Source of the DNA: a candidate division WOR-3 bacterium
GTDB lineage: Bacteria; Hydrothermota; Hydrothermia; LBFQ01
Assembly: GCA_027050205.1 (NCBI GenBank)
Contig: JALUCS010000015.1
Location: forward strand, 1 to 56,933
Reading direction: 5' to 3'
Length of the DNA stretch: 56,933 nucleotides
Under the pieces are notes generated by a model. The model made no database searches and was not told where the DNA came from. It worked only from the letters and a program-made list of their open reading frames with translations. Position 1 is the first letter of the stretch; every line of letters begins with the position of its first letter. The position numbers and the translations under genes are program-made. Below are positions 1-56,933 of the stretch, piece by piece.

Positions 1-835
1 GGTTGTAGCGGGAGAGTCCGGAGCCGTCAAAGACGTAGGCGGTGGTGTCCATCCCGAGGTTCCCCATGAACTCCCTGAAGTACCTTCCGGCCCTCGTTAT
101 GCCCCCGGAGTAGTGGGCGACCATCATATCCATGGCGAAGTTTATGCTGTAGGTCAGGGTGGGACGCAGGAGCCTTATGAGGGGAGGGCTGTAGAGGGTG
201 TCTACGTCCTCAAAGCCGGCGAGGGAGAACCTGTCGCTCTCCTGTACCTCTATCTTGACCCTCTTCCCCTCCCTTATCGCCGCTCTCCGGATAACGTACT
301 TGACGAAGGCGAGGGGGTCGGAGTACCTGTAGCGTCTCCTTGGAATCAGGGCGACCGTGTCCCCGAAGACTACGGAGTCTAAGGGTAGGCTTCTGTCCAA
401 CGATATTCCGAGGGAGGTGTCGGGCTTTACGATACCCCGGTTTATGGAGACGGGGGTTATGGGGGAGACCCTGTGGAACTTTATGTCGTCCCACGCCCAG
501 CCGTAGCCGTACCTGTCTCCCCAACGCGGGAAGGAGACGAGGACGTAGGCCGTCTTCCCCCTCATCCTTCGCACCTTCTCCGAGACTACGGAGTCCAACT
601 TGCGGAAGGATAGGGTGTAATCCCCAGTGAAGCGGAGGACGAGGGCGTTCCCCTTCGTGGCGACGTACGTCGGTATCCTGTAATTTGGGCCGAGGGTGTT
701 TAGGAGTACGACCGCCCACATGGACTTGAGGGTGGAGGCTGGGACGACGTACTCGTTCTCACCGCGGAGCCTTACCGGCTCACAGGTCCCCTCCCGGAGC
801 CACACCTCCGAGAAGTAGGAGAGAAGTACCAGCAC
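1..835 (-). CDS. dacB: D-alanyl-D-alanine carboxypeptidase/endopeptidase PBP4 (peptidase S13), 3' end runs off the window
   Basis: Not in the ORF track. Manual translation from GTG at 835 gives ...PASTLK (SxxK)...GWAWDD...FDGSGLSRYN, the S13 family motifs. TAAAAT lies 8 nt upstream. Confidence 0.88.
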   Translation of the reverse strand, partial: MLVLLSYFSEVWLREGTCEPVRLRGENEYVVPASTLKSMWAVVLLNTLGPNYRIPTYVATKGNALVLRFTGDYTLSFRKLDSVVSEKVRRMRGKTAYVLVSFPRWGDRYGYGWAWDDIKFHRVSPITPVSINRGIVKPDTSLGISLDRSLPLDSVVFGDTVALIPRRRYRYSDPLAFVKYVIRRAAIREGKRVKIEVQESDRFSLAGFEDVDTLYSPPLIRLLRPTLTYSINFAMDMMVAHYSGGITRAGRYFREFMGNLGMDTTAYVFDGSGLSRYN

Positions 836-855
836 AGGGTAGTATTTTAAGGCCT

Positions 856-2016
856 TCAGTAGACCAGGGCGAGGAACCCCCGCAGGTACTCCGCATCGGG
901 GAAGTAGACCGGCACCGGATGGTCGGGGGACTGGTGCAGCCTGTAGAGGAGCTTGACCTCCCGCATGAGCCTCTTGGCCGCCCGGCTCATCTCCCCCTCA
1001 AGGAGGGAGAAGTCAATGTGGCGGGAGCAGGAGAATACCGCCAGGAGTCCCCCTTCGTCTAATAGCCTCAAGGCCCTGTCAAAGAGGGTGAAGTACCCTC
1101 TCTTGGCGCCAGAAACGTTCCTCCCCTTGGCAAAGGCCGGGGGATCAAGCACTATACCGTCAAACCTCTCGTGGGCCAGGAGAAAGCTGTCCAGCATATC
1201 AAACACGTTGGCCGCAAAGGTCTCAACCGACTTCCTGTGGAAACCGTTGGCCTGAACGTTCTCCTTCAGTATATCAAGAGCCTCCCCGTCCTCGTCCACG
1301 GCTATGACCCTCTCAACCCCGTACTTCAGAAGGTGCAGGGTGAAGCCCCCCGTGTAGGAGAAGGCGTCCAGCACCCTCTTCCTCCCCCTCATCGTCCTAC
1401 CCACCACCTCCCAGTTCAGCCTCTGGTCAAGGTACAGTCCCGTCTTTTGTCCCCCGATGGGAACCTTAAACTTCAGGCCGTTTATCTCCACCCACACCTC
1501 CGAGACCTCCTCGTCGTAGAAGTGCCACCCCTCGTAAGGCTCAAGGCCCTCCTGCCTACGGGCGTAGGAGTCGCTCTTCTCGTACAACCACCTGTAGCCC
1601 GCCATCCTGAAGCCCTCAACTATCTCCCTCCGCAACCTGTCCGCCCCGTAGGAGGATATCTGAATGACGGCCCCATCCCCATAGACGTCGGCTATTATTC
1701 CGGGCATGTTGTCGGCCTCGGCGAAGAAGAGCCTGTAGGCGCTCCGGAAACCGAGGAGGTCCTCCCTCTCGTACTTCGCCCTCTTGATGCGGGAATACAC
1801 CAAACCCGCCGTGAAGTCCTCCTCCTCCCTGCTGTAGAAACGGAGGGCGAGCTTACCCTCCGGGTTGTAGAAGGCGCTCCCAAAGAACTTCCCTTTGATG
1901 TAAACGGCCGCCTCAAACCCCTCCCCTATCACCCCCTTTATCCGGTCCCTGAATATCCACGGATGAAGGCCGTAGTCGGAGGGTTTCCCCTTAAGATTGA
2001 CCCGTATCCTCGGCAC
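856..2016 (-). CDS. rlmI: 23S rRNA m5C1962-type SAM-dependent methyltransferase (RlmI family)
   Basis: N-terminal PUA-like HPWIF, then GQKTGLYLDQR, LDAFSYTGGF, LDPPAF and FSCS motifs. Confidence 0.85.
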   Translation of the reverse strand: MPRIRVNLKGKPSDYGLHPWIFRDRIKGVIGEGFEAAVYIKGKFFGSAFYNPEGKLALRFYSREEEDFTAGLVYSRIKRAKYEREDLLGFRSAYRLFFAEADNMPGIIADVYGDGAVIQISSYGADRLRREIVEGFRMAGYRWLYEKSDSYARRQEGLEPYEGWHFYDEEVSEVWVEINGLKFKVPIGGQKTGLYLDQRLNWEVVGRTMRGRKRVLDAFSYTGGFTLHLLKYGVERVIAVDEDGEALDILKENVQANGFHRKSVETFAANVFDMLDSFLLAHERFDGIVLDPPAFAKGRNVSGAKRGYFTLFDRALRLLDEGGLLAVFSCSRHIDFSLLEGEMSRAAKRLMREVKLLYRLHQSPDHPVPVYFPDAEYLRGFLALVY

Positions 2017-2095
2017 GGCGGTATTCTACCCTTGCCGTATGTACCGGTGTTGAAGCCGTGACCACGGAAAGGAGCGGCGGGTTTATAATAACCAT

Positions 2096-2740
2096 ATGCG
2101 TTTGTTCAGGACCGCATTAATCGTCATTTTATCCTCAATTTTCCTGCCCCTATGCGTAAGCACCCCCATAAATTACGACACCGCCCGGATACCCGATGGA
2201 CAGGCGTCCCTGAAGGTGGGTGCTGGGGCGCAGGGCTTTAAAGGGAGTTATACGGTTTGTGGAAGCCCGTACCATTACAGCGGAGGAGAGGTCAGGGGGG
2301 ACGTTCAGGTGGGGTACGGCATCCGGGGGATGGCTGAAGTGGGGATTCAAGGGGGAGTAGCCGTCGGCGAATATGTGGATAAAAGAGAGAACGGTACGGT
2401 GGCCGACAGCGGGGTCTTCCTTCAGGCGGACGCCTATCCCTACCTCAAGGTGGGGATACCCGGTAAGAGGTTCCGGGCGACGTTGAAGGTGGCTGCTGGC
2501 GGGGGTCTGACCTCCCTGGGAGAGGGAGGGGGGTACCCCATGGCCTACGCCGACCTCCTCCTGGGCATAGAGAGTCCAGAGGTCCTGACTCTTGGCTTCA
2601 GGGTCTCCCCTATTGACGGTCTCCTCGCCATTGGGAGCCTCCACTTCGGTCTCTACGTCCTCTCCGTTATGGCTGGCGGAAATCCGGATTTGGAGGGATA
2701 CACCCTCTACGTGGGCTTCGGTCTGGCACTGTGGCATTAA
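2096..2740 (+). CDS. Hypothetical exported/outer-membrane beta-barrel-like protein, possible lipoprotein
   Basis: Signal-like N-terminus with Cys20, Gly/aromatic-rich alternating beta-strands, C-terminal YVGFGLALWH. TATAAT lies 6 nt upstream. Confidence 0.6.
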   Translation: MRLFRTALIVILSSIFLPLCVSTPINYDTARIPDGQASLKVGAGAQGFKGSYTVCGSPYHYSGGEVRGDVQVGYGIRGMAEVGIQGGVAVGEYVDKRENGTVADSGVFLQADAYPYLKVGIPGKRFRATLKVAAGGGLTSLGEGGGYPMAYADLLLGIESPEVLTLGFRVSPIDGLLAIGSLHFGLYVLSVMAGGNPDLEGYTLYVGFGLALWH

Positions 2741-2764
2741 CCGGGGTATTCCCGTACGGAAGGT

Positions 2765-2867
2765 GGGTATTACGTTGATAAGATGAGGGTTGCTTTCATC
2801 CTTATCAAACGGAAAATTTTAAAGATGATCCTTCAGCTTACGAAAGCAACTCTTTACATTCCCTAAA
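2765..2867 (+). repeat. Copy A of a dispersed degenerate intergenic repeat
   Basis: 2817-2867 matches 19747-19797 at 42/51 nt without gaps. Starts with GGGTATTACGTTGATAAG, a motif shared with 16262, 19688 and 6410 (minus). Confidence 0.7.
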
Positions 2868-2900
2868 ACTTCACATTGTTAAACGGTGAACGGAATCCCT

Positions 2901-3464
2901 TCAGTCCTTCCCGTACTCCCTCCGGGCTACTAAGATGGCGTGCCTCTCTATCAACTTAAGGGACATACCCGTGGATTCGCTGACGGCGTCAAGGTAGGAG
3001 TACATATAGCCAGCTGCTATCAGGGTTGCTATGGCGTCCGTAACGTGCTTAAAGGCCCCGTATATCCTAACGGCCTCGTCGGACGGGAAGGCCTCCAGGA
3101 CCTTGTGGAAGAAGACCCTCTGTACCAGAGACATAGCCGACAGCATGAACTCGTTGGGTATCCCCCGCACGACGTGGGAGAGTCCCACCTTCCTGAACTG
3201 CCAATCCCAGAAGGCATCGTCGTACTCACCGCTCACAACCTTCCGGTACCACACCTTCAGGGCCTCCTCCCTCTCCGGTCTCTCTCCCTCGCGGAAGACG
3301 GAGGCCGTCGGCCCGTAGGAGAAGAGGGTGTCGTAGAAGGCTTTGGCGAAGAACTCGTCCCACTCCTTGAGTCTATCGGCGTACCTCTTCAGGACCTCGG
3401 CGTACGGCTCTATGGGACCGGAGATGGCCTCAAAGTCCCTCAAGACCTGCCGGTGGTCCTTCAT
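2901..3464 (-). CDS. Protoglobin / stand-alone globin-sensor domain protein
   Basis: Globin-coupled-sensor pattern: FYD (B10 Tyr), W..V.SG.YD..FW, VGLSHV (proximal His F8). No output domain. Confidence 0.85.
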   Translation of the reverse strand: MKDHRQVLRDFEAISGPIEPYAEVLKRYADRLKEWDEFFAKAFYDTLFSYGPTASVFREGERPEREEALKVWYRKVVSGEYDDAFWDWQFRKVGLSHVVRGIPNEFMLSAMSLVQRVFFHKVLEAFPSDEAVRIYGAFKHVTDAIATLIAAGYMYSYLDAVSESTGMSLKLIERHAILVARREYGKD

Positions 3465-3850
3465 ATCCCCCCACCTCCAACGTTTATCATATCCTTCAAT
3501 TCCCTCATCAACTCCGGTAGCATCTGGCGGATCTTCAGGAGGATGAGGCCAGCAGTTATGTCCTTGACGGTTAGGACGCCGAGGGCGGCTATATCCTCCA
3601 CGTGATACACGAACATCCTCCCATCCTGCGCCGTTATCAGGATCTCCTCCGGTTCTCCCATACTCACCATCTTCGTGGAGCGGGCGGCCAAACTGGCTAA
3701 ACTTGCTATGACCGCCGCCTGACGCTCAACGTCGGTTAAGTGCGCCGGAGCATACGCTATCGGGAAACCGTCCAAGGTCACCAGAACCGCCCCCTTTATC
3801 TCCGGGGAACGGCTAACCAGATCGTGAAGAAGGCTCTCTAACCTATCCAT
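3461..3850 (-). CDS. Roadblock/LC7 domain protein (MglB-like)
   Basis: IKGAVLVTLDGFPIA...AAVIAS...EEILITAQDG...LGVLT...GLILL is the Roadblock signature. Adjacent to the GTPase. Confidence 0.9.
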   Translation of the reverse strand: MDRLESLLHDLVSRSPEIKGAVLVTLDGFPIAYAPAHLTDVERQAAVIASLASLAARSTKMVSMGEPEEILITAQDGRMFVYHVEDIAALGVLTVKDITAGLILLKIRQMLPELMRELKDMINVGGGGI

Positions 3851-4368
3851 ACCTTACCTCCTTTTTGTTTCATAAGTTCAAGGAAGCGTATCAGGAACTC
3901 CCTGACGCTCCCCTCATCCGTCGCTACCAACCCTATCACCGCCCACTCCGGTAGGCCGAAGTAGGCTGCTATGAAATCCGGCGGCCATGCCCCGTCAAGG
4001 TCCTGCTTCGTTGCCCCTACGATGAAGGGGACGTCGTACCGGCTCATGTAGAATTGGAGCATACGCTTGGCCTTCGGAAGGCTGGAGGGGTCGCTGCTGT
4101 CCACCAAGAAGACGTACCCCGTCGCTCCCCTCATCAGGTCCTCCCACATAAAGGAGAACCTCTCCTGTCCGGGGGTACCGAAAAGTCGGATTCGCACGTC
4201 TCCGAGATTTACCGCCCCAAAGTCCAAGGCTACGGTCGTGGTGGGTTTGCCTATATCCACCGTACTCCTCTCCTCGGTTTCCACTACGGGTATCTGGGAG
4301 ATCGCCTTTATGAAGGTGGTCTTCCCCACCCCCACGGGTCCCGTCACCACTATCTTTATCTCGGCCAT
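3838..4368 (-). CDS. Small Ras-like GTPase (MglA / conservon CvnD type)
   Basis: G1 GPVGVGKTT, TTVALDFG, G3 GTPGQERF, G4 TKQD. Confidence 0.92.
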   Translation of the reverse strand: MAEIKIVVTGPVGVGKTTFIKAISQIPVVETEERSTVDIGKPTTTVALDFGAVNLGDVRIRLFGTPGQERFSFMWEDLMRGATGYVFLVDSSDPSSLPKAKRMLQFYMSRYDVPFIVGATKQDLDGAWPPDFIAAYFGLPEWAVIGLVATDEGSVREFLIRFLELMKQKGGKVWIG

Positions 4369-4976
4369 TTCCAGAACCTCTTGAGGAACCTGATGGCCCT
4401 GTCTATGAGGCCGGGACTCGCCTTGCTCCGGGCTATCACCTTGGGTCTAACGTAGCCAAGGCTCTCAAGGACGGCGAGGTACCTCTGCACCGTCTCTAAG
4501 GTCAGGCCCGTTTCCACACTTATGTTGCGGCTACTCGCCCCCCTGACGAGGTGGGGACGGGCAACCGTTACGAAGTCCCTAAGAGGAGGGGGAAGCTCTC
4601 CGTTTTCTCCAGCGATCTCGTAAACGGTGTCGGGATGCACGGGGTTGGCTATACGTAGGCCGTTCAGTTCGTCCTTGAAGGTAACTACGGACAGTACGAA
4701 GGTCTCAACGGGTACGGAGAAATCGCTCACCTCCGGCTCCCCGGGTACGTACCGGAACTCCCCCCTAGTACTCTTCAGGAATCGGAAGACGATACCCCTC
4801 ACCACGAAGAGGTTGCTGACCCTCTCGCCATTGAAATCCACGCCGACGACGTTACCGTTCCGGACGTATATGTGGAGGGTCCCCTCCTCCGAATCCACGA
4901 TGAGGACGCCGCTCTTCTTCCCTACAAACTGCAAGACCTCAAGGAGGCCGAAGTTCTCAAGCGATCCTTGAACCAT
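4356..4976 (-). CDS. DUF4388 (PATAN-like) domain protein with C-terminal winged-HTH-like segment
   Basis: GSLENFGLLEVLQFV..KSGVL...IYVRNGNVV is the DUF4388 pattern. SRNISVETGLTLETVQRYLAVLESLGYV is HTH-like. Confidence 0.8.
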   Translation of the reverse strand: MVQGSLENFGLLEVLQFVGKKSGVLIVDSEEGTLHIYVRNGNVVGVDFNGERVSNLFVVRGIVFRFLKSTRGEFRYVPGEPEVSDFSVPVETFVLSVVTFKDELNGLRIANPVHPDTVYEIAGENGELPPPLRDFVTVARPHLVRGASSRNISVETGLTLETVQRYLAVLESLGYVRPKVIARSKASPGLIDRAIRFLKRFWKWPR

Positions 4977-5091
4977 AACCCCGCTCTATATTGTATAGCC
5001 GTTTGGGTATCTCCTGCCACACGTTTTGGAGGGTACGCCCAGAGGGGAGGACGTTCTCGTATCTTAGGAGTTAAAAGGAGAGGTGCGTCCG

Positions 5092-5114
5092 TATAATACT
5101 CGGCTTAAAGGAGG
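5092..5114 (+). promoter_or_regulatory. -10 box (TATAAT) and Shine-Dalgarno (AGGAGG) of korB
   Basis: TATAAT at 5092-5097 and AGGAGG at 5109-5114, before ATG 5122. Confidence 0.65.
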
Positions 5115-5121
5115 TCCAAGG

Positions 5122-6009
5122 ATGGTAGAAGTTAAGGTTACCCTGAAGGACTACGACTCTCACAAGCCCACGTGGTGTCCGGGATGTGGGGACTACGCTG
5201 TCCTCCTCGCCCTAAAGCGGGCGCTTGTCAACCTCAACATCCCACCCCACCAGGTGGTGGTGGTGTCCGGTATAGGGTGCAGTGGTAAGATAAGCGACTA
5301 CGTGAAATCCTACGGATACCACGGCATACACGGCAGGGTCCTTCCCACGGCCACGGCCGTTAAGATAGCCAACCCCACCCTTACGGTCATAGGGGCCGGC
5401 GGAGACGGGGACGGGTACGCCATAGGAGGAAACCACTTCCTCCACGTGATGCGCCGCAACCCCAACATCACTTACATCGTTATGAACAACATGATATACG
5501 GCCTCACGAAGGGTCAAACTTCCCCCACGTCCCTGCGCGGTTTCAAGAGCGGCACCTCTCCCTACGGCTCCGTTGAGGGGAACGTTGAACCCCTTTACGT
5601 CGCCCTCTCTATGGGGGCGCCCTTCGTAGCCCGTGGGTTTTCCGGTGATCCTAAGCGTCTCGCCGAGATCCTGACCGAGGCCATAAAGTTCAAGGGGTTC
5701 TCCTTCGTGGATATATACTCCCCCTGCGTGACCTTCAACCGCTTCAACACCTACGATTGGTTCAAGGAGAGGGTACAGTACATAGACGAGAACGGTCCCC
5801 TGCCGAGCCGCATAGAGGCTATGAAGGTCGTCTCCGATACCTGGGACAGGGGCAAGCTCCCGCTGGGCATAATCTACAAGGAGGAGGGGCTACCCACGTA
5901 CGAGGAGCTTCTCCTTAGGGGGAAGGACACCGTTCCGGTTTATGACGACATAACGTCCGACGTCTGGAAGGAGAAGATCAAGAAGATCATAGAGGAGAAC
6001 TTCGTATAA
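5122..6009 (+). CDS. korB: 2-oxoacid:ferredoxin oxidoreductase beta subunit
   Basis: WCPGCGD, SGIGCS, HGR, GGDGD TPP motif, YGLTKGQTSPT, SPCVTFN. Start moved to the SD-preceded ATG. Confidence 0.93.
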   Translation: MVEVKVTLKDYDSHKPTWCPGCGDYAVLLALKRALVNLNIPPHQVVVVSGIGCSGKISDYVKSYGYHGIHGRVLPTATAVKIANPTLTVIGAGGDGDGYAIGGNHFLHVMRRNPNITYIVMNNMIYGLTKGQTSPTSLRGFKSGTSPYGSVEGNVEPLYVALSMGAPFVARGFSGDPKRLAEILTEAIKFKGFSFVDIYSPCVTFNRFNTYDWFKERVQYIDENGPLPSRIEAMKVVSDTWDRGKLPLGIIYKEEGLPTYEELLLRGKDTVPVYDDITSDVWKEKIKKIIEENFV

Positions 6010-6015
6010 ACCAAC

Positions 6016-6043
6016 GGGGAGGGGTCGCGGGCCATCCCTCCCC
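6016..6043 (+). terminator. Hairpin after korB
   Basis: GGGGAGGG...CCCTCCCC inverted repeat just after the stop. No clear U-tract. Confidence 0.4.
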
Positions 6044-6311
6044 CTTCCCAAGGGTGGATTGATATATATTCCTGCGGATTGATGATTTCTGTAGAGCCGG
6101 TTTTAAGCGGGGGTATCTGACGGGTAGGACGATTGCTCCCCTTTTCTCGTATTCGGAACCGGTATTCGGCTTATGGAGTGACTCCCCTTTCAAAGGGTCG
6201 TTGGAGCGAAGTTCCTTGTGCTGCAAATGGCTGGACTTGAACCCGTATAGGTGCCTTCCGTCAATTGTACCTCGCCTCTTCTGAAATCCGGTTCCGGAAA
6301 GGAGTTGAACA

Positions 6312-6410
6312 CGATGCCGTTCAAAATCTTGCGACAAGGTTGTAACGATCCGAAATGCGACTACCAATTTTTATAGGGACAGATGGATCCTTCTTATCGG
6401 TGTAATACCT
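6312..6410 (-). repeat. Inverted partial copy of the dispersed intergenic repeat
   Basis: Reverse complement reads AGGTATTACACCGATAAG...GATTTTGAACGGCATC, resembling 2765 and 16404-16420 (GAATTTTGAACGGCGTC). Confidence 0.45.
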
Positions 6411-6865
6411 CGGAACCTTGGACCTGGATTGATTTTTAGGGAAATGGGGCGTAAGAGACGTCTTTCAAAACCGCAACTGCGTAAGTATCACCTTTCTGAA
6501 GATCGACCTCCAGTTTTTGCAAGTGGCATCAGCCGGTAAGCAAAGTATCATCCTGTCGGTGAATTGTACATGCAGTACCCGAACCCTTCAATTACGCCCT
6601 TTCATAACGGTTGTGGTATAAGGTTAAAGCGAAATCGGCAGCTTAACGGTGTGACCATAGGTCCGGGTTCATATTCTTTCTTTTATGAAAGTTGCAAACA
6701 ATGGGATAACTATACCAAAAATTGAAGGTTATCTGAACCGACAGGTTTTGAAGTGCCTACGAAAGGATCCGCCGATTAAGGTTTCAAGGATAGTCAAAAG
6801 GTGGTGTATCATCCTAACCCCTCCAAATGGAACGTTATATTGTGAAAAAACACCGTAAGACGGTA

Positions 6866-7231
6866 TCACCGCGGTACCGGAACGGCCCTTGTGATGTCTA
6901 TCTCCCGGTGATCCCCCTCCTCCTTTATCTGGATGAGTAGCTCCGTACCCCGGTTTATGGTGTATATCTGGCCGGCGGCGGCGCTGTCCGTCCCGTTGGC
7001 CCTCCGCAGGTAGAAGGAGACGACCGAATCGTAGGGGGACTTCGTCGTCAGGACGTAGGTTATAACCCGCCTCCCTCTGGACTCGCTCACTACCTTGCCC
7101 TTTACTCTGGCACCGGGGTACATCGGCACCCCGACCTCCTGCGCGTCGTACCTCGCCCCCTTCTCCACCTCAACCTTGGACGTGGAGCAGGACAGAAAGG
7201 CTACGAGCAGCAGGATGACGTGCCATCTCAA
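6866..7231 (-). CDS. Hypothetical lipoprotein
   Basis: Lipobox FLSC and a VPMYPGA motif. Abuts plsY. Confidence 0.7.
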   Translation of the reverse strand: MRWHVILLLVAFLSCSTSKVEVEKGARYDAQEVGVPMYPGARVKGKVVSESRGRRVITYVLTTKSPYDSVVSFYLRRANGTDSAAAGQIYTINRGTELLIQIKEEGDHREIDITRAVPVPR

Positions 7232-7232
7232 A

Positions 7233-7874
7233 TTATCCCTCCTTCTTACCCCATATCTTCGGCTCCTTACCGGAGAGGAGCCGCTTGATGTTTCCGTAGT
7301 GCCTTATCCAGATGAAGAGGACGACGAGGCCGGACACGACCACGAAGGGGAGGGAGTGCCTGTTGGGGTCAAAGAGGAGTACCCATAGGAAGACGGCGAG
7401 GGAACCGAGGAGGGAACCGAGGGATACCCAACCGGTCAGTAGGACGACGGTAAGCCACACCACCAGACCCACCAGTATGCCTACGGGGGTCAGGGCGGCA
7501 AAGGCTCCCACGGAGGTGGCCACCCCCTTGCCTCCCTTGAAGCCGAGGAAGGGGGAGAACATGTGGCCCAGGACGGGTGCTATGGCCGTGACCATGGCCA
7601 GCTCTATGTTGTAGGGGACGAGGAGGCGAACGATGAAGACGGGGATGAAGCCCTTAAGGGCGTCCAATACGAAGACGAGGGTCCCCCACTTCAGGCCCAG
7701 GGTCCGGGCGACGTTCGTCGCCCCCACGTTCCCGCTTCCCACCTTCCGTATGTCTATGCCCGCCACCGCCTTGGCCACTATGTAGGCCCACGGTATCCCG
7801 CCAAGGAGGAAGCCGAGGACGAAGATCAGGGCATACACGTAAGGCTGGAAGTTGGTAGGTATGCTATCCCACAT
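7233..7874 (-). CDS. plsY: Glycerol-3-phosphate acyltransferase PlsY
   Basis: DIRKVGSGNVGATN, GHMFSPFLGFKGGKGVAT, RHYGNIKRL motifs. Confidence 0.95.
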   Translation of the reverse strand: MWDSIPTNFQPYVYALIFVLGFLLGGIPWAYIVAKAVAGIDIRKVGSGNVGATNVARTLGLKWGTLVFVLDALKGFIPVFIVRLLVPYNIELAMVTAIAPVLGHMFSPFLGFKGGKGVATSVGAFAALTPVGILVGLVVWLTVVLLTGWVSLGSLLGSLAVFLWVLLFDPNRHSLPFVVVSGLVVLFIWIRHYGNIKRLLSGKEPKIWGKKEG

Positions 7875-8808
7875 CTACCACCTCCCTGTACCACTCAAGG
7901 GTCCTACGCAGGCCCTCCTCAAACGGCACCTTCGGCTCCCACTTCAGGAGCCTCTTCGCCTTGGTTATGTCGGGTTTCCTGCGTTTGGGGTCGTCCTGTG
8001 GTAGGGGCAGGAAGGTGAAGTTCTCCGGGACGCCGTAGATCTTGACGACGAGCTTCGCCACCTCCAGGACAGTCCTCTCGTCGGGGTTCCCGAGATTCAC
8101 CACCTCACCGTCCAGACCCTCGTAGGTCAGGAGCCTGAAGAGACCCTCCACCATGTCCGAGACGTAGCAGAAGCTCCGGGTCTGGCTCCCGTCCCCGTAT
8201 ATGGTCAATGGCCTCCCCGTCAGGGCCTGATAGGCGAAGTTGGGGATTATCCTGCCGTCTGCTACGTCCATAAAGGGGCCGTAGGTGTTGAAGATCCTCG
8301 CTATCCTGACCGGCACCTTCTCGTACCTGTAGTATGCCATCGTTATGGCCTCGGCGAACCTCTTCCCCTCGTCGTAGACGCTCCTCGGCCCTATGGGATT
8401 CACGTTGCCCCAGTAGTCCTCCGGCTGGGGATGGACGAGGGGGTCGCCGTAGACCTCGGACGTTGAGGCGAGGAGGAAGGTCGCCCCGGTCTCCTTCGCC
8501 AGATCCAGGAGGTTCTTGACGCCGATGGAGTTGACTAGCATCGTGTCTATGGGTAGGGAGAGGTACTTCTTGGGGCTGGCCGGGGAGGCGAGGTTGATTA
8601 TGTAATCGTAATCTCCCTTCGGCACCTCCTCCGTTATGTCCATCTCGTAAAATGTGAATTTTGGATGGTGAAGGTACCTCTCCACGTTCTCCCTCTTCCC
8701 GGTTGAAAAGTTGTCCGCACCCACCACCTCCCAACCGAGGTCAAGGAGATAACCCGTCAGGTGCGTCCCTATGAAACCCGCATTACCCACTACCAACGCT
8801 TTGGGCAT
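7864..8808 (-). CDS. UDP-glucuronate decarboxylase family SDR epimerase/dehydratase
   Basis: GNAGFIG, ASPASP, STSEVYGDP, YDEGKR, RIFNTYGP. Start set at MPKALVV (TAGAAT 8 nt upstream). Confidence 0.9.
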   Translation of the reverse strand: MPKALVVGNAGFIGTHLTGYLLDLGWEVVGADNFSTGKRENVERYLHHPKFTFYEMDITEEVPKGDYDYIINLASPASPKKYLSLPIDTMLVNSIGVKNLLDLAKETGATFLLASTSEVYGDPLVHPQPEDYWGNVNPIGPRSVYDEGKRFAEAITMAYYRYEKVPVRIARIFNTYGPFMDVADGRIIPNFAYQALTGRPLTIYGDGSQTRSFCYVSDMVEGLFRLLTYEGLDGEVVNLGNPDERTVLEVAKLVVKIYGVPENFTFLPLPQDDPKRRKPDITKAKRLLKWEPKVPFEEGLRRTLEWYREVVDVG

Positions 8809-8819
8809 AAGGGCGGATT

Positions 8820-9503
8820 CTACGGTGGTAATCCGTCCGTACGAAAAATTAGGGCCTTCGCGTGCCGCTTCAGGACGTCCAGGGGTACCTTCCGCTCCTC
8901 GGAGTACCTTAGGAGCATCTCCTCCCTGTGGAGGAGCCACCAAGCGAGGGAGTTCCCCACCCTCGTCTCAACTTCCTCTGCCAACTCCTCCCTCACCACC
9001 CATACGGCCAGACTCAAGGGCTTCCCCTTAACCTCACTGTATGCAGCCGCTAGGTTGTAGGTATGGGTAAAAGGCCCGTAGTCCCCCCTCAAGACGGTGT
9101 CGCCGTACAGGATGTGCGCATCCACATCGGGAGAGATGGTGGAGAAGACCTCTATCCGAACCTCGCTCAAGTTGAGGCCAAACTTGGCGGTGAGGACGCC
9201 CTCAAGGGAGTGGAGTACGTTCTCGTACCCCTTTACGATACCGAGGGTGCGGATCTCCACGATGGGCCTGGAGGAGACCAGGACCAGATCCAGAGCCTCA
9301 CCACCGAGGGAGACCCCGTAGGGGAGGGGGACGTACCCCTCCGGCAAGGCCCGCAGGAGGGTACAGGGGTAGGGGGTGGCGTCTATACGCCCCGACATCA
9401 TAACCGTCCTCACGGCGGAGAGGGGAAGGGGAACCCTCCTACCCCGAAGCCTTACGTAAAAGGGGGAGAAGTCGAACTCCCTTATCTCCCCGAAGGTCAT
9501 CAA
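8820..9503 (-). CDS. MqnA/MqnD-family (chorismate dehydratase-like) protein, divergent
   Basis: Layout G.I.....PFY...G.ID...GVS.GG....VLVSSRPI...DAHILYGD...LAVWVVR resembles MqnA. Confidence 0.55.
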   Translation of the reverse strand: MMTFGEIREFDFSPFYVRLRGRRVPLPLSAVRTVMMSGRIDATPYPCTLLRALPEGYVPLPYGVSLGGEALDLVLVSSRPIVEIRTLGIVKGYENVLHSLEGVLTAKFGLNLSEVRIEVFSTISPDVDAHILYGDTVLRGDYGPFTHTYNLAAAYSEVKGKPLSLAVWVVREELAEEVETRVGNSLAWWLLHREEMLLRYSEERKVPLDVLKRHAKALIFRTDGLPP

Positions 9504-10546
9504 AAGCTGAAGGTCTTGACGGAGTAGAGGGCAAAGCCCCAGTTGGGGATACTATCGGTTAGGATGGTGCCGGCCGAAAAGCCCACGTAGTAGGTGTCCG
9601 TCCAGTTGAGGCGGAGGTGGAAGTCGGCCATGAGGGAGTTGTGCTTTATGTCCATAGCGACCGACTGGTAGGTCCCAAGGTCAAACATTGGGACGACCGT
9701 CCAGTCCTCGTTCAGGGAGTAGTTGAAGCCAAAGCGTAGGACCTCGGCGGAGGTGTTCTGGGGGTTGGTCCACGGGATGCCGGGCATATCGTAGGTCAGG
9801 GGGGTGGAGACGCCAAAGAAGGGGGAGCGGTCGGGGTCCAGATCCAGGCCTTGGGCGACTATACGATCAAATCCTTCCGTGAAGGAGTAGGACATAAGGC
9901 CTGCGAACCACATTCCGGGGCGGAGGAAGGCGTACAGGATGTATGCTCCCTCGTAGTCGGTGCTGTCCTTTTCCCCCGTAGCCTCTAAGGAGAAGGTGAG
10001 GAAGGGTACGTCCACGCCCGTGGAGATACCGATGTACCCCGTACGGAGGGTGTCGTAGGTATTATAGACGCCGTAAACGGTGAATCCGAAGTTCCCCAAG
10101 TCTACGGCCCCCCTTACCCCGGCTCCGAGGTTCCTGTCGACCCTATAGGCCAAGAGGTCTACCCATACGGACTTGCCGAAGAAGACGTCAAGGAAGGGGT
10201 TCCCGCCGATGTAGTCGCCGAAGAGGAGGCCGTTCTCCCAGTATATGGCCCCAAGGCCGAACTTTACGTCAAAGCCGTTGTCAAAGACCTTCTCAACGTA
10301 CAGCTCCTTCACTCCCACCGACCACAGTGGGGGATACTCGTTGAAGGATACGAGGGAGAACCTCCCGTAGAAACCCTCATCGTACTGCATCTGGAAGGCC
10401 AGATCCCCCCTATAGTACTGCCTCTCCTTTCCCCACCACACCCCCATAACACCCTCAAGGTTGTAGAACTTGGCTCGCTTCCCGCGCACCTCCTCAACGA
10501 TGCCGAAGTCGGCATCTCCGTTCTGTGCAAGGACTATCCACAGCAT
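9500..10546 (-). CDS. Hypothetical outer-membrane beta-barrel protein
   Basis: Aromatic/Gly-rich alternating strands, ELYVEK..F....G.G.I.W.NGLLFG segment, terminal YSVKTFSF (C-terminal Phe beta-signal). Confidence 0.65.
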   Translation of the reverse strand: MLWIVLAQNGDADFGIVEEVRGKRAKFYNLEGVMGVWWGKERQYYRGDLAFQMQYDEGFYGRFSLVSFNEYPPLWSVGVKELYVEKVFDNGFDVKFGLGAIYWENGLLFGDYIGGNPFLDVFFGKSVWVDLLAYRVDRNLGAGVRGAVDLGNFGFTVYGVYNTYDTLRTGYIGISTGVDVPFLTFSLEATGEKDSTDYEGAYILYAFLRPGMWFAGLMSYSFTEGFDRIVAQGLDLDPDRSPFFGVSTPLTYDMPGIPWTNPQNTSAEVLRFGFNYSLNEDWTVVPMFDLGTYQSVAMDIKHNSLMADFHLRLNWTDTYYVGFSAGTILTDSIPNWGFALYSVKTFSF

Positions 10547-10575
10547 AGACCAAATATTTTACGGTGGCACACAAT

Positions 10576-10604
10576 AAAAAGGCGGGGGCCTTCGGCCCCC
10601 GCCC
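10576..10604 (-). terminator. Rho-independent terminator of the OmpA gene
   Basis: Minus strand reads GGCGGGGGCCGAAGGCCCCCGCC followed by TTTTT. Confidence 0.9.
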
Positions 10605-10622
10605 ATCGTCGGGGAGTTCCCT

Positions 10623-13361
10623 CTACTTCTTCTCCCCGATGACCTTTATGACGACGCGACGGTTGAGCTGATGCTCGGCCTCCGTCTTGGCGTTCTTTAT
10701 CACGGGCCTGCTCTCGCCGTACCCCCTCGCGACGAGGCGATCGGGGGTGGCGCAGCCGTTCTCTATAAGCCACTGGCGGACGGCCTCCGCCCTGGCCTGG
10801 GATAGACGGAGGTTGTAGTCGGCGGGGCCGCGCTCGTCCGTATGCCCTTGGATTTCTATGACGACGGTGGGGTTCTCCTTGAGGAACTGGCATATCTGCT
10901 TCAGGGCCGGCTCGGCGTCAGGGCGGAGGGTAGCCTTGTTGAGGTCAAAGTAGATGTTCCGGAAGGTTATCTCGGTACCCTTCTTCACCAGCTCAAAGGT
11001 CACCTCCTTGGTACGACCCTTCTCAACTACGACGACCTTCTGCTGGGGGGCGTACTTGCCGGCCGTGACCTTTACGGTGTAGGTGCCGGTGGGGAGGTCC
11101 TTAACTGTTACGGTGCCGCTGGCGTCGGTGGTGAAGGGACCGACGTTCCCCTGTAGGAAGGTGATGGTGGCCCCGCTTATAGGTTTCTTGCTGTCCTTGT
11201 CTATAACGGTTATGAGGAGGGAGCCCTTGACGACCATAGGCTCAAGGGAGAAGTTCCTGACGTTGTCGCCCTTGGCTATCTTGATAACCTCGGCGGTCTC
11301 CTTGTATCCGGGGGCGGCCACCTTGACGGTCTTGGCCCCTACGGGTATGTTCTCAAGGCGGTAGAGACCGCTCTGGTCCGTCTGGGCGGAGCCTACCCCC
11401 TCAACCGAGACCACGGCCCCGGCTATGGGGTTGCCGGTCTCCTTGTCTATGACCTTGCCCAAGAGGGCGCCGACGTTCTTCTCAACGGGGGCGAGGGATA
11501 CGTTGAAGACGGTGGGGGAGCCGGCCTTGACGTTTACGATCTCCGTACGGGGGACGTAGCCAGCCTTGTTGAAGGAGACGGTGTAGGTGCCTTCGGGCAG
11601 GCTGTCAAACCGGAAGGCCCCCGTCTGGTCCGTAGTGTAGGTCTGGTTCTTCTCCTTGAGGATTATCTGGACGCCGGAGAGGGGAGCGCCCGTCTTGGCG
11701 TCGGTTATGACGCCCGTTATGGAGCCCATCTTAGGCTTCTCAACCTTCTGGACCTTCTTGGGCTGCTCCGCCTTGGCGAGGTAGGCGTCCTTGGTGACCG
11801 TACCGCCCTCAACGGCGACCACGGCCGTATAGCCCCTGTATCCGGGGGCGGTGAAAATGAGGGTGTAGGTACCGGGGAGGACGTTAGAGAACCTGTAGGC
11901 CCCATCGTCCTGGGTGATGACGGAGTCCCCGGTCTCCTTTATCAGGACCTTGGCCCCGCCTATGGGGGTGTTGCTCTCCTTGTCGTAGACTACGCCGATG
12001 ATGGCGTAGGTCTTGGCGGGGTTCAGCTCAAAGTTCTTTATGGCGGGCTTTCCGGCCTCAAGATGTACGACGGCGCTCTGGGGGGCGTACCCCTGGGCCT
12101 GCACCATCACCGTGTAGGACCCAGGCTCAAGGTTCTCAAACTTGTAGGCCCCGTCGTCGCCGGTTATCACGGATAAGTCCTTCTCCTTCAGTATGACCTT
12201 GGCCCCGCCTATCATCTTCTGGGTACGGGCGTCCATCACCACACCGGCTATGTAGGTGGGCTTGACCTTGGGCTTCTCCTTCTTGGGCTTCTTCTCGTAG
12301 GGAGGTACGAAGGTGTAGCTTAGGGCGAGCCAGGCTCCGAGCTGCGGGTTCCAAGTTACGAACCACCACTTCGGTAGGGTCATTTCGTTCATGTTGTGAT
12401 CCGCCGGGGCATCGGGATCGTACTTGATGTACTTGTCCAACTCCGGAGCGCCCTGCCTTTCCGCCCTTATCGTAGAGCCGTCGTACCACAGGAGCTTTTC
12501 TATGCCGAAGGACCAGATTATGCCGGTGCCGGTCTCTATGTTGAAGCCGCCAGTGAGGTAGAGGGGGGCGTCGCCGTACTTATCGTGGCCCTTCTTCCAA
12601 TCCTCAAGCATCACCTCAAAGAAGGGGTGGAAGGACTGGAGGTGGAAGAGGAGGGAGGAACCCATCAGGACGACGTCGTCCAAGCTATCGTTGGGGTTGC
12701 GTGGAGAGTACCCTACGTTTATGTTAAGCTCTATGTACTTGTTGTGAGGCAGGAAGGTGAAGAGGAAGCGGGCGTCCCAGCTCGGCCCTCCGTAAGTGAA
12801 GGTACGGAAGAGACCGCCCTTCTGGTACCAACCTCTGGAGTCGGAGACGTAGTTGTCGCGGGTGGTGTCCCTCTCGTGGGCTATCTGGATGTCAAAGAGG
12901 CGGGGGAAGGTATATACGAAGGACCCTCCTACGCTCACGGACATCTTCTCGCCGTGGAAGGGGAGCATTATCTTACCGCCGGCGTAGGCGTCTCCGGGGC
13001 CGTGGGAGTGGATGTTGTCGGCGTACTTCCTTCCGGTGTATGCCACCTTGTCCCACGCCTCAAAGAAGTAGGAGCCGCCTACGGCCAGCTCCAGGTACTT
13101 GAAGCCTATACCGAGACCGAACCTGTCCCTTAGGGAGTAGTTGCCGTCCTGGTACTGCTGGTTCCCGGACGAGATGTCCTCGTAGGTGACGTTGGAGTTG
13201 AAGAGGCCGTTAATACTGAAGAAGTTGAAGACGATACCGAAGTCGCCCTGGTAGGCCCCGTTGTAGTAGTTGGGGCCGAGTGCGTTTATGGTCCTCCGTC
13301 CCCCCTGAAGGGTGAAGTCGGAAGGACCGTAGCCTATAACGAGCAACGATAAGCCTAACAT
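10623..13361 (-). CDS. Large OmpA-family protein: N-terminal beta-barrel-like region, 5 carboxypeptidase-regulatory-like repeats, C-terminal OmpA peptidoglycan-binding domain
   Basis: Five G.V.D..T..PI.GA.V repeats, then IYFDLNKA...IQGHTD.RG...YNLRLSQARAEAV...NRRV. Start set at ATG 13361 (TATAAT 9 nt upstream). Confidence 0.9.
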   Translation of the reverse strand: MLGLSLLVIGYGPSDFTLQGGRRTINALGPNYYNGAYQGDFGIVFNFFSINGLFNSNVTYEDISSGNQQYQDGNYSLRDRFGLGIGFKYLELAVGGSYFFEAWDKVAYTGRKYADNIHSHGPGDAYAGGKIMLPFHGEKMSVSVGGSFVYTFPRLFDIQIAHERDTTRDNYVSDSRGWYQKGGLFRTFTYGGPSWDARFLFTFLPHNKYIELNINVGYSPRNPNDSLDDVVLMGSSLLFHLQSFHPFFEVMLEDWKKGHDKYGDAPLYLTGGFNIETGTGIIWSFGIEKLLWYDGSTIRAERQGAPELDKYIKYDPDAPADHNMNEMTLPKWWFVTWNPQLGAWLALSYTFVPPYEKKPKKEKPKVKPTYIAGVVMDARTQKMIGGAKVILKEKDLSVITGDDGAYKFENLEPGSYTVMVQAQGYAPQSAVVHLEAGKPAIKNFELNPAKTYAIIGVVYDKESNTPIGGAKVLIKETGDSVITQDDGAYRFSNVLPGTYTLIFTAPGYRGYTAVVAVEGGTVTKDAYLAKAEQPKKVQKVEKPKMGSITGVITDAKTGAPLSGVQIILKEKNQTYTTDQTGAFRFDSLPEGTYTVSFNKAGYVPRTEIVNVKAGSPTVFNVSLAPVEKNVGALLGKVIDKETGNPIAGAVVSVEGVGSAQTDQSGLYRLENIPVGAKTVKVAAPGYKETAEVIKIAKGDNVRNFSLEPMVVKGSLLITVIDKDSKKPISGATITFLQGNVGPFTTDASGTVTVKDLPTGTYTVKVTAGKYAPQQKVVVVEKGRTKEVTFELVKKGTEITFRNIYFDLNKATLRPDAEPALKQICQFLKENPTVVIEIQGHTDERGPADYNLRLSQARAEAVRQWLIENGCATPDRLVARGYGESRPVIKNAKTEAEHQLNRRVVIKVIGEKK

Positions 13362-13553
13362 AGTCAGAGTATTATACGGGTGCCTACCCCCAACTGACAA
13401 CCCTACCCCGGCGGTCCTACGGTTCCGCATCGCTCCGTAGTTTGAGGATTTGACATCTTGAGATGAAACGAAGAGGATGGGAAATATTTCTTTGTTCAAT
13501 AATTTTACAGTTATACTGGAATTTTTGTAAAATTTGTAATAAATTAAATCACG

Positions 13554-13577
13554 AACTATTGCAGAAACTATTGTAGA
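13554..13577. repeat. 12-bp tandem direct repeat in the AT-rich divergent promoter region
   Basis: AACTATTGCAGA followed by AACTATTGTAGA. Confidence 0.6.
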
Positions 13578-13731
13578 AAATTTTAATTTTTGTATAACAA
13601 ACTTCCCCAAAATCGGAGATTCCACAGTGCTTTACGTTGCCGGTGCGGGTTGGGCGTCAATTTATGAATTGTAAGGTCTAACGATACACCGAACGCACGA
13701 TGGTGCTTTTGGCACCTTTAAAATAATGACT

Positions 13732-14421
13732 ATGATTCAAAGGTTAGGTGCTGCCCTGTTGGTACTTATGGCTATGGCCGTAGCCGTCTTCTGGTACCGC
13801 TCTCCCCCTACGGTTCCCGTAGTCCTCTCCCTACTCCTCTTCCTGGTGACCGCTCTGTGGCTGTACAAAGCCCTGTACGAACTCGGTCTGGACAACGTGA
13901 GGGGGCAGTTCTACCTGACTATGGCGGTGGCCTTCCTCTTTCAAGGGATAGGTTTCGCTCTGACCCGCGTGAATAACACCGTAACCTTGGGGCTGGCTGG
14001 TATGCTAACCTACGTCTTAGCCCGCTTTTTCTTCTTTCTGGCAAACGTGCGGTATATAATACACTTCCAGTCCCTCGGCTACAGGCTCAACGCGAGGCGT
14101 GCGGCGATAGTTTTACTACTGACCATCCTCTTTTCCGCCATCGCCACCCTGATCCCCAACGTCGTCCCGATGCTCTTCGCCTTCTCGCCCTACTCCATCT
14201 TTATCCTTCTTGACGTTGGGATGGTCTTTATCGTGATATACAACCTCTTCCTCCTCTGGGGGAGCGAGATAGCGAAGAAGTGGGCCATAGGTTCCGTCGT
14301 CATCGTCTCCTTCCTCCTTGGGGACGCCTTCTTCATAGGGGGAGCGCCGTCCTCGGTTAGCATCTTCTTCTGGACCCTCGCCTCAACGCTTATGGGTATA
14401 ATAGCCACCATAAGGGGATAG
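13732..14421 (+). CDS. Hypothetical polytopic membrane protein (about 7-8 TM)
   Basis: Successive hydrophobic segments. TAAAAT lies 7 nt before ATG 13732. Ends 1 nt before asnB. Confidence 0.7.
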   Translation: MIQRLGAALLVLMAMAVAVFWYRSPPTVPVVLSLLLFLVTALWLYKALYELGLDNVRGQFYLTMAVAFLFQGIGFALTRVNNTVTLGLAGMLTYVLARFFFFLANVRYIIHFQSLGYRLNARRAAIVLLLTILFSAIATLIPNVVPMLFAFSPYSIFILLDVGMVFIVIYNLFLLWGSEIAKKWAIGSVVIVSFLLGDAFFIGGAPSSVSIFFWTLASTLMGIIATIRG

Positions 14422-14422
14422 G

Positions 14423-16174
14423 ATGTGCGGCATATTCGGTGAGGTAGGGGAGGACGGCGGGGAAGCACCCCTAAACCTACTCTCACACCGTGGACCGGAC
14501 GACTCCGACGTATGGCGCGGGCCAGGGGCGGTGTTCGGCCACTGCCGTCTGGCTATAATAGACATAGAGGGGGGAAAGCAGCCTTGGGCCGAGGGGGATA
14601 AGGCCCTGACTTACAACGGTGAGATATACAACTTCAGGGAGTTGAGGGAGGAGTTAGAGAGGGAAGGGGAGAGGTTCGTAAGCAGATCGGATACGGAGGT
14701 CCTGTTTCGTCTCCTTAGTAGGCACGGAGAAGGCGGTATTCCCAAGCTTGACGGAATGTTTGCCTTCGGATACTGGGATGGACGGAGGCTCATCCTCGCC
14801 CGCGATAGGTTCGGCGTAAAGCCGCTGTACTGGACGCGAAAGGGAAGACGGTTGGCCTTTTCCTCGGAGGTAAAGGCCCTTTTGAACCTACCTTGGGTGG
14901 ATAAACGCCCCAACCTGCACTCCCTCCGCTTTCACCTCACCTTCCTTTGGACACCCTATCCCGAAACGGCCTTTGAGGGTATCCACAAACTCCCCCCCGG
15001 CCACGTCCTCGTATGGGAGGATGGGGAGGTGAGGGTCTTTCCGTACTATACGCCAACTTACGAAGTGGAGGATGGGGTCTCCCCATCCGAGGTCTTGGAT
15101 ACCCTTAGGAGGAGCGTTGAGGCCCAGATGGTGGCGGACGTGGAGGTGGGGCTGTTCTTGAGCGGTGGTATAGACTCCTCGGCCATAGCCGCCCTCGTCC
15201 CAGATAGGTTGAGGGCCTTCACCCTCCGCTTCAGACGGGAGGATATGAGGACGGAGATCTTCTCCCCCGAAGAGGAGTACGCCCGTATGGTCGCGGAGAG
15301 GTACGGCCACGACCTGGTACCGATAGAGGTGGCCTTCCGTCCGGAGACCTTCCGAAGGGTGGTGTGGCACCTTGAGGAACCTATAGGGGACGGGGCCGCC
15401 ATCTCCAACTTCCTGCTATCGGAGGGGGCGAGGAAGGAGGGCCTGAAGGTGGCCCTCGCCGGCACCGGAGGGGACGAGCTGTGGGGAGGTTATCCGAGGT
15501 ACAGGGCGCTCCTACTGTCCAAGATGTTACCGTTCCTACGTTTCCTGCCGGAGCCTCCCTTCTCGTCCGGTAGGCTGGGTAGGTTGGCCAGAGACATAAG
15601 GAAGTTCAAGGAGGCCGCCTCCCTACCCTTCCCGCTTCGGTACCTACGGTGGATGGGGTACTACGACCTCCCGGAAGTCTACGGGGAGATGTTAATGAGG
15701 TTCCCCCGCTTGGAGGACGAGCTGGCGTCGGCTATGCTCTTTGACATCCTCTACTTCCTGCCGGAACACAACCTCCTCTACACCGACAAGACCTCTATGG
15801 CCCACGGTCTGGAGGTGAGGGTACCCTTCCTGTCCAACGCCCTTCTGGCCCTATCCCTGCGGACGCCGACGAGGGAGAAGGTGAGCGTTAGGGAGGGTAA
15901 GAGGATACTCAAGAGGAGCCTTAAGGGAATACTCCCACCTCCCATACTGCAGAGGAAAAAAGCCGGTTTCGGCGCCCCCGTAAAGGGGTGGCTCTCCGGA
16001 CCGCTAAGGTCCCTCCTGCCCTCCGTCCTTAGGGATCCTCTCCTCCGGGAGCTCCTACCGATAGAAACCATCGCCGAGGTGGTCGGGGACATGGTGGAGG
16101 GGAAGGGATTCAAGTACCTTCAGGCCTTTGAGCTTCTAACCATCTCCACATGGAGGGAGGTCTTCGGGCTGTGA
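14423..16174 (+). CDS. asnB: Asparagine synthase (glutamine-hydrolysing) / AsnB-like amidotransferase
   Basis: MCGI N-terminus, HRGPD, YNGEIYNF, ARDRFGVKPLY, FLSGGIDSS, G.GGDEL.GGY, LEVRVPFL. Confidence 0.92.
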   Translation: MCGIFGEVGEDGGEAPLNLLSHRGPDDSDVWRGPGAVFGHCRLAIIDIEGGKQPWAEGDKALTYNGEIYNFRELREELEREGERFVSRSDTEVLFRLLSRHGEGGIPKLDGMFAFGYWDGRRLILARDRFGVKPLYWTRKGRRLAFSSEVKALLNLPWVDKRPNLHSLRFHLTFLWTPYPETAFEGIHKLPPGHVLVWEDGEVRVFPYYTPTYEVEDGVSPSEVLDTLRRSVEAQMVADVEVGLFLSGGIDSSAIAALVPDRLRAFTLRFRREDMRTEIFSPEEEYARMVAERYGHDLVPIEVAFRPETFRRVVWHLEEPIGDGAAISNFLLSEGARKEGLKVALAGTGGDELWGGYPRYRALLLSKMLPFLRFLPEPPFSSGRLGRLARDIRKFKEAASLPFPLRYLRWMGYYDLPEVYGEMLMRFPRLEDELASAMLFDILYFLPEHNLLYTDKTSMAHGLEVRVPFLSNALLALSLRTPTREKVSVREGKRILKRSLKGILPPPILQRKKAGFGAPVKGWLSGPLRSLLPSVLRDPLLRELLPIETIAEVVGDMVEGKGFKYLQAFELLTISTWREVFGL

Positions 16175-16261
16175 GGCGAGGTTGTAGCCATCATCCGGAT
16201 TCCGATGGGGTGCAATTGAAGAGTTCGGGTCTGCAACATATCCGTTCTCTGGAACCTGAAA

Positions 16262-16420
16262 GGGTATTACGCTGATAGGGGGATACGATGGGACATTGCT
16301 CCATCCGCATCTTCAAAAACTTAAAGCGAGGCTTTAAGAAACCGAAACTTACCTTTCAATAAACTGCAAATAGCACTTTAAGATCCTTGCATTCTCCATT
16401 AACGAATTTTGAACGGCGTC
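16262..16420 (+). repeat. Copy C of the dispersed degenerate intergenic repeat
   Basis: Starts GGGTATTACGCTGATAGG. Later CTTTCAA...CTTTAAG and TTTTGAACGG segments echo the other copies. Confidence 0.5.
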
Positions 16421-16632
16421 AAGTGATACGACCTACCCTTAGCACACGATACAGGAAATTTTACATCAACGTTGACCCAGATCCACCGTAGGTACCTTCC
16501 AAAAACCGGAATTGAACTTCAAAGATTTAGTAATCGCATTTATGGGAATCAGTAATCCGGATTCAAATTTTGGCACCGGTGATGTAGGGAGTTTCACCCT
16601 GATGGCCCCTCGGAGGTTGCATCCCAATAACG

Positions 16633-16657
16633 AAAAAAGGGGGCCTTCCGGCCCCCC
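16633..16657 (-). terminator. Rho-independent terminator of the pnt operon
   Basis: Minus strand reads GGGGGCC-GGAA-GGCCCCC followed by TTTTTT, about 20 nt after the pntB stop. Confidence 0.88.
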
Positions 16658-16677
16658 TTAACCTTTCAAAGTTCCCC

Positions 16678-18114
16678 TCACAGCTTCTTCAGGGCCTGGA
16701 CGAGGTCGCTCACGACCTTCTGGGCGTCCCCGAAGAGCATGTAGGTCTTGTCAAGGTAGAAGAGCGGGTTGTCTATCCCAGCGAAGCCACGCCCACGCCC
16801 ACGCTTGATGACGAAGACGTTCTTGGCCTTGTAGGCCTGGAGGATGGGCATCCCGTAGATGGGGCTGTTGGGATCCCACTCGGCCGACGGGTTCACGACG
16901 TCGTTGGCCCCGATGATGAGGGCAACGTCCGCCGTCTCAAACTCCGGGTTTATGTCCTCAAGGTCGTAGAGCTTGTCGTAGGGTATGTCGGCCTCGGCCA
17001 GAAGCACGTTCATGTGGCCCGGCATCCTTCCGGCGACGGGGTGGATGGCGAACTTAACCTCAACCCCCCTCTTCTCCAGCTCCTCCATCAGCTCCTTCAC
17101 CTTGTGCTGGGCCTGGGCGGCGGCCATACCGAAACCGGGTACGATTATGACCTTGTCGGCGAAGGCCAGTATGGAGGCGGCGTCGTCTATGCTCATCTCC
17201 TTCATTACCTTCTCCTCCTCCTCGCCGCCCTTCTGGACCTTACCGAAGGCTCCGAAGAGTATGTTGAAGAGGGAGCGGTTCATAGCGCGGGCCATCAGGA
17301 TGGTCAGGAGGGTACCGGAGGCTCCCACGATGGTACCGCTTATGATGAGGGTGTAGTTCTGGAGGGCGAAACCGTCAAAGGCGACGGCCAGACCGGTTAA
17401 GGCGTTGAACAGGGAGATAACCACGGGCATGTCCGCCCCACCTATGGGCAGGGTCATCAGGATACCGAGGAGCAACGGCAGGAGGATGAAGAGGTTGACG
17501 TTCAGGGCGGTGGGGTTGACTACGGAGAGGTAGCCGAGGACGAGGGAACCGAGGAAGAGGAGGGCGTTCACCAGCTGCTGGCCGGGGTAGGTTATGGGGC
17601 GGCTGCTTATCCACCTCTGGAGCTTGAGGAAGGCCCCGATGGAGCCGCTGAAGGACGTGGCACCTATGATGACGGCGGCGGCCGCCAGGACCTTAAGCGA
17701 GACCGGGCCGTGGCCGTGGAGGAGGTCAAGGTACCCGATAACGGCGGCGGCGCCTCCACCCATACCGTTGAAGAGGGCCACCATCTGGGGCATGTCCGTC
17801 ATGGGTACCTTCAGGGAGGAGTACCAGCCTATGGCCGTACCGATGAGGATCATCAGGACCATCAGGCCGAGCTTCAGGAAGAGCTGGGGGTCGTTGCTGC
17901 CGAGGAAGTAGATGTGTACGAAGGCGGTTATAACGGCGAGGAGCATGCCGAGGCCCGCCCAGTGGATGCCCTTACGGGCGGTGGCGGGGGAGGACATCAT
18001 CTTTATACCGAGGATGAAGAGCAGGATGGCGATGAAGTAAGCCGCCGTCGTCCCGTGAAGGAGGACGGGGTTCTGATTTGCCACCTCGGAAGATAGGAGG
18101 CTCCAGAGCATCAC
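16678..18114 (-). CDS. pntB: NAD(P) transhydrogenase beta subunit
   Basis: MPQMVALFNGMGG, IGGADMPVVIS, AIHPVAGRMPGHMNVLLAEA, GANDVVNP. Confidence 0.97.
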   Translation of the reverse strand: MMLWSLLSSEVANQNPVLLHGTTAAYFIAILLFILGIKMMSSPATARKGIHWAGLGMLLAVITAFVHIYFLGSNDPQLFLKLGLMVLMILIGTAIGWYSSLKVPMTDMPQMVALFNGMGGGAAAVIGYLDLLHGHGPVSLKVLAAAAVIIGATSFSGSIGAFLKLQRWISSRPITYPGQQLVNALLFLGSLVLGYLSVVNPTALNVNLFILLPLLLGILMTLPIGGADMPVVISLFNALTGLAVAFDGFALQNYTLIISGTIVGASGTLLTILMARAMNRSLFNILFGAFGKVQKGGEEEEKVMKEMSIDDAASILAFADKVIIVPGFGMAAAQAQHKVKELMEELEKRGVEVKFAIHPVAGRMPGHMNVLLAEADIPYDKLYDLEDINPEFETADVALIIGANDVVNPSAEWDPNSPIYGMPILQAYKAKNVFVIKRGRGRGFAGIDNPLFYLDKTYMLFGDAQKVVSDLVQALKKL

Positions 18115-18407
18115 TCCTTCCTCCTCTTCTTCTTCTCCTCAAACATAGCGAGCATGCGGTCCGTCACGACGTACCCACCGACCACGTTGAGCGCTCCGAG
18201 GAAGACCCCGAAGGTCCCCACGGCCAGCTCTAAGGGGGTGGTAGCCCTCATAAGGACGTACATCGCCCCCACTAAGACTATGCCGTGGATGAAGTTGGTC
18301 CCCGACATCAGCGGGGTGTGCAGGATCACCGGCACACGGGATATTATCTCAAACCCCGTGAAGGCCGCAAGCATGAAGATGTAAAGTGCTACCCAGACTT
18401 CAGGCAT
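18111..18407 (-). CDS. pntA: NAD(P) transhydrogenase alpha-2 (membrane) subunit
   Basis: LHTPLMSGTN and NVVGGYVVTDRML motifs. Confidence 0.95.
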   Translation of the reverse strand: MPEVWVALYIFMLAAFTGFEIISRVPVILHTPLMSGTNFIHGIVLVGAMYVLMRATTPLELAVGTFGVFLGALNVVGGYVVTDRMLAMFEEKKKRRKE

Positions 18408-18408
18408 C

Positions 18409-19518
18409 TTATACCTCCACCTTTATTTCGCCATTCAGGACCGCGAGCATCGGACCGACTATGGGGTCCTCCGGGTTTATCTGGAGGTTGCCCTCCTTGT
18501 CCACCAGCATCTCCAGGAGGTTGTAGATGTTCCGGGAGAACATCTGACTGGCGGGGATGGGCATCATGGAGGGGACGTTTACAGGGCCGTGGATGATTAC
18601 GCCGTTATGTACGACCGTCTCCCCCGCTTTGGTCAGCTCGCAGTTCCCACCGTTCTCCGCACCGAGGTCCACGATGACGGAGCCGGGCTTCATCCTCTCC
18701 ACCATGTCCTTGAAGATGATCTTCGGGGCGGGGCGTCCGGGTACGGCGGCCGTGGTAATGACGACGTCGGAGTCCCCTATGTTCTGGGCGAGGAACTCTC
18801 TCTGAATCTTCTTCTCCTCCTCCGTCAGCTCACGGGCGTACCCACCTTCACCCTCCGCCCACACGGGAGACTCAAGGAACTTCGCCCCCACGCTCTCGGC
18901 GTCCTTCTTAGCGGCGGGACGGATATCGTAGGCGTATATGCGGGCGCCAAGACGCTTGGCCGTGGCGAGGGCCTGAAGACCGGCCACCCCCACACCGATA
19001 ACCAACACGCGGGCGGGCTTGAGGGTCCCGGCGGCCGTGGTCATCATGGGGAAGAGGCGGGGGGCCAGATCTGCGGCCAGAAGGGCCACCTTGTACCCGG
19101 CTATGGTCGCCTGTGAGGAGAGGACATCCACGAACTGCGCCTTGGTCGTACGGGGTACCCTCTCAAGGGCTATGACGGTGGCCTTACGTCCGGCGAGGGC
19201 CTTTATCTTGTCCTTGTTCTTCCACCAGAACATCAGGCCTACGAGAACGGAGCCTTCGCGAAGGGCGGGGATGTCGCCCTCGTCGGGCGGCTGCACCTTA
19301 ACCACCACATCCGCCTTGGAAAGCACCTCCTTACGGTCCGAGAGGGTGGCTCCTGCCTCTTCGTACTCCTTATCGCTTATATAGGCACCCTCACCCGCTC
19401 CCCTCTCCACCATTACGTTGAACCCTTTCTTTACCAGCTTCTTCACCTCAAGGGGAACGAGGGCCACCCTCCGCTCGTTTTCTTGTGTCTCTTTCAGGAG
19501 ACCTACTGTAATGGCCAT
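18409..19518 (-). CDS. pntA: NAD(P) transhydrogenase alpha-1 (dI) subunit
   Basis: ERRVAL.P, DVLSSQATIAGYK, GVGVAGLQA, EGEGGYA. SD AAGGAGG and TACAAT upstream. Confidence 0.96.
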   Translation of the reverse strand: MAITVGLLKETQENERRVALVPLEVKKLVKKGFNVMVERGAGEGAYISDKEYEEAGATLSDRKEVLSKADVVVKVQPPDEGDIPALREGSVLVGLMFWWKNKDKIKALAGRKATVIALERVPRTTKAQFVDVLSSQATIAGYKVALLAADLAPRLFPMMTTAAGTLKPARVLVIGVGVAGLQALATAKRLGARIYAYDIRPAAKKDAESVGAKFLESPVWAEGEGGYARELTEEEKKIQREFLAQNIGDSDVVITTAAVPGRPAPKIIFKDMVERMKPGSVIVDLGAENGGNCELTKAGETVVHNGVIIHGPVNVPSMMPIPASQMFSRNIYNLLEMLVDKEGNLQINPEDPIVGPMLAVLNGEIKVEV

Positions 19519-19687
19519 ACTTTTCCTCCTTTAGCCGAGAATTGTACGGCGGGGCCACCCTCCGAGGACAGCCCGAATTGAAATTCCGTTCAAACGGACC
19601 CAAAAGGGCGTCCAGAGAGCCGTCCGCGGTCTGTAGGGCGGTTATGAAAAAGTTTGCCTAAAAGAGGAAGCCATCGCACCATTCACG

Positions 19688-19797
19688 GGGTATCACGCTG
19701 ATGGGGTGAATATCGTTCCGCAGCCCTATCAAACAGGACAGTGGAATTTTAAAGGTGGGCTTTCAGCTTATGAAAGTAACTCTTTAAGTTTCCTAAA
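19688..19797 (+). repeat. Copy B of the dispersed degenerate intergenic repeat
   Basis: Starts GGGTATCACGCTGATGG. 19747-19797 is 42/51 identical to 2817-2867. Confidence 0.7.
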
Positions 19798-20108
19798 TAG
19801 GGATTAGCGATTTTCTGAAGGATAAGTTTCAGATTTTGAAAGGACGTTCGTCCTCCGTCAAAAGCCGAACGGAACCCCAGACAACGGGTAGGGATCCTCT
19901 ATCGGCTCAATACCATTCACCAGATGCCCGAGTTTTGAACGACATACTATGCCTTTGAGAGATCGAAACCGGGCTTCGGGAAGTGTGAAGCGAAACTGAA
20001 GAAAATAGTAGATCTGCTATATAGACCCACCATTACTTGAAGTGATCCAATACCCTCTCAAAAACTGGAAAAATTAGCACCAGAACTTCATAAAACTGCC
20101 ATCTTAAC

Positions 20109-20136
20109 TTTAAGAGGACGATTTTAAGAGGACGAT
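20109..20136. repeat. Perfect 14-bp tandem duplication
   Basis: TTTAAGAGGACGAT occurs twice in tandem. Confidence 0.85.
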
Positions 20137-20382
20137 TCAAACGGAGACACCGGAACCTTCACCGGTTCCGATCCAATATTGCTCCTGATTTTGACTTCCG
20201 TAAGATGGGAATGATACAATGTCCTTCAAAATTTCGTTATATTTATGTATAGAATTTTACGTTCCTCACCTATCGGCCCCCTCATCCTTTCCTCAACCGG
20301 ATAACCTCCGGAGGCGCTCCGTCCGACGAATACCCACAGGTGTTAGCCTTGGGATAGGGAGCCACCGGTATAATAGCCGCCT

Positions 20383-21567
20383 ATGTACGACTTTTACCTT
20401 CTGGACGAGGAACTAACGCCGGAGGAGAGGCAGATACGGGACGCCGTAAGGGAGTTTGTGCGGAAGGAGATCCTCCCCCACATAGGGGAGTGGTGGCTCA
20501 AGGGGGAGTTCCCCACCCACCTGATAAGGGCCTTCGGGGAGATGGGGCTGCTCGGCATAACCACCCCGGAGAAGTACGGGGGCCTCGGCCTTAGCAAGAG
20601 GGTCTACGGAATCGTGGCGAGGGAACTGGAGTACGGGGATTCGGGTATAAGGAGCTTCGTCTCCGTCCAGAACTCTTTGGTCATGTACCCCATCCTGACC
20701 TTCGGGAGCGAGGAGCAGAAGCGGAAGTACCTCCCCAAACTGGCGACCGGGGAACTCGTGGGGTGCTACGGCCTGACGGAACCGGACGCCGGCTCCGACC
20801 CCGGCTCCATGAAGACGAGGGCCAGAAAGGTGCAGGGCGGCTACATCCTCAACGGTACCAAGATGTGGATAACCAACGGCTCCATAGCGGATATTGCCAT
20901 AGTATGGGCGAAGGACGACGAGGGCATAATTAGGGGCTTCATAGTGGAGAGGGACTTCAAGGGCTTCAGCACGCAGGATATAAAGACCAAGATCTCCCTC
21001 CGGGCCTCCGTTACCTCCGAGCTGATATTTGAGGACGTCTTCGTACCGGAGGAGAACGTCCTACCCAAGGCGAGGGGCCTCAAGGCCCCCCTGATGTGCC
21101 TGACGCAGGCGAGGTACGGCATAGCCTGGGGAGCCGTAGGCGTAGGTATGGCCGTCCTGGAGGAGGCGGTGAATTACGCCAAGGAGAGGATCGTCTTCGG
21201 AAGGCCCCTCACCCACTACCAGATAACCCAGGAGAAACTCGCCGATATGCTGGCCGACCTGACCAAGATCCAGCTGATGGTGTATAGGCTCGCCGACCTA
21301 ATGGACTCCGGCAGGGCCAACTTCCGCCACGTCTCCCTGGCCAAGAGGGAGGCCGTACGGACGGCCAAGAGGATGGCCGAGAAGGCGAGGGGGATATTGG
21401 GGGCCAACGGCATAACCGCCGAGTACCACGCTATGCGGCATATGGCCAATATGGAGGCGGTTGAGACCTACGAGGGGACCTACGAGGTGCATACCCTCAT
21501 ACTTGGTGAGTACATAACGGGTGTGCCGGCCTACCGGATATGCTCCGAGGAGGTCTGCGGGGACTAA
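20383..21567 (+). CDS. Acyl-CoA dehydrogenase, glutaryl-CoA dehydrogenase-like
   Basis: DSGIRSFVSVQNSLVMYPI, GLTEPDAGSDP, ARYGIAWG, ILGANGI, TYEGT. Confidence 0.88.
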   Translation: MYDFYLLDEELTPEERQIRDAVREFVRKEILPHIGEWWLKGEFPTHLIRAFGEMGLLGITTPEKYGGLGLSKRVYGIVARELEYGDSGIRSFVSVQNSLVMYPILTFGSEEQKRKYLPKLATGELVGCYGLTEPDAGSDPGSMKTRARKVQGGYILNGTKMWITNGSIADIAIVWAKDDEGIIRGFIVERDFKGFSTQDIKTKISLRASVTSELIFEDVFVPEENVLPKARGLKAPLMCLTQARYGIAWGAVGVGMAVLEEAVNYAKERIVFGRPLTHYQITQEKLADMLADLTKIQLMVYRLADLMDSGRANFRHVSLAKREAVRTAKRMAEKARGILGANGITAEYHAMRHMANMEAVETYEGTYEVHTLILGEYITGVPAYRICSEEVCGD

Positions 21568-22427
21568 CCGCCGAGAATTGAGGATAGGAGGTCCAACGCC
21601 CTCTGGAGGCCCTCGGTTGGGAAGTAGCGGCTGAAGTCGGAGGGTTTCAGGTACCAGGTTGCCCCTTTACGGTAGAGGACGAACCAGACCTTGTGGAGTA
21701 GGGGTCCCTCCGATACCACCGCCCTTATGAGCATCCGGTCCCCCTCCCGACTGACCACCACCTCCTTCACGGACAGGTAGGCTCCCCCTCCGAGGGGGTA
21801 GTCTCCGGGCTTCAACTCCATCCGTACGGACTTCAACTTCGGGATCCTCAAGGTAGTTTCGGGGATTCTAAAGTCGCACTCCCCGTCCTTTATAAGTACG
21901 GCCTGATGTACCCTCTTGCCCTCCTTGAGCCATTTCTCTTCGTACTTAGTCCCGAACCTGCGGTTGGTCTCCGATACGTACCCCCACCAGCACCCCGTAG
22001 ATAGGGCGTTGTCGTACGCCCACCTTACGAAGAACATCTCGTCCGAAACTACACTGACGTGGGCGTCCTCTTTGGTCCGTACGGCCAACAACCTCCAGAA
22101 GTCGGGACTGAACATCCTCCTCTCCCTGTGTTTTCTCTTGGGCCAGGGGTCGGGGAAGAGGGAGAACACCCGGTGAAACTTAACCCCCCTCGCGCCGAAC
22201 ATAAGGAAGGGCCAGACGTCCCCCCAGACGAGATGGACGTTCTTCAGGTCCTTGAGCCTCTTGTAGGCCCGCTTGACGGAACCCCAAGACCTATCTACCC
22301 CTACGTAGGTGATGTGGGGGTTGAGGGTGGCTATACGTTTAAGGAAGTCCCCCCTACCGAAGCCGATCTCCAACTCTACGGGTTCCTTCAGGGGGATGTC
22401 CTCGTCCGGCCAGTGTATCCGGCTCAC
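21564..22427 (-). CDS. trmB: tRNA (guanine-N7)-methyltransferase with C-terminal extension
   Basis: LEIGFGRGDF, FPDPWPKRKH, TKYEEKW. Confidence 0.9.
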   Translation of the reverse strand: MSRIHWPDEDIPLKEPVELEIGFGRGDFLKRIATLNPHITYVGVDRSWGSVKRAYKRLKDLKNVHLVWGDVWPFLMFGARGVKFHRVFSLFPDPWPKRKHRERRMFSPDFWRLLAVRTKEDAHVSVVSDEMFFVRWAYDNALSTGCWWGYVSETNRRFGTKYEEKWLKEGKRVHQAVLIKDGECDFRIPETTLRIPKLKSVRMELKPGDYPLGGGAYLSVKEVVVSREGDRMLIRAVVSEGPLLHKVWFVLYRKGATWYLKPSDFSRYFPTEGLQRALDLLSSILGG

Positions 22428-22876
22428 CTGTCCTTTCGGCTCCAGTCGTAGGGTATATCGCCATGAGCCGGGCGCCTCAACTCGTCCGGGTTGGCGTGGT
22501 CGTAGGGCCGGGTTATGACGTTTATGACTATGGCCTCGTACTCCCCGACGTTCTTGAAACCGTGCCAGACGAGGGGCGGGATCTTGACGAGAATGGGGTT
22601 GTGGATGCCGACGTAGAACTCGTTTATCTCCCCGCGGGTCGGGCTGCCCTCGCGGTCGTCGTAGAGGACGAGCTTTATCATCCCGTGGACGCAGGTTATG
22701 AAGTCAGTCTGGAGGCGGTGGGCGTGCCAGGCCTTCACCACGCCGGGGTAGGCCGTCGTGAAGTACACCTGACCGAAGCCCTCGTAGATCTCGTCGTCTA
22801 TCCGCAGTATCTCCGCCAGCCTACCCCTATCGTCCGGTATGACCCTAAGCCTCTTTACGGCTACTCCCTTTATCAT
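22424..22876 (-). CDS. dTDP-4-dehydrorhamnose 3,5-epimerase (RmlC) family cupin
   Basis: DDRGRL.E, PGVVKAWHAH, QTD, LYDDREGSPT, IPPLVWHGF. Confidence 0.88.
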   Translation of the reverse strand: MIKGVAVKRLRVIPDDRGRLAEILRIDDEIYEGFGQVYFTTAYPGVVKAWHAHRLQTDFITCVHGMIKLVLYDDREGSPTRGEINEFYVGIHNPILVKIPPLVWHGFKNVGEYEAIVINVITRPYDHANPDELRRPAHGDIPYDWSRKDR

Positions 22877-23102
22877 CCCTGTCCCTTCGCATAAAAAGGA
22901 GCCATCCCAACGCCCCACCGACGAGGGCGACGGCGAAGGAGATGAGGATGTACCTGTCCGGGTACTTGAAGGCCCCCATCAGGCCGGCGGTGAAGGAGGA
23001 GAGGCCGAGGAGGGTCCAGAGCCGTATCCTCTCCGGGTAGAGGAGGTAGAGGAAGATGCTCAAAAAGAACAGGCCGAAGAAGGCGAAGGCCAGCTGGTTC
23101 AT
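22845..23102 (-). CDS. Small hypothetical membrane protein
   Basis: Three hydrophobic segments. ATGA overlap with the YfhO stop. Confidence 0.6.
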   Translation of the reverse strand: MNQLAFAFFGLFFLSIFLYLLYPERIRLWTLLGLSSFTAGLMGAFKYPDRYILISFAVALVGGALGWLLFMRRDRDDKGSSRKEA

Positions 23103-25306
23103 CTGCGACGCCGTCCGACCAGTACGCTGGCACCGGAGAGGGCGATCACGAGGGCGAAGCCGAGGGCGTAGAGGGTGAGAGAGAGCCTCTCAATCGGGCT
23201 GGAGTACCGGAAGAGTACCTCGTGCCTGCCGGCGGGGATAGGGAAGGACATAAAGGTCCCCTTGTAGCGTTTCACCCTGACGGGCTTACCGTCCACGTAC
23301 GCGTGCCAGTGGGGATACCAGTTCTCCGTCAGGACGAACTCGCACCTCTGCGGGACCTCTATCTCCGCCCGGTATCGGCCGTTTACGTAGTCGTACTCCC
23401 TTACCTTCGCCGGTACGACGGAGTCTCCGCACTGGGCGTAGAAGCGGGGGAAGTAGTCGGGGTTGAAGAGGATCGTAAGCCTGCCGTCGTTGAAGACCTC
23501 CCGGTACTTGGACAGGTAGGAGGCGAACCCCCTGAGGACGGGGTCGTTCCTCTTCTCCGCCTCCTGAAAGGCCGCCTCCCGCATCCCCACGGGGGCGATT
23601 ATATACTTCGTGTTTATGCTGTCAAGGATGGGGAAGTGCCTTATGAGCCTCTCGCAGTTGAAGGGGTTAAACATCAGGGCCTTACATCCGAGGTACTCTT
23701 GATAGGACTGCATCTGCTGGCCGTGATGCCCACCCACGAACTGGACGCCGAAGAGGGCGAGGTAGTTGTCCTCCGGCCGGTAGCCGAAGTCAAGGACCCG
23801 GTATATTCCGGGGTGCTTCAGGAAGTAGTCAGCTATGTCGTCCGGGGCGAAACGCTCCGCCTCGTTTATAGGCTTTATGAACTTACCCTTCAGGAGGAAG
23901 CTCTCACCGTAGCCGAGGAGGGCCAGGACGAGGGCCGCCGTCGTCATCTTAACGTTGGGGTTCTTCAGGACCGCCCAGACGAGGAGCCATATACCGAGGG
24001 TGCGGATGAGGGCAAACATCCTGTCCCCCGACGTGGCGGCGAAGACCTCGTCGACCCTGGGGTTGAAGGCGAAGGGGCCGGACTTGAGGGCGAGGCCAGA
24101 GCCGGCGAAGAGGACGAGGAGGGCGACGACCGCTCCCCCTATCAGGACCTTCGGCAGGACCCTCTTACTCTCCTCAAGGTGGAGGAGGGCAAAGCCGGAA
24201 AGGGCGAGGGCTATAAAACCGAGGGGTATGGCCGCCATGGACTGCGCCCGGAAGAGCTTGAGGCCGGGGAGGATGGCGTGGAAGAGGTGGAAGAGGATGT
24301 TGACCTTCGCCGTCATAAAGGTCATCAAGAGGAAGGCCGAGATAATGAGGGCGACTCCCCTCCACCTGCGGTAGGCCACGAGGCCGCCCACTATGGCCAT
24401 CAGGGCCAGGACGGCCCCCAGGTACTCCGTGTTTATCTTGAAGGGGTTGGAACCCCAGTAGGTCTCAAAGGCCCCAGAGTAAAGGCCGAAGAAGACGGAG
24501 ACGAAGTCCGCCCAGTCAAGGGACCAGGTCTTGGAGAAGGAGAGGCTCTTCGTCTCGCCCCTCACGGAGAACTTCGTTATGTACTCGTACTGCGGGAAGA
24601 GGAAGGGCGCCCCTATCATCAGGGCTATGACCACCGCCAGCAAACCCAGGCCCAGAACCTTCAGGGCGTGTCTGTAGTTGCCCCTTTTGAGCTCAACTAT
24701 CAGGTAGGTTAGGGCGTAGATTATGGCTATTACGCCGACGTAATACACTATCTGGGCGTGGTGGGCCACTATCATCAGGCCGCCGAAGAGGCCGAGGAGG
24801 GAGGCGTAGAGGAGGCTACCGGTGAAGGTACCCTCAAGCGCCCAGAACACCCCCGGTATGTATGCGGCTATCACCATCTTGGCGATGTGGCCGCTGTAGA
24901 CCATGCTCGTCCAGAAGAGACCGAAGGCGTACAGGGTGGCCAAGGCCCCGGACCACTCAACCTTCAGGCCGATCCTACGCAGGTACAGGTACGCGAAGGT
25001 GAAGCCGATGAGGGAGTGGATGAAGAGGGTAAGGGCAGCGGCGTAGCCGGGGGTCGTCAGCATACGGAGGAGCTGGTTGATCGGGTAGAAGCTGTCGGCG
25101 TGGGGGGCGCCCCAGAAGGGCAGACCCCCGAAGACGAAAGGCTCCCACTCCGGAGGGGGGAACTTGAGGGAGGCGAGCTTCCAGAAGGGGTAGGAGGAGG
25201 TGAGGAAGTCCGTCATAACGAAGGTGTGTCCCGGAACCCACCCCGGATAGAAGTATATCAGGGATAGGGCGAAGACGAGGGCAAACCACTTCCAGAACCT
25301 GTCCAT
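23099..25306 (-). CDS. YfhO-family polytopic membrane protein (GT-C-like glycosyltransferase)
   Basis: W.P..FGG.PF...FYP.N at the N-terminus, many TMs, C-terminal ENWYPHW.AYVDG...G.H.V.F.Y. Confidence 0.82.
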   Translation of the reverse strand: MDRFWKWFALVFALSLIYFYPGWVPGHTFVMTDFLTSSYPFWKLASLKFPPPEWEPFVFGGLPFWGAPHADSFYPINQLLRMLTTPGYAAALTLFIHSLIGFTFAYLYLRRIGLKVEWSGALATLYAFGLFWTSMVYSGHIAKMVIAAYIPGVFWALEGTFTGSLLYASLLGLFGGLMIVAHHAQIVYYVGVIAIIYALTYLIVELKRGNYRHALKVLGLGLLAVVIALMIGAPFLFPQYEYITKFSVRGETKSLSFSKTWSLDWADFVSVFFGLYSGAFETYWGSNPFKINTEYLGAVLALMAIVGGLVAYRRWRGVALIISAFLLMTFMTAKVNILFHLFHAILPGLKLFRAQSMAAIPLGFIALALSGFALLHLEESKRVLPKVLIGGAVVALLVLFAGSGLALKSGPFAFNPRVDEVFAATSGDRMFALIRTLGIWLLVWAVLKNPNVKMTTAALVLALLGYGESFLLKGKFIKPINEAERFAPDDIADYFLKHPGIYRVLDFGYRPEDNYLALFGVQFVGGHHGQQMQSYQEYLGCKALMFNPFNCERLIRHFPILDSINTKYIIAPVGMREAAFQEAEKRNDPVLRGFASYLSKYREVFNDGRLTILFNPDYFPRFYAQCGDSVVPAKVREYDYVNGRYRAEIEVPQRCEFVLTENWYPHWHAYVDGKPVRVKRYKGTFMSFPIPAGRHEVLFRYSSPIERLSLTLYALGFALVIALSGASVLVGRRRR

Positions 25307-25318
25307 CGGAGGGGAATT

Positions 25319-25903
25319 CTAAGGGGGGGTCGTGGTGTCGGCCCCGGTGGTGTCCGGGCCGAAGAGGAGGGAGTCCGGAGGCTCCTCGCTGTAGTACAGG
25401 GTTATGGTGCTTCCTATGGGTACGGAGGAGCCGGGAGGGGGGTACATCTTCATAACGTAGCCCGGTTCCTCGTCAAGGGTGTATATCGGTTCGCTCTTCA
25501 CCGTAAAGCCCACGTCCTCAAGGGACTTGATGGCCTCCTCAAGGGCCATACCCACCAGATCCGGCACCGTCTTGCTCTTGGCGCCGGCCGATACGGTCAG
25601 GTACACCGTCCTCCCCCGCTTCACCACCGTACCGGGTTGGGGGTCCTGACCCACAACCGTACCCGCGGGGGCGTTCAGGCTGGGGACCGTCGTATCTATG
25701 ACCGCCCGCAGGCCCTTCTCCTTCGCCACGGCCTTGGCCTTCTCCACGACCATTCCCGTGAGCTTGGGAACGGTGGTGGTGGCCCCCCGCCGCTGGATTA
25801 CGGGCATGACGAAACCGAGGAGAAGGTCAAGGGCAAAGTACCAGACCACAACCCAGAGGCCCACGTACAGGAGGAAGCGGAGGGCGGTAAAGATCCTACC
25901 CAT
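25319..25903 (-). CDS. PASTA domain-containing membrane protein
   Basis: N-terminal TM, then two VP.L.GM....A repeats, with G.V..Q.P.PG..V in the first. Confidence 0.88.
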   Translation of the reverse strand: MGRIFTALRFLLYVGLWVVVWYFALDLLLGFVMPVIQRRGATTTVPKLTGMVVEKAKAVAKEKGLRAVIDTTVPSLNAPAGTVVGQDPQPGTVVKRGRTVYLTVSAGAKSKTVPDLVGMALEEAIKSLEDVGFTVKSEPIYTLDEEPGYVMKMYPPPGSSVPIGSTITLYYSEEPPDSLLFGPDTTGADTTTPP

Positions 25904-26331
25904 CAGGAGGCCTTCTTCTTGAGGCGGTTCTCCTCGTACCACTTATTCAGGTAGTCTATTATCTCCTGAAGCGGTGCGCCCGGACCGAATATCTTCCCCA
26001 CCCCCATCTCCTCAAGTTTCCGGGCGTCCTCGTCCGGTATTATCCCACCGCCGAAGAGGAGGACGTCGTCCATCCCCTTCTCCCTCATCAGCTTGAGGAT
26101 CTTCGGGAAGTAGGTCATGTGGGCCCCGGACAGTATGGAGATGCCTATGGCGTCCACGTCCTCCTGCAGGGCCATATTCACCACGTTCTCCGCCGTCTGG
26201 TGCAAACCCGTATAGACCACCTCCATACCGGCGTCCCTCAACGCCCTGACTATGATCTTGGCTCCCCTGTCGTGTCCGTCCAGGCCGACCTTGGCTATGA
26301 GAACCTTTATAGGTTTCCTCTTTTCGGCCAT
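25903..26331 (-). CDS. Cobalamin-binding subunit of methylmalonyl-/isobutyryl-CoA mutase
   Basis: [12 protein letters not shown] (DxHxxG), SILSGAH, GGGIIP. Confidence 0.93.
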
Positions 26332-26449
26332 GTCTAAGCATTTTAAGGGGGAAGGGTGGCGGTGAGGCGGCTCCTCCTTACCTTATTACGAAAACGGAGG
26401 GCGGTTATCGTGGGGTTGTACCCTCCCATCGCCGTTAAAATTCGCATGC

Positions 26450-27247
26450 ATGAGGAGGCTCGTCCTCTTTGTGACTCTCGTTGGGCTGTTGGGGTGCAGG
26501 AAGTCCGCTCCTACAACCTTCGTAAGGGCGACCAGTGAGTACACCGCCGGGACCTACGACACCCTGACGCGGCACACCATCTTTATGTTCGGCATATCCC
26601 CCTACGACACCCCCCAGGTGAGCATAAACGGGTACCCCGTGGACCTCTACAGCGCCTGGATGGACGGCTACTTCGTATGGGACTCCCTTCCCAACATAAC
26701 GGCGGGGGAGGAGCTTAACCTCAACCTCCAGTTCAAGGACTTGAACGGGACGGACAGGGAGACTTCGGCCGAGGTGAAGGTACCTCCCCTCCCGGTCCTC
26801 GGCGACGTTAGCCTGGACTCCCTTTACCTGACGGTGGCGTGGGGACCACCCGACCCCGAGGAGGCCGACTTCGTCCTCGTCAGTGCGGCCATCTCCTGTA
26901 GAGATACGGCGTGGAATCCGGGCTTCGGCACCTACGACACCCTTATAGCCGATCTGGACACTAACTACGTGAGGGTGTACGTACCGAAGATCTGCTCCCC
27001 CTATCCCAAACCCATAGCGCACATCCACGCCTACGTCACCGTCTCCTTCGTCTCTGGCCCATGGAGCGGGGAGAAGGACAACGTCAAGGGGGTCAAGGGG
27101 CAGTACTTCGCCCTCGCCACGGCCCCGGACACCGTCTCCTGGAACCGGGACACCACCTACCACCCGTCCTACGGGGTGCCGCCGAGGGACCCCTACCGCC
27201 TCCAGCGGCTCCTAAGCGAGTACTTCGGTCCTCCCTACGGGGAGTGA
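26450..27247 (+). CDS. Hypothetical lipoprotein
   Basis: MRR n-region, lipobox LLGC, beta-rich body. Confidence 0.75.
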   Translation: MRRLVLFVTLVGLLGCRKSAPTTFVRATSEYTAGTYDTLTRHTIFMFGISPYDTPQVSINGYPVDLYSAWMDGYFVWDSLPNITAGEELNLNLQFKDLNGTDRETSAEVKVPPLPVLGDVSLDSLYLTVAWGPPDPEEADFVLVSAAISCRDTAWNPGFGTYDTLIADLDTNYVRVYVPKICSPYPKPIAHIHAYVTVSFVSGPWSGEKDNVKGVKGQYFALATAPDTVSWNRDTTYHPSYGVPPRDPYRLQRLLSEYFGPPYGE

Positions 27248-27269
27248 GGGGGCCGGCGGCCCCCTGTCC

Positions 27270-28076
27270 CTACCTTACGATGTACGGGAAGCCCCAGGCG
27301 ACGGAGAGGTAGAGGGTGGAGGAGGGGTCAAGGCTCTCCCTCTGCAGGAAGTCGGCGATGGCGTTGTACCTTCCGGGCCTCGTAGTTAAGGTGTAGGTGC
27401 GCACAAGGTAGCCGGCCGTACTGTCGTAGTCCATAGCGTCCCTGTGGTGGCGGCCCCTCCAGTGGTGGATGTAGCCGAAGACCGTATCGGCTGGCCTCAC
27501 GTACGCCCTCACCTCAAGGCTCTCGCCGGGGGAGTAGAAGATGTGGGCGGTATCAAGGAAGGTGAGCGGGTCCGTAAAGACCTTCCTACCGGAGGAGGAG
27601 CCTATCACCACCACCGAGTCTACGGTGAAGGCCGGGGTGCCGCTCTGGGGGTAAAGCTTCAGGCCGGTTATCCGGGTTAGGTGCCACCTCCCGTGGGCCT
27701 TCCGGAATACGGCGTGCCGCTCTGCTACGTCATAAAGGGGCTTGGAGACGTAGGTCAGGGTGTCTCCCGCCGTGTCGTACCCGGTTATCACCCTGAACTC
27801 ACCCGTCAGGTACCACTTCGCTACCACGTAGGCGGAGTCTCCTACGACGTTGATGGTGTAGGTCCTGACGACGGAGTCCCTGTAGATCTTCCGGTACCAG
27901 TTCTGGGGACCGGCGACGAGTACGGATGTGGTCTCCGGTTGTCCGTCTATGACCCCCAGGATGTTGAAGAGGGGGTCGGACTCTATCAGCGACCTTATGG
28001 CGTCCTCGTCCCCCACCTGCCTACGGCATCCCACAAGGGCGCCGGTTATGGCGAGTGCCAAGAGCAACCTTCTCAT
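27270..28076 (-). CDS. Hypothetical lipoprotein
   Basis: Start moved to MRRLLLALAITGALVGC (lipobox LVGC). Confidence 0.75.
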   Translation of the reverse strand: MRRLLLALAITGALVGCRRQVGDEDAIRSLIESDPLFNILGVIDGQPETTSVLVAGPQNWYRKIYRDSVVRTYTINVVGDSAYVVAKWYLTGEFRVITGYDTAGDTLTYVSKPLYDVAERHAVFRKAHGRWHLTRITGLKLYPQSGTPAFTVDSVVVIGSSSGRKVFTDPLTFLDTAHIFYSPGESLEVRAYVRPADTVFGYIHHWRGRHHRDAMDYDSTAGYLVRTYTLTTRPGRYNAIADFLQRESLDPSSTLYLSVAWGFPYIVR

Positions 28077-28134
28077 ACCGCTTATTAGACTCCGGCCTGT
28101 TCCCGCACCCCTACGACCGTAAATTTCACGCCTC

Positions 28135-29313
28135 ATGGTGGTAGTCTGCGGAGGGGGGATAGTGGGGCTTACGGTGGCCCGTAGGCTGGCGAAGGAGGGG
28201 TACGACGTAACGTTGGTTGAGAAGGAGGAGAACTTCGGCCTCCACGCCTCCGGCAGGAACAGCGGGGTACTGCACGCCGGCATATACTACACCCCGGACA
28301 GCCTCAAGGCCCGCTTCGCCATAGAGGGGAACAGGCGGATGAGGGAGTTCGTGAAGGAGAGGGGGATCCCCATCAACGAGAACGGTAAGGTCATCGTGGC
28401 GAAGGACGAGGAGGACTACGGGAGGCTCCTGAAGCTCTACGAGAGGGCGAAACGGAACGGTGCGGAGGTGTACCTGATAGACGAGGGGGAGCTGAAGGAG
28501 ATAGAGCCGTATGCCCGCACCTTTGGTAAGGCCATATATTCGCCGAGGACGGCCGTAGTCAGCCCGGGGGAGGTCGTAAGGGCGATCGCGGAGGACACCC
28601 TGAAGAGCGGCCGGGTCAGGGCCATGTTGGGGGTGAGGTGTCTGGGAAGGGCCGGTAAGGGGAAGGTGAGGACGACGGCCGGGACGCTGGAGTACTCCCT
28701 CCTCATAAACGCCGCCGGTGCCTACGCCGACCGCCTCGCCCACACCTACGGGGTAGGCCTCCACTACCGCATCGTGCCTTTCAAGGGTACCTACAGGAAG
28801 CTCGCCCGCCCGGACCTGGTGCGGGGGAACGTCTATCCGGTTCCCCATCCAAGGAGTCCCTTCTTAGGGGTTCATTTCACGAGGGACCCCTACGGGAACG
28901 TCTTCGTCGGTCCTACGGCCATACCGGCCTTCGGCAGGGAGAACTACGGTGTTTTCAGGGGCATTGACGCCGAGGCTCCTGCCATCCTCCTAAGGGACGC
29001 CGTAATGTTCTTCAGGAACCCCCTCTTCAGGTACGTCGCCCTGCGGGAGCCGAGGAAGTACTTCAAACCCTCCTTCTTCGGGGCGTGCAGGTGGATGCTG
29101 AAGGGCTTGAGGTACGGGGACATAGTACCCGCCCGGAGGGTGGGCATAAGGGCGCAGCTGGTGGACTGGAGGAGCAAGGAGATGGTGATGGACTTCGTAA
29201 TTGAGAGGGAGGAGGACAGCATCCACATCCTCAACGCCGTCTCGCCGGCCTTCACCGCCTCCCTACCTTTCGCCGATTATCTGGTGGAGAACTACGTCCT
29301 GGGGAACCCGTAG
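28135..29313 (+). CDS. lhgO: L-2-hydroxyglutarate oxidase (LhgO family FAD oxidoreductase)
   Basis: GGGIVG, HASGRNSGVLHAGIYY...SLKA, YPVP....PFLGVH, GIRAQ, NAVSPAFT. Confidence 0.9.
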   Translation: MVVVCGGGIVGLTVARRLAKEGYDVTLVEKEENFGLHASGRNSGVLHAGIYYTPDSLKARFAIEGNRRMREFVKERGIPINENGKVIVAKDEEDYGRLLKLYERAKRNGAEVYLIDEGELKEIEPYARTFGKAIYSPRTAVVSPGEVVRAIAEDTLKSGRVRAMLGVRCLGRAGKGKVRTTAGTLEYSLLINAAGAYADRLAHTYGVGLHYRIVPFKGTYRKLARPDLVRGNVYPVPHPRSPFLGVHFTRDPYGNVFVGPTAIPAFGRENYGVFRGIDAEAPAILLRDAVMFFRNPLFRYVALREPRKYFKPSFFGACRWMLKGLRYGDIVPARRVGIRAQLVDWRSKEMVMDFVIEREEDSIHILNAVSPAFTASLPFADYLVENYVLGNP

Positions 29314-29338
29314 GGTCAACGGAAGTATAATAGCTTTG

Positions 29339-30511
29339 ATGCCCGACCTTACCGACGCCCTAAGGCTCAAGGAGGCCCTCGCGGAGGCCGAAAGGCGGCT
29401 GGAGGAGGAATTTTCGGAGGGTAACTTCCTCAAACTGTTGGAGGTCCTACTCCTTATGGGGGATATGCACACTATACGGAGGTACCTGAACCTCTGGAGG
29501 AGGAGGAGGAAGGGAAAATACCCTCTTTCTTTCGTGCATTACCTCGCCCTCTTCTATATGCGCACACTTGACGTAGAGAACCTCAAGAGGGTGCTGCCGA
29601 AACTGGACGTTGCGATAAGGTCGCTGGTGTATCTCAAGGTCTTTGCCGACCCCGTCAAGGCGATGGCCTTAGCCGAGGGGATAGGGGACGACCTCTTCAA
29701 GGCGAGGGTGATGTACGAGATAGGCACGGTGATGGGGAAACCCTACCCCCTCCCCGCTCCAAGGAGCGAACTGGAAGCCATATCTTTCAAAGCCCTACGT
29801 ACCTTGAGGGACTTCTTCTCCGGCAGGCTTGAGAGGGCCGTAAGGAGTGTGGATGAGATGGTGGATAGGGCGGTGGACTCGTGGTTGAGACCTACGGCGA
29901 TACACGTAAAGGAGAACGAGCTTCTCCTTAGGGGGAAGGTCTCCGACCTCCACTTCCTTAGGCTCGCCACCCACAACCTCGGCCTCCGGAGGGAGACGGA
30001 GAGGATAAAGATATACGAGAGGTTCTGGGATAAAGAGGTCAAGGTTGATGTACCGGAGGGAGATAGGATGCTGATGACAGTCCTCCGCCTTTCGGATAGG
30101 GCGCGGAGGAGGATGCACCTGCCCTCCGAGGGTTCAAACCTGTTCGGGATAGAGGCCTTCTGGTGGTACGCCTCCAACGTTAAAAGGAAAAGGGCCTACC
30201 TCTCGTTCTCCGGCCGCCTCCGTCTCATGCGGGGTCTGGAGGAGATAAGGCTCCCCAGGCGGAGAGCCTTGATACTCCTGGCCTTCATAAGGCTCAAGGG
30301 CTACAACTTCGCCAAGGAGAACGCCCACATCATCTTCCCGGAGAGCGTACGACCTAAGAGGCGGGTAGCCGAGTACCTGCGGTACATACGGGAGTACCTG
30401 AAGGTCCCCATAGACGTACGGATAGCCCGGCGGTACGGTACGTTCTTGGAGGAGGAGGGGGAGGGGTGGGCCACCTTCTTGAGGGAGCACGTGCTTAACG
30501 CAGAACGATAA
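29339..30511 (+). CDS. Helical (TPR-like) protein with C-terminal SARP/OmpR-type winged-helix-like region; putative regulator
   Basis: C-terminal LSFSGRLRLMRGLEEIRLPRRRALILLAFI resembles a SARP wHTH start. N-terminus resembles 48269..49306. TATAAT lies 7 nt upstream. Confidence 0.55.
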   Translation: MPDLTDALRLKEALAEAERRLEEEFSEGNFLKLLEVLLLMGDMHTIRRYLNLWRRRRKGKYPLSFVHYLALFYMRTLDVENLKRVLPKLDVAIRSLVYLKVFADPVKAMALAEGIGDDLFKARVMYEIGTVMGKPYPLPAPRSELEAISFKALRTLRDFFSGRLERAVRSVDEMVDRAVDSWLRPTAIHVKENELLLRGKVSDLHFLRLATHNLGLRRETERIKIYERFWDKEVKVDVPEGDRMLMTVLRLSDRARRRMHLPSEGSNLFGIEAFWWYASNVKRKRAYLSFSGRLRLMRGLEEIRLPRRRALILLAFIRLKGYNFAKENAHIIFPESVRPKRRVAEYLRYIREYLKVPIDVRIARRYGTFLEEEGEGWATFLREHVLNAER

Positions 30512-32132
30512 CCCTACCCCTCCCGTTGTGGGCTAAGAAGTAAATCCCCCTCTTCAGGCGGAACACCGCCCGCCCTTTCACTTCATCGGACAGTATAAGG
30601 ACTCCGTCGCTCCTGTACAGACGGATTCTGCCCTCGTACCCCTCAATCACCAAGCGGTTGCCTCCTACGGATACCCTCGGCTCGTTCCGGACGTCCGGCC
30701 TCTCCTCCACCTTCAGGTCTTCCCCGTCCCCATAGACGGCGGCGTTACACGTCCACACCACAGCGTAGCAGGAGCTGTCCCCTATTGCCAGGAGCAACTT
30801 CCCCGGTTCCTTCTTTGCCACTATTACGTCGGAGGTAGTTATGTAAGGGGCGGCACCGCTCCCAGCCCACACCCTGCCACTCCACCCGTTGGAGGGGGAC
30901 CAGGCGACGGGATCGTAGCAGGCCGTTATGACGTCCAAGATACCGTCCCCGGTTATATCGGCCACCGTAGGTGCGGAGCAGCCTTCGGAACTTTCCGTAA
31001 AGGTGGCGATGGTGCTTCCGTTCGTACCCTTCAGGACGGTGATGGTGCCGGAGTGTCCGGAGACGCTGTTGAGGACGACGTCGGGTAGTCCGTCCCCATC
31101 AAAATCGCCGGCAGCCGGGGCGCGGTTCCCAGACACCGAGACGGCCCACTTCGCCACGGGAGAGTTGGAGGCGTCCAGCTCAAAGGCGACGGTGCAACTG
31201 CTACCGCGGGCCACGAGTTCGTCCTTGCCATCGCCGTCAAGGTCGTCGGCCAAAAGTACGGAGATGTAAGGGGAGGACTGCAGACGATTCCTGATAAGGT
31301 AGGAGTGGGCAAACATATCCGGGAAAGAACAGAAGGGGGAGAGGTTCCACTGCCACAGGAGGGTACCGTCGCTGGGACGGTAGCACTTTATCAGGTTGGT
31401 GGAGTAGTCGGTGCTGGCCGTTGGAAAGCACACCTCAAGGTTCCCGTCCCCGTTGAAGTCGCCGAGGGCCGGGGTACCCACCCTCAACCCCGTATTTACG
31501 GACCACACCTCCGTAAAGTTGGCGGAGCCTCCGTTGAGCCTCTTGGCGTACGTCCCCTCGCCCCAGAAGAGGTCGGAGTTGCCATCGCCATCTACGTCTG
31601 CTACGGTTATGGCTGAGAATACGGTATCGGTATTCCGTGCGCTGTAAGTGTTGCAGGCACCATCCACCCTGTAGAGTGTGGGTACGTTGTTCCTTACGAC
31701 CAACAAGGGTATCTGATGGCCAGTGGAGGCGTTCGTGGTTATGGGTCCTTCCATAATGGTGCCGGAACTCGTACCGAGACCACTCCCCAAACTTATGCCT
31801 CCGGAGCATACCCGTGATCCGTCATCGTTATCTATCGTGGGATAGGTCCAGTTGATAGTGCCACTGTTCGTCCCCCATCCGGCGAAGAAGACCTCCGCCC
31901 TACTGTCCCCATCTATATCGGCCACCGTAGCGAAAACGGGTAGATCAGCCCTTAGATCCTGCCAGCTCTTGGAAACCGTTGCCGGAGCGGTGCATCTCCA
32001 CGGGGCGCGGGCGGTCTTCTTGTAGTCGTGTCTCCCCTGACGCCAGTAGGGATCCGCCGGGGCGTACCTCTGGGCGTAAGCCGGGGTTATGCCCCAAAGA
32101 GCCAAGAGGGAGAGGACGAACACCCTACGCAT
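30495..32132 (-). CDS. Secreted FG-GAP/VCBS-repeat protein with T9SS-like C-terminal sorting domain
   Basis: Signal peptide ending PAYA, six D.(D/N/T)GD.. repeats, C-terminal IRLYRSDG...LKRGIYFL...RVIVLR. Confidence 0.82.
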   Translation of the reverse strand: MRRVFVLSLLALWGITPAYAQRYAPADPYWRQGRHDYKKTARAPWRCTAPATVSKSWQDLRADLPVFATVADIDGDSRAEVFFAGWGTNSGTINWTYPTIDNDDGSRVCSGGISLGSGLGTSSGTIMEGPITTNASTGHQIPLLVVRNNVPTLYRVDGACNTYSARNTDTVFSAITVADVDGDGNSDLFWGEGTYAKRLNGGSANFTEVWSVNTGLRVGTPALGDFNGDGNLEVCFPTASTDYSTNLIKCYRPSDGTLLWQWNLSPFCSFPDMFAHSYLIRNRLQSSPYISVLLADDLDGDGKDELVARGSSCTVAFELDASNSPVAKWAVSVSGNRAPAAGDFDGDGLPDVVLNSVSGHSGTITVLKGTNGSTIATFTESSEGCSAPTVADITGDGILDVITACYDPVAWSPSNGWSGRVWAGSGAAPYITTSDVIVAKKEPGKLLLAIGDSSCYAVVWTCNAAVYGDGEDLKVEERPDVRNEPRVSVGGNRLVIEGYEGRIRLYRSDGVLILSDEVKGRAVFRLKRGIYFLAHNGRGRVIVLR

Positions 32133-32273
32133 CACTTAAGATTCTACGTAGGGAACGGCAGGCGATGCCTCCCTTCGTTGCTCCTACCGAGACAACGTTT
32201 CAGGTGGAAAGCGTTTATATTTTAAGTTTCTGCGAATATTTCCAGTCCAATCTCTCCCTTATAATACCCACCC

Positions 32274-33296
32274 GTGTTGAAGGCTAACGGAGGAGGAGAG
32301 GATATTTTCAACGTAGGATCGGAATTCAGCGGGGTGGTGGTCTACCGTAGAAAGGTCTTTGAGGATCCTATACTGACCGTCTATTACCTAAAAGGTGAGC
32401 CGATCTATGCGGAGAGCTTCGTTATGAAGAGGCGGTGGTGGGAGGGATTACTGTCGGAAGAGGAGGTGGAGAGGCACATATTCGGGGATATGTTTAGGTA
32501 TGCTTACGAAACCTACGGAGAGAGGTATGTTAGCCACCTGAAGCGGTACGCTAAAGATACCGTATCCCTTACAGAGGATATGGTAAGGGACTTCGGTTGG
32601 GAGCTGGAGGCCGAAGCTACGGAGGATCCCCCTGAAGATATGGCCGCCATGTTCCACGTACCTTACGAAGCGGGATCCACCTCGGAGGAGAGGGCGTTGG
32701 AGATAGCGTCCAAGCTCAACGCCTTCGGATTTCCCGTTTTCTACGTCTCCGGAAGCGGGGACGATCCGCATGGTTTCTTTCACGCCGTACGGACGAACAG
32801 GGAGGTTATGGATAAGGTGGCGGGTATTTTTGAGGAGATTGGAGGTTCCATCGCCTTCGTTCTACCTCTATACATCATCGCACGCTTAGATCTGGATGGT
32901 GGAAGGGCGTGGGTGGTGACGAAGGATGCCCGGAAGCTGGCTCTCGCCCTCCGTTATTTGAGATCTGCAGAGGACGTACCCGATAGGGTCCTCAACGAGG
33001 TGATCGACACCCTGTGTTGCCGTTACGTAGTGTGGAGGGGTGAGAAAGGTACCTTCTACGTGTTTGATGGTGCAAAGACCCTCTCCCTCGGGTCCGAGGA
33101 GACGGTAGAAACCGTTGAAAGGTACTTAAGGACCTACGACCGTATTCTGAACGCTGCCCTCTCCAGCCTACCTTCCGGCATCCCTTCAAAAATGGGCCGA
33201 ATGCTCCTTTACGAGATAACTACCCGCCATCCGGATACTGAAGGCTTTGTGGGGGAATTTTCACGCAGGTTCGGCGTAAAACTTGACTATGAGTAA
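32274..33296 (+). CDS. Hypothetical protein with PATAN-like N-terminus and possible Roadblock-like segment
   Basis: FSGVVVY...VYYLKGEPIYAES and ARLDLDGGRAWVVTKDARKLALALRYL segments. TATAAT lies 8 nt upstream. Overlaps the V4R gene. Confidence 0.5.
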   Translation: MLKANGGGEDIFNVGSEFSGVVVYRRKVFEDPILTVYYLKGEPIYAESFVMKRRWWEGLLSEEEVERHIFGDMFRYAYETYGERYVSHLKRYAKDTVSLTEDMVRDFGWELEAEATEDPPEDMAAMFHVPYEAGSTSEERALEIASKLNAFGFPVFYVSGSGDDPHGFFHAVRTNREVMDKVAGIFEEIGGSIAFVLPLYIIARLDLDGGRAWVVTKDARKLALALRYLRSAEDVPDRVLNEVIDTLCCRYVVWRGEKGTFYVFDGAKTLSLGSEETVETVERYLRTYDRILNAALSSLPSGIPSKMGRMLLYEITTRHPDTEGFVGEFSRRFGVKLDYE

Positions 33297-34527
33297 AGTT
33301 AAAGTCAGAAAAAGCACCGATCTCCTAACCTACGACGCCCCTACCGGTAGGATGTCGGTTGAGGGGATACCGGTCACGTACCACTGCAACGTCTTCAACC
33401 ACTTCTTCGCAAAGGGGGTGAAGTTGTCCCTCGGAGACGAGAAGGGGCGCGAGGTCCTGTACAGGGCGTCGGAGTTCGCCCACTACCGTCTATTCCGGGC
33501 GATCAAGGAGAGGTACGGCTTGGACGCCTCCGAGACCTACGCCTTTGGGATGGACTACTTCAGGAGCAGGGGGTTAGGGGTCTTGGATATAAAGGGGCGA
33601 AACAGGATATACCTCCTCGCCTCCACGCACGCCCACACCTTCGTAAAGGTGATGAGGTCCTTCTCGGACGTCCCCGTGTGCGATGCCGAGAGGGGATTCG
33701 TAGCCGGCCTACTTGAAGCCGCCCTTGACGCCGAACCGGGAGATATCCGGGTGGAGGAGACCTCCTGTATAGGGGCCGGAGACCCGGTATGCAGGATGGA
33801 GGTCAGCGTCACGGGCAAGCCGGTGGATATGCCTCAACCCGACTACGGTAGGGTGAGGTTCTACGCCGTTGACGGTGCGGAGGAGAGGGAGAGACTCATG
33901 GAGAGGCTTATGCCAGAGATTCCCGAAGCGGACGACTCCGGCATCATATCTCTGGAGTCCGCCTTTACGGATATGGGGAAGGTATGGATATCCCAACTTC
34001 CCGGAGAGTACTACGCGTACGCCAACATGCGAGCCGTAGAAGAGGCGGATAGGGAGACGTCCCGCTACACCCTGACCCTCGCCGGGTTCAACTGCGTCTT
34101 CTTCACCTACGTATCCATAGCCCGTAGCCCTGCGGGTAGGATACTCTTGGAGGGGGCTAGGACCCAAGAGGACTACTTCGTGAAACTCGCCGAGATGGGC
34201 AACTACTTCGGTTTCGGGGTGTTTAAGGTGGAAGAGTTGAAGGTGGGCAGAAGGTGTGAGTGCGACGTAAGGCTCTACAATTTCTACGAGAACTCCTACC
34301 TCGTGGCCCTCGGCAGGGAACCCGTCTCCTACTTCCTCCTTGGGGCCACCTTGGCCCACGCTTTGGCCACCTTCCGCCACCGGTACTACGAGAGGGACTC
34401 CCTCGGATCCATAAGGGCCATCTTTGAGGACTTTGACGGGGTATACGAGAGGATGGAGGCGGATATATCCTTCAACCCCGCCAAGAACGAGCAGAGGCTC
34501 CTACTAAGCCTCCCGATAGGGTCATAG
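33289..34527 (+). CDS. Tandem V4R (4-vinyl reductase) domain protein
   Basis: YHCN, GLGVL, PVCDAERGFVAGLL...EETSCIGAGDPVC is V4R. A second degenerate copy contains YFGFGVF...PVSYFLLG. Confidence 0.75.
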   Translation: MSKVKVRKSTDLLTYDAPTGRMSVEGIPVTYHCNVFNHFFAKGVKLSLGDEKGREVLYRASEFAHYRLFRAIKERYGLDASETYAFGMDYFRSRGLGVLDIKGRNRIYLLASTHAHTFVKVMRSFSDVPVCDAERGFVAGLLEAALDAEPGDIRVEETSCIGAGDPVCRMEVSVTGKPVDMPQPDYGRVRFYAVDGAEERERLMERLMPEIPEADDSGIISLESAFTDMGKVWISQLPGEYYAYANMRAVEEADRETSRYTLTLAGFNCVFFTYVSIARSPAGRILLEGARTQEDYFVKLAEMGNYFGFGVFKVEELKVGRRCECDVRLYNFYENSYLVALGREPVSYFLLGATLAHALATFRHRYYERDSLGSIRAIFEDFDGVYERMEADISFNPAKNEQRLLLSLPIGS

Positions 34528-35223
34528 CATCCCGCCTCGGAGCCGCCGCTCGGCCTCCTCCAGGTCCTCCGGTGTGTCTATCCCGAAGCCTTCGTAGTCG
34601 GACACCAGCACCTTTATCCTCCAGCCGTAGTACAGGGCGCGGAGTTGCTCCAACCTCTCGGCCCTCTCCAAGGGAGCTGGGGGCAGCCCGGCGAAGCGTA
34701 GGAGGTCCCTTAGACGGTAGAGGTATATCCCCACGTGGATGAGGTAGGTCGTGGCACCGTAGGGTACGGGGCTGCGGGAGAAGTAGAGGGCGTTGCTGTT
34801 AGCGTCCAACACCACCTTTACCCTGTGGGGGTTTCCCCCGTCCCCCGACGGGTGGGCCAGGGTATAGATTTCGGCCCCTCCCCTTTCGGCGAAGGAGAAG
34901 AGGGCGTTCAGGATATCCGGCTTGACGAGGGGTTCGTCCCCCTGTAGGTTCATAACCAGAGTATCGGGAGGTAGGTCCTCCAAGGCGTAAGCCAAACGGT
35001 CCGTACCGGAGGGGAGGTCGGAGGGGGTCATACGGACCTCACAGACGTCGGAGACGACCTCTGCTATGCGGGGGTCGTCCGTGGCCACCACGACCCTGTC
35101 GGCATCCGAGGATAGGGCGGCCTCCACCACCCACCTTATTACGGGTTTCCCCCCCAAGGGGGCGAGGAGTTTGCCCGGAAACCGCGAGGAGGAGTAGCGG
35201 GCAGGTATGCCTATAACCCTCAA
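34522..35223 (-). CDS. kdsB: 3-deoxy-manno-octulosonate cytidylyltransferase
   Basis: IPARYSSSRFPGK, SGTDR, NLQGDEP, ALYFSRSPVP, LEQLRAL. Confidence 0.95.
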   Translation of the reverse strand: MRVIGIPARYSSSRFPGKLLAPLGGKPVIRWVVEAALSSDADRVVVATDDPRIAEVVSDVCEVRMTPSDLPSGTDRLAYALEDLPPDTLVMNLQGDEPLVKPDILNALFSFAERGGAEIYTLAHPSGDGGNPHRVKVVLDANSNALYFSRSPVPYGATTYLIHVGIYLYRLRDLLRFAGLPPAPLERAERLEQLRALYYGWRIKVLVSDYEGFGIDTPEDLEEAERRLRGGML

Positions 35224-35261
35224 GATTTCTATTCTACGGTTGGCACCGTTAAAATCACCTC

Positions 35262-36224
35262 TTGGGAATGCGTTATCTGGACTTTGAGAGGCCCATAGCG
35301 ACGCTGGAGGAGGAGTTGGAGAGGCTCAAGGCCCAGTACGAGGCGGAGCAGGACGAGACCCTCCTCTCCCGGATCCGCGACCTTGAGAAGGAGGTCAAGA
35401 AACTACGGTACGAGATCTTCTCCAAGTTGAGCCGCTGGCAGAAGGTGCAGCTCGCCCGCCATCCCGATCGGCCGAAGCCTCTGGACCTCATTCCCCACAT
35501 CTGTGAGGACTTTATAGAGCTCCACGGGGATAGGCTGTTCGGGGATGACGCCGCCGTTGTCGCTGGCCTCGCTAAGGTGGAGGAGTACGGGGTTGTGGTC
35601 GTGGGGATACAGAAGGGCAGGGATACGGAGGAGAACCTAAAGCGGAACTTCGGAATGGCCCATCCGGAAGGCTACAGGAAGGCTATGAGGCTCTTTGACC
35701 TCGCAGATAAGCTCAACTTACCCGTCCTGACTCTCGTAGATACCCCCGGTGCCTACCCCGGCATAGGGGCCGAGGAGAGGGGGCAGTTCTCCGCTATAGC
35801 GCACAGCATAAAGCGGATGCTCAACCTTAGGGTTCCGAGCATCGCCTTCATCACCGGCGAAGGGGGAAGCGGTGGGGCGCTGGCGTTGGCTGCGGCCGAC
35901 AGGGTCTATATGTTAGAGTACGCCGTCTACTCCGTCATCTCCCCGGAGGGGGCGGCGAGCATACTATTCAAGGACGCGAGTAAGAACAGGGAGGCGGCCG
36001 AGGCCCTCAAGATAACGGCCGACGACCTCTACGAGTTCGGCATAATAGACGGCGTAGTGAAGGAGCCTCTCGGTGGGGCGCACAGGGATCCGAAACTGAC
36101 CGCCCTCCGCATAAAGCGGGTCTTCCTCAAGGCCCTGAAGGAACTTAAGGGGAAGTCCCCCAGAACCCTCCGTATGCGCAGGTTCCAGAAGTACGTGAAG
36201 ATGGGGAAGTGGATGGAGGTGTGA
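35262..36224 (+). CDS. accA: Acetyl-CoA carboxylase carboxyltransferase alpha
   Basis: LDFERPI, ARHPDRP, ELHGDR, DTPGAYPGIGAEERGQ, GEGGSGGALA. Confidence 0.96.
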   Translation: MGMRYLDFERPIATLEEELERLKAQYEAEQDETLLSRIRDLEKEVKKLRYEIFSKLSRWQKVQLARHPDRPKPLDLIPHICEDFIELHGDRLFGDDAAVVAGLAKVEEYGVVVVGIQKGRDTEENLKRNFGMAHPEGYRKAMRLFDLADKLNLPVLTLVDTPGAYPGIGAEERGQFSAIAHSIKRMLNLRVPSIAFITGEGGSGGALALAAADRVYMLEYAVYSVISPEGAASILFKDASKNREAAEALKITADDLYEFGIIDGVVKEPLGGAHRDPKLTALRIKRVFLKALKELKGKSPRTLRMRRFQKYVKMGKWMEV

Positions 36225-36246
36225 TTTCCCCGGTATAATAGCACAC

Positions 36247-36909
36247 TTGCTCAAGATAAGAGGGCTTTACAAAACCTACGGTAGGAAGGCCGTCCTCAAA
36301 GGCTTGGACTTTGGCGTTGCGGAGGGGGAGAGGGTCTTCCTCCTCGCCCCCAACGGATACGGTAAGAGTACCCTCCTCAAGGTCATAGCCAACGTTGAGC
36401 CTTTCCAAGCCGGTGAGATAACCGTAGCCGGCCACAAGGTCCCCTCGCCGAAGAGCAGGGCCGTCATCTCCTACGTTAGCGAGAACGACAACCTCTACGA
36501 GGGGTTCTCCCTGAAGTATCTGGGGAGGTTCTCGGCGGCCTTCTGGCCCTTTGACTGGGGCCTTTACTCCGATTTCCTGAAGGTGATAGACCTGCCCGAA
36601 GGGAGAAAGTACGGGGAACTCTCCAAGGGTCAGAGGATGCTCGTAAGGGTGGCCATCGGGATGGCTAAGGACGTCTCCCTCTACTTGGTGGACGAGCCTC
36701 TATCCTCCCTGGACTTCCTGCTGCGGGAGAAGGTGGTTGATATGATGAGGCGTAGGGAGGGACGCACCTTCCTGTTTACGTCTCACCAGATAGACGAGCT
36801 GGCGGAGTTTGCAACCCGTTTCGTCTTCCTCAAGGGTGGCCGCATCGTCAAGGAGACCTCCAACCCCAACGCCGTCAAGGACATCTACGGGGAGGTGTTC
36901 GGTGGGTAG
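36247..36909 (+). CDS. ABC transporter ATP-binding protein
   Basis: Walker A APNGYGKST, LSKGQ signature, LVDEP, H-loop TSH. Confidence 0.88.
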   Translation: MLKIRGLYKTYGRKAVLKGLDFGVAEGERVFLLAPNGYGKSTLLKVIANVEPFQAGEITVAGHKVPSPKSRAVISYVSENDNLYEGFSLKYLGRFSAAFWPFDWGLYSDFLKVIDLPEGRKYGELSKGQRMLVRVAIGMAKDVSLYLVDEPLSSLDFLLREKVVDMMRRREGRTFLFTSHQIDELAEFATRFVFLKGGRIVKETSNPNAVKDIYGEVFGG

Positions 36910-37723
36910 GTACCTAAGGCTCGCCGTCATAGGTGGAGGGGTCCTGCTACTCCTCCTCTTCACCTTCTTCCCATTTTACTGGATGTTTATCACCTCCCTT
37001 AAGACGCAGTCGGAGGCCATACTCTTCCCGCCCACCCTGTGGCCCAGGGAGATAACCCTTGACGCGTACCGCCTCGTCTTCACCAAGCTGAACCTCGGGG
37101 CGAGCGTCCTCGTTACCCTCGGCATGATCCTCTTCATCGTCAGCGGTGAGGTGATAACCTCCACCCTCGCCGCCTACGCCTTCTCGTGGATAGACTTCAA
37201 GGGTAGGGAACTGCTGTTCTCCTTCCTCTTGGTGATGGCCTCGGTACCTATGCCCGTCTTCATCCTCCAGCTCTTCGTCGTCGTCCAGAAGTTGGGCCTC
37301 GTGGATACCTTCGCCGGCCTCGTCGTCCCATGGATGGCCAACATATACTCCATCTTTCTCCTCCGTCAGGCCTTCCGGAGTATTCCAAAGGAACTAAGGG
37401 ACGCCATATACATAGACGGCGGAAACGACCTCACCTTCCTCCTCAAGGTGGCCATCCCCATAATAAGGCCAGTGATAATAACAGTGGTCGTCTTCAGTGC
37501 CGTATATACGTGGAACTCCTTCCTGTGGCCCCTGTTGGTCGTCTCCGACAAGAACCTACGGCCTATCCAGTTGGCTGTGGCGTACTTCTCGCAGGGGGAG
37601 GTCTCCAACTACCCCGCCCTCATGGCGGCCTCCTTCCTGAGCGCCCTGCCCGCCCTTGTCGTCTTTGCCATCTTCCAGAGGCAGATAACGGAGGTCTACG
37701 CGAGGGGAGGTATGAAGGACTGA
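36902..37723 (+). CDS. Carbohydrate ABC transporter permease (MalG/UgpE-like)
   Basis: PFYWMFITSLK, LAAYAF, EAA-like IPKELRDAIYIDG, WNSFLWPL. Start GTG 36902. Confidence 0.88.
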   Translation: MGRYLRLAVIGGGVLLLLLFTFFPFYWMFITSLKTQSEAILFPPTLWPREITLDAYRLVFTKLNLGASVLVTLGMILFIVSGEVITSTLAAYAFSWIDFKGRELLFSFLLVMASVPMPVFILQLFVVVQKLGLVDTFAGLVVPWMANIYSIFLLRQAFRSIPKELRDAIYIDGGNDLTFLLKVAIPIIRPVIITVVVFSAVYTWNSFLWPLLVVSDKNLRPIQLAVAYFSQGEVSNYPALMAASFLSALPALVVFAIFQRQITEVYARGGMKD

Positions 37724-37944
37724 TGCGGGTAAAGGTGAGGGTAAAACCCGGCTCCAAGAGGGTAAAGGTGGAGAAGGTAGGGGATACCCTCGTCGTCTCC
37801 GTCAGGTCCCCCGCACGGGAGGGGAAGGCCAACGCCGAGCTGACTGAAGTCCTGGCGGAGTACTACGGCGTTCCGAAGTCCAGGGTGAGGATAGTTAGAG
37901 GACACCGCAGCAGGGACAAGGTGGTGGAGATAGAGGAAGATTAA
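37723..37944 (+). CDS. DUF167 / YggU family protein
   Basis: MRVKVRVKPGSK...PAREGKANAEL...GHRSRDK. Confidence 0.9.
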   Translation: MRVKVRVKPGSKRVKVEKVGDTLVVSVRSPAREGKANAELTEVLAEYYGVPKSRVRIVRGHRSRDKVVEIEED

Positions 37945-37964
37945 CCCCCTTACAATCGCCGCCT

Positions 37965-39461
37965 ATGGCTTCCTCCGAGTACGAGGTAAGGCTGAAGAAG
38001 CTGCAGCTCCTTAGAGACCTTGGCGTTGATTACCCCTACAGGTACGAGACCACCCACAGCATAGACGACCTGAAGGAGAGGTTTGAGGAGGGCCTGAAGG
38101 TGCGGATAGCAGGGAGGGTGATGACGAAGAGGCCCTTCGGGAAGCTCATATTTTCCCACCTGCGGGGAGACTTCAACGACATCCAGATAATGGTCCAGAG
38201 GGGGAAGACCCCGGAGGACTTCTTCGTAGGCCTGGACCTTGAGAGGTACGAGGGGAGTAGAAATCCCGCCAAGTTGTACGAGAAGCTCATAGACATAGGG
38301 GACGTTATCGGCGTTGAGGGGGAGACGATAAGGACGAAGACGGGGGAGCCGACGGTCTTGGTTGAGAGGCTGACCCTCCTGGTCAAGTCCCTCCACCCCC
38401 TGCCGGAGAAGTGGCACGGCATACAGGACCCGGAGCTGAAGTACCGTCAGAGGTACCTCTACCTCATATCCAACCTTGAGGCCCGGAGGCACTTCTACAG
38501 GCGGTACGTCTTTTTGAAGGAGACCCGCCGCTTCTTTGAGGACAGGGGGTTCGTGGAGTTAGATACCCCCATCCTGCAGCCCATATACGGGGGGGCGACG
38601 GCGAGGCCCTTCAAGACCTACTCCAACGCCCTTGAGACCGACCTCTACCTCCGCATAGCGACGGAGCTGTCCCTGAAGAAGCTTTTGGTGGGGGGCTTCT
38701 CCCGGATATACGAGATAGGGAAGAACTTCCGGAACGAGGGGATAGACGCCACCCACTACCCCGAATTCATGGCCCTTGAGGCTTACGCCGCCTACTGGGA
38801 CTACAACGACGTCATGGACCTGACGGAGGAGTACTTCAACGCTATGGTCAAAGTCCTGACTGGGGGGGAGGAGTTTGAGTTTCGGGGCAGGAGGATAGAC
38901 GCCCGCCGTCCCTTCAAGCGGGTCTCTTTCGTGGATGCCCTGAACGAGAAGGTCGGCTTTGACGTCCTGAAGGCCCCGTACGAGAGGCTGATGGAGGTGG
39001 CCCAGAGGGAGGGGATAAAGGTAAAGAACCCGACGAAGGCCAAGCTCTACGATAAACTCTTTGACCACTTCGTGGGCCAGCACCTGACGGACCCGACCTT
39101 CGTAATAGACCACCCGCTCGCCCTTTCCCCCTTCGCCCGGAAGCACAGGGAGAGGGAGGGGATGGTGGAGAGGTTTGAGCTGTTCGTCGCCGGTATGGAG
39201 GTGGCCAACGCCTTCTCCGAGCTAAACGACCCCCTTGACCAGAAACGAAGGCTCCTTGAGGAGGTGGAGCTGCGGAAGGTGGCCAAAGACGAGGAGCTTC
39301 CAGAGGATGTAGACTGGGACTTCATAACCGCCCTTGAGTACGGCATGCCTCCCACCGGTGGCCTCGGCCTTGGGTTGGACCGCATCTTTATGCTCATAAC
39401 CGGCTCGGAGAACATCCGGGACGTGATACCCCTGCCCGTTTTGAGGCCGAAGGAGGGGTAA
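37965..39461 (+). CDS. lysS: Lysine--tRNA ligase (class II)
   Basis: PLPEKWHG, YRQRY, GGATARPF, FRNEGID, YGMPPTGGLGLGLDR. Confidence 0.97.
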   Translation: MASSEYEVRLKKLQLLRDLGVDYPYRYETTHSIDDLKERFEEGLKVRIAGRVMTKRPFGKLIFSHLRGDFNDIQIMVQRGKTPEDFFVGLDLERYEGSRNPAKLYEKLIDIGDVIGVEGETIRTKTGEPTVLVERLTLLVKSLHPLPEKWHGIQDPELKYRQRYLYLISNLEARRHFYRRYVFLKETRRFFEDRGFVELDTPILQPIYGGATARPFKTYSNALETDLYLRIATELSLKKLLVGGFSRIYEIGKNFRNEGIDATHYPEFMALEAYAAYWDYNDVMDLTEEYFNAMVKVLTGGEEFEFRGRRIDARRPFKRVSFVDALNEKVGFDVLKAPYERLMEVAQREGIKVKNPTKAKLYDKLFDHFVGQHLTDPTFVIDHPLALSPFARKHREREGMVERFELFVAGMEVANAFSELNDPLDQKRRLLEEVELRKVAKDEELPEDVDWDFITALEYGMPPTGGLGLGLDRIFMLITGSENIRDVIPLPVLRPKEG

Positions 39462-39908
39462 ACAGTACGTACGACCGCATCCGGAAGATGGTTTTTCATC
39501 AATTCGCCCAGTACGGATTTTGCATCCTCCCATAAGTTTTGAACCTGAACTCCTCCGTTAATCCATATGGAGTCCAAGAATCCCCACGGCTCCCTTCGCA
39601 AAGTATCAAAAATTGTCAAGGATGAAGGTTATTTATCGTGGTTTTATGGGTAGTAGATTCGGGCGTAATATTAGGCCTGATAGGGGATTGAACCCGATCC
39701 GGATGTAATCCATACGAACATAGATGCCGAGATGTTCTTCCTCAAAGCTCTTTCTTTCCCACTTGTTCTTTCCATCCTTTCTCTTGCTCGTCTCCTATAC
39801 TTCAACTAGCAACTCGCGTAGATAGAATTTCCCCGTTGGCCAACCCGCCGGGAACCGACGTCGGACTTCACCTTCGCCGGTTAGGGTTCCTACTGTAGAA
39901 TAACGGCC

Positions 39909-41090
39909 ATGGTCGACCTCTCCCTAAGCGAAGATCACAGGGCGATAAGGGAACTCGTCAGGGATTTCGTGAAGCGACGGGTAGTACCCATAGCCTCGGA
40001 TATTGACGAGAGGGAGGAGTTCCCCTACGAGACCGTCCGGGAGATGGGGGAACTTGGGCTTCTCGGTGTGAAGGTCTCGGAGGAGTGGGGCGGTGCAGGA
40101 ATGGACACTTTGGCCTACATACTGGTGATAGAGGAGTTAGCCAAGGAGTGCGCCTCCCACGCCGTCATAGCATCCGTCAACAACTCCCTCTACGCCTACG
40201 GCGTTGAGAAGTTCGGGACACCGGAGCAGAAGGAGAAGTTCCTGAAGCCTCTGGTTTCACCCGAAACGGCAGGTAAGAGGGTGGGCAACTCCGTTATGAT
40301 AGGGGCCTACGCCCTCACGGAACCGCACACTGGGTCCGACGCCGCCGCCCTCAAGACGAGGGCCGAGAAGAGGGGGGACAGGTGGATAATCAACGGTCAA
40401 AAGGTCTGGATAACCAACGCCCCGGTCGCCCGCTACGCCATCCTCTTCGCCCAGAGCAACCCGGAGCTGCGCCACAAGGGGGTGGTGGCCTTCCTGATAG
40501 ACCTGGAGAGGGAGGGGGTGATAAGGGGGCAGAGGGAGAAGAAACTCGGAATAAGGGCGGCTTGGAGCGGTGAGATAGTCCTTGAGAACTACGAGGCGAC
40601 GGAGGACGAGGTCCTCGGGGAGCCGGGACAGGGCTTTAAGATAGCGATGGAGATACTGAACGACGGCCGCATCGGTATAGGGGCGCAGGCCCTCGGAATA
40701 GCCGAAGGGGCCTACGAGGAGGCCCGCCTCTTCGCCAGGGACAGGGTGGCCTTCGGAAAGCCCATATACCAGCACCAGGCCGTGGGCTTCACCCTCGCCG
40801 ATATGTGGACCCGAATAGAGGCATCCCGCCTCCTCCTGTACAAGGCGGCCTGGCTGAAGGACACCGGCCAGGAGTACTACTGGGCATCATCCATGGCGAA
40901 GATGTATGTCAGCGAAACCGCCATGTGGGTGACCACCAAGGCCATACAGGTGATGGGGAGTACGGGGTACTCCCGTGAGACCAAGGTCCAGAGGCTCTTC
41001 AGGGACGCCAAGGTGACGGAGATATACGAGGGTACGAACGAGATACAGAGGTTGATATTAAGCCGCAGGTTAATGAAGGAGGTGCTGTGA
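39909..41090 (+). CDS. Acyl-CoA dehydrogenase (short/branched-chain type)
   Basis: ALTEPHTGSDA, WITNA, KLGIRA, GRIGIGAQALG, RDAKVTEIYEGTNEIQR. Confidence 0.92.
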   Translation: MVDLSLSEDHRAIRELVRDFVKRRVVPIASDIDEREEFPYETVREMGELGLLGVKVSEEWGGAGMDTLAYILVIEELAKECASHAVIASVNNSLYAYGVEKFGTPEQKEKFLKPLVSPETAGKRVGNSVMIGAYALTEPHTGSDAAALKTRAEKRGDRWIINGQKVWITNAPVARYAILFAQSNPELRHKGVVAFLIDLEREGVIRGQREKKLGIRAAWSGEIVLENYEATEDEVLGEPGQGFKIAMEILNDGRIGIGAQALGIAEGAYEEARLFARDRVAFGKPIYQHQAVGFTLADMWTRIEASRLLLYKAAWLKDTGQEYYWASSMAKMYVSETAMWVTTKAIQVMGSTGYSRETKVQRLFRDAKVTEIYEGTNEIQRLILSRRLMKEVL

Positions 41091-41899
41091 TGGACAAGGT
41101 AAGGCTTACGCTCTATGGCCTTATGGCATTAGCCCTGACGATACCCTTCTTCTTCAAGCCCAAGATAAGCGTTGAGCCATCTCCGGAGGTCAAGGACGCG
41201 TACAACTTCATAGACCATCTCCCCGACAACTGCCGCGTTATTTTCTCCGTAGACTACGGTCCCTCCTCCCAGCCGGAGACCCACCCGATGGTGATAGCCA
41301 TGGCCCGCCACCTCTTCCGGAAGCACTGCAAGATAGCCGTTATGACTCTATGGGGTGTAGATGGAATAATGATGGGGAACGACGCCATGAACTACGTCAC
41401 CCGGAAGGTGGGGGCGGAGTACGGAAAGGACTGGGTGATGCTCGGCTTCCGTCCGGGTCTGGCTGCCGTCCTGACCAACATCGGCACGGACTTCAAGAGC
41501 GTCTTTGACGCGGACGTTAAGGGAACCCCCATAGACCAGATACCCTGGCTCAAGGACGTCAAGACCGTAAAGGACTTTGACCTCGTCGTAGACTTCGCCG
41601 CAGGAGCTACAGGGGACTATTGGGTCCAGATAACTGGAGCCAGGTACGGGATACCAATTATTATTGGTTCAACGGCCGTGATAGCCCCATCCCTCTACCC
41701 CTACTATCAGGCCAAGCAGATAGAGGGCATACTCGGAGGTCTCAAGGGGGCGGCGGACTACGAGTACCTGGTCGGCCATCCGGACATGGCCACGACGGGT
41801 ATGCTCGCCCAGACCGGAGGCCACCTCGTTATACTGATCTTCATCCTCATAGGGAACGTCCTCTACTTCTTTGGCAAGAGGGAGAGGAGGAGGCTCTAA
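41087..41899 (+). CDS. Hypothetical membrane-anchored protein
   Basis: N- and C-terminal TMs around a soluble domain (DYGPSSQPE, YGKDWV.LG, PYYQAKQ.EG.LGG.KGAADYE). Confidence 0.7.
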   Translation: MMDKVRLTLYGLMALALTIPFFFKPKISVEPSPEVKDAYNFIDHLPDNCRVIFSVDYGPSSQPETHPMVIAMARHLFRKHCKIAVMTLWGVDGIMMGNDAMNYVTRKVGAEYGKDWVMLGFRPGLAAVLTNIGTDFKSVFDADVKGTPIDQIPWLKDVKTVKDFDLVVDFAAGATGDYWVQITGARYGIPIIIGSTAVIAPSLYPYYQAKQIEGILGGLKGAADYEYLVGHPDMATTGMLAQTGGHLVILIFILIGNVLYFFGKRERRRL

Positions 41900-42318
41900 C
41901 GTAGGGCGTTATCTACGCTAACTACGACCACCGACCACAGGGCGAAGGACAGGAAGAACTGGAGGGTCCTTCCGGCCCTGGCAAACTCGTAGGCACTCCA
42001 GAGGAAACCGATTGCGAGGATAAAGACCTGTAAGATAAACATAACTGCAAAGAAGGGCGGACTTCCGAAGCTCATTACGTTGGTGATGGTGGAGACGGCG
42101 ATGGCTATGTCTAAGGGTAGGAAGAGGTTCTCCTTGAGAGGCCCGGCCTTGAGCATACGGGTTACGGCGAGGTATATCGGGAAGTAAAAGAGGGATACGC
42201 CGGCCAAGAACAGAGCAGGACGCAGGAGGTGACTATCAACGGCGGCGAAACTTAGGGAATACAGGGCCATAAGGAGGGTGGTTAGGAGCTCGTGGGAGTA
42301 CCTGAACCTCAACCTCAT
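41896..42318 (-). CDS. Hypothetical membrane protein
   Basis: Four to five hydrophobic segments. ATGA-coupled to fmt. Confidence 0.65.
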   Translation of the reverse strand: MRLRFRYSHELLTTLLMALYSLSFAAVDSHLLRPALFLAGVSLFYFPIYLAVTRMLKAGPLKENLFLPLDIAIAVSTITNVMSFGSPPFFAVMFILQVFILAIGFLWSAYEFARAGRTLQFFLSFALWSVVVVSVDNALR

Positions 42319-43232
42319 CGCAGATAACCGTTGGCGAACTCACCGGGCGACAGCGGACGGGGTTTTCCGGCCACCTTAAGGCTAAGGATCCGTGCGGCAC
42401 CGTCGGAGCAACCGAGGAGCAAGGCGTCTTCCTCTTTGAGATACGCGAACTCCCCAACGGGAGGGATCACCTCCCCTACGTAAGGGTTGGCCTTCAGGAG
42501 CTTAAGGTGCAGCCCCTTCGCCTCCCAATAGAAACGGGCGCCCGGCTCCGGGGATAGGCCGTTTATCCTGCCCACCGTGGGCCGTACCCCCTCCTCCGGT
42601 CGGACGACCTCGTCCTCCGGTTTGAGCCTTGGGGCGTAGGATACCTCACCCTCCTGGGGTATGGGCCTGACCTTGCCCTCGGCGAGGAGGTTGGCCCCTT
42701 CGTACAGGAGTCGGGCGGCCAAGGCGGCGAATTCGGGCAGGACCTCCCCCTTCGTCCTGTGGCACGGATCCAGCGTAACGCCCTCCCGCAGGACTATACC
42801 CCCCGCATCAACCCTCTCCTCCATCACGAAGACCGTGACCCCGCTTATCTCGTCGCAGTTGAAGAACGCCCTCTCTATGGGGGAGGCCCCCCTGTACTTC
42901 GGAAGCAGGGAGGGATGGGCGCCAAGAGGGGCCACCTTCGGCACCCTCAAGACCTCCCCCTTGAGTATAGCCCCGTAGTCTATCAGGAACAGAAAGTCGG
43001 GAGTCATCTCCCTAAGCGCAGCAACCACCTCCGGGGCGTTGGGATTCTCCGGCGTCAGGACCTTGAGGCCCCGCTCCGAGGCAAGGGCCTTTACGGGGGT
43101 GGGGGTTAGCTTACGCTTCCTGCCCTTCGGCCTATCCGGTCGGCTCACCACCGCGATCGGGGGGCCGTACCTCAAAAGTTCCTCTAAGGTTAGGCGTCCG
43201 AGTTGCCCACTACCAAAGAAAACGTACCTCAT
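42315..43232 (-). CDS. fmt: Methionyl-tRNA formyltransferase
   Basis: [35 protein letters not shown]....DAG. Confidence 0.92.
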
Positions 43233-43301
43233 CCGGGTGCCGATTCTAAGCCGGACGGAGGCGACCATCCCCACCCCCCTTTCAGGGCTATAATATGGAG
43301 A

Positions 43302-44048
43302 ATGGCCGGACACAGCAAATGGGCGCAGATCAAACACAAGAAGGCACGGGTGGATGCGAAGCGGAGTAAGATCTTCAACAAGCTCATAAGGGAGATCCAG
43401 GTCGCGGCGAGGCTCGGAGGGGGGAACCCCGACACCAACCCCCGTCTCCGGTTGGCCATAGAGAAGGCCAAGGAGGCTAACATGCCCTGGGAGAACATAG
43501 AGAGGGCCATAAAGAGGGGAACGGGGCAGTTGGAGGGGGTTCAGTACGAGGAGGTAATATACGAAGGGTACGGACCCGGAGGCGTGGCCTTTATGGTCAA
43601 GGCTATGACGGACAACCGCAACCGCACCACGGGGGAGCTGCGGCACCTCTTCTCCAAGTACGGTGGGAACCTCGCCTCTCCGGGGAGCGTGGCGTGGCAG
43701 TTCAGCGAGGCCGGGGTGATATACGTGGAGAAGGACAAGGTTGATGAGGACACCATATACGAGGTGGCCCTTGAGGCCGGGGCGGAGGACGTTCGCGAGG
43801 AGGAGGACACCTGGCTAATCCTAACCTCCCCGTCCGACTTCTCGGCCGTAAAGGAGGCCATAGAGGGGGCCGGCATACCCATCTCCTCCGCTCAGGTCAC
43901 CATGCTCCCGCAGAACACCGTCAGGGTTGAGGGGAGGACGGCCGAGACCGTCCTGAAGCTCTATCAGGCCCTTGAAGACCACGACGACGTCCAGCAGGTC
44001 TACGCGAACTTTGACATAGACGCCTCCATCTTAGAGAAGGTGGCTTGA
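43302..44048 (+). CDS. yebC: YebC/PmpR family protein
   Basis: [39 protein letters not shown]. Confidence 0.96.
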
Positions 44049-44485
44049 GGGTACTCGGCCTTGACCCTTCCCTCCGGGCAACGGGGTGGATAGTGGTAGA
44101 GAAAGGAGAAGTGTTGGGCTGGGGGGTGATCAGGACGAGGGGGGAACTGACCGACAGCTTGGCCGTCATAAGGGACACCCTTAGGGAGGTACTCTCAAGG
44201 TTGCAACCCGACAAGGCGGTGATGGAGGCGATAATATACCATCGCAACCCGAAGGTCGCCATCCTCCTCGGTGCCGTTCGGGGCGTTATCCTGCTCACCT
44301 TGAGGGATATGGGGATACCGGTTGAGGAGGTCTCCCCCTCCCGTCTCAAGATGTCCTCCACCCGCTACGGTAAGGCCTCAAAGGAACAGGTCGCCCGCAT
44401 CCTGAAGGCCCTCTACGGCCTTGAGGGGGACGTCCCCGACCACGTCACGGACGCCCTCGCCGCCGCACACTACGTCCTTAGGTAG
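44045..44485 (+). CDS. ruvC: Holliday junction resolvase RuvC
   Basis: VLGLDPS...[20 protein letters not shown]. Sits between yebC and ruvA. Confidence 0.92.
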
Positions 44486-44490
44486 CCGAT

Positions 44491-45051
44491 ATGATAGCCG
44501 GCATAGTAGGTAAGGTCTCCAAAGTCAGGGACGATGGGATAGACGTTGAGACCCCTTCGGGGTTGATCTTCTTCGTTAGGCTACCCGCCTCCCAGATACC
44601 CGCCGAGGGTGAGGAGGTGAGGCTCTACGTCCACACCGTCTTCAACCAGCAGAGCGGATTTGAGCTGTACGGTTTCAAGGAGGAGGCCCAGTTGGAGGTA
44701 TTCCGTACCCTCCTTGAGGTCCCCGGTATAGGGCCGGCGATGGCCCTCCGGATCCTGTCCGAGCTTAGTCTGAAGGAGCTGGCCATGGCCGTACGGATGG
44801 GGAACGTGAACGTCCTCAAGAGGGTCAAGGGCCTTGGGACGAAGAAGGCGGAGATGGTAGTCTTCGCCCTGAAGGACGTACCCCTGCCGGAGGTGGAGGA
44901 GGAGGCGGAGGTATCCGAAGCCATAAAGGCCCTAACCGTCCTCGGTATGGACTACGTTCAGGCCCGCGACCTCGTCCTCCAAGGGGTCCGTGAGGGCCTA
45001 AAGAGTGTAGAGGACCTCATAAGCTATGCCCTAAAGCGGCGGGGTAGTTAG
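44491..45051 (+). CDS. ruvA: Holliday junction branch migration protein RuvA
   Basis: MIAGIVG, LYGF, HhH VPGIGPAMAL and VKGLG.K.A. Confidence 0.92.
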   Translation: MIAGIVGKVSKVRDDGIDVETPSGLIFFVRLPASQIPAEGEEVRLYVHTVFNQQSGFELYGFKEEAQLEVFRTLLEVPGIGPAMALRILSELSLKELAMAVRMGNVNVLKRVKGLGTKKAEMVVFALKDVPLPEVEEEAEVSEAIKALTVLGMDYVQARDLVLQGVREGLKSVEDLISYALKRRGS

Positions 45052-46037
45052 AACCCCTCCAGGTCCTCCAAGGAGAAGAGGAGGTGGAAGTTGAGGTATA
45101 TAGTTGCCCCTAAGAGGTTAAGCCTGTCCTCCGGAGGGAGGTGGGTGTCGTAGGGGATCACCACCCCTACATCCAAGGCCAGGTTCCTAAAGGGGTAGTG
45201 CCTGATACCAAGGAAGGTGTGGAGGACGGCAAAGACGGTGTCCTCTTGGAGACGGTTGGTGGGAGAGTACCGGGCCGCCCCTCCGAGGGTGTCGGAGGCC
45301 ACAAGTCCCCTGTAGAGGTACTTGGGGAGGGCGTTAAGTTCAAAGAGGAGGTCCGTACCTTTCCGCCAGGCGTAGGTACCGCCGACGTATCCCCCGTAAA
45401 AGGTCATCCTCTTCTCCCCCTTGACCTCGCGGAAGGGGTCGGAGTTTAACCACGCCCTAAGGCTGTCGCAGAGGGTGCCACCCTCGCAGTTCTTGAGGGA
45501 GGGAAGCCCCTCCATCTCCATCCTCGTACCGGATTCCTCAACGAAGGGGGAGGCGGATATTGAGACCCTACCGAAGTTGAAGGTGATAGGGAGCATTACG
45601 GATGCGGTGCGGATACGGTAGGTGCGTAGAAAGTTGCGGTAGATTGGGCCGGGGGCGAAGAGGACGAGTGTATCCACGACGTAGTAGGTCATACCGGGGG
45701 AAACCTTCAGCTTCAGGGCCGCAGAGAGGAAAGAGGTCTTGACGAGGCGGAGCTTCATAGCAGTGGCGAGGTTTCCCGGCTGGAAGGCGGGGAGGTTGCT
45801 AAGGAGGCGGCCCACCGAGAGGGTGACCTCGGAGACATCGCCCAACCCTACGTTCAGGACGCCGTGCCATATACCGTAGTCCCGGAACTGGTTGTCAAGG
45901 ATGGTGCCGCCGTAGAGCCAGACGGTGCCGTCCGGTAGGACGTTGGCCGTAGGGCCGAGGAAGAGGCGGGTTGGGGCGTACCCCCTTTGGGAGTATGGGG
46001 AGGCGACCACCACTTGAGATACTACGGCCATCAGCAT
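45048..46037 (-). CDS. Hypothetical outer-membrane beta-barrel-like protein
   Basis: PTANVLPDG motif, GLGDVSEV, amphipathic strands, Cys pair in a loop. Confidence 0.6.
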   Translation of the reverse strand: MLMAVVSQVVVASPYSQRGYAPTRLFLGPTANVLPDGTVWLYGGTILDNQFRDYGIWHGVLNVGLGDVSEVTLSVGRLLSNLPAFQPGNLATAMKLRLVKTSFLSAALKLKVSPGMTYYVVDTLVLFAPGPIYRNFLRTYRIRTASVMLPITFNFGRVSISASPFVEESGTRMEMEGLPSLKNCEGGTLCDSLRAWLNSDPFREVKGEKRMTFYGGYVGGTYAWRKGTDLLFELNALPKYLYRGLVASDTLGGAARYSPTNRLQEDTVFAVLHTFLGIRHYPFRNLALDVGVVIPYDTHLPPEDRLNLLGATIYLNFHLLFSLEDLEGF

Positions 46038-46041
46038 ACCC

Positions 46042-46446
46042 CTACCTCGCCCTTACCCGTAAGGTTATCTTAACGTGGTCGTAGTCGTATATCCGGATGG
46101 CCTTCGGTACGGTACATAGGGAGTCGGAGCATACGAACCCGTAAAGGTCTCCGGGGGAGACCTCGCCGTTCCTATCCGTATCCTTCCACGCCCTGATGTA
46201 GTAGGTGCCTTCGGGGAGGTAGAAGTCGGATACCCATCCGGTGTCCCCTATAATGCCCTCAATCGCGGACCTCCGGACTAAGACGGTGAAGGTGCTGTCG
46301 GCGAAGGCCTCAACGCGGGTGCTGTCCAACGTAAGGAGGGTGTCGGTGTTGATCACCACGACCTCTACGGTGGTGTCCGTTGGTGTCAGGGTTGGGGTCG
46401 TACATCCAAAAAGTATCCCCAGAAGGGGTACGGCTCTCCGTACCAT
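46042..46446 (-). CDS. Hypothetical lipoprotein (DUF2141-like)
   Basis: Lipobox LFGC and LPEGTYYIRAWKDTDRNG. Confidence 0.7.
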   Translation of the reverse strand: MVRRAVPLLGILFGCTTPTLTPTDTTVEVVVINTDTLLTLDSTRVEAFADSTFTVLVRRSAIEGIIGDTGWVSDFYLPEGTYYIRAWKDTDRNGEVSPGDLYGFVCSDSLCTVPKAIRIYDYDHVKITLRVRAR

Positions 46447-46551
46447 AATGGGTATTTTAAGGGGGGGTATGGAGAGCCATTTCCAAAGGCCAGAACGTAT
46501 AGGGGATGTTCAGCAAACGCCCTAAATCCGAAGTATTCCCAACTCTCTCGC

Positions 46552-46695
46552 ACTCTTGGGGAACTCATTACGGAAGGGCATGAGATGGGATTTCAAGAGG
46601 GTTTGGGTCTCGTTATGAAGAGGGCTATAAGTTTGATAAATCTCAAGAGTGTAGAGGAATTAAGAGAGGAGATAAAGGAGATATTTGGAGACTAA
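46552..46695 (+). pseudogene. Remnant resembling the C-terminus of an Rpn/YhgA-like (transposase_31) protein
   Basis: Reads TLGELITEGHEMGFQEGLG...LKSVEELREEIKEIFGD*. AT-richer than the host genes. Confidence 0.4.
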
Positions 46696-46836
46696 ACTAA
46701 AGTATAATAAGGAAGGCAATACACTATAACACCTGCAATGTGGAGAATCTCGTTCCAACGGTTCCTCATAGGACTCATTACCCTATCCGCTCATCCCCGG
46801 ATATCATGGTACATCCTCCATCGTATAATAGACGCT

Positions 46837-48225
46837 ATGCTCTACCACTTCCTCTTAGCGAGCGCCGAAGGTGCCCACGAGGCTATGGCCCTTCCCCTAT
46901 GGACGGTGATACCGTTCGTAGGACTGCTGCTGACCATAGGGGTAATGTCCTTCATCGCGGCCAACTATCCGCACCACAGGCTGGCCCATATGTGGGAGAA
47001 CAACAACTACAAGTTGGCGATAGCGACCCTGTGGGCGATACCGGTTCTGATCCTCTTCGCCACCCTCGGCGAATGGAGACCCATCATACACAGCCTTGAA
47101 GAGTACTTCGCCTTCATCGTCCTCATCTTCTCCCTCTTCGCCATATCCGGGGGCATATACCTTGAGGGGGACCTGAAGGCTACGCCCCTCGTGAATACCA
47201 TCTTCCTCGCCATAGGAGCGGTGATAGCCAACTTCTTCGGGACGGCAGGGGCCAGCATGATCCTCATAAGGCCCCTATTGAGGACGAACTCCGAAAGGGC
47301 CATAACCCACCACATACCCATATTCTTCATCTTCATCGTCAGCAACATCGGGGGAAGCCTCCTCCCCATCGGAGACCCTCCGCTCTTCTTGGGATACCTT
47401 AGAGGAGTACCTTTCTTCTGGACGCTCCGGCTCATACCGGAGTGGGCCTTCACCGTCGGAATCCTTCTCCTCATCTTCTACATCTGGGACAGCAGAGCCT
47501 ATAAGAGGGAGGAGAGGTACATAAAGTCCCTTGAGGAGAAGACCTTCAGACCCCTGAAACTCAAGGGGGCCATAAACTTCCTGTGGCTGTTGGGAGTACT
47601 GGCAGCCGTTATATTCCTGACTCCTAAGCAACTTGAGGCGTGGGGGCTGGCCAACGGCCCCTTAAAGTTCCTGCGGGAGTACGTAATGCTCTTCTTCACC
47701 GCCCTCTCCTTCATCACCTCCCCCCTAAGCTCCGAGACCCGCAGGGAGAACAACTTCACCTTTGAGCCTATAAAGGAGGTGGCCTATCTCTTCATCGGTA
47801 TCTTCATAGCCATGGTCCCCGCCCTTGAGATCCTCCGCGCCAAGGGACCCGCCCTCGGCCTCACCGAGCCTTGGCAGTTCTTCTGGGCAACCGGCTCCCT
47901 CTCCTCCTTCCTTGACAACGCCCCGACCTACCTGACCTTCTTCTCCCTCGCCCAGGGTGTGGCCGAGCAGATGCCCCACGCGTACCATATACCTCCGGAG
48001 TTGGCCCACATAGGGGTGCCGGCGAAACTCCTCGCCGCTATATCCATCGGGGCCGTCTTTATGGGAGCCAACACTTACATAGGAAACGCCCCCAACTTCC
48101 TCGTGAAGAGCATAGCCGACGAGTGGGGATACAAGACCCCGGACTTCTTCTCCTATATGCTCAAGTACTCCATCCCCATCCTCATCCCCATCTTCGTCCT
48201 CGTGACGGTCATCTTCCTGCTGTGA
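46837..48225 (+). CDS. Putative sodium:proton antiporter (IT superfamily)
   Basis: GTAGASMILIRPLLRTN, SNIGGSLLPIGDPPLFLGYL, SSFLDNAPTY, GANTYIGNAPNF. TATAAT lies 7 nt before ATG 46837. Confidence 0.88.
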   Translation: MLYHFLLASAEGAHEAMALPLWTVIPFVGLLLTIGVMSFIAANYPHHRLAHMWENNNYKLAIATLWAIPVLILFATLGEWRPIIHSLEEYFAFIVLIFSLFAISGGIYLEGDLKATPLVNTIFLAIGAVIANFFGTAGASMILIRPLLRTNSERAITHHIPIFFIFIVSNIGGSLLPIGDPPLFLGYLRGVPFFWTLRLIPEWAFTVGILLLIFYIWDSRAYKREERYIKSLEEKTFRPLKLKGAINFLWLLGVLAAVIFLTPKQLEAWGLANGPLKFLREYVMLFFTALSFITSPLSSETRRENNFTFEPIKEVAYLFIGIFIAMVPALEILRAKGPALGLTEPWQFFWATGSLSSFLDNAPTYLTFFSLAQGVAEQMPHAYHIPPELAHIGVPAKLLAAISIGAVFMGANTYIGNAPNFLVKSIADEWGYKTPDFFSYMLKYSIPILIPIFVLVTVIFLL

Positions 48226-48268
48226 GCGGAGGGAGGAAAGGCTGTGCGCCCTTAAAATACCTAATGTA

Positions 48269-49306
48269 ATGCCCGCTACGTCGGAGTTTCTCAAGGAGTT
48301 GGAGTTCCGGATACGCTCCTTTTCCCCTAAGGATGAGGACAACGTCTTAGCCCTCCTTAACCTGGGCCTCATAATGCACAACATGGGGTGGTGGAACAGG
48401 TTGAGGTGGTACCTAAGGGAGCTGAAGAGGATAATGCGGGAGTGCAACCTACCGGAGGAGATGAGGCTGGGCTTCAAGAAGTCCATCCACCACTACCACC
48501 TCTCCCTCCACCTCATAGGGGATATGGCCTCCCTTAAGGCCCTTAAACACCTGAAGAGGCTCTTGGAGTTCAGAGACGAGGACCCGTACTTCGTCCACGG
48601 CGCCCTACGGATGTTCTACGAGTATCTCGGCCATGCCCCCCTTGCCTACAAGCACCTCCTCGTATCCGTCAGGCACTCGGAGCCGGGAAGAATCGTCGCC
48701 TGGGTCGGATGTCGTAGGGCGTTCTTTCTGATGTGCGGCGGAAGAGATCCAGCGGATAAGGGCATAGACATAGATAACTGCGAGGGGGAGGAACTGCAAG
48801 GCCGGGTGAAAGAGCTTCCGGAGATGACCGCCCTCGTCAAGGCCCACATCCTCTCTTACGCCGCCTTGATGGACCTCAAGGAAGCCGAGGAGGTGGCAGA
48901 TAGGGTACTCCAAAGCGTGAGGATGGGTATGGAGCGGAACTACGACCACATAACCCTCCGCATCTTGAGGGCCTTCATCCCGGTCCTCATAACCCTTCGT
49001 AGGAGAAGTCTCGCCCGGAACCTCGTTATGATGGCCATATTTACGGCGAAGACGGAGAGGAGCCGTTATATGTACGAGTGGTTTAAGCTCTACAGTATGG
49101 CCATAGAGGGGAACGTGGAGGGTATAGAGAGACGGATAGAGGCCTACGCCCGCAGGAAGTACGTCGCCCACGAAATTTTGGCCAGGGAGATAGCCCACCG
49201 CTTCGGCGTATCCCCGCAGGAGAACCACAGGATAGCCCAGGAGAAGGCCGAGAGATACGGTGGTCAGTGCTACCTTAGGATGGCTAACGCCGTCGCCTCG
49301 TTCTGA
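48269..49306 (+). CDS. Hypothetical helical (TPR-like) protein, paralogue of 29339..30511
   Basis: Shared N-terminal pattern LKE.E.R...N.L.LL...MG....R.YL...HY...LKR.L. Confidence 0.6.
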   Translation: MPATSEFLKELEFRIRSFSPKDEDNVLALLNLGLIMHNMGWWNRLRWYLRELKRIMRECNLPEEMRLGFKKSIHHYHLSLHLIGDMASLKALKHLKRLLEFRDEDPYFVHGALRMFYEYLGHAPLAYKHLLVSVRHSEPGRIVAWVGCRRAFFLMCGGRDPADKGIDIDNCEGEELQGRVKELPEMTALVKAHILSYAALMDLKEAEEVADRVLQSVRMGMERNYDHITLRILRAFIPVLITLRRRSLARNLVMMAIFTAKTERSRYMYEWFKLYSMAIEGNVEGIERRIEAYARRKYVAHEILAREIAHRFGVSPQENHRIAQEKAERYGGQCYLRMANAVASF

Positions 49307-49327
49307 CGTCCGTAGAATCTCCTACCC

Positions 49328-50056
49328 GTGGAGAAACTTCTGCTCGGCATCGTACAGGGCATAACGGAGTTCCTGCCCGTCTCCTCCTCCGGCCACCTCG
49401 TCCTCTTAAAGCACCTCCTTGGCATAGGGGGGAAGGGGGCGTTCTACGAGGTATTCCTGCACTCGGCCACCTTCGTGGCGGTGGTGATAGTCCTACGGGA
49501 CCGCATCTTCAACCGCTCCGCCTTTTGGAGGTACCTCTGGCTCTCGGTTATAGCCACCCTACCCCTATTTTTTGTCGTCCCATTCGCCGATACCGTTGAA
49601 CGTACGTTTGAGAATCCGAAGGTCCTCCCCTTCACGTTCGGTGCGACCGCCCTCGTACTCCTCTCCACATACCTCGTACGACCCGGACGGAGGCGGGCAA
49701 GGTGGTACGACGCCCTCGTGATGGGGTTGGCCCAGGTCTTCGCCCTCCTACCCGGCGTCTCCCGGAGCGGCACCACCATAACCGTAGGTCTCCACAGGCG
49801 TTTGGACCCCGACGAGGCCTTCTCTCTCTCATTCTGGATGTTCCTTCCAGCGGCCCTCGGATCCTTTGTACTTGAACTTCGGAAGGTGGGGGACGTTGCA
49901 CTAACCCCCTGGGACGGTGTGGTCTGGCTTGTGACCTTGGCCGTAGGCGTTGGTAGTTTGACGTTCCTGCGGAAGTTCGTAAGCAAGGGGAAATTTTGGG
50001 TTTTTGGAATATACGCCCTCGCTATCGCCATACTCTCTGCCTTCCTTTTCTTATAA
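49328..50056 (+). CDS. uppP: Undecaprenyl-diphosphate phosphatase
   Basis: GIVQGITEFLPVSSSGHL and PGVSRSGTT. Confidence 0.95.
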   Translation: MEKLLLGIVQGITEFLPVSSSGHLVLLKHLLGIGGKGAFYEVFLHSATFVAVVIVLRDRIFNRSAFWRYLWLSVIATLPLFFVVPFADTVERTFENPKVLPFTFGATALVLLSTYLVRPGRRRARWYDALVMGLAQVFALLPGVSRSGTTITVGLHRRLDPDEAFSLSFWMFLPAALGSFVLELRKVGDVALTPWDGVVWLVTLAVGVGSLTFLRKFVSKGKFWVFGIYALAIAILSAFLFL

Positions 50057-50086
50057 TAAGGTCGTTTCGCCTATAAAATACACACG

Positions 50087-50548
50087 ATGAGGTTTGTAGA
50101 AGTGAACCTCCACGTGGCGAAGATGCTCATAGACGGGTGGCTCGCGGAGTTGGAGACTATGAACAGGTTCAAGGACGGGCGACCTTTCAAGTACAGTAAG
50201 GGGTTGATCGCCTTTGCGGCCGCCCTTAAGAACATCCTGCACGTTAGCTACCGCTCCCTTTGTAATATTTTAAGCGGCCTCCTCCCCAAGGAGAACGTGC
50301 CGCACTTCATAACCCTCCAACAGCGGATAGCCAAGATGGACACCCCTCCCCCGCCCGTCAAGAAGTCCCTGAACGTGTATTCCTACAAAAGGACCCACAT
50401 CGTGTACGACAAGAAGGGGTTGAGGGTCCTCCGCCGCTTCCGTCCGAATCCCGAAGACTTCGTATCCCTTAAAATCACCATAAAACCGAACGTAAAGCGG
50501 CCCATAGTTCAGAACGTTGAGGTTATGGACGAGGAGAAGAAAGGATGA
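50087..50548 (+). CDS. IS5-family (IS903-like) transposase-derived protein, N-terminal half only
   Basis: W..EL..MN..K.GRPFKYS...SYR....PHF.TL..R...IVYDKKGLRV matches the IS5 N-terminus and first-Asp region. The remaining DDE residues are absent. Confidence 0.6.
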   Translation: MRFVEVNLHVAKMLIDGWLAELETMNRFKDGRPFKYSKGLIAFAAALKNILHVSYRSLCNILSGLLPKENVPHFITLQQRIAKMDTPPPPVKKSLNVYSYKRTHIVYDKKGLRVLRRFRPNPEDFVSLKITIKPNVKRPIVQNVEVMDEEKKG

Positions 50549-51966
50549 TAGTCTTCCCGCTGATGGCCGACTCCGTCATCCTCTATACGAGGGAGGCGGA
50601 GGTCTACAGGAGCGTATCCCTACCTAGGGGGGATAAGTTTGAGATATACGGTCTCCCTTACAACCCGTCCGGTTTGAGGATATGGACGTCCTCCGGATAC
50701 GTGGCCTCCTACTCCCTTAGGGACACCGTCCTACCCTTTGACAGGGAGAGGTACGACAGCCTGAAGCTCCTTTTGAGGATCTTGAACCGCCAGATTTCCT
50801 ATACGAGCGCCCGGTACGCCCGTATGAAGTACGAGAGGGAGCTCCTCCTCTCTTACACCTCCAAGGAGGTTAGGGAACCCGCAAAGAACCTCCTTTCCCT
50901 AAGTCGGACGGTTGAGAGGGCCACCTACGCTATGGACAGCCTCAAGGCCGTATCCGACAGCCTAACGGAGGTGAAGAAGCGACTTGAGAGGGAGATCAAG
51001 GACCTTCAGGCCCCACAGAAGATACTGACGGTTAAGTTGAGGGACTTCAGAGGGGGGAAACTCTCCGTAGTGTATAGGGTACAGGCCTCGTGGTCGCCCA
51101 TCTACGTATTCAAAGCCTATCCAGACAGCGGAAAGTTGAAGATGGAGGCGGTTGCGGAGGCGGAGAACCACTCCACTTTGCCCATAGCCACTAAGAGGGC
51201 GGTAGTCTCCACGTCCCTACCTCCAGAGTACTCCCCGCCTAAGCACTACAGGTGGATACTACGGGACGTAAACAGGCCGTTGAGGAAGAGCCTTGAGGAG
51301 GAGGAAGTCGTTGCAGCCGTCTCAGAGTACGCGGCGCCCGTTATCCCCCAGTTCAACTACGTAGCCACCCGGTACGAGTATCGGGGTAAGGTGGTGATAC
51401 CCCAGAGGGGAAAGGCCAAGGCCCAGATACCCCTGTTCAGGCGCACCTACGAAGCCGAGTACCTGACCACCGCCTATCCGGAGATTAACCCAAAGGCATA
51501 CATATCGGCCGTATTCACACCCGATGAGGACCTCACATCCGGGATGGCTACGGTGTATCTGGACAACGAGATGACGGCCCACTACCACTACCTCGGCGAG
51601 AGGCGGGGGGTACCCGACACCCTCTTCGTGGGCTACGACCCCTTCATAACCGGGGAGGTGAAGCTGCTGTCCCAGAAGAGGCGGGATCGGAGGAAGGGGA
51701 AGAAGCTCTTCGTCGTTGAGACGAGGGTGGAGGAGATAGTCGTCAAAAACGGCCGTAAGAGGCCCGTAGACCTGACTATCCACGTCCGGAAGCCCTTCGC
51801 CGGCGGCACGGTAAACATACACTACGTGCGGTTCAAACCCAAGCCAAAGAGGGACTTAGGGGACGGCCTGATGATGTGGCAGGTGAAGCTGAAACCGGGT
51901 GAGACCTTCAAAATAAGGAGGGAGATGCGGGTAGAGTACCTGAAAGGCGGTATCCTGAACTGGTAG
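50545..51966 (+). CDS. DUF4139/DUF4140 domain protein
   Basis: SVILY...AEVYR, coiled coil, Y.V.ASW.P.Y, G.DP.I, W...LKPGE. Confidence 0.8.
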   Translation: MIVFPLMADSVILYTREAEVYRSVSLPRGDKFEIYGLPYNPSGLRIWTSSGYVASYSLRDTVLPFDRERYDSLKLLLRILNRQISYTSARYARMKYERELLLSYTSKEVREPAKNLLSLSRTVERATYAMDSLKAVSDSLTEVKKRLEREIKDLQAPQKILTVKLRDFRGGKLSVVYRVQASWSPIYVFKAYPDSGKLKMEAVAEAENHSTLPIATKRAVVSTSLPPEYSPPKHYRWILRDVNRPLRKSLEEEEVVAAVSEYAAPVIPQFNYVATRYEYRGKVVIPQRGKAKAQIPLFRRTYEAEYLTTAYPEINPKAYISAVFTPDEDLTSGMATVYLDNEMTAHYHYLGERRGVPDTLFVGYDPFITGEVKLLSQKRRDRRKGKKLFVVETRVEEIVVKNGRKRPVDLTIHVRKPFAGGTVNIHYVRFKPKPKRDLGDGLMMWQVKLKPGETFKIRREMRVEYLKGGILNW

Positions 51967-51988
51967 TCGCCGGGTTAGAATCCCTTCT

Positions 51989-53302
51989 ATGAGGAAGTTT
52001 GCCGTCAGGTTCTCTTACCTCTTGCCGATAGAGGGCGAGGCCATCGCGGACGGGGTGATTGCAGTTGAAGAGGGCGAGATAAGGGCGGTGGGCAGGTGGG
52101 GCGAGGTTGATGTGAGCGGCTATGAGGTGATAGACACTCGCCCCTCCATAGGCCTCCCCACCCTCGTTAATACTCACACCCACACGGCCATGGTGGCCTA
52201 CAGGGGCCTTGCCGACGACCTCCCCCTCTTCAAGTGGCTTCAGGAGTACATCTGGCCGGCCGAGGGTAAGACCGTCAGCCCGGAGATGGTGAGGCTCGCC
52301 TACAGACTGGCCATAGCCGAGATGGTGAGCGGTGGCACAGGGGCCATAAACGATATGTACTTCTTTCAGGAGGTGGCCGCCGAGGTAATGGAGGAGATAG
52401 GCTTCAGGGGGGTCCTCGCCGAGGGCCTGATAGACTTCCCCACGCCCTCCTTCAAGGTGCCGGAGGAGGGGTTGAGGAGGGTAAGGGAGCAGATGGCTCT
52501 CAACGGTAAGTTTAAGTACGTGCGTTTCGGTGTGGCCCTCCACGCCCCCTACTCCTGCTCCCCGGACCTCCTCCGGGAGGGGTACGCTCTGGCGAAGGAA
52601 AACGGAGTCCCCCTGCACATGCACGTGGCCGAGACGGAGGACGAGGTGAGGCAGATAACGGAGAGGTACGGGAAGAGGCCGGTTGAGTACCTGAACTCCC
52701 TCGGTCTGTTTGACGGCGTCCATTTCGTAGCCGCCCACTCGGTCCACGTCTCCGATAAGGAAAGGGCCATATACCGGGAGAAGGGGGTGAAGGTGGCCCA
52801 CGACCCGGAGAGCAACATGAAGCTGGCCTCCGGCGTCGCTCCTGTCCCCGACTACCTCAACGATGGCATAACCGTGGGCCTCGCAACGGACGGGGCCGCC
52901 TCCAACAACGACCTTGATATGTTCTCCGAGATGAGGAGCGCCGCCCTCCTCCACAAGGTAATCAGGATGGATCCGACGGTGATGGACGCCAGGACGGTGG
53001 TGGAGATGGCCACCCTCGGAGGAGCGAAGGTGCTGGGGATGGACTCCCTCATCGGCTCCCTCGTGCCGGGGAAGAGGGCGGACTTCATGGCCGTATCCCT
53101 TGACAGGCCCCACCTCCAGCCCATCTACGACCCTTACTCCCACCTCGTGTATGCCGCCAAGTCCGGCGACGTTGAGTGGGTCTTCATAGACGGGAGGCCC
53201 CTGAAGGAGAGGGGAAGGCTAACCTTCGTAGAGGAGGAGGAGATAGCAGAGATAGGGGAGAGGCTGAAGGGGATGGTCCTGAAGGCCCTGTCCGGAGGTT
53301 AG
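51989..53302 (+). CDS. mtaD: 5'-methylthioadenosine/S-adenosylhomocysteine deaminase (amidohydrolase)
   Basis: NTHTH, RGLADDLPL..WL...IWPAE, HAPYSC, HVAET, SNMKLASG, TDGAASNN.LDMF. Confidence 0.88.
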   Translation: MRKFAVRFSYLLPIEGEAIADGVIAVEEGEIRAVGRWGEVDVSGYEVIDTRPSIGLPTLVNTHTHTAMVAYRGLADDLPLFKWLQEYIWPAEGKTVSPEMVRLAYRLAIAEMVSGGTGAINDMYFFQEVAAEVMEEIGFRGVLAEGLIDFPTPSFKVPEEGLRRVREQMALNGKFKYVRFGVALHAPYSCSPDLLREGYALAKENGVPLHMHVAETEDEVRQITERYGKRPVEYLNSLGLFDGVHFVAAHSVHVSDKERAIYREKGVKVAHDPESNMKLASGVAPVPDYLNDGITVGLATDGAASNNDLDMFSEMRSAALLHKVIRMDPTVMDARTVVEMATLGGAKVLGMDSLIGSLVPGKRADFMAVSLDRPHLQPIYDPYSHLVYAAKSGDVEWVFIDGRPLKERGRLTFVEEEEIAEIGERLKGMVLKALSGG

Positions 53303-53334
53303 TACCCGACGGCCTTCTCCCTTAGAATGAATTG

Positions 53335-54576
53335 ATGTTCCGGAGGCTTAAAGAAGAGGTCTCGTTCAAAGGCAAAGGTCTGCACACGGGGGAGGAGGGC
53401 GAGGTTGTGATCCGCCCGTCCGATAGGGGCTACACCTTCGTAAAGGAAGGTGTGAGGATAGAGGCCACCTACGGGAACGTTTGCGACACCAAGAGGCGCA
53501 CCACCCTATGCTCCGGAGATGTAAGGGTTGAAACGGTTGAGCATCTCCTCTCCGCCCTGTACGGTCTCCGCATACTGGGGGCGGAAGTTGAGGTCCGGGG
53601 ACCGGAGATCCCCGCTATGGACGGCTCCGCCCTACCGTTCGCCCAGGCCCTTTACGAGGCTTCGGAGGAGGCGGAGGGGAAGGCCTACCGCCTGAAGATG
53701 CCCATAACCTACGAGGAGGAGGGAAGCCGCATAGAGGGCAGGCCTTCGGAGGGGTTGAGGGTCTCCTACGCCTTAGAGTACTCCTCCCCTCAACGCTACA
53801 GCGCCTTCCTTGATCTAGAGATAACGCCGGAGACCTACCTGAAGGAGATAGCCCCCGCCCGTACCTTCGCCTTTGAGGAGGAGGTGGAGGAACTGATGGC
53901 CGAGGGACTCGCCAAGGGAGGCTCACCGGAGAACGCCCTGATAATAACGAAAGATGGAGCCAAGGGGGAGAGGATAGGGGACGAGGCCGTCAGGCACAAA
54001 GTCCTGGACTTCCTCGGGGACCTCGCCCTCACCGGTAGGTTTATAGACGGCCACTACGTCGTCTTCAGAGGGGGGCATACTTCCCACGTCGCCTTCGTCA
54101 GAAAGTTGGCAGAGGAGGGGATATGGGGCGATGGGATGGACATCAAGGGTATCCTCTCCCTCCTACCCCACAGGTACCCCTTCCTCCTCGTGGATAGGAT
54201 AGTCCATATGGACGACAGAAGAATAGTGGGCCTGAAGAACGTGACCTTCAACGAGGCCTTCTTCAACGGCCACTTTCCCGATGAACCGGTGATGCCGGGG
54301 GTACTCCAGATAGAGGCCCTCGCCCAGGTGGCCGGTGTGGGGATGGTGTATAAGCTGAAGGAGATGGGGAAGGAGGGGGCCATACCCCTCTTCGCCGGCG
54401 TGGAGAACGCCCGCTTCCGGAGGGTGGTTCGCCCCGGAGATACCCTCGTACTGGAGGTCACCCTCATACGCTTCGGTGGGAGACTGGCCAAGGCCAAAGG
54501 CAGGGCGATGGTGGACGGCAAGGTAGCGACCGAAGTCGTAATGCTGGCCACCTTCACCGAACGGGGGGCCATATGA
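53335..54576 (+). CDS. lpxC-fabZ: Bifunctional LpxC / FabZ
   Basis: LpxC: GLHTG, TVEHLLSAL, HKVLDFLGDL. FabZ: LPHRYPFLLVDR, GHFP..PVMPGVL.IEA.AQ. Confidence 0.93.
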   Translation: MFRRLKEEVSFKGKGLHTGEEGEVVIRPSDRGYTFVKEGVRIEATYGNVCDTKRRTTLCSGDVRVETVEHLLSALYGLRILGAEVEVRGPEIPAMDGSALPFAQALYEASEEAEGKAYRLKMPITYEEEGSRIEGRPSEGLRVSYALEYSSPQRYSAFLDLEITPETYLKEIAPARTFAFEEEVEELMAEGLAKGGSPENALIITKDGAKGERIGDEAVRHKVLDFLGDLALTGRFIDGHYVVFRGGHTSHVAFVRKLAEEGIWGDGMDIKGILSLLPHRYPFLLVDRIVHMDDRRIVGLKNVTFNEAFFNGHFPDEPVMPGVLQIEALAQVAGVGMVYKLKEMGKEGAIPLFAGVENARFRRVVRPGDTLVLEVTLIRFGGRLAKAKGRAMVDGKVATEVVMLATFTERGAI

Positions 54577-54617
54577 GGTGGCACGTAGGTGGCCGTCCGG
54601 GGTAAAATACCATACTT

Positions 54618-54920
54618 ATGGTACCGATACACACGCACTTCAAGAACTTCCCTCCGACGGAGGCTCTGAACGCGTACATAACCAAGAGGTTCAAGTCCCT
54701 TGAGAAGTTCAAGGACCTCGTGATGCACATAGACCTCCATATGAGCGAGGAGAGGGGGCAGTACGTGGGGACGGCCGTCGCCAAGCTCAAGGGTAAGACC
54801 GTCCGGGTGGAGGCCCGCAACAAGGACCCTATGTCCGTCATAGACGAGCTGAAGGACGTACTCCTGCGTGAGATCAAGCGAGAGAAGGAGAAGATAAAGT
54901 TAGAGAGACGTAGAAGTTGA
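54618..54920 (+). CDS. hpf: Ribosome hibernation promoting factor (short HPF/RaiA)
   Basis: KNF..TEAL..YI.KRF..LEKF...ID.L...L.R.IKR.KEK. Confidence 0.8.
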   Translation: MVPIHTHFKNFPPTEALNAYITKRFKSLEKFKDLVMHIDLHMSEERGQYVGTAVAKLKGKTVRVEARNKDPMSVIDELKDVLLREIKREKEKIKLERRRS

Positions 54921-56008
54921 TCCTCGGCAAGATAGACAGGTACGTCCTCCGGGAGTACCTCAAGGTCTTCTTGGTACTCGTCTTCGGCGTCATCGCCATC
55001 TTCGTTGTGGTGAACTTCTTTGAGATGACCGACAAGATAGCCGACCACAAACCCTCCCCCTTGGCCATAGCCCGCTACTACCTCTGGATGACCCCCTACC
55101 TCTTGAGCATCCTGATGCCCATAGCCGAACTTCTCGCCTGCTTCTTCTCGGTGGGGGAGATGAACAGGAGGCTTGAGATCCTCGCCCTAAAGGCCTCCGG
55201 CATAGACATCTGGAGGGTCTTCCTCCCCATCCTCCTCCTCGGCGTCATAAACACCGGGATAGGGATATACCTCAACTGGGAACTGGTACCCAAGGGTAGG
55301 CTGAAGGCCGCCGAGATAAAGGCGAGGGAGATAGAGAAGAGGAAGGACCTTCCGAGCCGGACCTTCGCCCGCAACCTGTCCTTCTTTGGCGAGGGGGACA
55401 GGTTATACTTCTTCTCCTACATCAACTCCCGCGAGAGGAGGGCGCAGGGTATATCCATCTTCGTCTTTGACAGCAGCAGGCGGATAAGGGAGCGGTTTGA
55501 CGCCGTCTCCGCCCGATACACCGACGGACACTGGACCCTTGAGGGGGTGATCCATAGGGTGTTCAAAGGAGATGAAGAGGTTATGAGGAAGTACGCCAAG
55601 TACGTAGATACCCTGATGAAGGAGACACCGGCCCAGTTCCTTAAGCCCCTCGGAGACTCCCTTATGACGACGCCGGAGCTGCTGAAGAGGATTGATTTCC
55701 TCAAGAGGGCCGGCCTGGTGAATTACGAGGAGAGGACGGAGCTGGCCATCCGCTTCCTCTTTCCCATAATGAACTTCATCATTCTCCTGATAGGTTTGCC
55801 CCTGGCGGTCTTCTCAAGTACCCGCGGTGGGAATAGGGCGGTCTCCTTCGGCTCCGCCCTTTTCCTCGCCTTCTTCTACTGGGGAGCGCTCCAGTCGGCG
55901 AGGGCCTTCGGTGAGACGGGTAAGCTGGACCCTTGGATAGCCGCCTCTATCCCCAACCTCCTGTTTCTCCTCCTCGCCATCCCCCTGATGTTGAGGATGC
56001 ACAGATAA
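54917..56008 (+). CDS. lptG: LPS export ABC permease (LptF/LptG family)
   Basis: IDRYVLREYL, EILALKASGI, periplasmic beta-jellyroll, three C-terminal TMs ending IPNLLF. Confidence 0.88.
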   Translation: MILGKIDRYVLREYLKVFLVLVFGVIAIFVVVNFFEMTDKIADHKPSPLAIARYYLWMTPYLLSILMPIAELLACFFSVGEMNRRLEILALKASGIDIWRVFLPILLLGVINTGIGIYLNWELVPKGRLKAAEIKAREIEKRKDLPSRTFARNLSFFGEGDRLYFFSYINSRERRAQGISIFVFDSSRRIRERFDAVSARYTDGHWTLEGVIHRVFKGDEEVMRKYAKYVDTLMKETPAQFLKPLGDSLMTTPELLKRIDFLKRAGLVNYEERTELAIRFLFPIMNFIILLIGLPLAVFSSTRGGNRAVSFGSALFLAFFYWGALQSARAFGETGKLDPWIAASIPNLLFLLLAIPLMLRMHR

Positions 56009-56896
56009 CTAAAGGCTTATGACCTTCAGCCTGCGGACGGCCATCCTATAGACCTCCTCCCTCCCCCTGCCGAGGTACTTCCGGGGGTCTATGCCGGAGT
56101 ACTCGCGGAGGGCCTCAAGCACCCCCACCTTGAAGGCCATGCGCAGGTCCGTGTCCGTATTCACCTTCCTTATCCCCGCCCGTATGGCCTCCTTCAGGAT
56201 ATCGTCCGGCACCCCCCTGGCATCCTCCATCCCCAGTTTCTCGGCGTAGTCCCTATAGACGCCAGAGGCACCGTGGAGGACGAGGGGGATCCCCGTCATT
56301 TCCCTTATCCTCCTTATACGGGGGACGTCTATCCTCGGCTCCCCCCTGAACTTGTAGGCCCCGTGGGAGGTACCCACGGCCACGGCCAGCATATCCACCC
56401 CCGTCTCCTCAACGAAGGCCTTGGCCTCTTCGGGGTCGGTGTATATACTTTTCTCGGCCGAGACCTCGTCCTCCACGCCGGCGAGTACCCCCAACTCCGC
56501 CTCTACGGTTATGCCGAGGGGCTTCGCCACCTCAACCACCTTTTTGGTTATGGCGACGTTCTCCCCGTAGGGTTTATCGGAGGCGTCTATCATCACGGAG
56601 GTGTAGCCGTAGCGGATGGCCTTGAGGACGGTCTCAAAGCTCCTCCCGTGGTCCAGATGGAGGGCCGCCGTTATCCCGTACCTTTCAACGAGGGCCTCCG
56701 CCATAGGCCTTATTACCTCAATACCCATGTACCTTATCCCCCCCTCGGACGTGGCCAGTATGACGGGGACCTTCAGGTCAGCCGCCGCCCTGCAGATAGC
56801 GTCCAGGAACTCGTAGTTGTTGAAGTTGAAGGCGGCTACGGCCACCCCCTCACCTTCCGCCCATTCTATGACCTCCTTAGCCGGTACCAGCGGCAT
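56009..56896 (-). CDS. fba: Class II fructose-bisphosphate aldolase
   Basis: AFNFNN, LHLDHG, SVMIDAS, GTSHGAYKF, PLVLHGAS, KVNTDTD. Confidence 0.95.
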   Translation of the reverse strand: MPLVPAKEVIEWAEGEGVAVAAFNFNNYEFLDAICRAAADLKVPVILATSEGGIRYMGIEVIRPMAEALVERYGITAALHLDHGRSFETVLKAIRYGYTSVMIDASDKPYGENVAITKKVVEVAKPLGITVEAELGVLAGVEDEVSAEKSIYTDPEEAKAFVEETGVDMLAVAVGTSHGAYKFRGEPRIDVPRIRRIREMTGIPLVLHGASGVYRDYAEKLGMEDARGVPDDILKEAIRAGIRKVNTDTDLRMAFKVGVLEALREYSGIDPRKYLGRGREEVYRMAVRRLKVISL

Positions 56897-56933
56897 ACCT
56901 GTAGTCTAAGGCCGGCCGAGGAAGGCCGTAGCC

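Follow-up and report, generated by a model that had tools for sequence, protein, structure and literature searches.

A conserved four-gene cassette in a WOR-3 bacterium may link a sensor-lineage globin to a small GTPase

The four genes described here form a conserved signalling cassette. We lean, with slightly better than even confidence, towards a reading in which the globin, through the Roadblock protein, is the input of an MglA-family GTPase outside group 1, and a PATAN/winged-helix protein is the likely effector. The cassette lies in a stretch of 56,933 nucleotides from a candidate division WOR-3 bacterium (assembly GCA_027050205.1, contig JALUCS010000015.1), referred to below as the window. 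The genes run on the minus strand from 4976 to 2901, and in the ORF list they overlap successively by 13, 13 and 4 nt (the last as ATGA), in agreement with the preliminary description of four overlapping genes. Shine-Dalgarno-like runs precede the Roadblock and globin starts. The features are as follows.

4356 to 4976, minus strand: gene 1, 206 residues, PATAN (DUF4388) domain, predicted winged helix and C-terminal amphipathic helix (ORF, Pfam, AF2)
4665 to 4970, minus strand: PATAN/DUF4388 domain, residues 3-104
4443 to 4583, minus strand: predicted winged helix-turn-helix, residues about 132-178 (sub-cut-off Pfam matches and AF2 topology)
4365 to 4412, minus strand: amphipathic C-terminal tail GLIDRAIRFLKRFWKW, residues 189-204
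3838 to 4368, minus strand: gene 2, MglA-family small GTPase, 176 residues (ORF, Pfam, motifs)
4318 to 4341, minus strand: GTPase motif G1, GPVGVGKT
within 4219 to 4245, minus strand: GTPase motif G2, PTTT
4165 to 4179, minus strand: GTPase motif G3, GTPGQ
4000 to 4011, minus strand: GTPase motif G4, TKQD
3461 to 3850, minus strand: gene 3, Roadblock/LC7 protein, 129 residues (ORF, Pfam, profile)
2901 to 3464, minus strand: gene 4, stand-alone sensor-lineage globin, 187 residues (ORF, Pfam, alignment, model)
3333 to 3335, minus strand: Tyr44 codon, predicted distal Tyr B10, aligned with the B10 Tyr of 2w31
3174 to 3176, minus strand: His97 codon, predicted proximal haem ligand F8, aligned with the F8 His of 2w31

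The globin is the only Protoglobin-family gene in the window's genome, and Protoglobin is its sole Pfam domain (PF11563, 44.9 bits against a cut-off of 25). Its AF2 model (pLDDT 91.2) adopts a 3-on-3 globin fold resembling solved sensor domains, with an extra C-terminal helix at residues 169-185. The best Foldseek matches are AfGcHK, GsGCS, T. elongatus 8h17 and HemAT, with target-normalised TM scores of 0.83-0.87; the M. acetivorans protoglobin chains rank below all sensor domains (target-normalised TM about 0.59-0.69, rmsd 3.1-4.4). In a sequence profile search, 2w31 and 8h17 were matched at E 1.4e-13 and E 2.6e-12. The structure 2w31, a Geobacter sensor globin, served as the reference for the haem residues, and the alignment to it places Tyr44 at B10, a Leu at E11 and His97 at F8. 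The stand-alone globin with B10 Tyr and F8 His that had been described from the sequence is thus borne out. Tyr B10 together with Leu E11 makes up the distal pocket of gas-binding sensor globins such as HemAT and AfGcHK. Tyr44, Phe57 and His97 are invariant in an alignment of 15 globins, and among 106 single-domain family sequences (105 representatives and the window's own globin) position 97 is His in 93 and position 44 is Tyr in 78. No transmitter domain is fused to the 187-residue protein, which is therefore not a chimeric globin-coupled sensor; transmitter-fused relatives elsewhere in the family carry HK, MCP, GAF-SpoIIE, hemerythrin or PATAN domains. The globin-coupled sensors HemAT, AfGcHK and GsGCS share the fold, His F8 and Tyr B10 with the window's globin and carry a fused transmitter, whereas here the output would come in trans via the Roadblock protein and the GTPase. 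The extra C-terminal helix region is also present in T. elongatus Tlr1989 (8h17), a single-domain bacterial “protoglobin”; another such protein is T. thermophilus Pgb, and stand-alone bacterial “protoglobins” had been catalogued by 2006 (PMC1457004). A globin review, in its available text, treats them merely as a class (PMC7475203).

The Pfam matches of the GTPase are ATP_bind_1 (65.7 bits), Arf (42.3) and Ras (37.8), and its best solved sequence match is T. thermophilus MglA (3t12, E 1.7e-9). Group 1 MglA proteins have an intrinsic arginine finger beside the G2 Thr and TVPGQ in G3; groups 2-5 have GTPGQ in G3 and a Thr replacing the arginine finger, and group 2 has NxFD in G4 (PMC4316618). 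In the window's protein, PTTTVALDF (residues 42-50) has Thr instead of the arginine finger and G3 is GTPGQ (residues 64-68), which sets it apart from group 1 and agrees with groups 2-5. G4 is TKQD and not NxFD, so the protein also differs from group 2, the conservon CvnD proteins. It had been called an MglA GTPase: the small GTPase and the quoted motifs stand, and the motifs were located, but without the group 1 arginine finger, and with GTPGQ in G3, the protein is not MglA proper. The Roadblock protein, also part of the preliminary description, scores 48.3 bits with Robl_LC7 (cut-off 23). The Asp-Gly pair of group 2-5 partners is present (D27, G28) and is invariant in the Roadblock alignment. 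The Roadblock profile matches CvnB5 (3leq, E 6.9e-16) and Rv3364c, and the nearest solved sequences are CvnB-type.

In the first gene, the DUF4388 domain reported earlier is clear (47.7 bits against a cut-off of 25, E 1.9e-12), and the accompanying HTH appears in Pfam only as matches below cut-off (HTH_IclR 18.9 bits against 22, HTH_24 18.1 against 21.9). The AF2 model (pLDDT 85.8) predicts three helices and a strand in the winged-helix region. The whole model gave no Foldseek match at E <= 0.001; weak rows to winged helices include 2yu3 (probability 0.95) and the DeoR DNA-binding domain (target-normalised TM 0.59). The tail GLIDRAIRFLKRFWKW, first noticed in the sequence as amphipathic, reaches a helical hydrophobic moment (0.81-0.97) that is exceeded nowhere else in the protein. 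Its motif G-L-x-x-R-hydrophobic-L-x-x-L is kept in all six unfused homologues across phyla, and in both PATAN-GTPase fusions the GTPase occupies the tail's place.

The cassette is no chance neighbourhood, since the same gene set recurs in several bacterial phyla while its flanks change. The globin is found in 7/7 genomes of the genus, the window's included, and in 0/34 other relatives. At the eight genus loci (window included), the Roadblock gene stands directly before the globin gene in every case, and a GTPase gene is present at six and a PATAN gene at five; 4-nt overlaps occur in the genus. Two congeneric loci (L014, L016) have the Roadblock-globin pair with no GTPase or PATAN gene nearby, which shows that a GTPase in cis is not required; the tightest pair is Roadblock-globin rather than GTPase-globin. 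In distant genomes the Roadblock gene lies directly upstream of the globin gene at 6/10 loci (three Thermus, one Trueperaceae and two Actinomycetota, the latter being Millisia and a Propionibacteriaceae MAG). Within the Thermus order, 15 of 22 strong loci have an adjacent Roadblock gene and 10 have the window's order PATAN-GTPase-Roadblock-globin; the corresponding numbers for 38 metagenomic loci are 8 and 5. Some Thermus cassettes (L025, L032, L097) contain tandem globins. In actinomycetes the cassette is sporadic, as a match at E <= 1e-20 was found in 1/301 genomes, the starting genome alone. A tree of 82 distinct globins includes 35 with an adjacent Roadblock gene, 35 without and 12 for which adjacency could not be judged. 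Adjacency appears in several clades, with at least 7 state changes. The 35/70 judgeable members with no adjacent Roadblock gene include the Anaerolineae clade, the nearest by identity to the window's clade (45-51%). The preliminary description had made its case depend on the globin being conserved next to the GTPase in other genomes, and it does recur beside the GTPase module, among congeners, among relatives of Thermus and in isolated genomes of Trueperaceae and Actinomycetota.

Domain fusions join the same parts. In two congeners (L011, L012), PATAN, HTH and GTPase form one ORF of 355 and 353 residues, and a metagenomic protein (P0139) consists of FHA, DUF4388 and Protoglobin domains. HGbRL of Methylacidiphilum combines a globin and a Roadblock/LC7 domain in one protein, according to the available part of its description (PMC4476040). 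Within the globin lineage studied here no Roadblock fusion was found: the Roadblock profile matched 0/164 family proteins, including the best 150 representatives, and Pfam found no Roadblock domain among the 24 longer ones. Judged from gene order and domain architecture, the recurrence and the fusions support a functional tie between the globin and the Roadblock, GTPase and PATAN genes. It is very improbable, in our assessment, that the globin merely rides in a known PATAN-MglA-MglB neighbourhood. Such neighbourhoods do exist without globins (PMC4316618), and many globin-family members stand alone; against this, Roadblock-globin adjacency is found in at least 4 clades and several phyla, 4-nt overlaps occur in the genus, the flanks are not conserved, and both P0139 and the PATAN-HTH-GTPase fusions exist.

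The Roadblock-globin pairs at L014 and L016, the tandem globins in Thermus cassettes and the ATP_bind_1 top match of the GTPase would also suit a globin that is a client of the other proteins, which would load, place or regulate it while it fulfils a chemical role of its own, for instance in detoxifying NO or storing haem. We regard this as improbable. In fold and sequence the globin is nearest to sensor domains and not to NO-dioxygenase-type globins, the GTPase carries the motifs of the MglA switch family, and P0139 and HGbRL suit signalling better.

A search of the full-text literature, with subscription journals outside it, found no paper on this cassette. No full-text paper combining protoglobin with roadblock was found, and likewise none on Tlr1989. 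For Roadblock, globin and GTPase together, HGbRL was the sole relevant item among the matches listed, and a search for globin and MglB returned HGbRL and otherwise unrelated work. Among the matches listed, PATAN with globin gave unrelated work only and DUF4388 gave nothing on globins. Among the papers found on Thermosynechococcus and globin-coupled sensors, none deals with the cassette, judged by title and abstract. The combination of globin and Roadblock is nevertheless not without precedent, because the HGbRL fusion of Methylacidiphilum infernorum has been published (Teh et al., 2015; PMC4476040), and the earlier statement that no characterised mechanism was known for such a combination has to be revised at least in this respect. 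As far as the available text of that paper goes, HGbRL joins a haem globin to Roadblock/LC7, like the pair in the cassette, and its authors proposed that the ligand drives a movement of the globin which is then passed on to the Roadblock domain. An MglA/MglB-like pair is located elsewhere in the host genome (PMC4476040). The same text describes several differences. HGbRL is one polypeptide, whereas the window's globin and Roadblock are separate proteins; its globin, 38% identical to HGbI, is of the flavohaemoglobin-type lineage rather than the sensor lineage; HGbRL was reported from one genus only, whereas the window's GTPase/PATAN operon type is found in several phyla; and its operon holds a methyltransferase gene and neither a GTPase nor a PATAN gene (PMC4476040).

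Actinobacterial conservons offer a second comparison. In the available account (Komatsu et al., 2006, via PMC4316618), CvnA-D are encoded by a four-gene operon with a sensor and a small fourth protein, as is the case here, and the two systems share a CvnB-type Roadblock protein and a GTPGQ-type MglA-family GTPase. However, Pfam at E <= 0.01 detected no HATPase, as in a histidine-kinase-like CvnA sensor, and no DUF742 CvnC in the four proteins; where the conservon has CvnA and CvnC, the cassette has a soluble globin and the PATAN/winged-helix protein. The MglA/MglB pairs and the group 5 MglA-MglB-PATAN neighbourhoods, as far as they are described (Wuichet and Sogaard-Andersen, 2015, PMC4316618, which cites Makarova et al., 2006), resemble the cassette in having GTPase, Roadblock and PATAN genes nearby, and members of groups 1 and 5 are occasionally found near PATAN genes (PMC4316618). 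No globin is mentioned in the text of PMC4316618 or in its supplement files 2 and 3. In cyanobacterial PatA-type PATAN-REC regulators, PATAN/DUF4388 is a protein-interaction module in polarity and signalling, according to the available part of the preprint (bioRxiv 10.1101/2021.06.11.447907). In those proteins PATAN is accompanied by a receiver domain and the binding partner is PilB1, the ATPase of the type IV pilus, whereas the window's PATAN domain is joined to a predicted winged helix. The window's genome has no detectable T2SSE/PilB-type ATPase, and an output through a type IV pilus motor was therefore set aside for this organism.

Combining these data, we propose that the cassette is a split globin-coupled sensor with a small-GTPase switch as its output, for which we infer the ligand, the contacts and the output. 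By analogy with globin-coupled sensors, the globin would bind haem and its shape would follow the ligand or redox state. It may contact the Roadblock dimer and thereby alter a GAP- or GEF-like action of the Roadblock protein on the GTPase. The nucleotide state of the GTPase would in turn determine how active the PATAN/winged-helix protein is or where it is located; this protein could act on DNA through the predicted winged helix, or use the amphipathic tail to act on a membrane or a partner. An oxygen-type or haem signal probably enters the GTPase switch by way of the globin. That signals run in this direction is assumed, and the globin could be the target instead of the input. The earlier proposal is thus supported in part, for the stand-alone sensor-type globin and its functional tie to the other three genes; O2, NO or CO as the ligand, a path from globin through GTPase to HTH, and DNA binding by the HTH are hypothetical. 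A more extended version, to which we give a little less than even confidence, is a haem-regulated Ras-like G-protein switch: the core Roadblock-globin pair would gate the GTPase and, through it, the PATAN effector; transfer would have carried the system between thermophiles and into other phyla; and in a vent bacterium unable to make haem it may read scavenged haem besides gas.

The haem supply of the organism bears on this proposal. Searches of the window's genome (93.5% complete) revealed no ALAD, ferrochelatase, cytochrome bd or COX1, and ALAD is present in 0/7 genomes of the genus compared with 11/34 other relatives. The supply is uncertain because ALAD and ferrochelatase were not found. 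However, the genome has five cytochrome c domain matches and the globin keeps His97, suggesting that haem is used and so must be obtained. The same wiring could therefore respond to another signal, haem availability (apo versus holo) or the redox state of the iron rather than gas; in this genus, seemingly incapable of tetrapyrrole synthesis, the cassette would then adjust the cell to scavenged haem. This alternative is live because the genus lacks detectable ALAD and ferrochelatase yet has c-type cytochromes, and we consider it unlikely. Haem scarcity is not general, because the group to which the cassette-bearing Thermus relatives belong has a control genome with both ALAD and ferrochelatase. 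The B10 and E11 residues would match the distal pocket of gas-binding sensor globins, no TonB receptor in the genome reached the haem-receptor cut-off, and incompleteness of the MAG could hide haem genes. The lack of detected tetrapyrrole synthesis genes in the genus could also mean that the globin fold functions here without haem, sensing something else or acting as a scaffold. Sensor globins without haem do exist, such as Bacillus RsbR (PMC4476040, available text). This is, in our view, improbable to a slightly greater degree than a client role, as RsbR has no F8 His according to the same text, whereas His97, Tyr44 and Phe57 are invariant in the 15-globin alignment, the His is kept in most of the single-domain sequences, and all the nearest structures contain haem.

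If our preferred reading of the globin as the input is correct, a haem sensor would be a defined and easily handled input for the widespread non-polarity MglA-family GTPases (groups 2-5 and conservons), few of whose inputs are known, and a small-GTPase output would be a new transmitter class for globin-coupled sensing. All four genes are also present in some Thermus species in culture, for example Thermus caliditerrae (L025), which opens the way to genetics and to biochemical and structural work on thermostable proteins.

The divergent neighbour of the cassette was correctly described as korB, encoding the beta subunit of a 2-oxoacid:ferredoxin oxidoreductase (TIGR02177, 334.9 bits against a cut-off of 261.9). 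The functional link suggested with it was rejected, as korB is missing from all seven congeneric loci; RlmI and a 214-residue ORF are likewise found at 0/7. Rfam and tRNA scans of 2700-7000 and 2000-7300 returned nothing, no inverted repeat of at least 10 nt was found within 4950-5110 in an operator search, and a simple consensus scan gave no promoter or terminator assignable to the operon. The following element, missed by that scan, has a putative promoter function suggested by its sequence.

4990 to 5019, minus strand: promoter-like element, TGGCAG (5019-5014), 18-nt spacer, TACAAT (4995-4990)

It ends 13 nt ahead of the PATAN gene start, and the -10 hexamer (TACAAT or TATAAT) is aligned in all five congeneric upstream regions.

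The cassette consists of four ORFs, listed here in the order of transcription.

4356-4976, minus strand: gene 1, PATAN (DUF4388)/predicted helix-turn-helix (HTH) protein, 206 aa
3838-4368, minus strand: gene 2, small GTPase, 176 aa
3461-3850, minus strand: gene 3, Roadblock/LC7 protein, 129 aa
2901-3464, minus strand: gene 4, globin, 187 aa

Consecutive genes overlap by 13, 13 and 4 nt; AAGGAGGT precedes the Roadblock start and GGAGGTGGGG the globin start. The ORFs and the Pfam matches agree in every particular with the preliminary description of four overlapping genes for a PATAN/HTH protein, a GTPase, a Roadblock protein and a globin. Just 5' of the PATAN gene lies a promoter-like element (TGGCAG, 18 nt, TACAAT), which was not called by a simple consensus scan; its -10 hexamer is aligned in 5/5 congeneric upstream regions. 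We lean towards the view that the cassette is a split globin-coupled sensor, with putative contacts, ligand and output. A haem ligand or redox state would induce a change in the globin, which would act on the Roadblock dimer; the dimer would set the GTP state of the GTPase, and the GTPase would in turn control the PATAN/predicted winged-helix protein. On this reading, the cassette would be a globin-coupled sensor made of separate proteins and having a small GTPase as its output, and it is in this separation and in the proposed output that it differs from known globin-coupled sensors.

The globin matches Pfam Protoglobin with 44.9 bits. A word-indexed search yielded 15 globin relatives, and an exhaustive profile search with the globin reached 948 cluster representatives at E <= 0.001, of which 74 have E <= 1e-30. 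Tyr44, Phe57 and His97 are invariant in the 15-sequence alignment. In a profile-to-PDB alignment, Tyr44 aligns with the tyrosine of the FYDYLL motif in the Geobacter sensor globin 2w31 and His97 with the second histidine of its IGHAHV motif; counting along the alignment gives residue numbers 40 and 93. We take His93 and His66 in 2w31 to be F8 and E11, and the title of Pesce et al. (2009), cited in PMC4476040, names the E11/F8 bis-histidyl pair. The E11 position in the window globin is Leu69. His97 is kept in 93 and Tyr44 in 78 of 106 single-domain sequences of the family, which comprise the window's own globin and 105 representatives. The AF2 model of the globin is of high confidence (pLDDT 91.2). 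Every top Foldseek match to it is a haem sensor domain (AfGcHK, GsGCS, T. elongatus 8h17 and HemAT), and the M. acetivorans protoglobin ranks below them. 'Protoglobin' is the Pfam label; with haem sensor domains as its nearest folds, the protein is more aptly called a stand-alone globin of the sensor lineage. It has an additional C-terminal helix (residues 169-185), which is characteristic of the family and occurs in 8h17 too. The bacterial Pgbs that Vinogradov and colleagues list in Thermus, Thermosynechococcus and others are of the same class (PMC1457004).

The GTPase matches Pfam ATP_bind_1 (65.7 bits), Arf (42.3) and Ras (37.8), and NCBIfam small_GTP (45.2 bits). Its nearest relative of solved structure is the MglA of T. 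thermophilus (E 1.7e-9). It carries PTTT at MglA's arginine-finger position, GTPGQ in G3 and TKQD in G4. By the MglA criteria in PMC4316618, it belongs to groups 2-5. Group 1 is ruled out there by PTTT in place of the arginine finger and by GTPGQ, and conservon group 2 by the absence of NxFD and by TKQD in G4. We read it as a probable member of group 5, from the taxa and PATAN neighbourhoods described in that paper. The Roadblock protein matches Roadblock/LC7 with 48.3 bits, and its 10 profile matches include CvnB5 (3leq), Rv3364c and further Roadblock entries, with no MglB-named chain among them. In all, the window's genome contains 10 Roadblock and 3 DUF4388 hits, and cross-talk is therefore possible. 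Five of the 10 Roadblock hits are a tandem array of Roadblock/LC7 paralogues on a different contig (G000:C63:25490-27759).

In the PATAN protein, residues 3-104 match DUF4388/PATAN with 47.7 bits, and two HTH families match residues 146-177 below the Pfam cut-off. In the AF2 model (pLDDT 85.8), an N-terminal domain of mixed alpha/beta structure is followed by a unit of three helices and one strand (132-178), from which a disordered linker leads to the terminal helix. The winged helix at 132-178 is only predicted, and Foldseek found no solved structure matching the entire model. Amphipathicity along the protein is highest in the tail, and a similar motif forms the C-terminus of 6/6 unfused homologues, which come from this genus, Thermus and Trueperaceae. 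Cyanobacterial PATAN proteins have a pilus-motor role, according to a preprint (bioRxiv 10.1101/2021.06.11.447907). Such a role is unlikely in this organism because no T2SSE/PilB-family ATPase was found in its genome by a search whose control was positive in 13/14 well-known genomes.

Fusions provide insights into possible contacts. In two congeneric genomes (G002 and G004), PATAN, HTH and GTPase form one ORF (L012:1309-2370, 353 aa; L011:5311-6378, 355 aa), in which the tail is missing and the GTPase sits in its place. This replacement hints that the tail may normally serve PATAN-GTPase association. The metagenomic protein P0139 joins FHA and DUF4388 to a globin of the window's family. In Methylacidiphilum HGbRL, as described in PMC4476040, a globin from another lineage than the window's is joined to a Roadblock/LC7 domain, and the authors proposed that ligand-driven movements are relayed to that domain. 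Given the fusions and the constant adjacency of Roadblock and globin, a physical chain globin-Roadblock-GTPase-PATAN is the most economical reading.

The 40 relatives searched include six congeners of the window's genome; the globin was found in 6/6 of these and in 0/34 of the rest. At seven congeneric loci, judged by tblastn and ORF lists, Roadblock is directly 5' of the globin in 7/7, with the GTPase in five and PATAN in four; korB, RlmI and a 214-aa ORF accompany it in 0/7. Two loci hold Roadblock-globin without other cassette genes: L016, and L014, a second copy in genome G005 behind ileS. Ten distant loci from the species-genome collection were analyzed by phmmer over all frames and Pfam. 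Three Anaerolineae and one Chloroflexales locus revealed no Roadblock; the others are listed below.

Gene orders at distant loci
Thermus caliditerrae (L025): PATAN-GTPase-globin-Roadblock-globin, then PAS-GGDEF-EAL
Thermus MAG: Roadblock-globin-PATAN-GTPase
Thermus sp. JCM 17653: GTPase-Roadblock-globin
Trueperaceae MAG: PATAN-GTPase-Roadblock-(unknown)-Roadblock-globin
Millisia brevis: Roadblock-globin ... GTPase-Roadblock
Propionibacteriaceae MAG: Roadblock-globin

The set of protoglobin, Roadblock, GTPase and DUF4388 noted in the preliminary description thus recurs in the genus, in Thermus and in one Trueperaceae MAG. The cassette of this MAG includes, between two near-identical Roadblock genes, an ORF of 172 aa to which Pfam gives no match (L029:3683-4201). 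In T. caliditerrae (L025:2763-7129), two globins flank Roadblock and the PAS-GGDEF-EAL gene is directly next; another Thermus cassette (L060) is preceded by an EAL gene, cytochrome c, two OmpR-type regulators and a kinase-TPR protein. These two cassettes may have a tie to c-di-GMP.

In the order that holds T. caliditerrae, 32/81 sampled genomes have a globin match at E <= 1e-10. Roadblock is directly upstream of the globin at 15 of 22 strong loci, 10 of which have PATAN-GTPase-Roadblock-globin as in the window, and is absent at seven, including one with only 227 bp of upstream sequence (L035). At the eight weaker loci, from other globin clades, Roadblock is absent (0/8). Roadblock is adjacent at 8 of 38 metagenome loci (full order in five); the remainder are mostly of an Anaerolineae-like clade, and several are too short to judge. 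A quick maximum-likelihood tree of 82 distinct globins (Roadblock adjacent in 35, not in 35, unknown in 12; some of the rows counted as not adjacent represent a second globin inside a Roadblock cassette) places the window in a clade of nine rows, all Roadblock-adjacent (SH-aLRT 100). Adjacency is also found in a Thermus/Actinomycetota clade, one Anaerolineae-like row (L081) and a distant Trueperaceae row. The tree implies at least seven changes of adjacency state; kin share labels, so that this measures recurrence, not rate. Both actinobacterial rows are nested in the Thermus clade, and in a survey of that actinobacterial class the globin was found in 1/301 genomes, the starting genome only, which fits sporadic transfer. 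Three points count against the split-sensor model: Roadblock is not adjacent in 35 of the 70 family members that could be judged, some Roadblock-globin pairs have no GTPase in cis, and the winged helix is only predicted. One Anaerolineaceae genome without Roadblock beside its globin has a Roadblock gene elsewhere.

Searches of the window's genome, which is 93.5% complete, yielded no ALAD, ferrochelatase, cytochrome bd or haem-copper oxidase (COX1), and ALAD is found in 0/7 genomes of the genus versus 11/34 other relatives. Yet the genome has five cytochrome c domain hits, so that the genus, judged from MAGs, looks like a haem auxotroph, using haem without making it. This apparent habit leaves room for a less likely alternative, in which haem availability or redox state, instead of a gas, would be what the globin senses.

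PATAN beside MglA/MglB genes, conservons, stand-alone bacterial protoglobins and one globin::Roadblock fusion are already known; the globin-Roadblock-GTPase-PATAN cassette was not found in the full-text literature searched. The word 'globin' is absent from the text and supplement files 2 and 3 of PMC4316618, whose Table S2 gives, for both T. thermophilus HB8 and HB27, only a group 1 MglA. Other Thermus species are therefore the place to look for the cassette.

The cassette is divergent from korB, as claimed earlier: 5083-6009 encodes a 2-oxoacid:ferredoxin oxidoreductase beta subunit (NCBIfam), with no alpha subunit gene adjoining within 1-9000. At 6010-6865 (~850 bp), no ORF of at least 60 aa starts on the plus strand, Rfam and tRNA scans are empty, and G+C is lower (0.48-0.49). 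The 214-aa ORF at 2096-2740, which has no Pfam or NCBIfam match and is not kept beside the cassette in relatives, is convergent with the globin gene and has a hydrophobic N-terminus.
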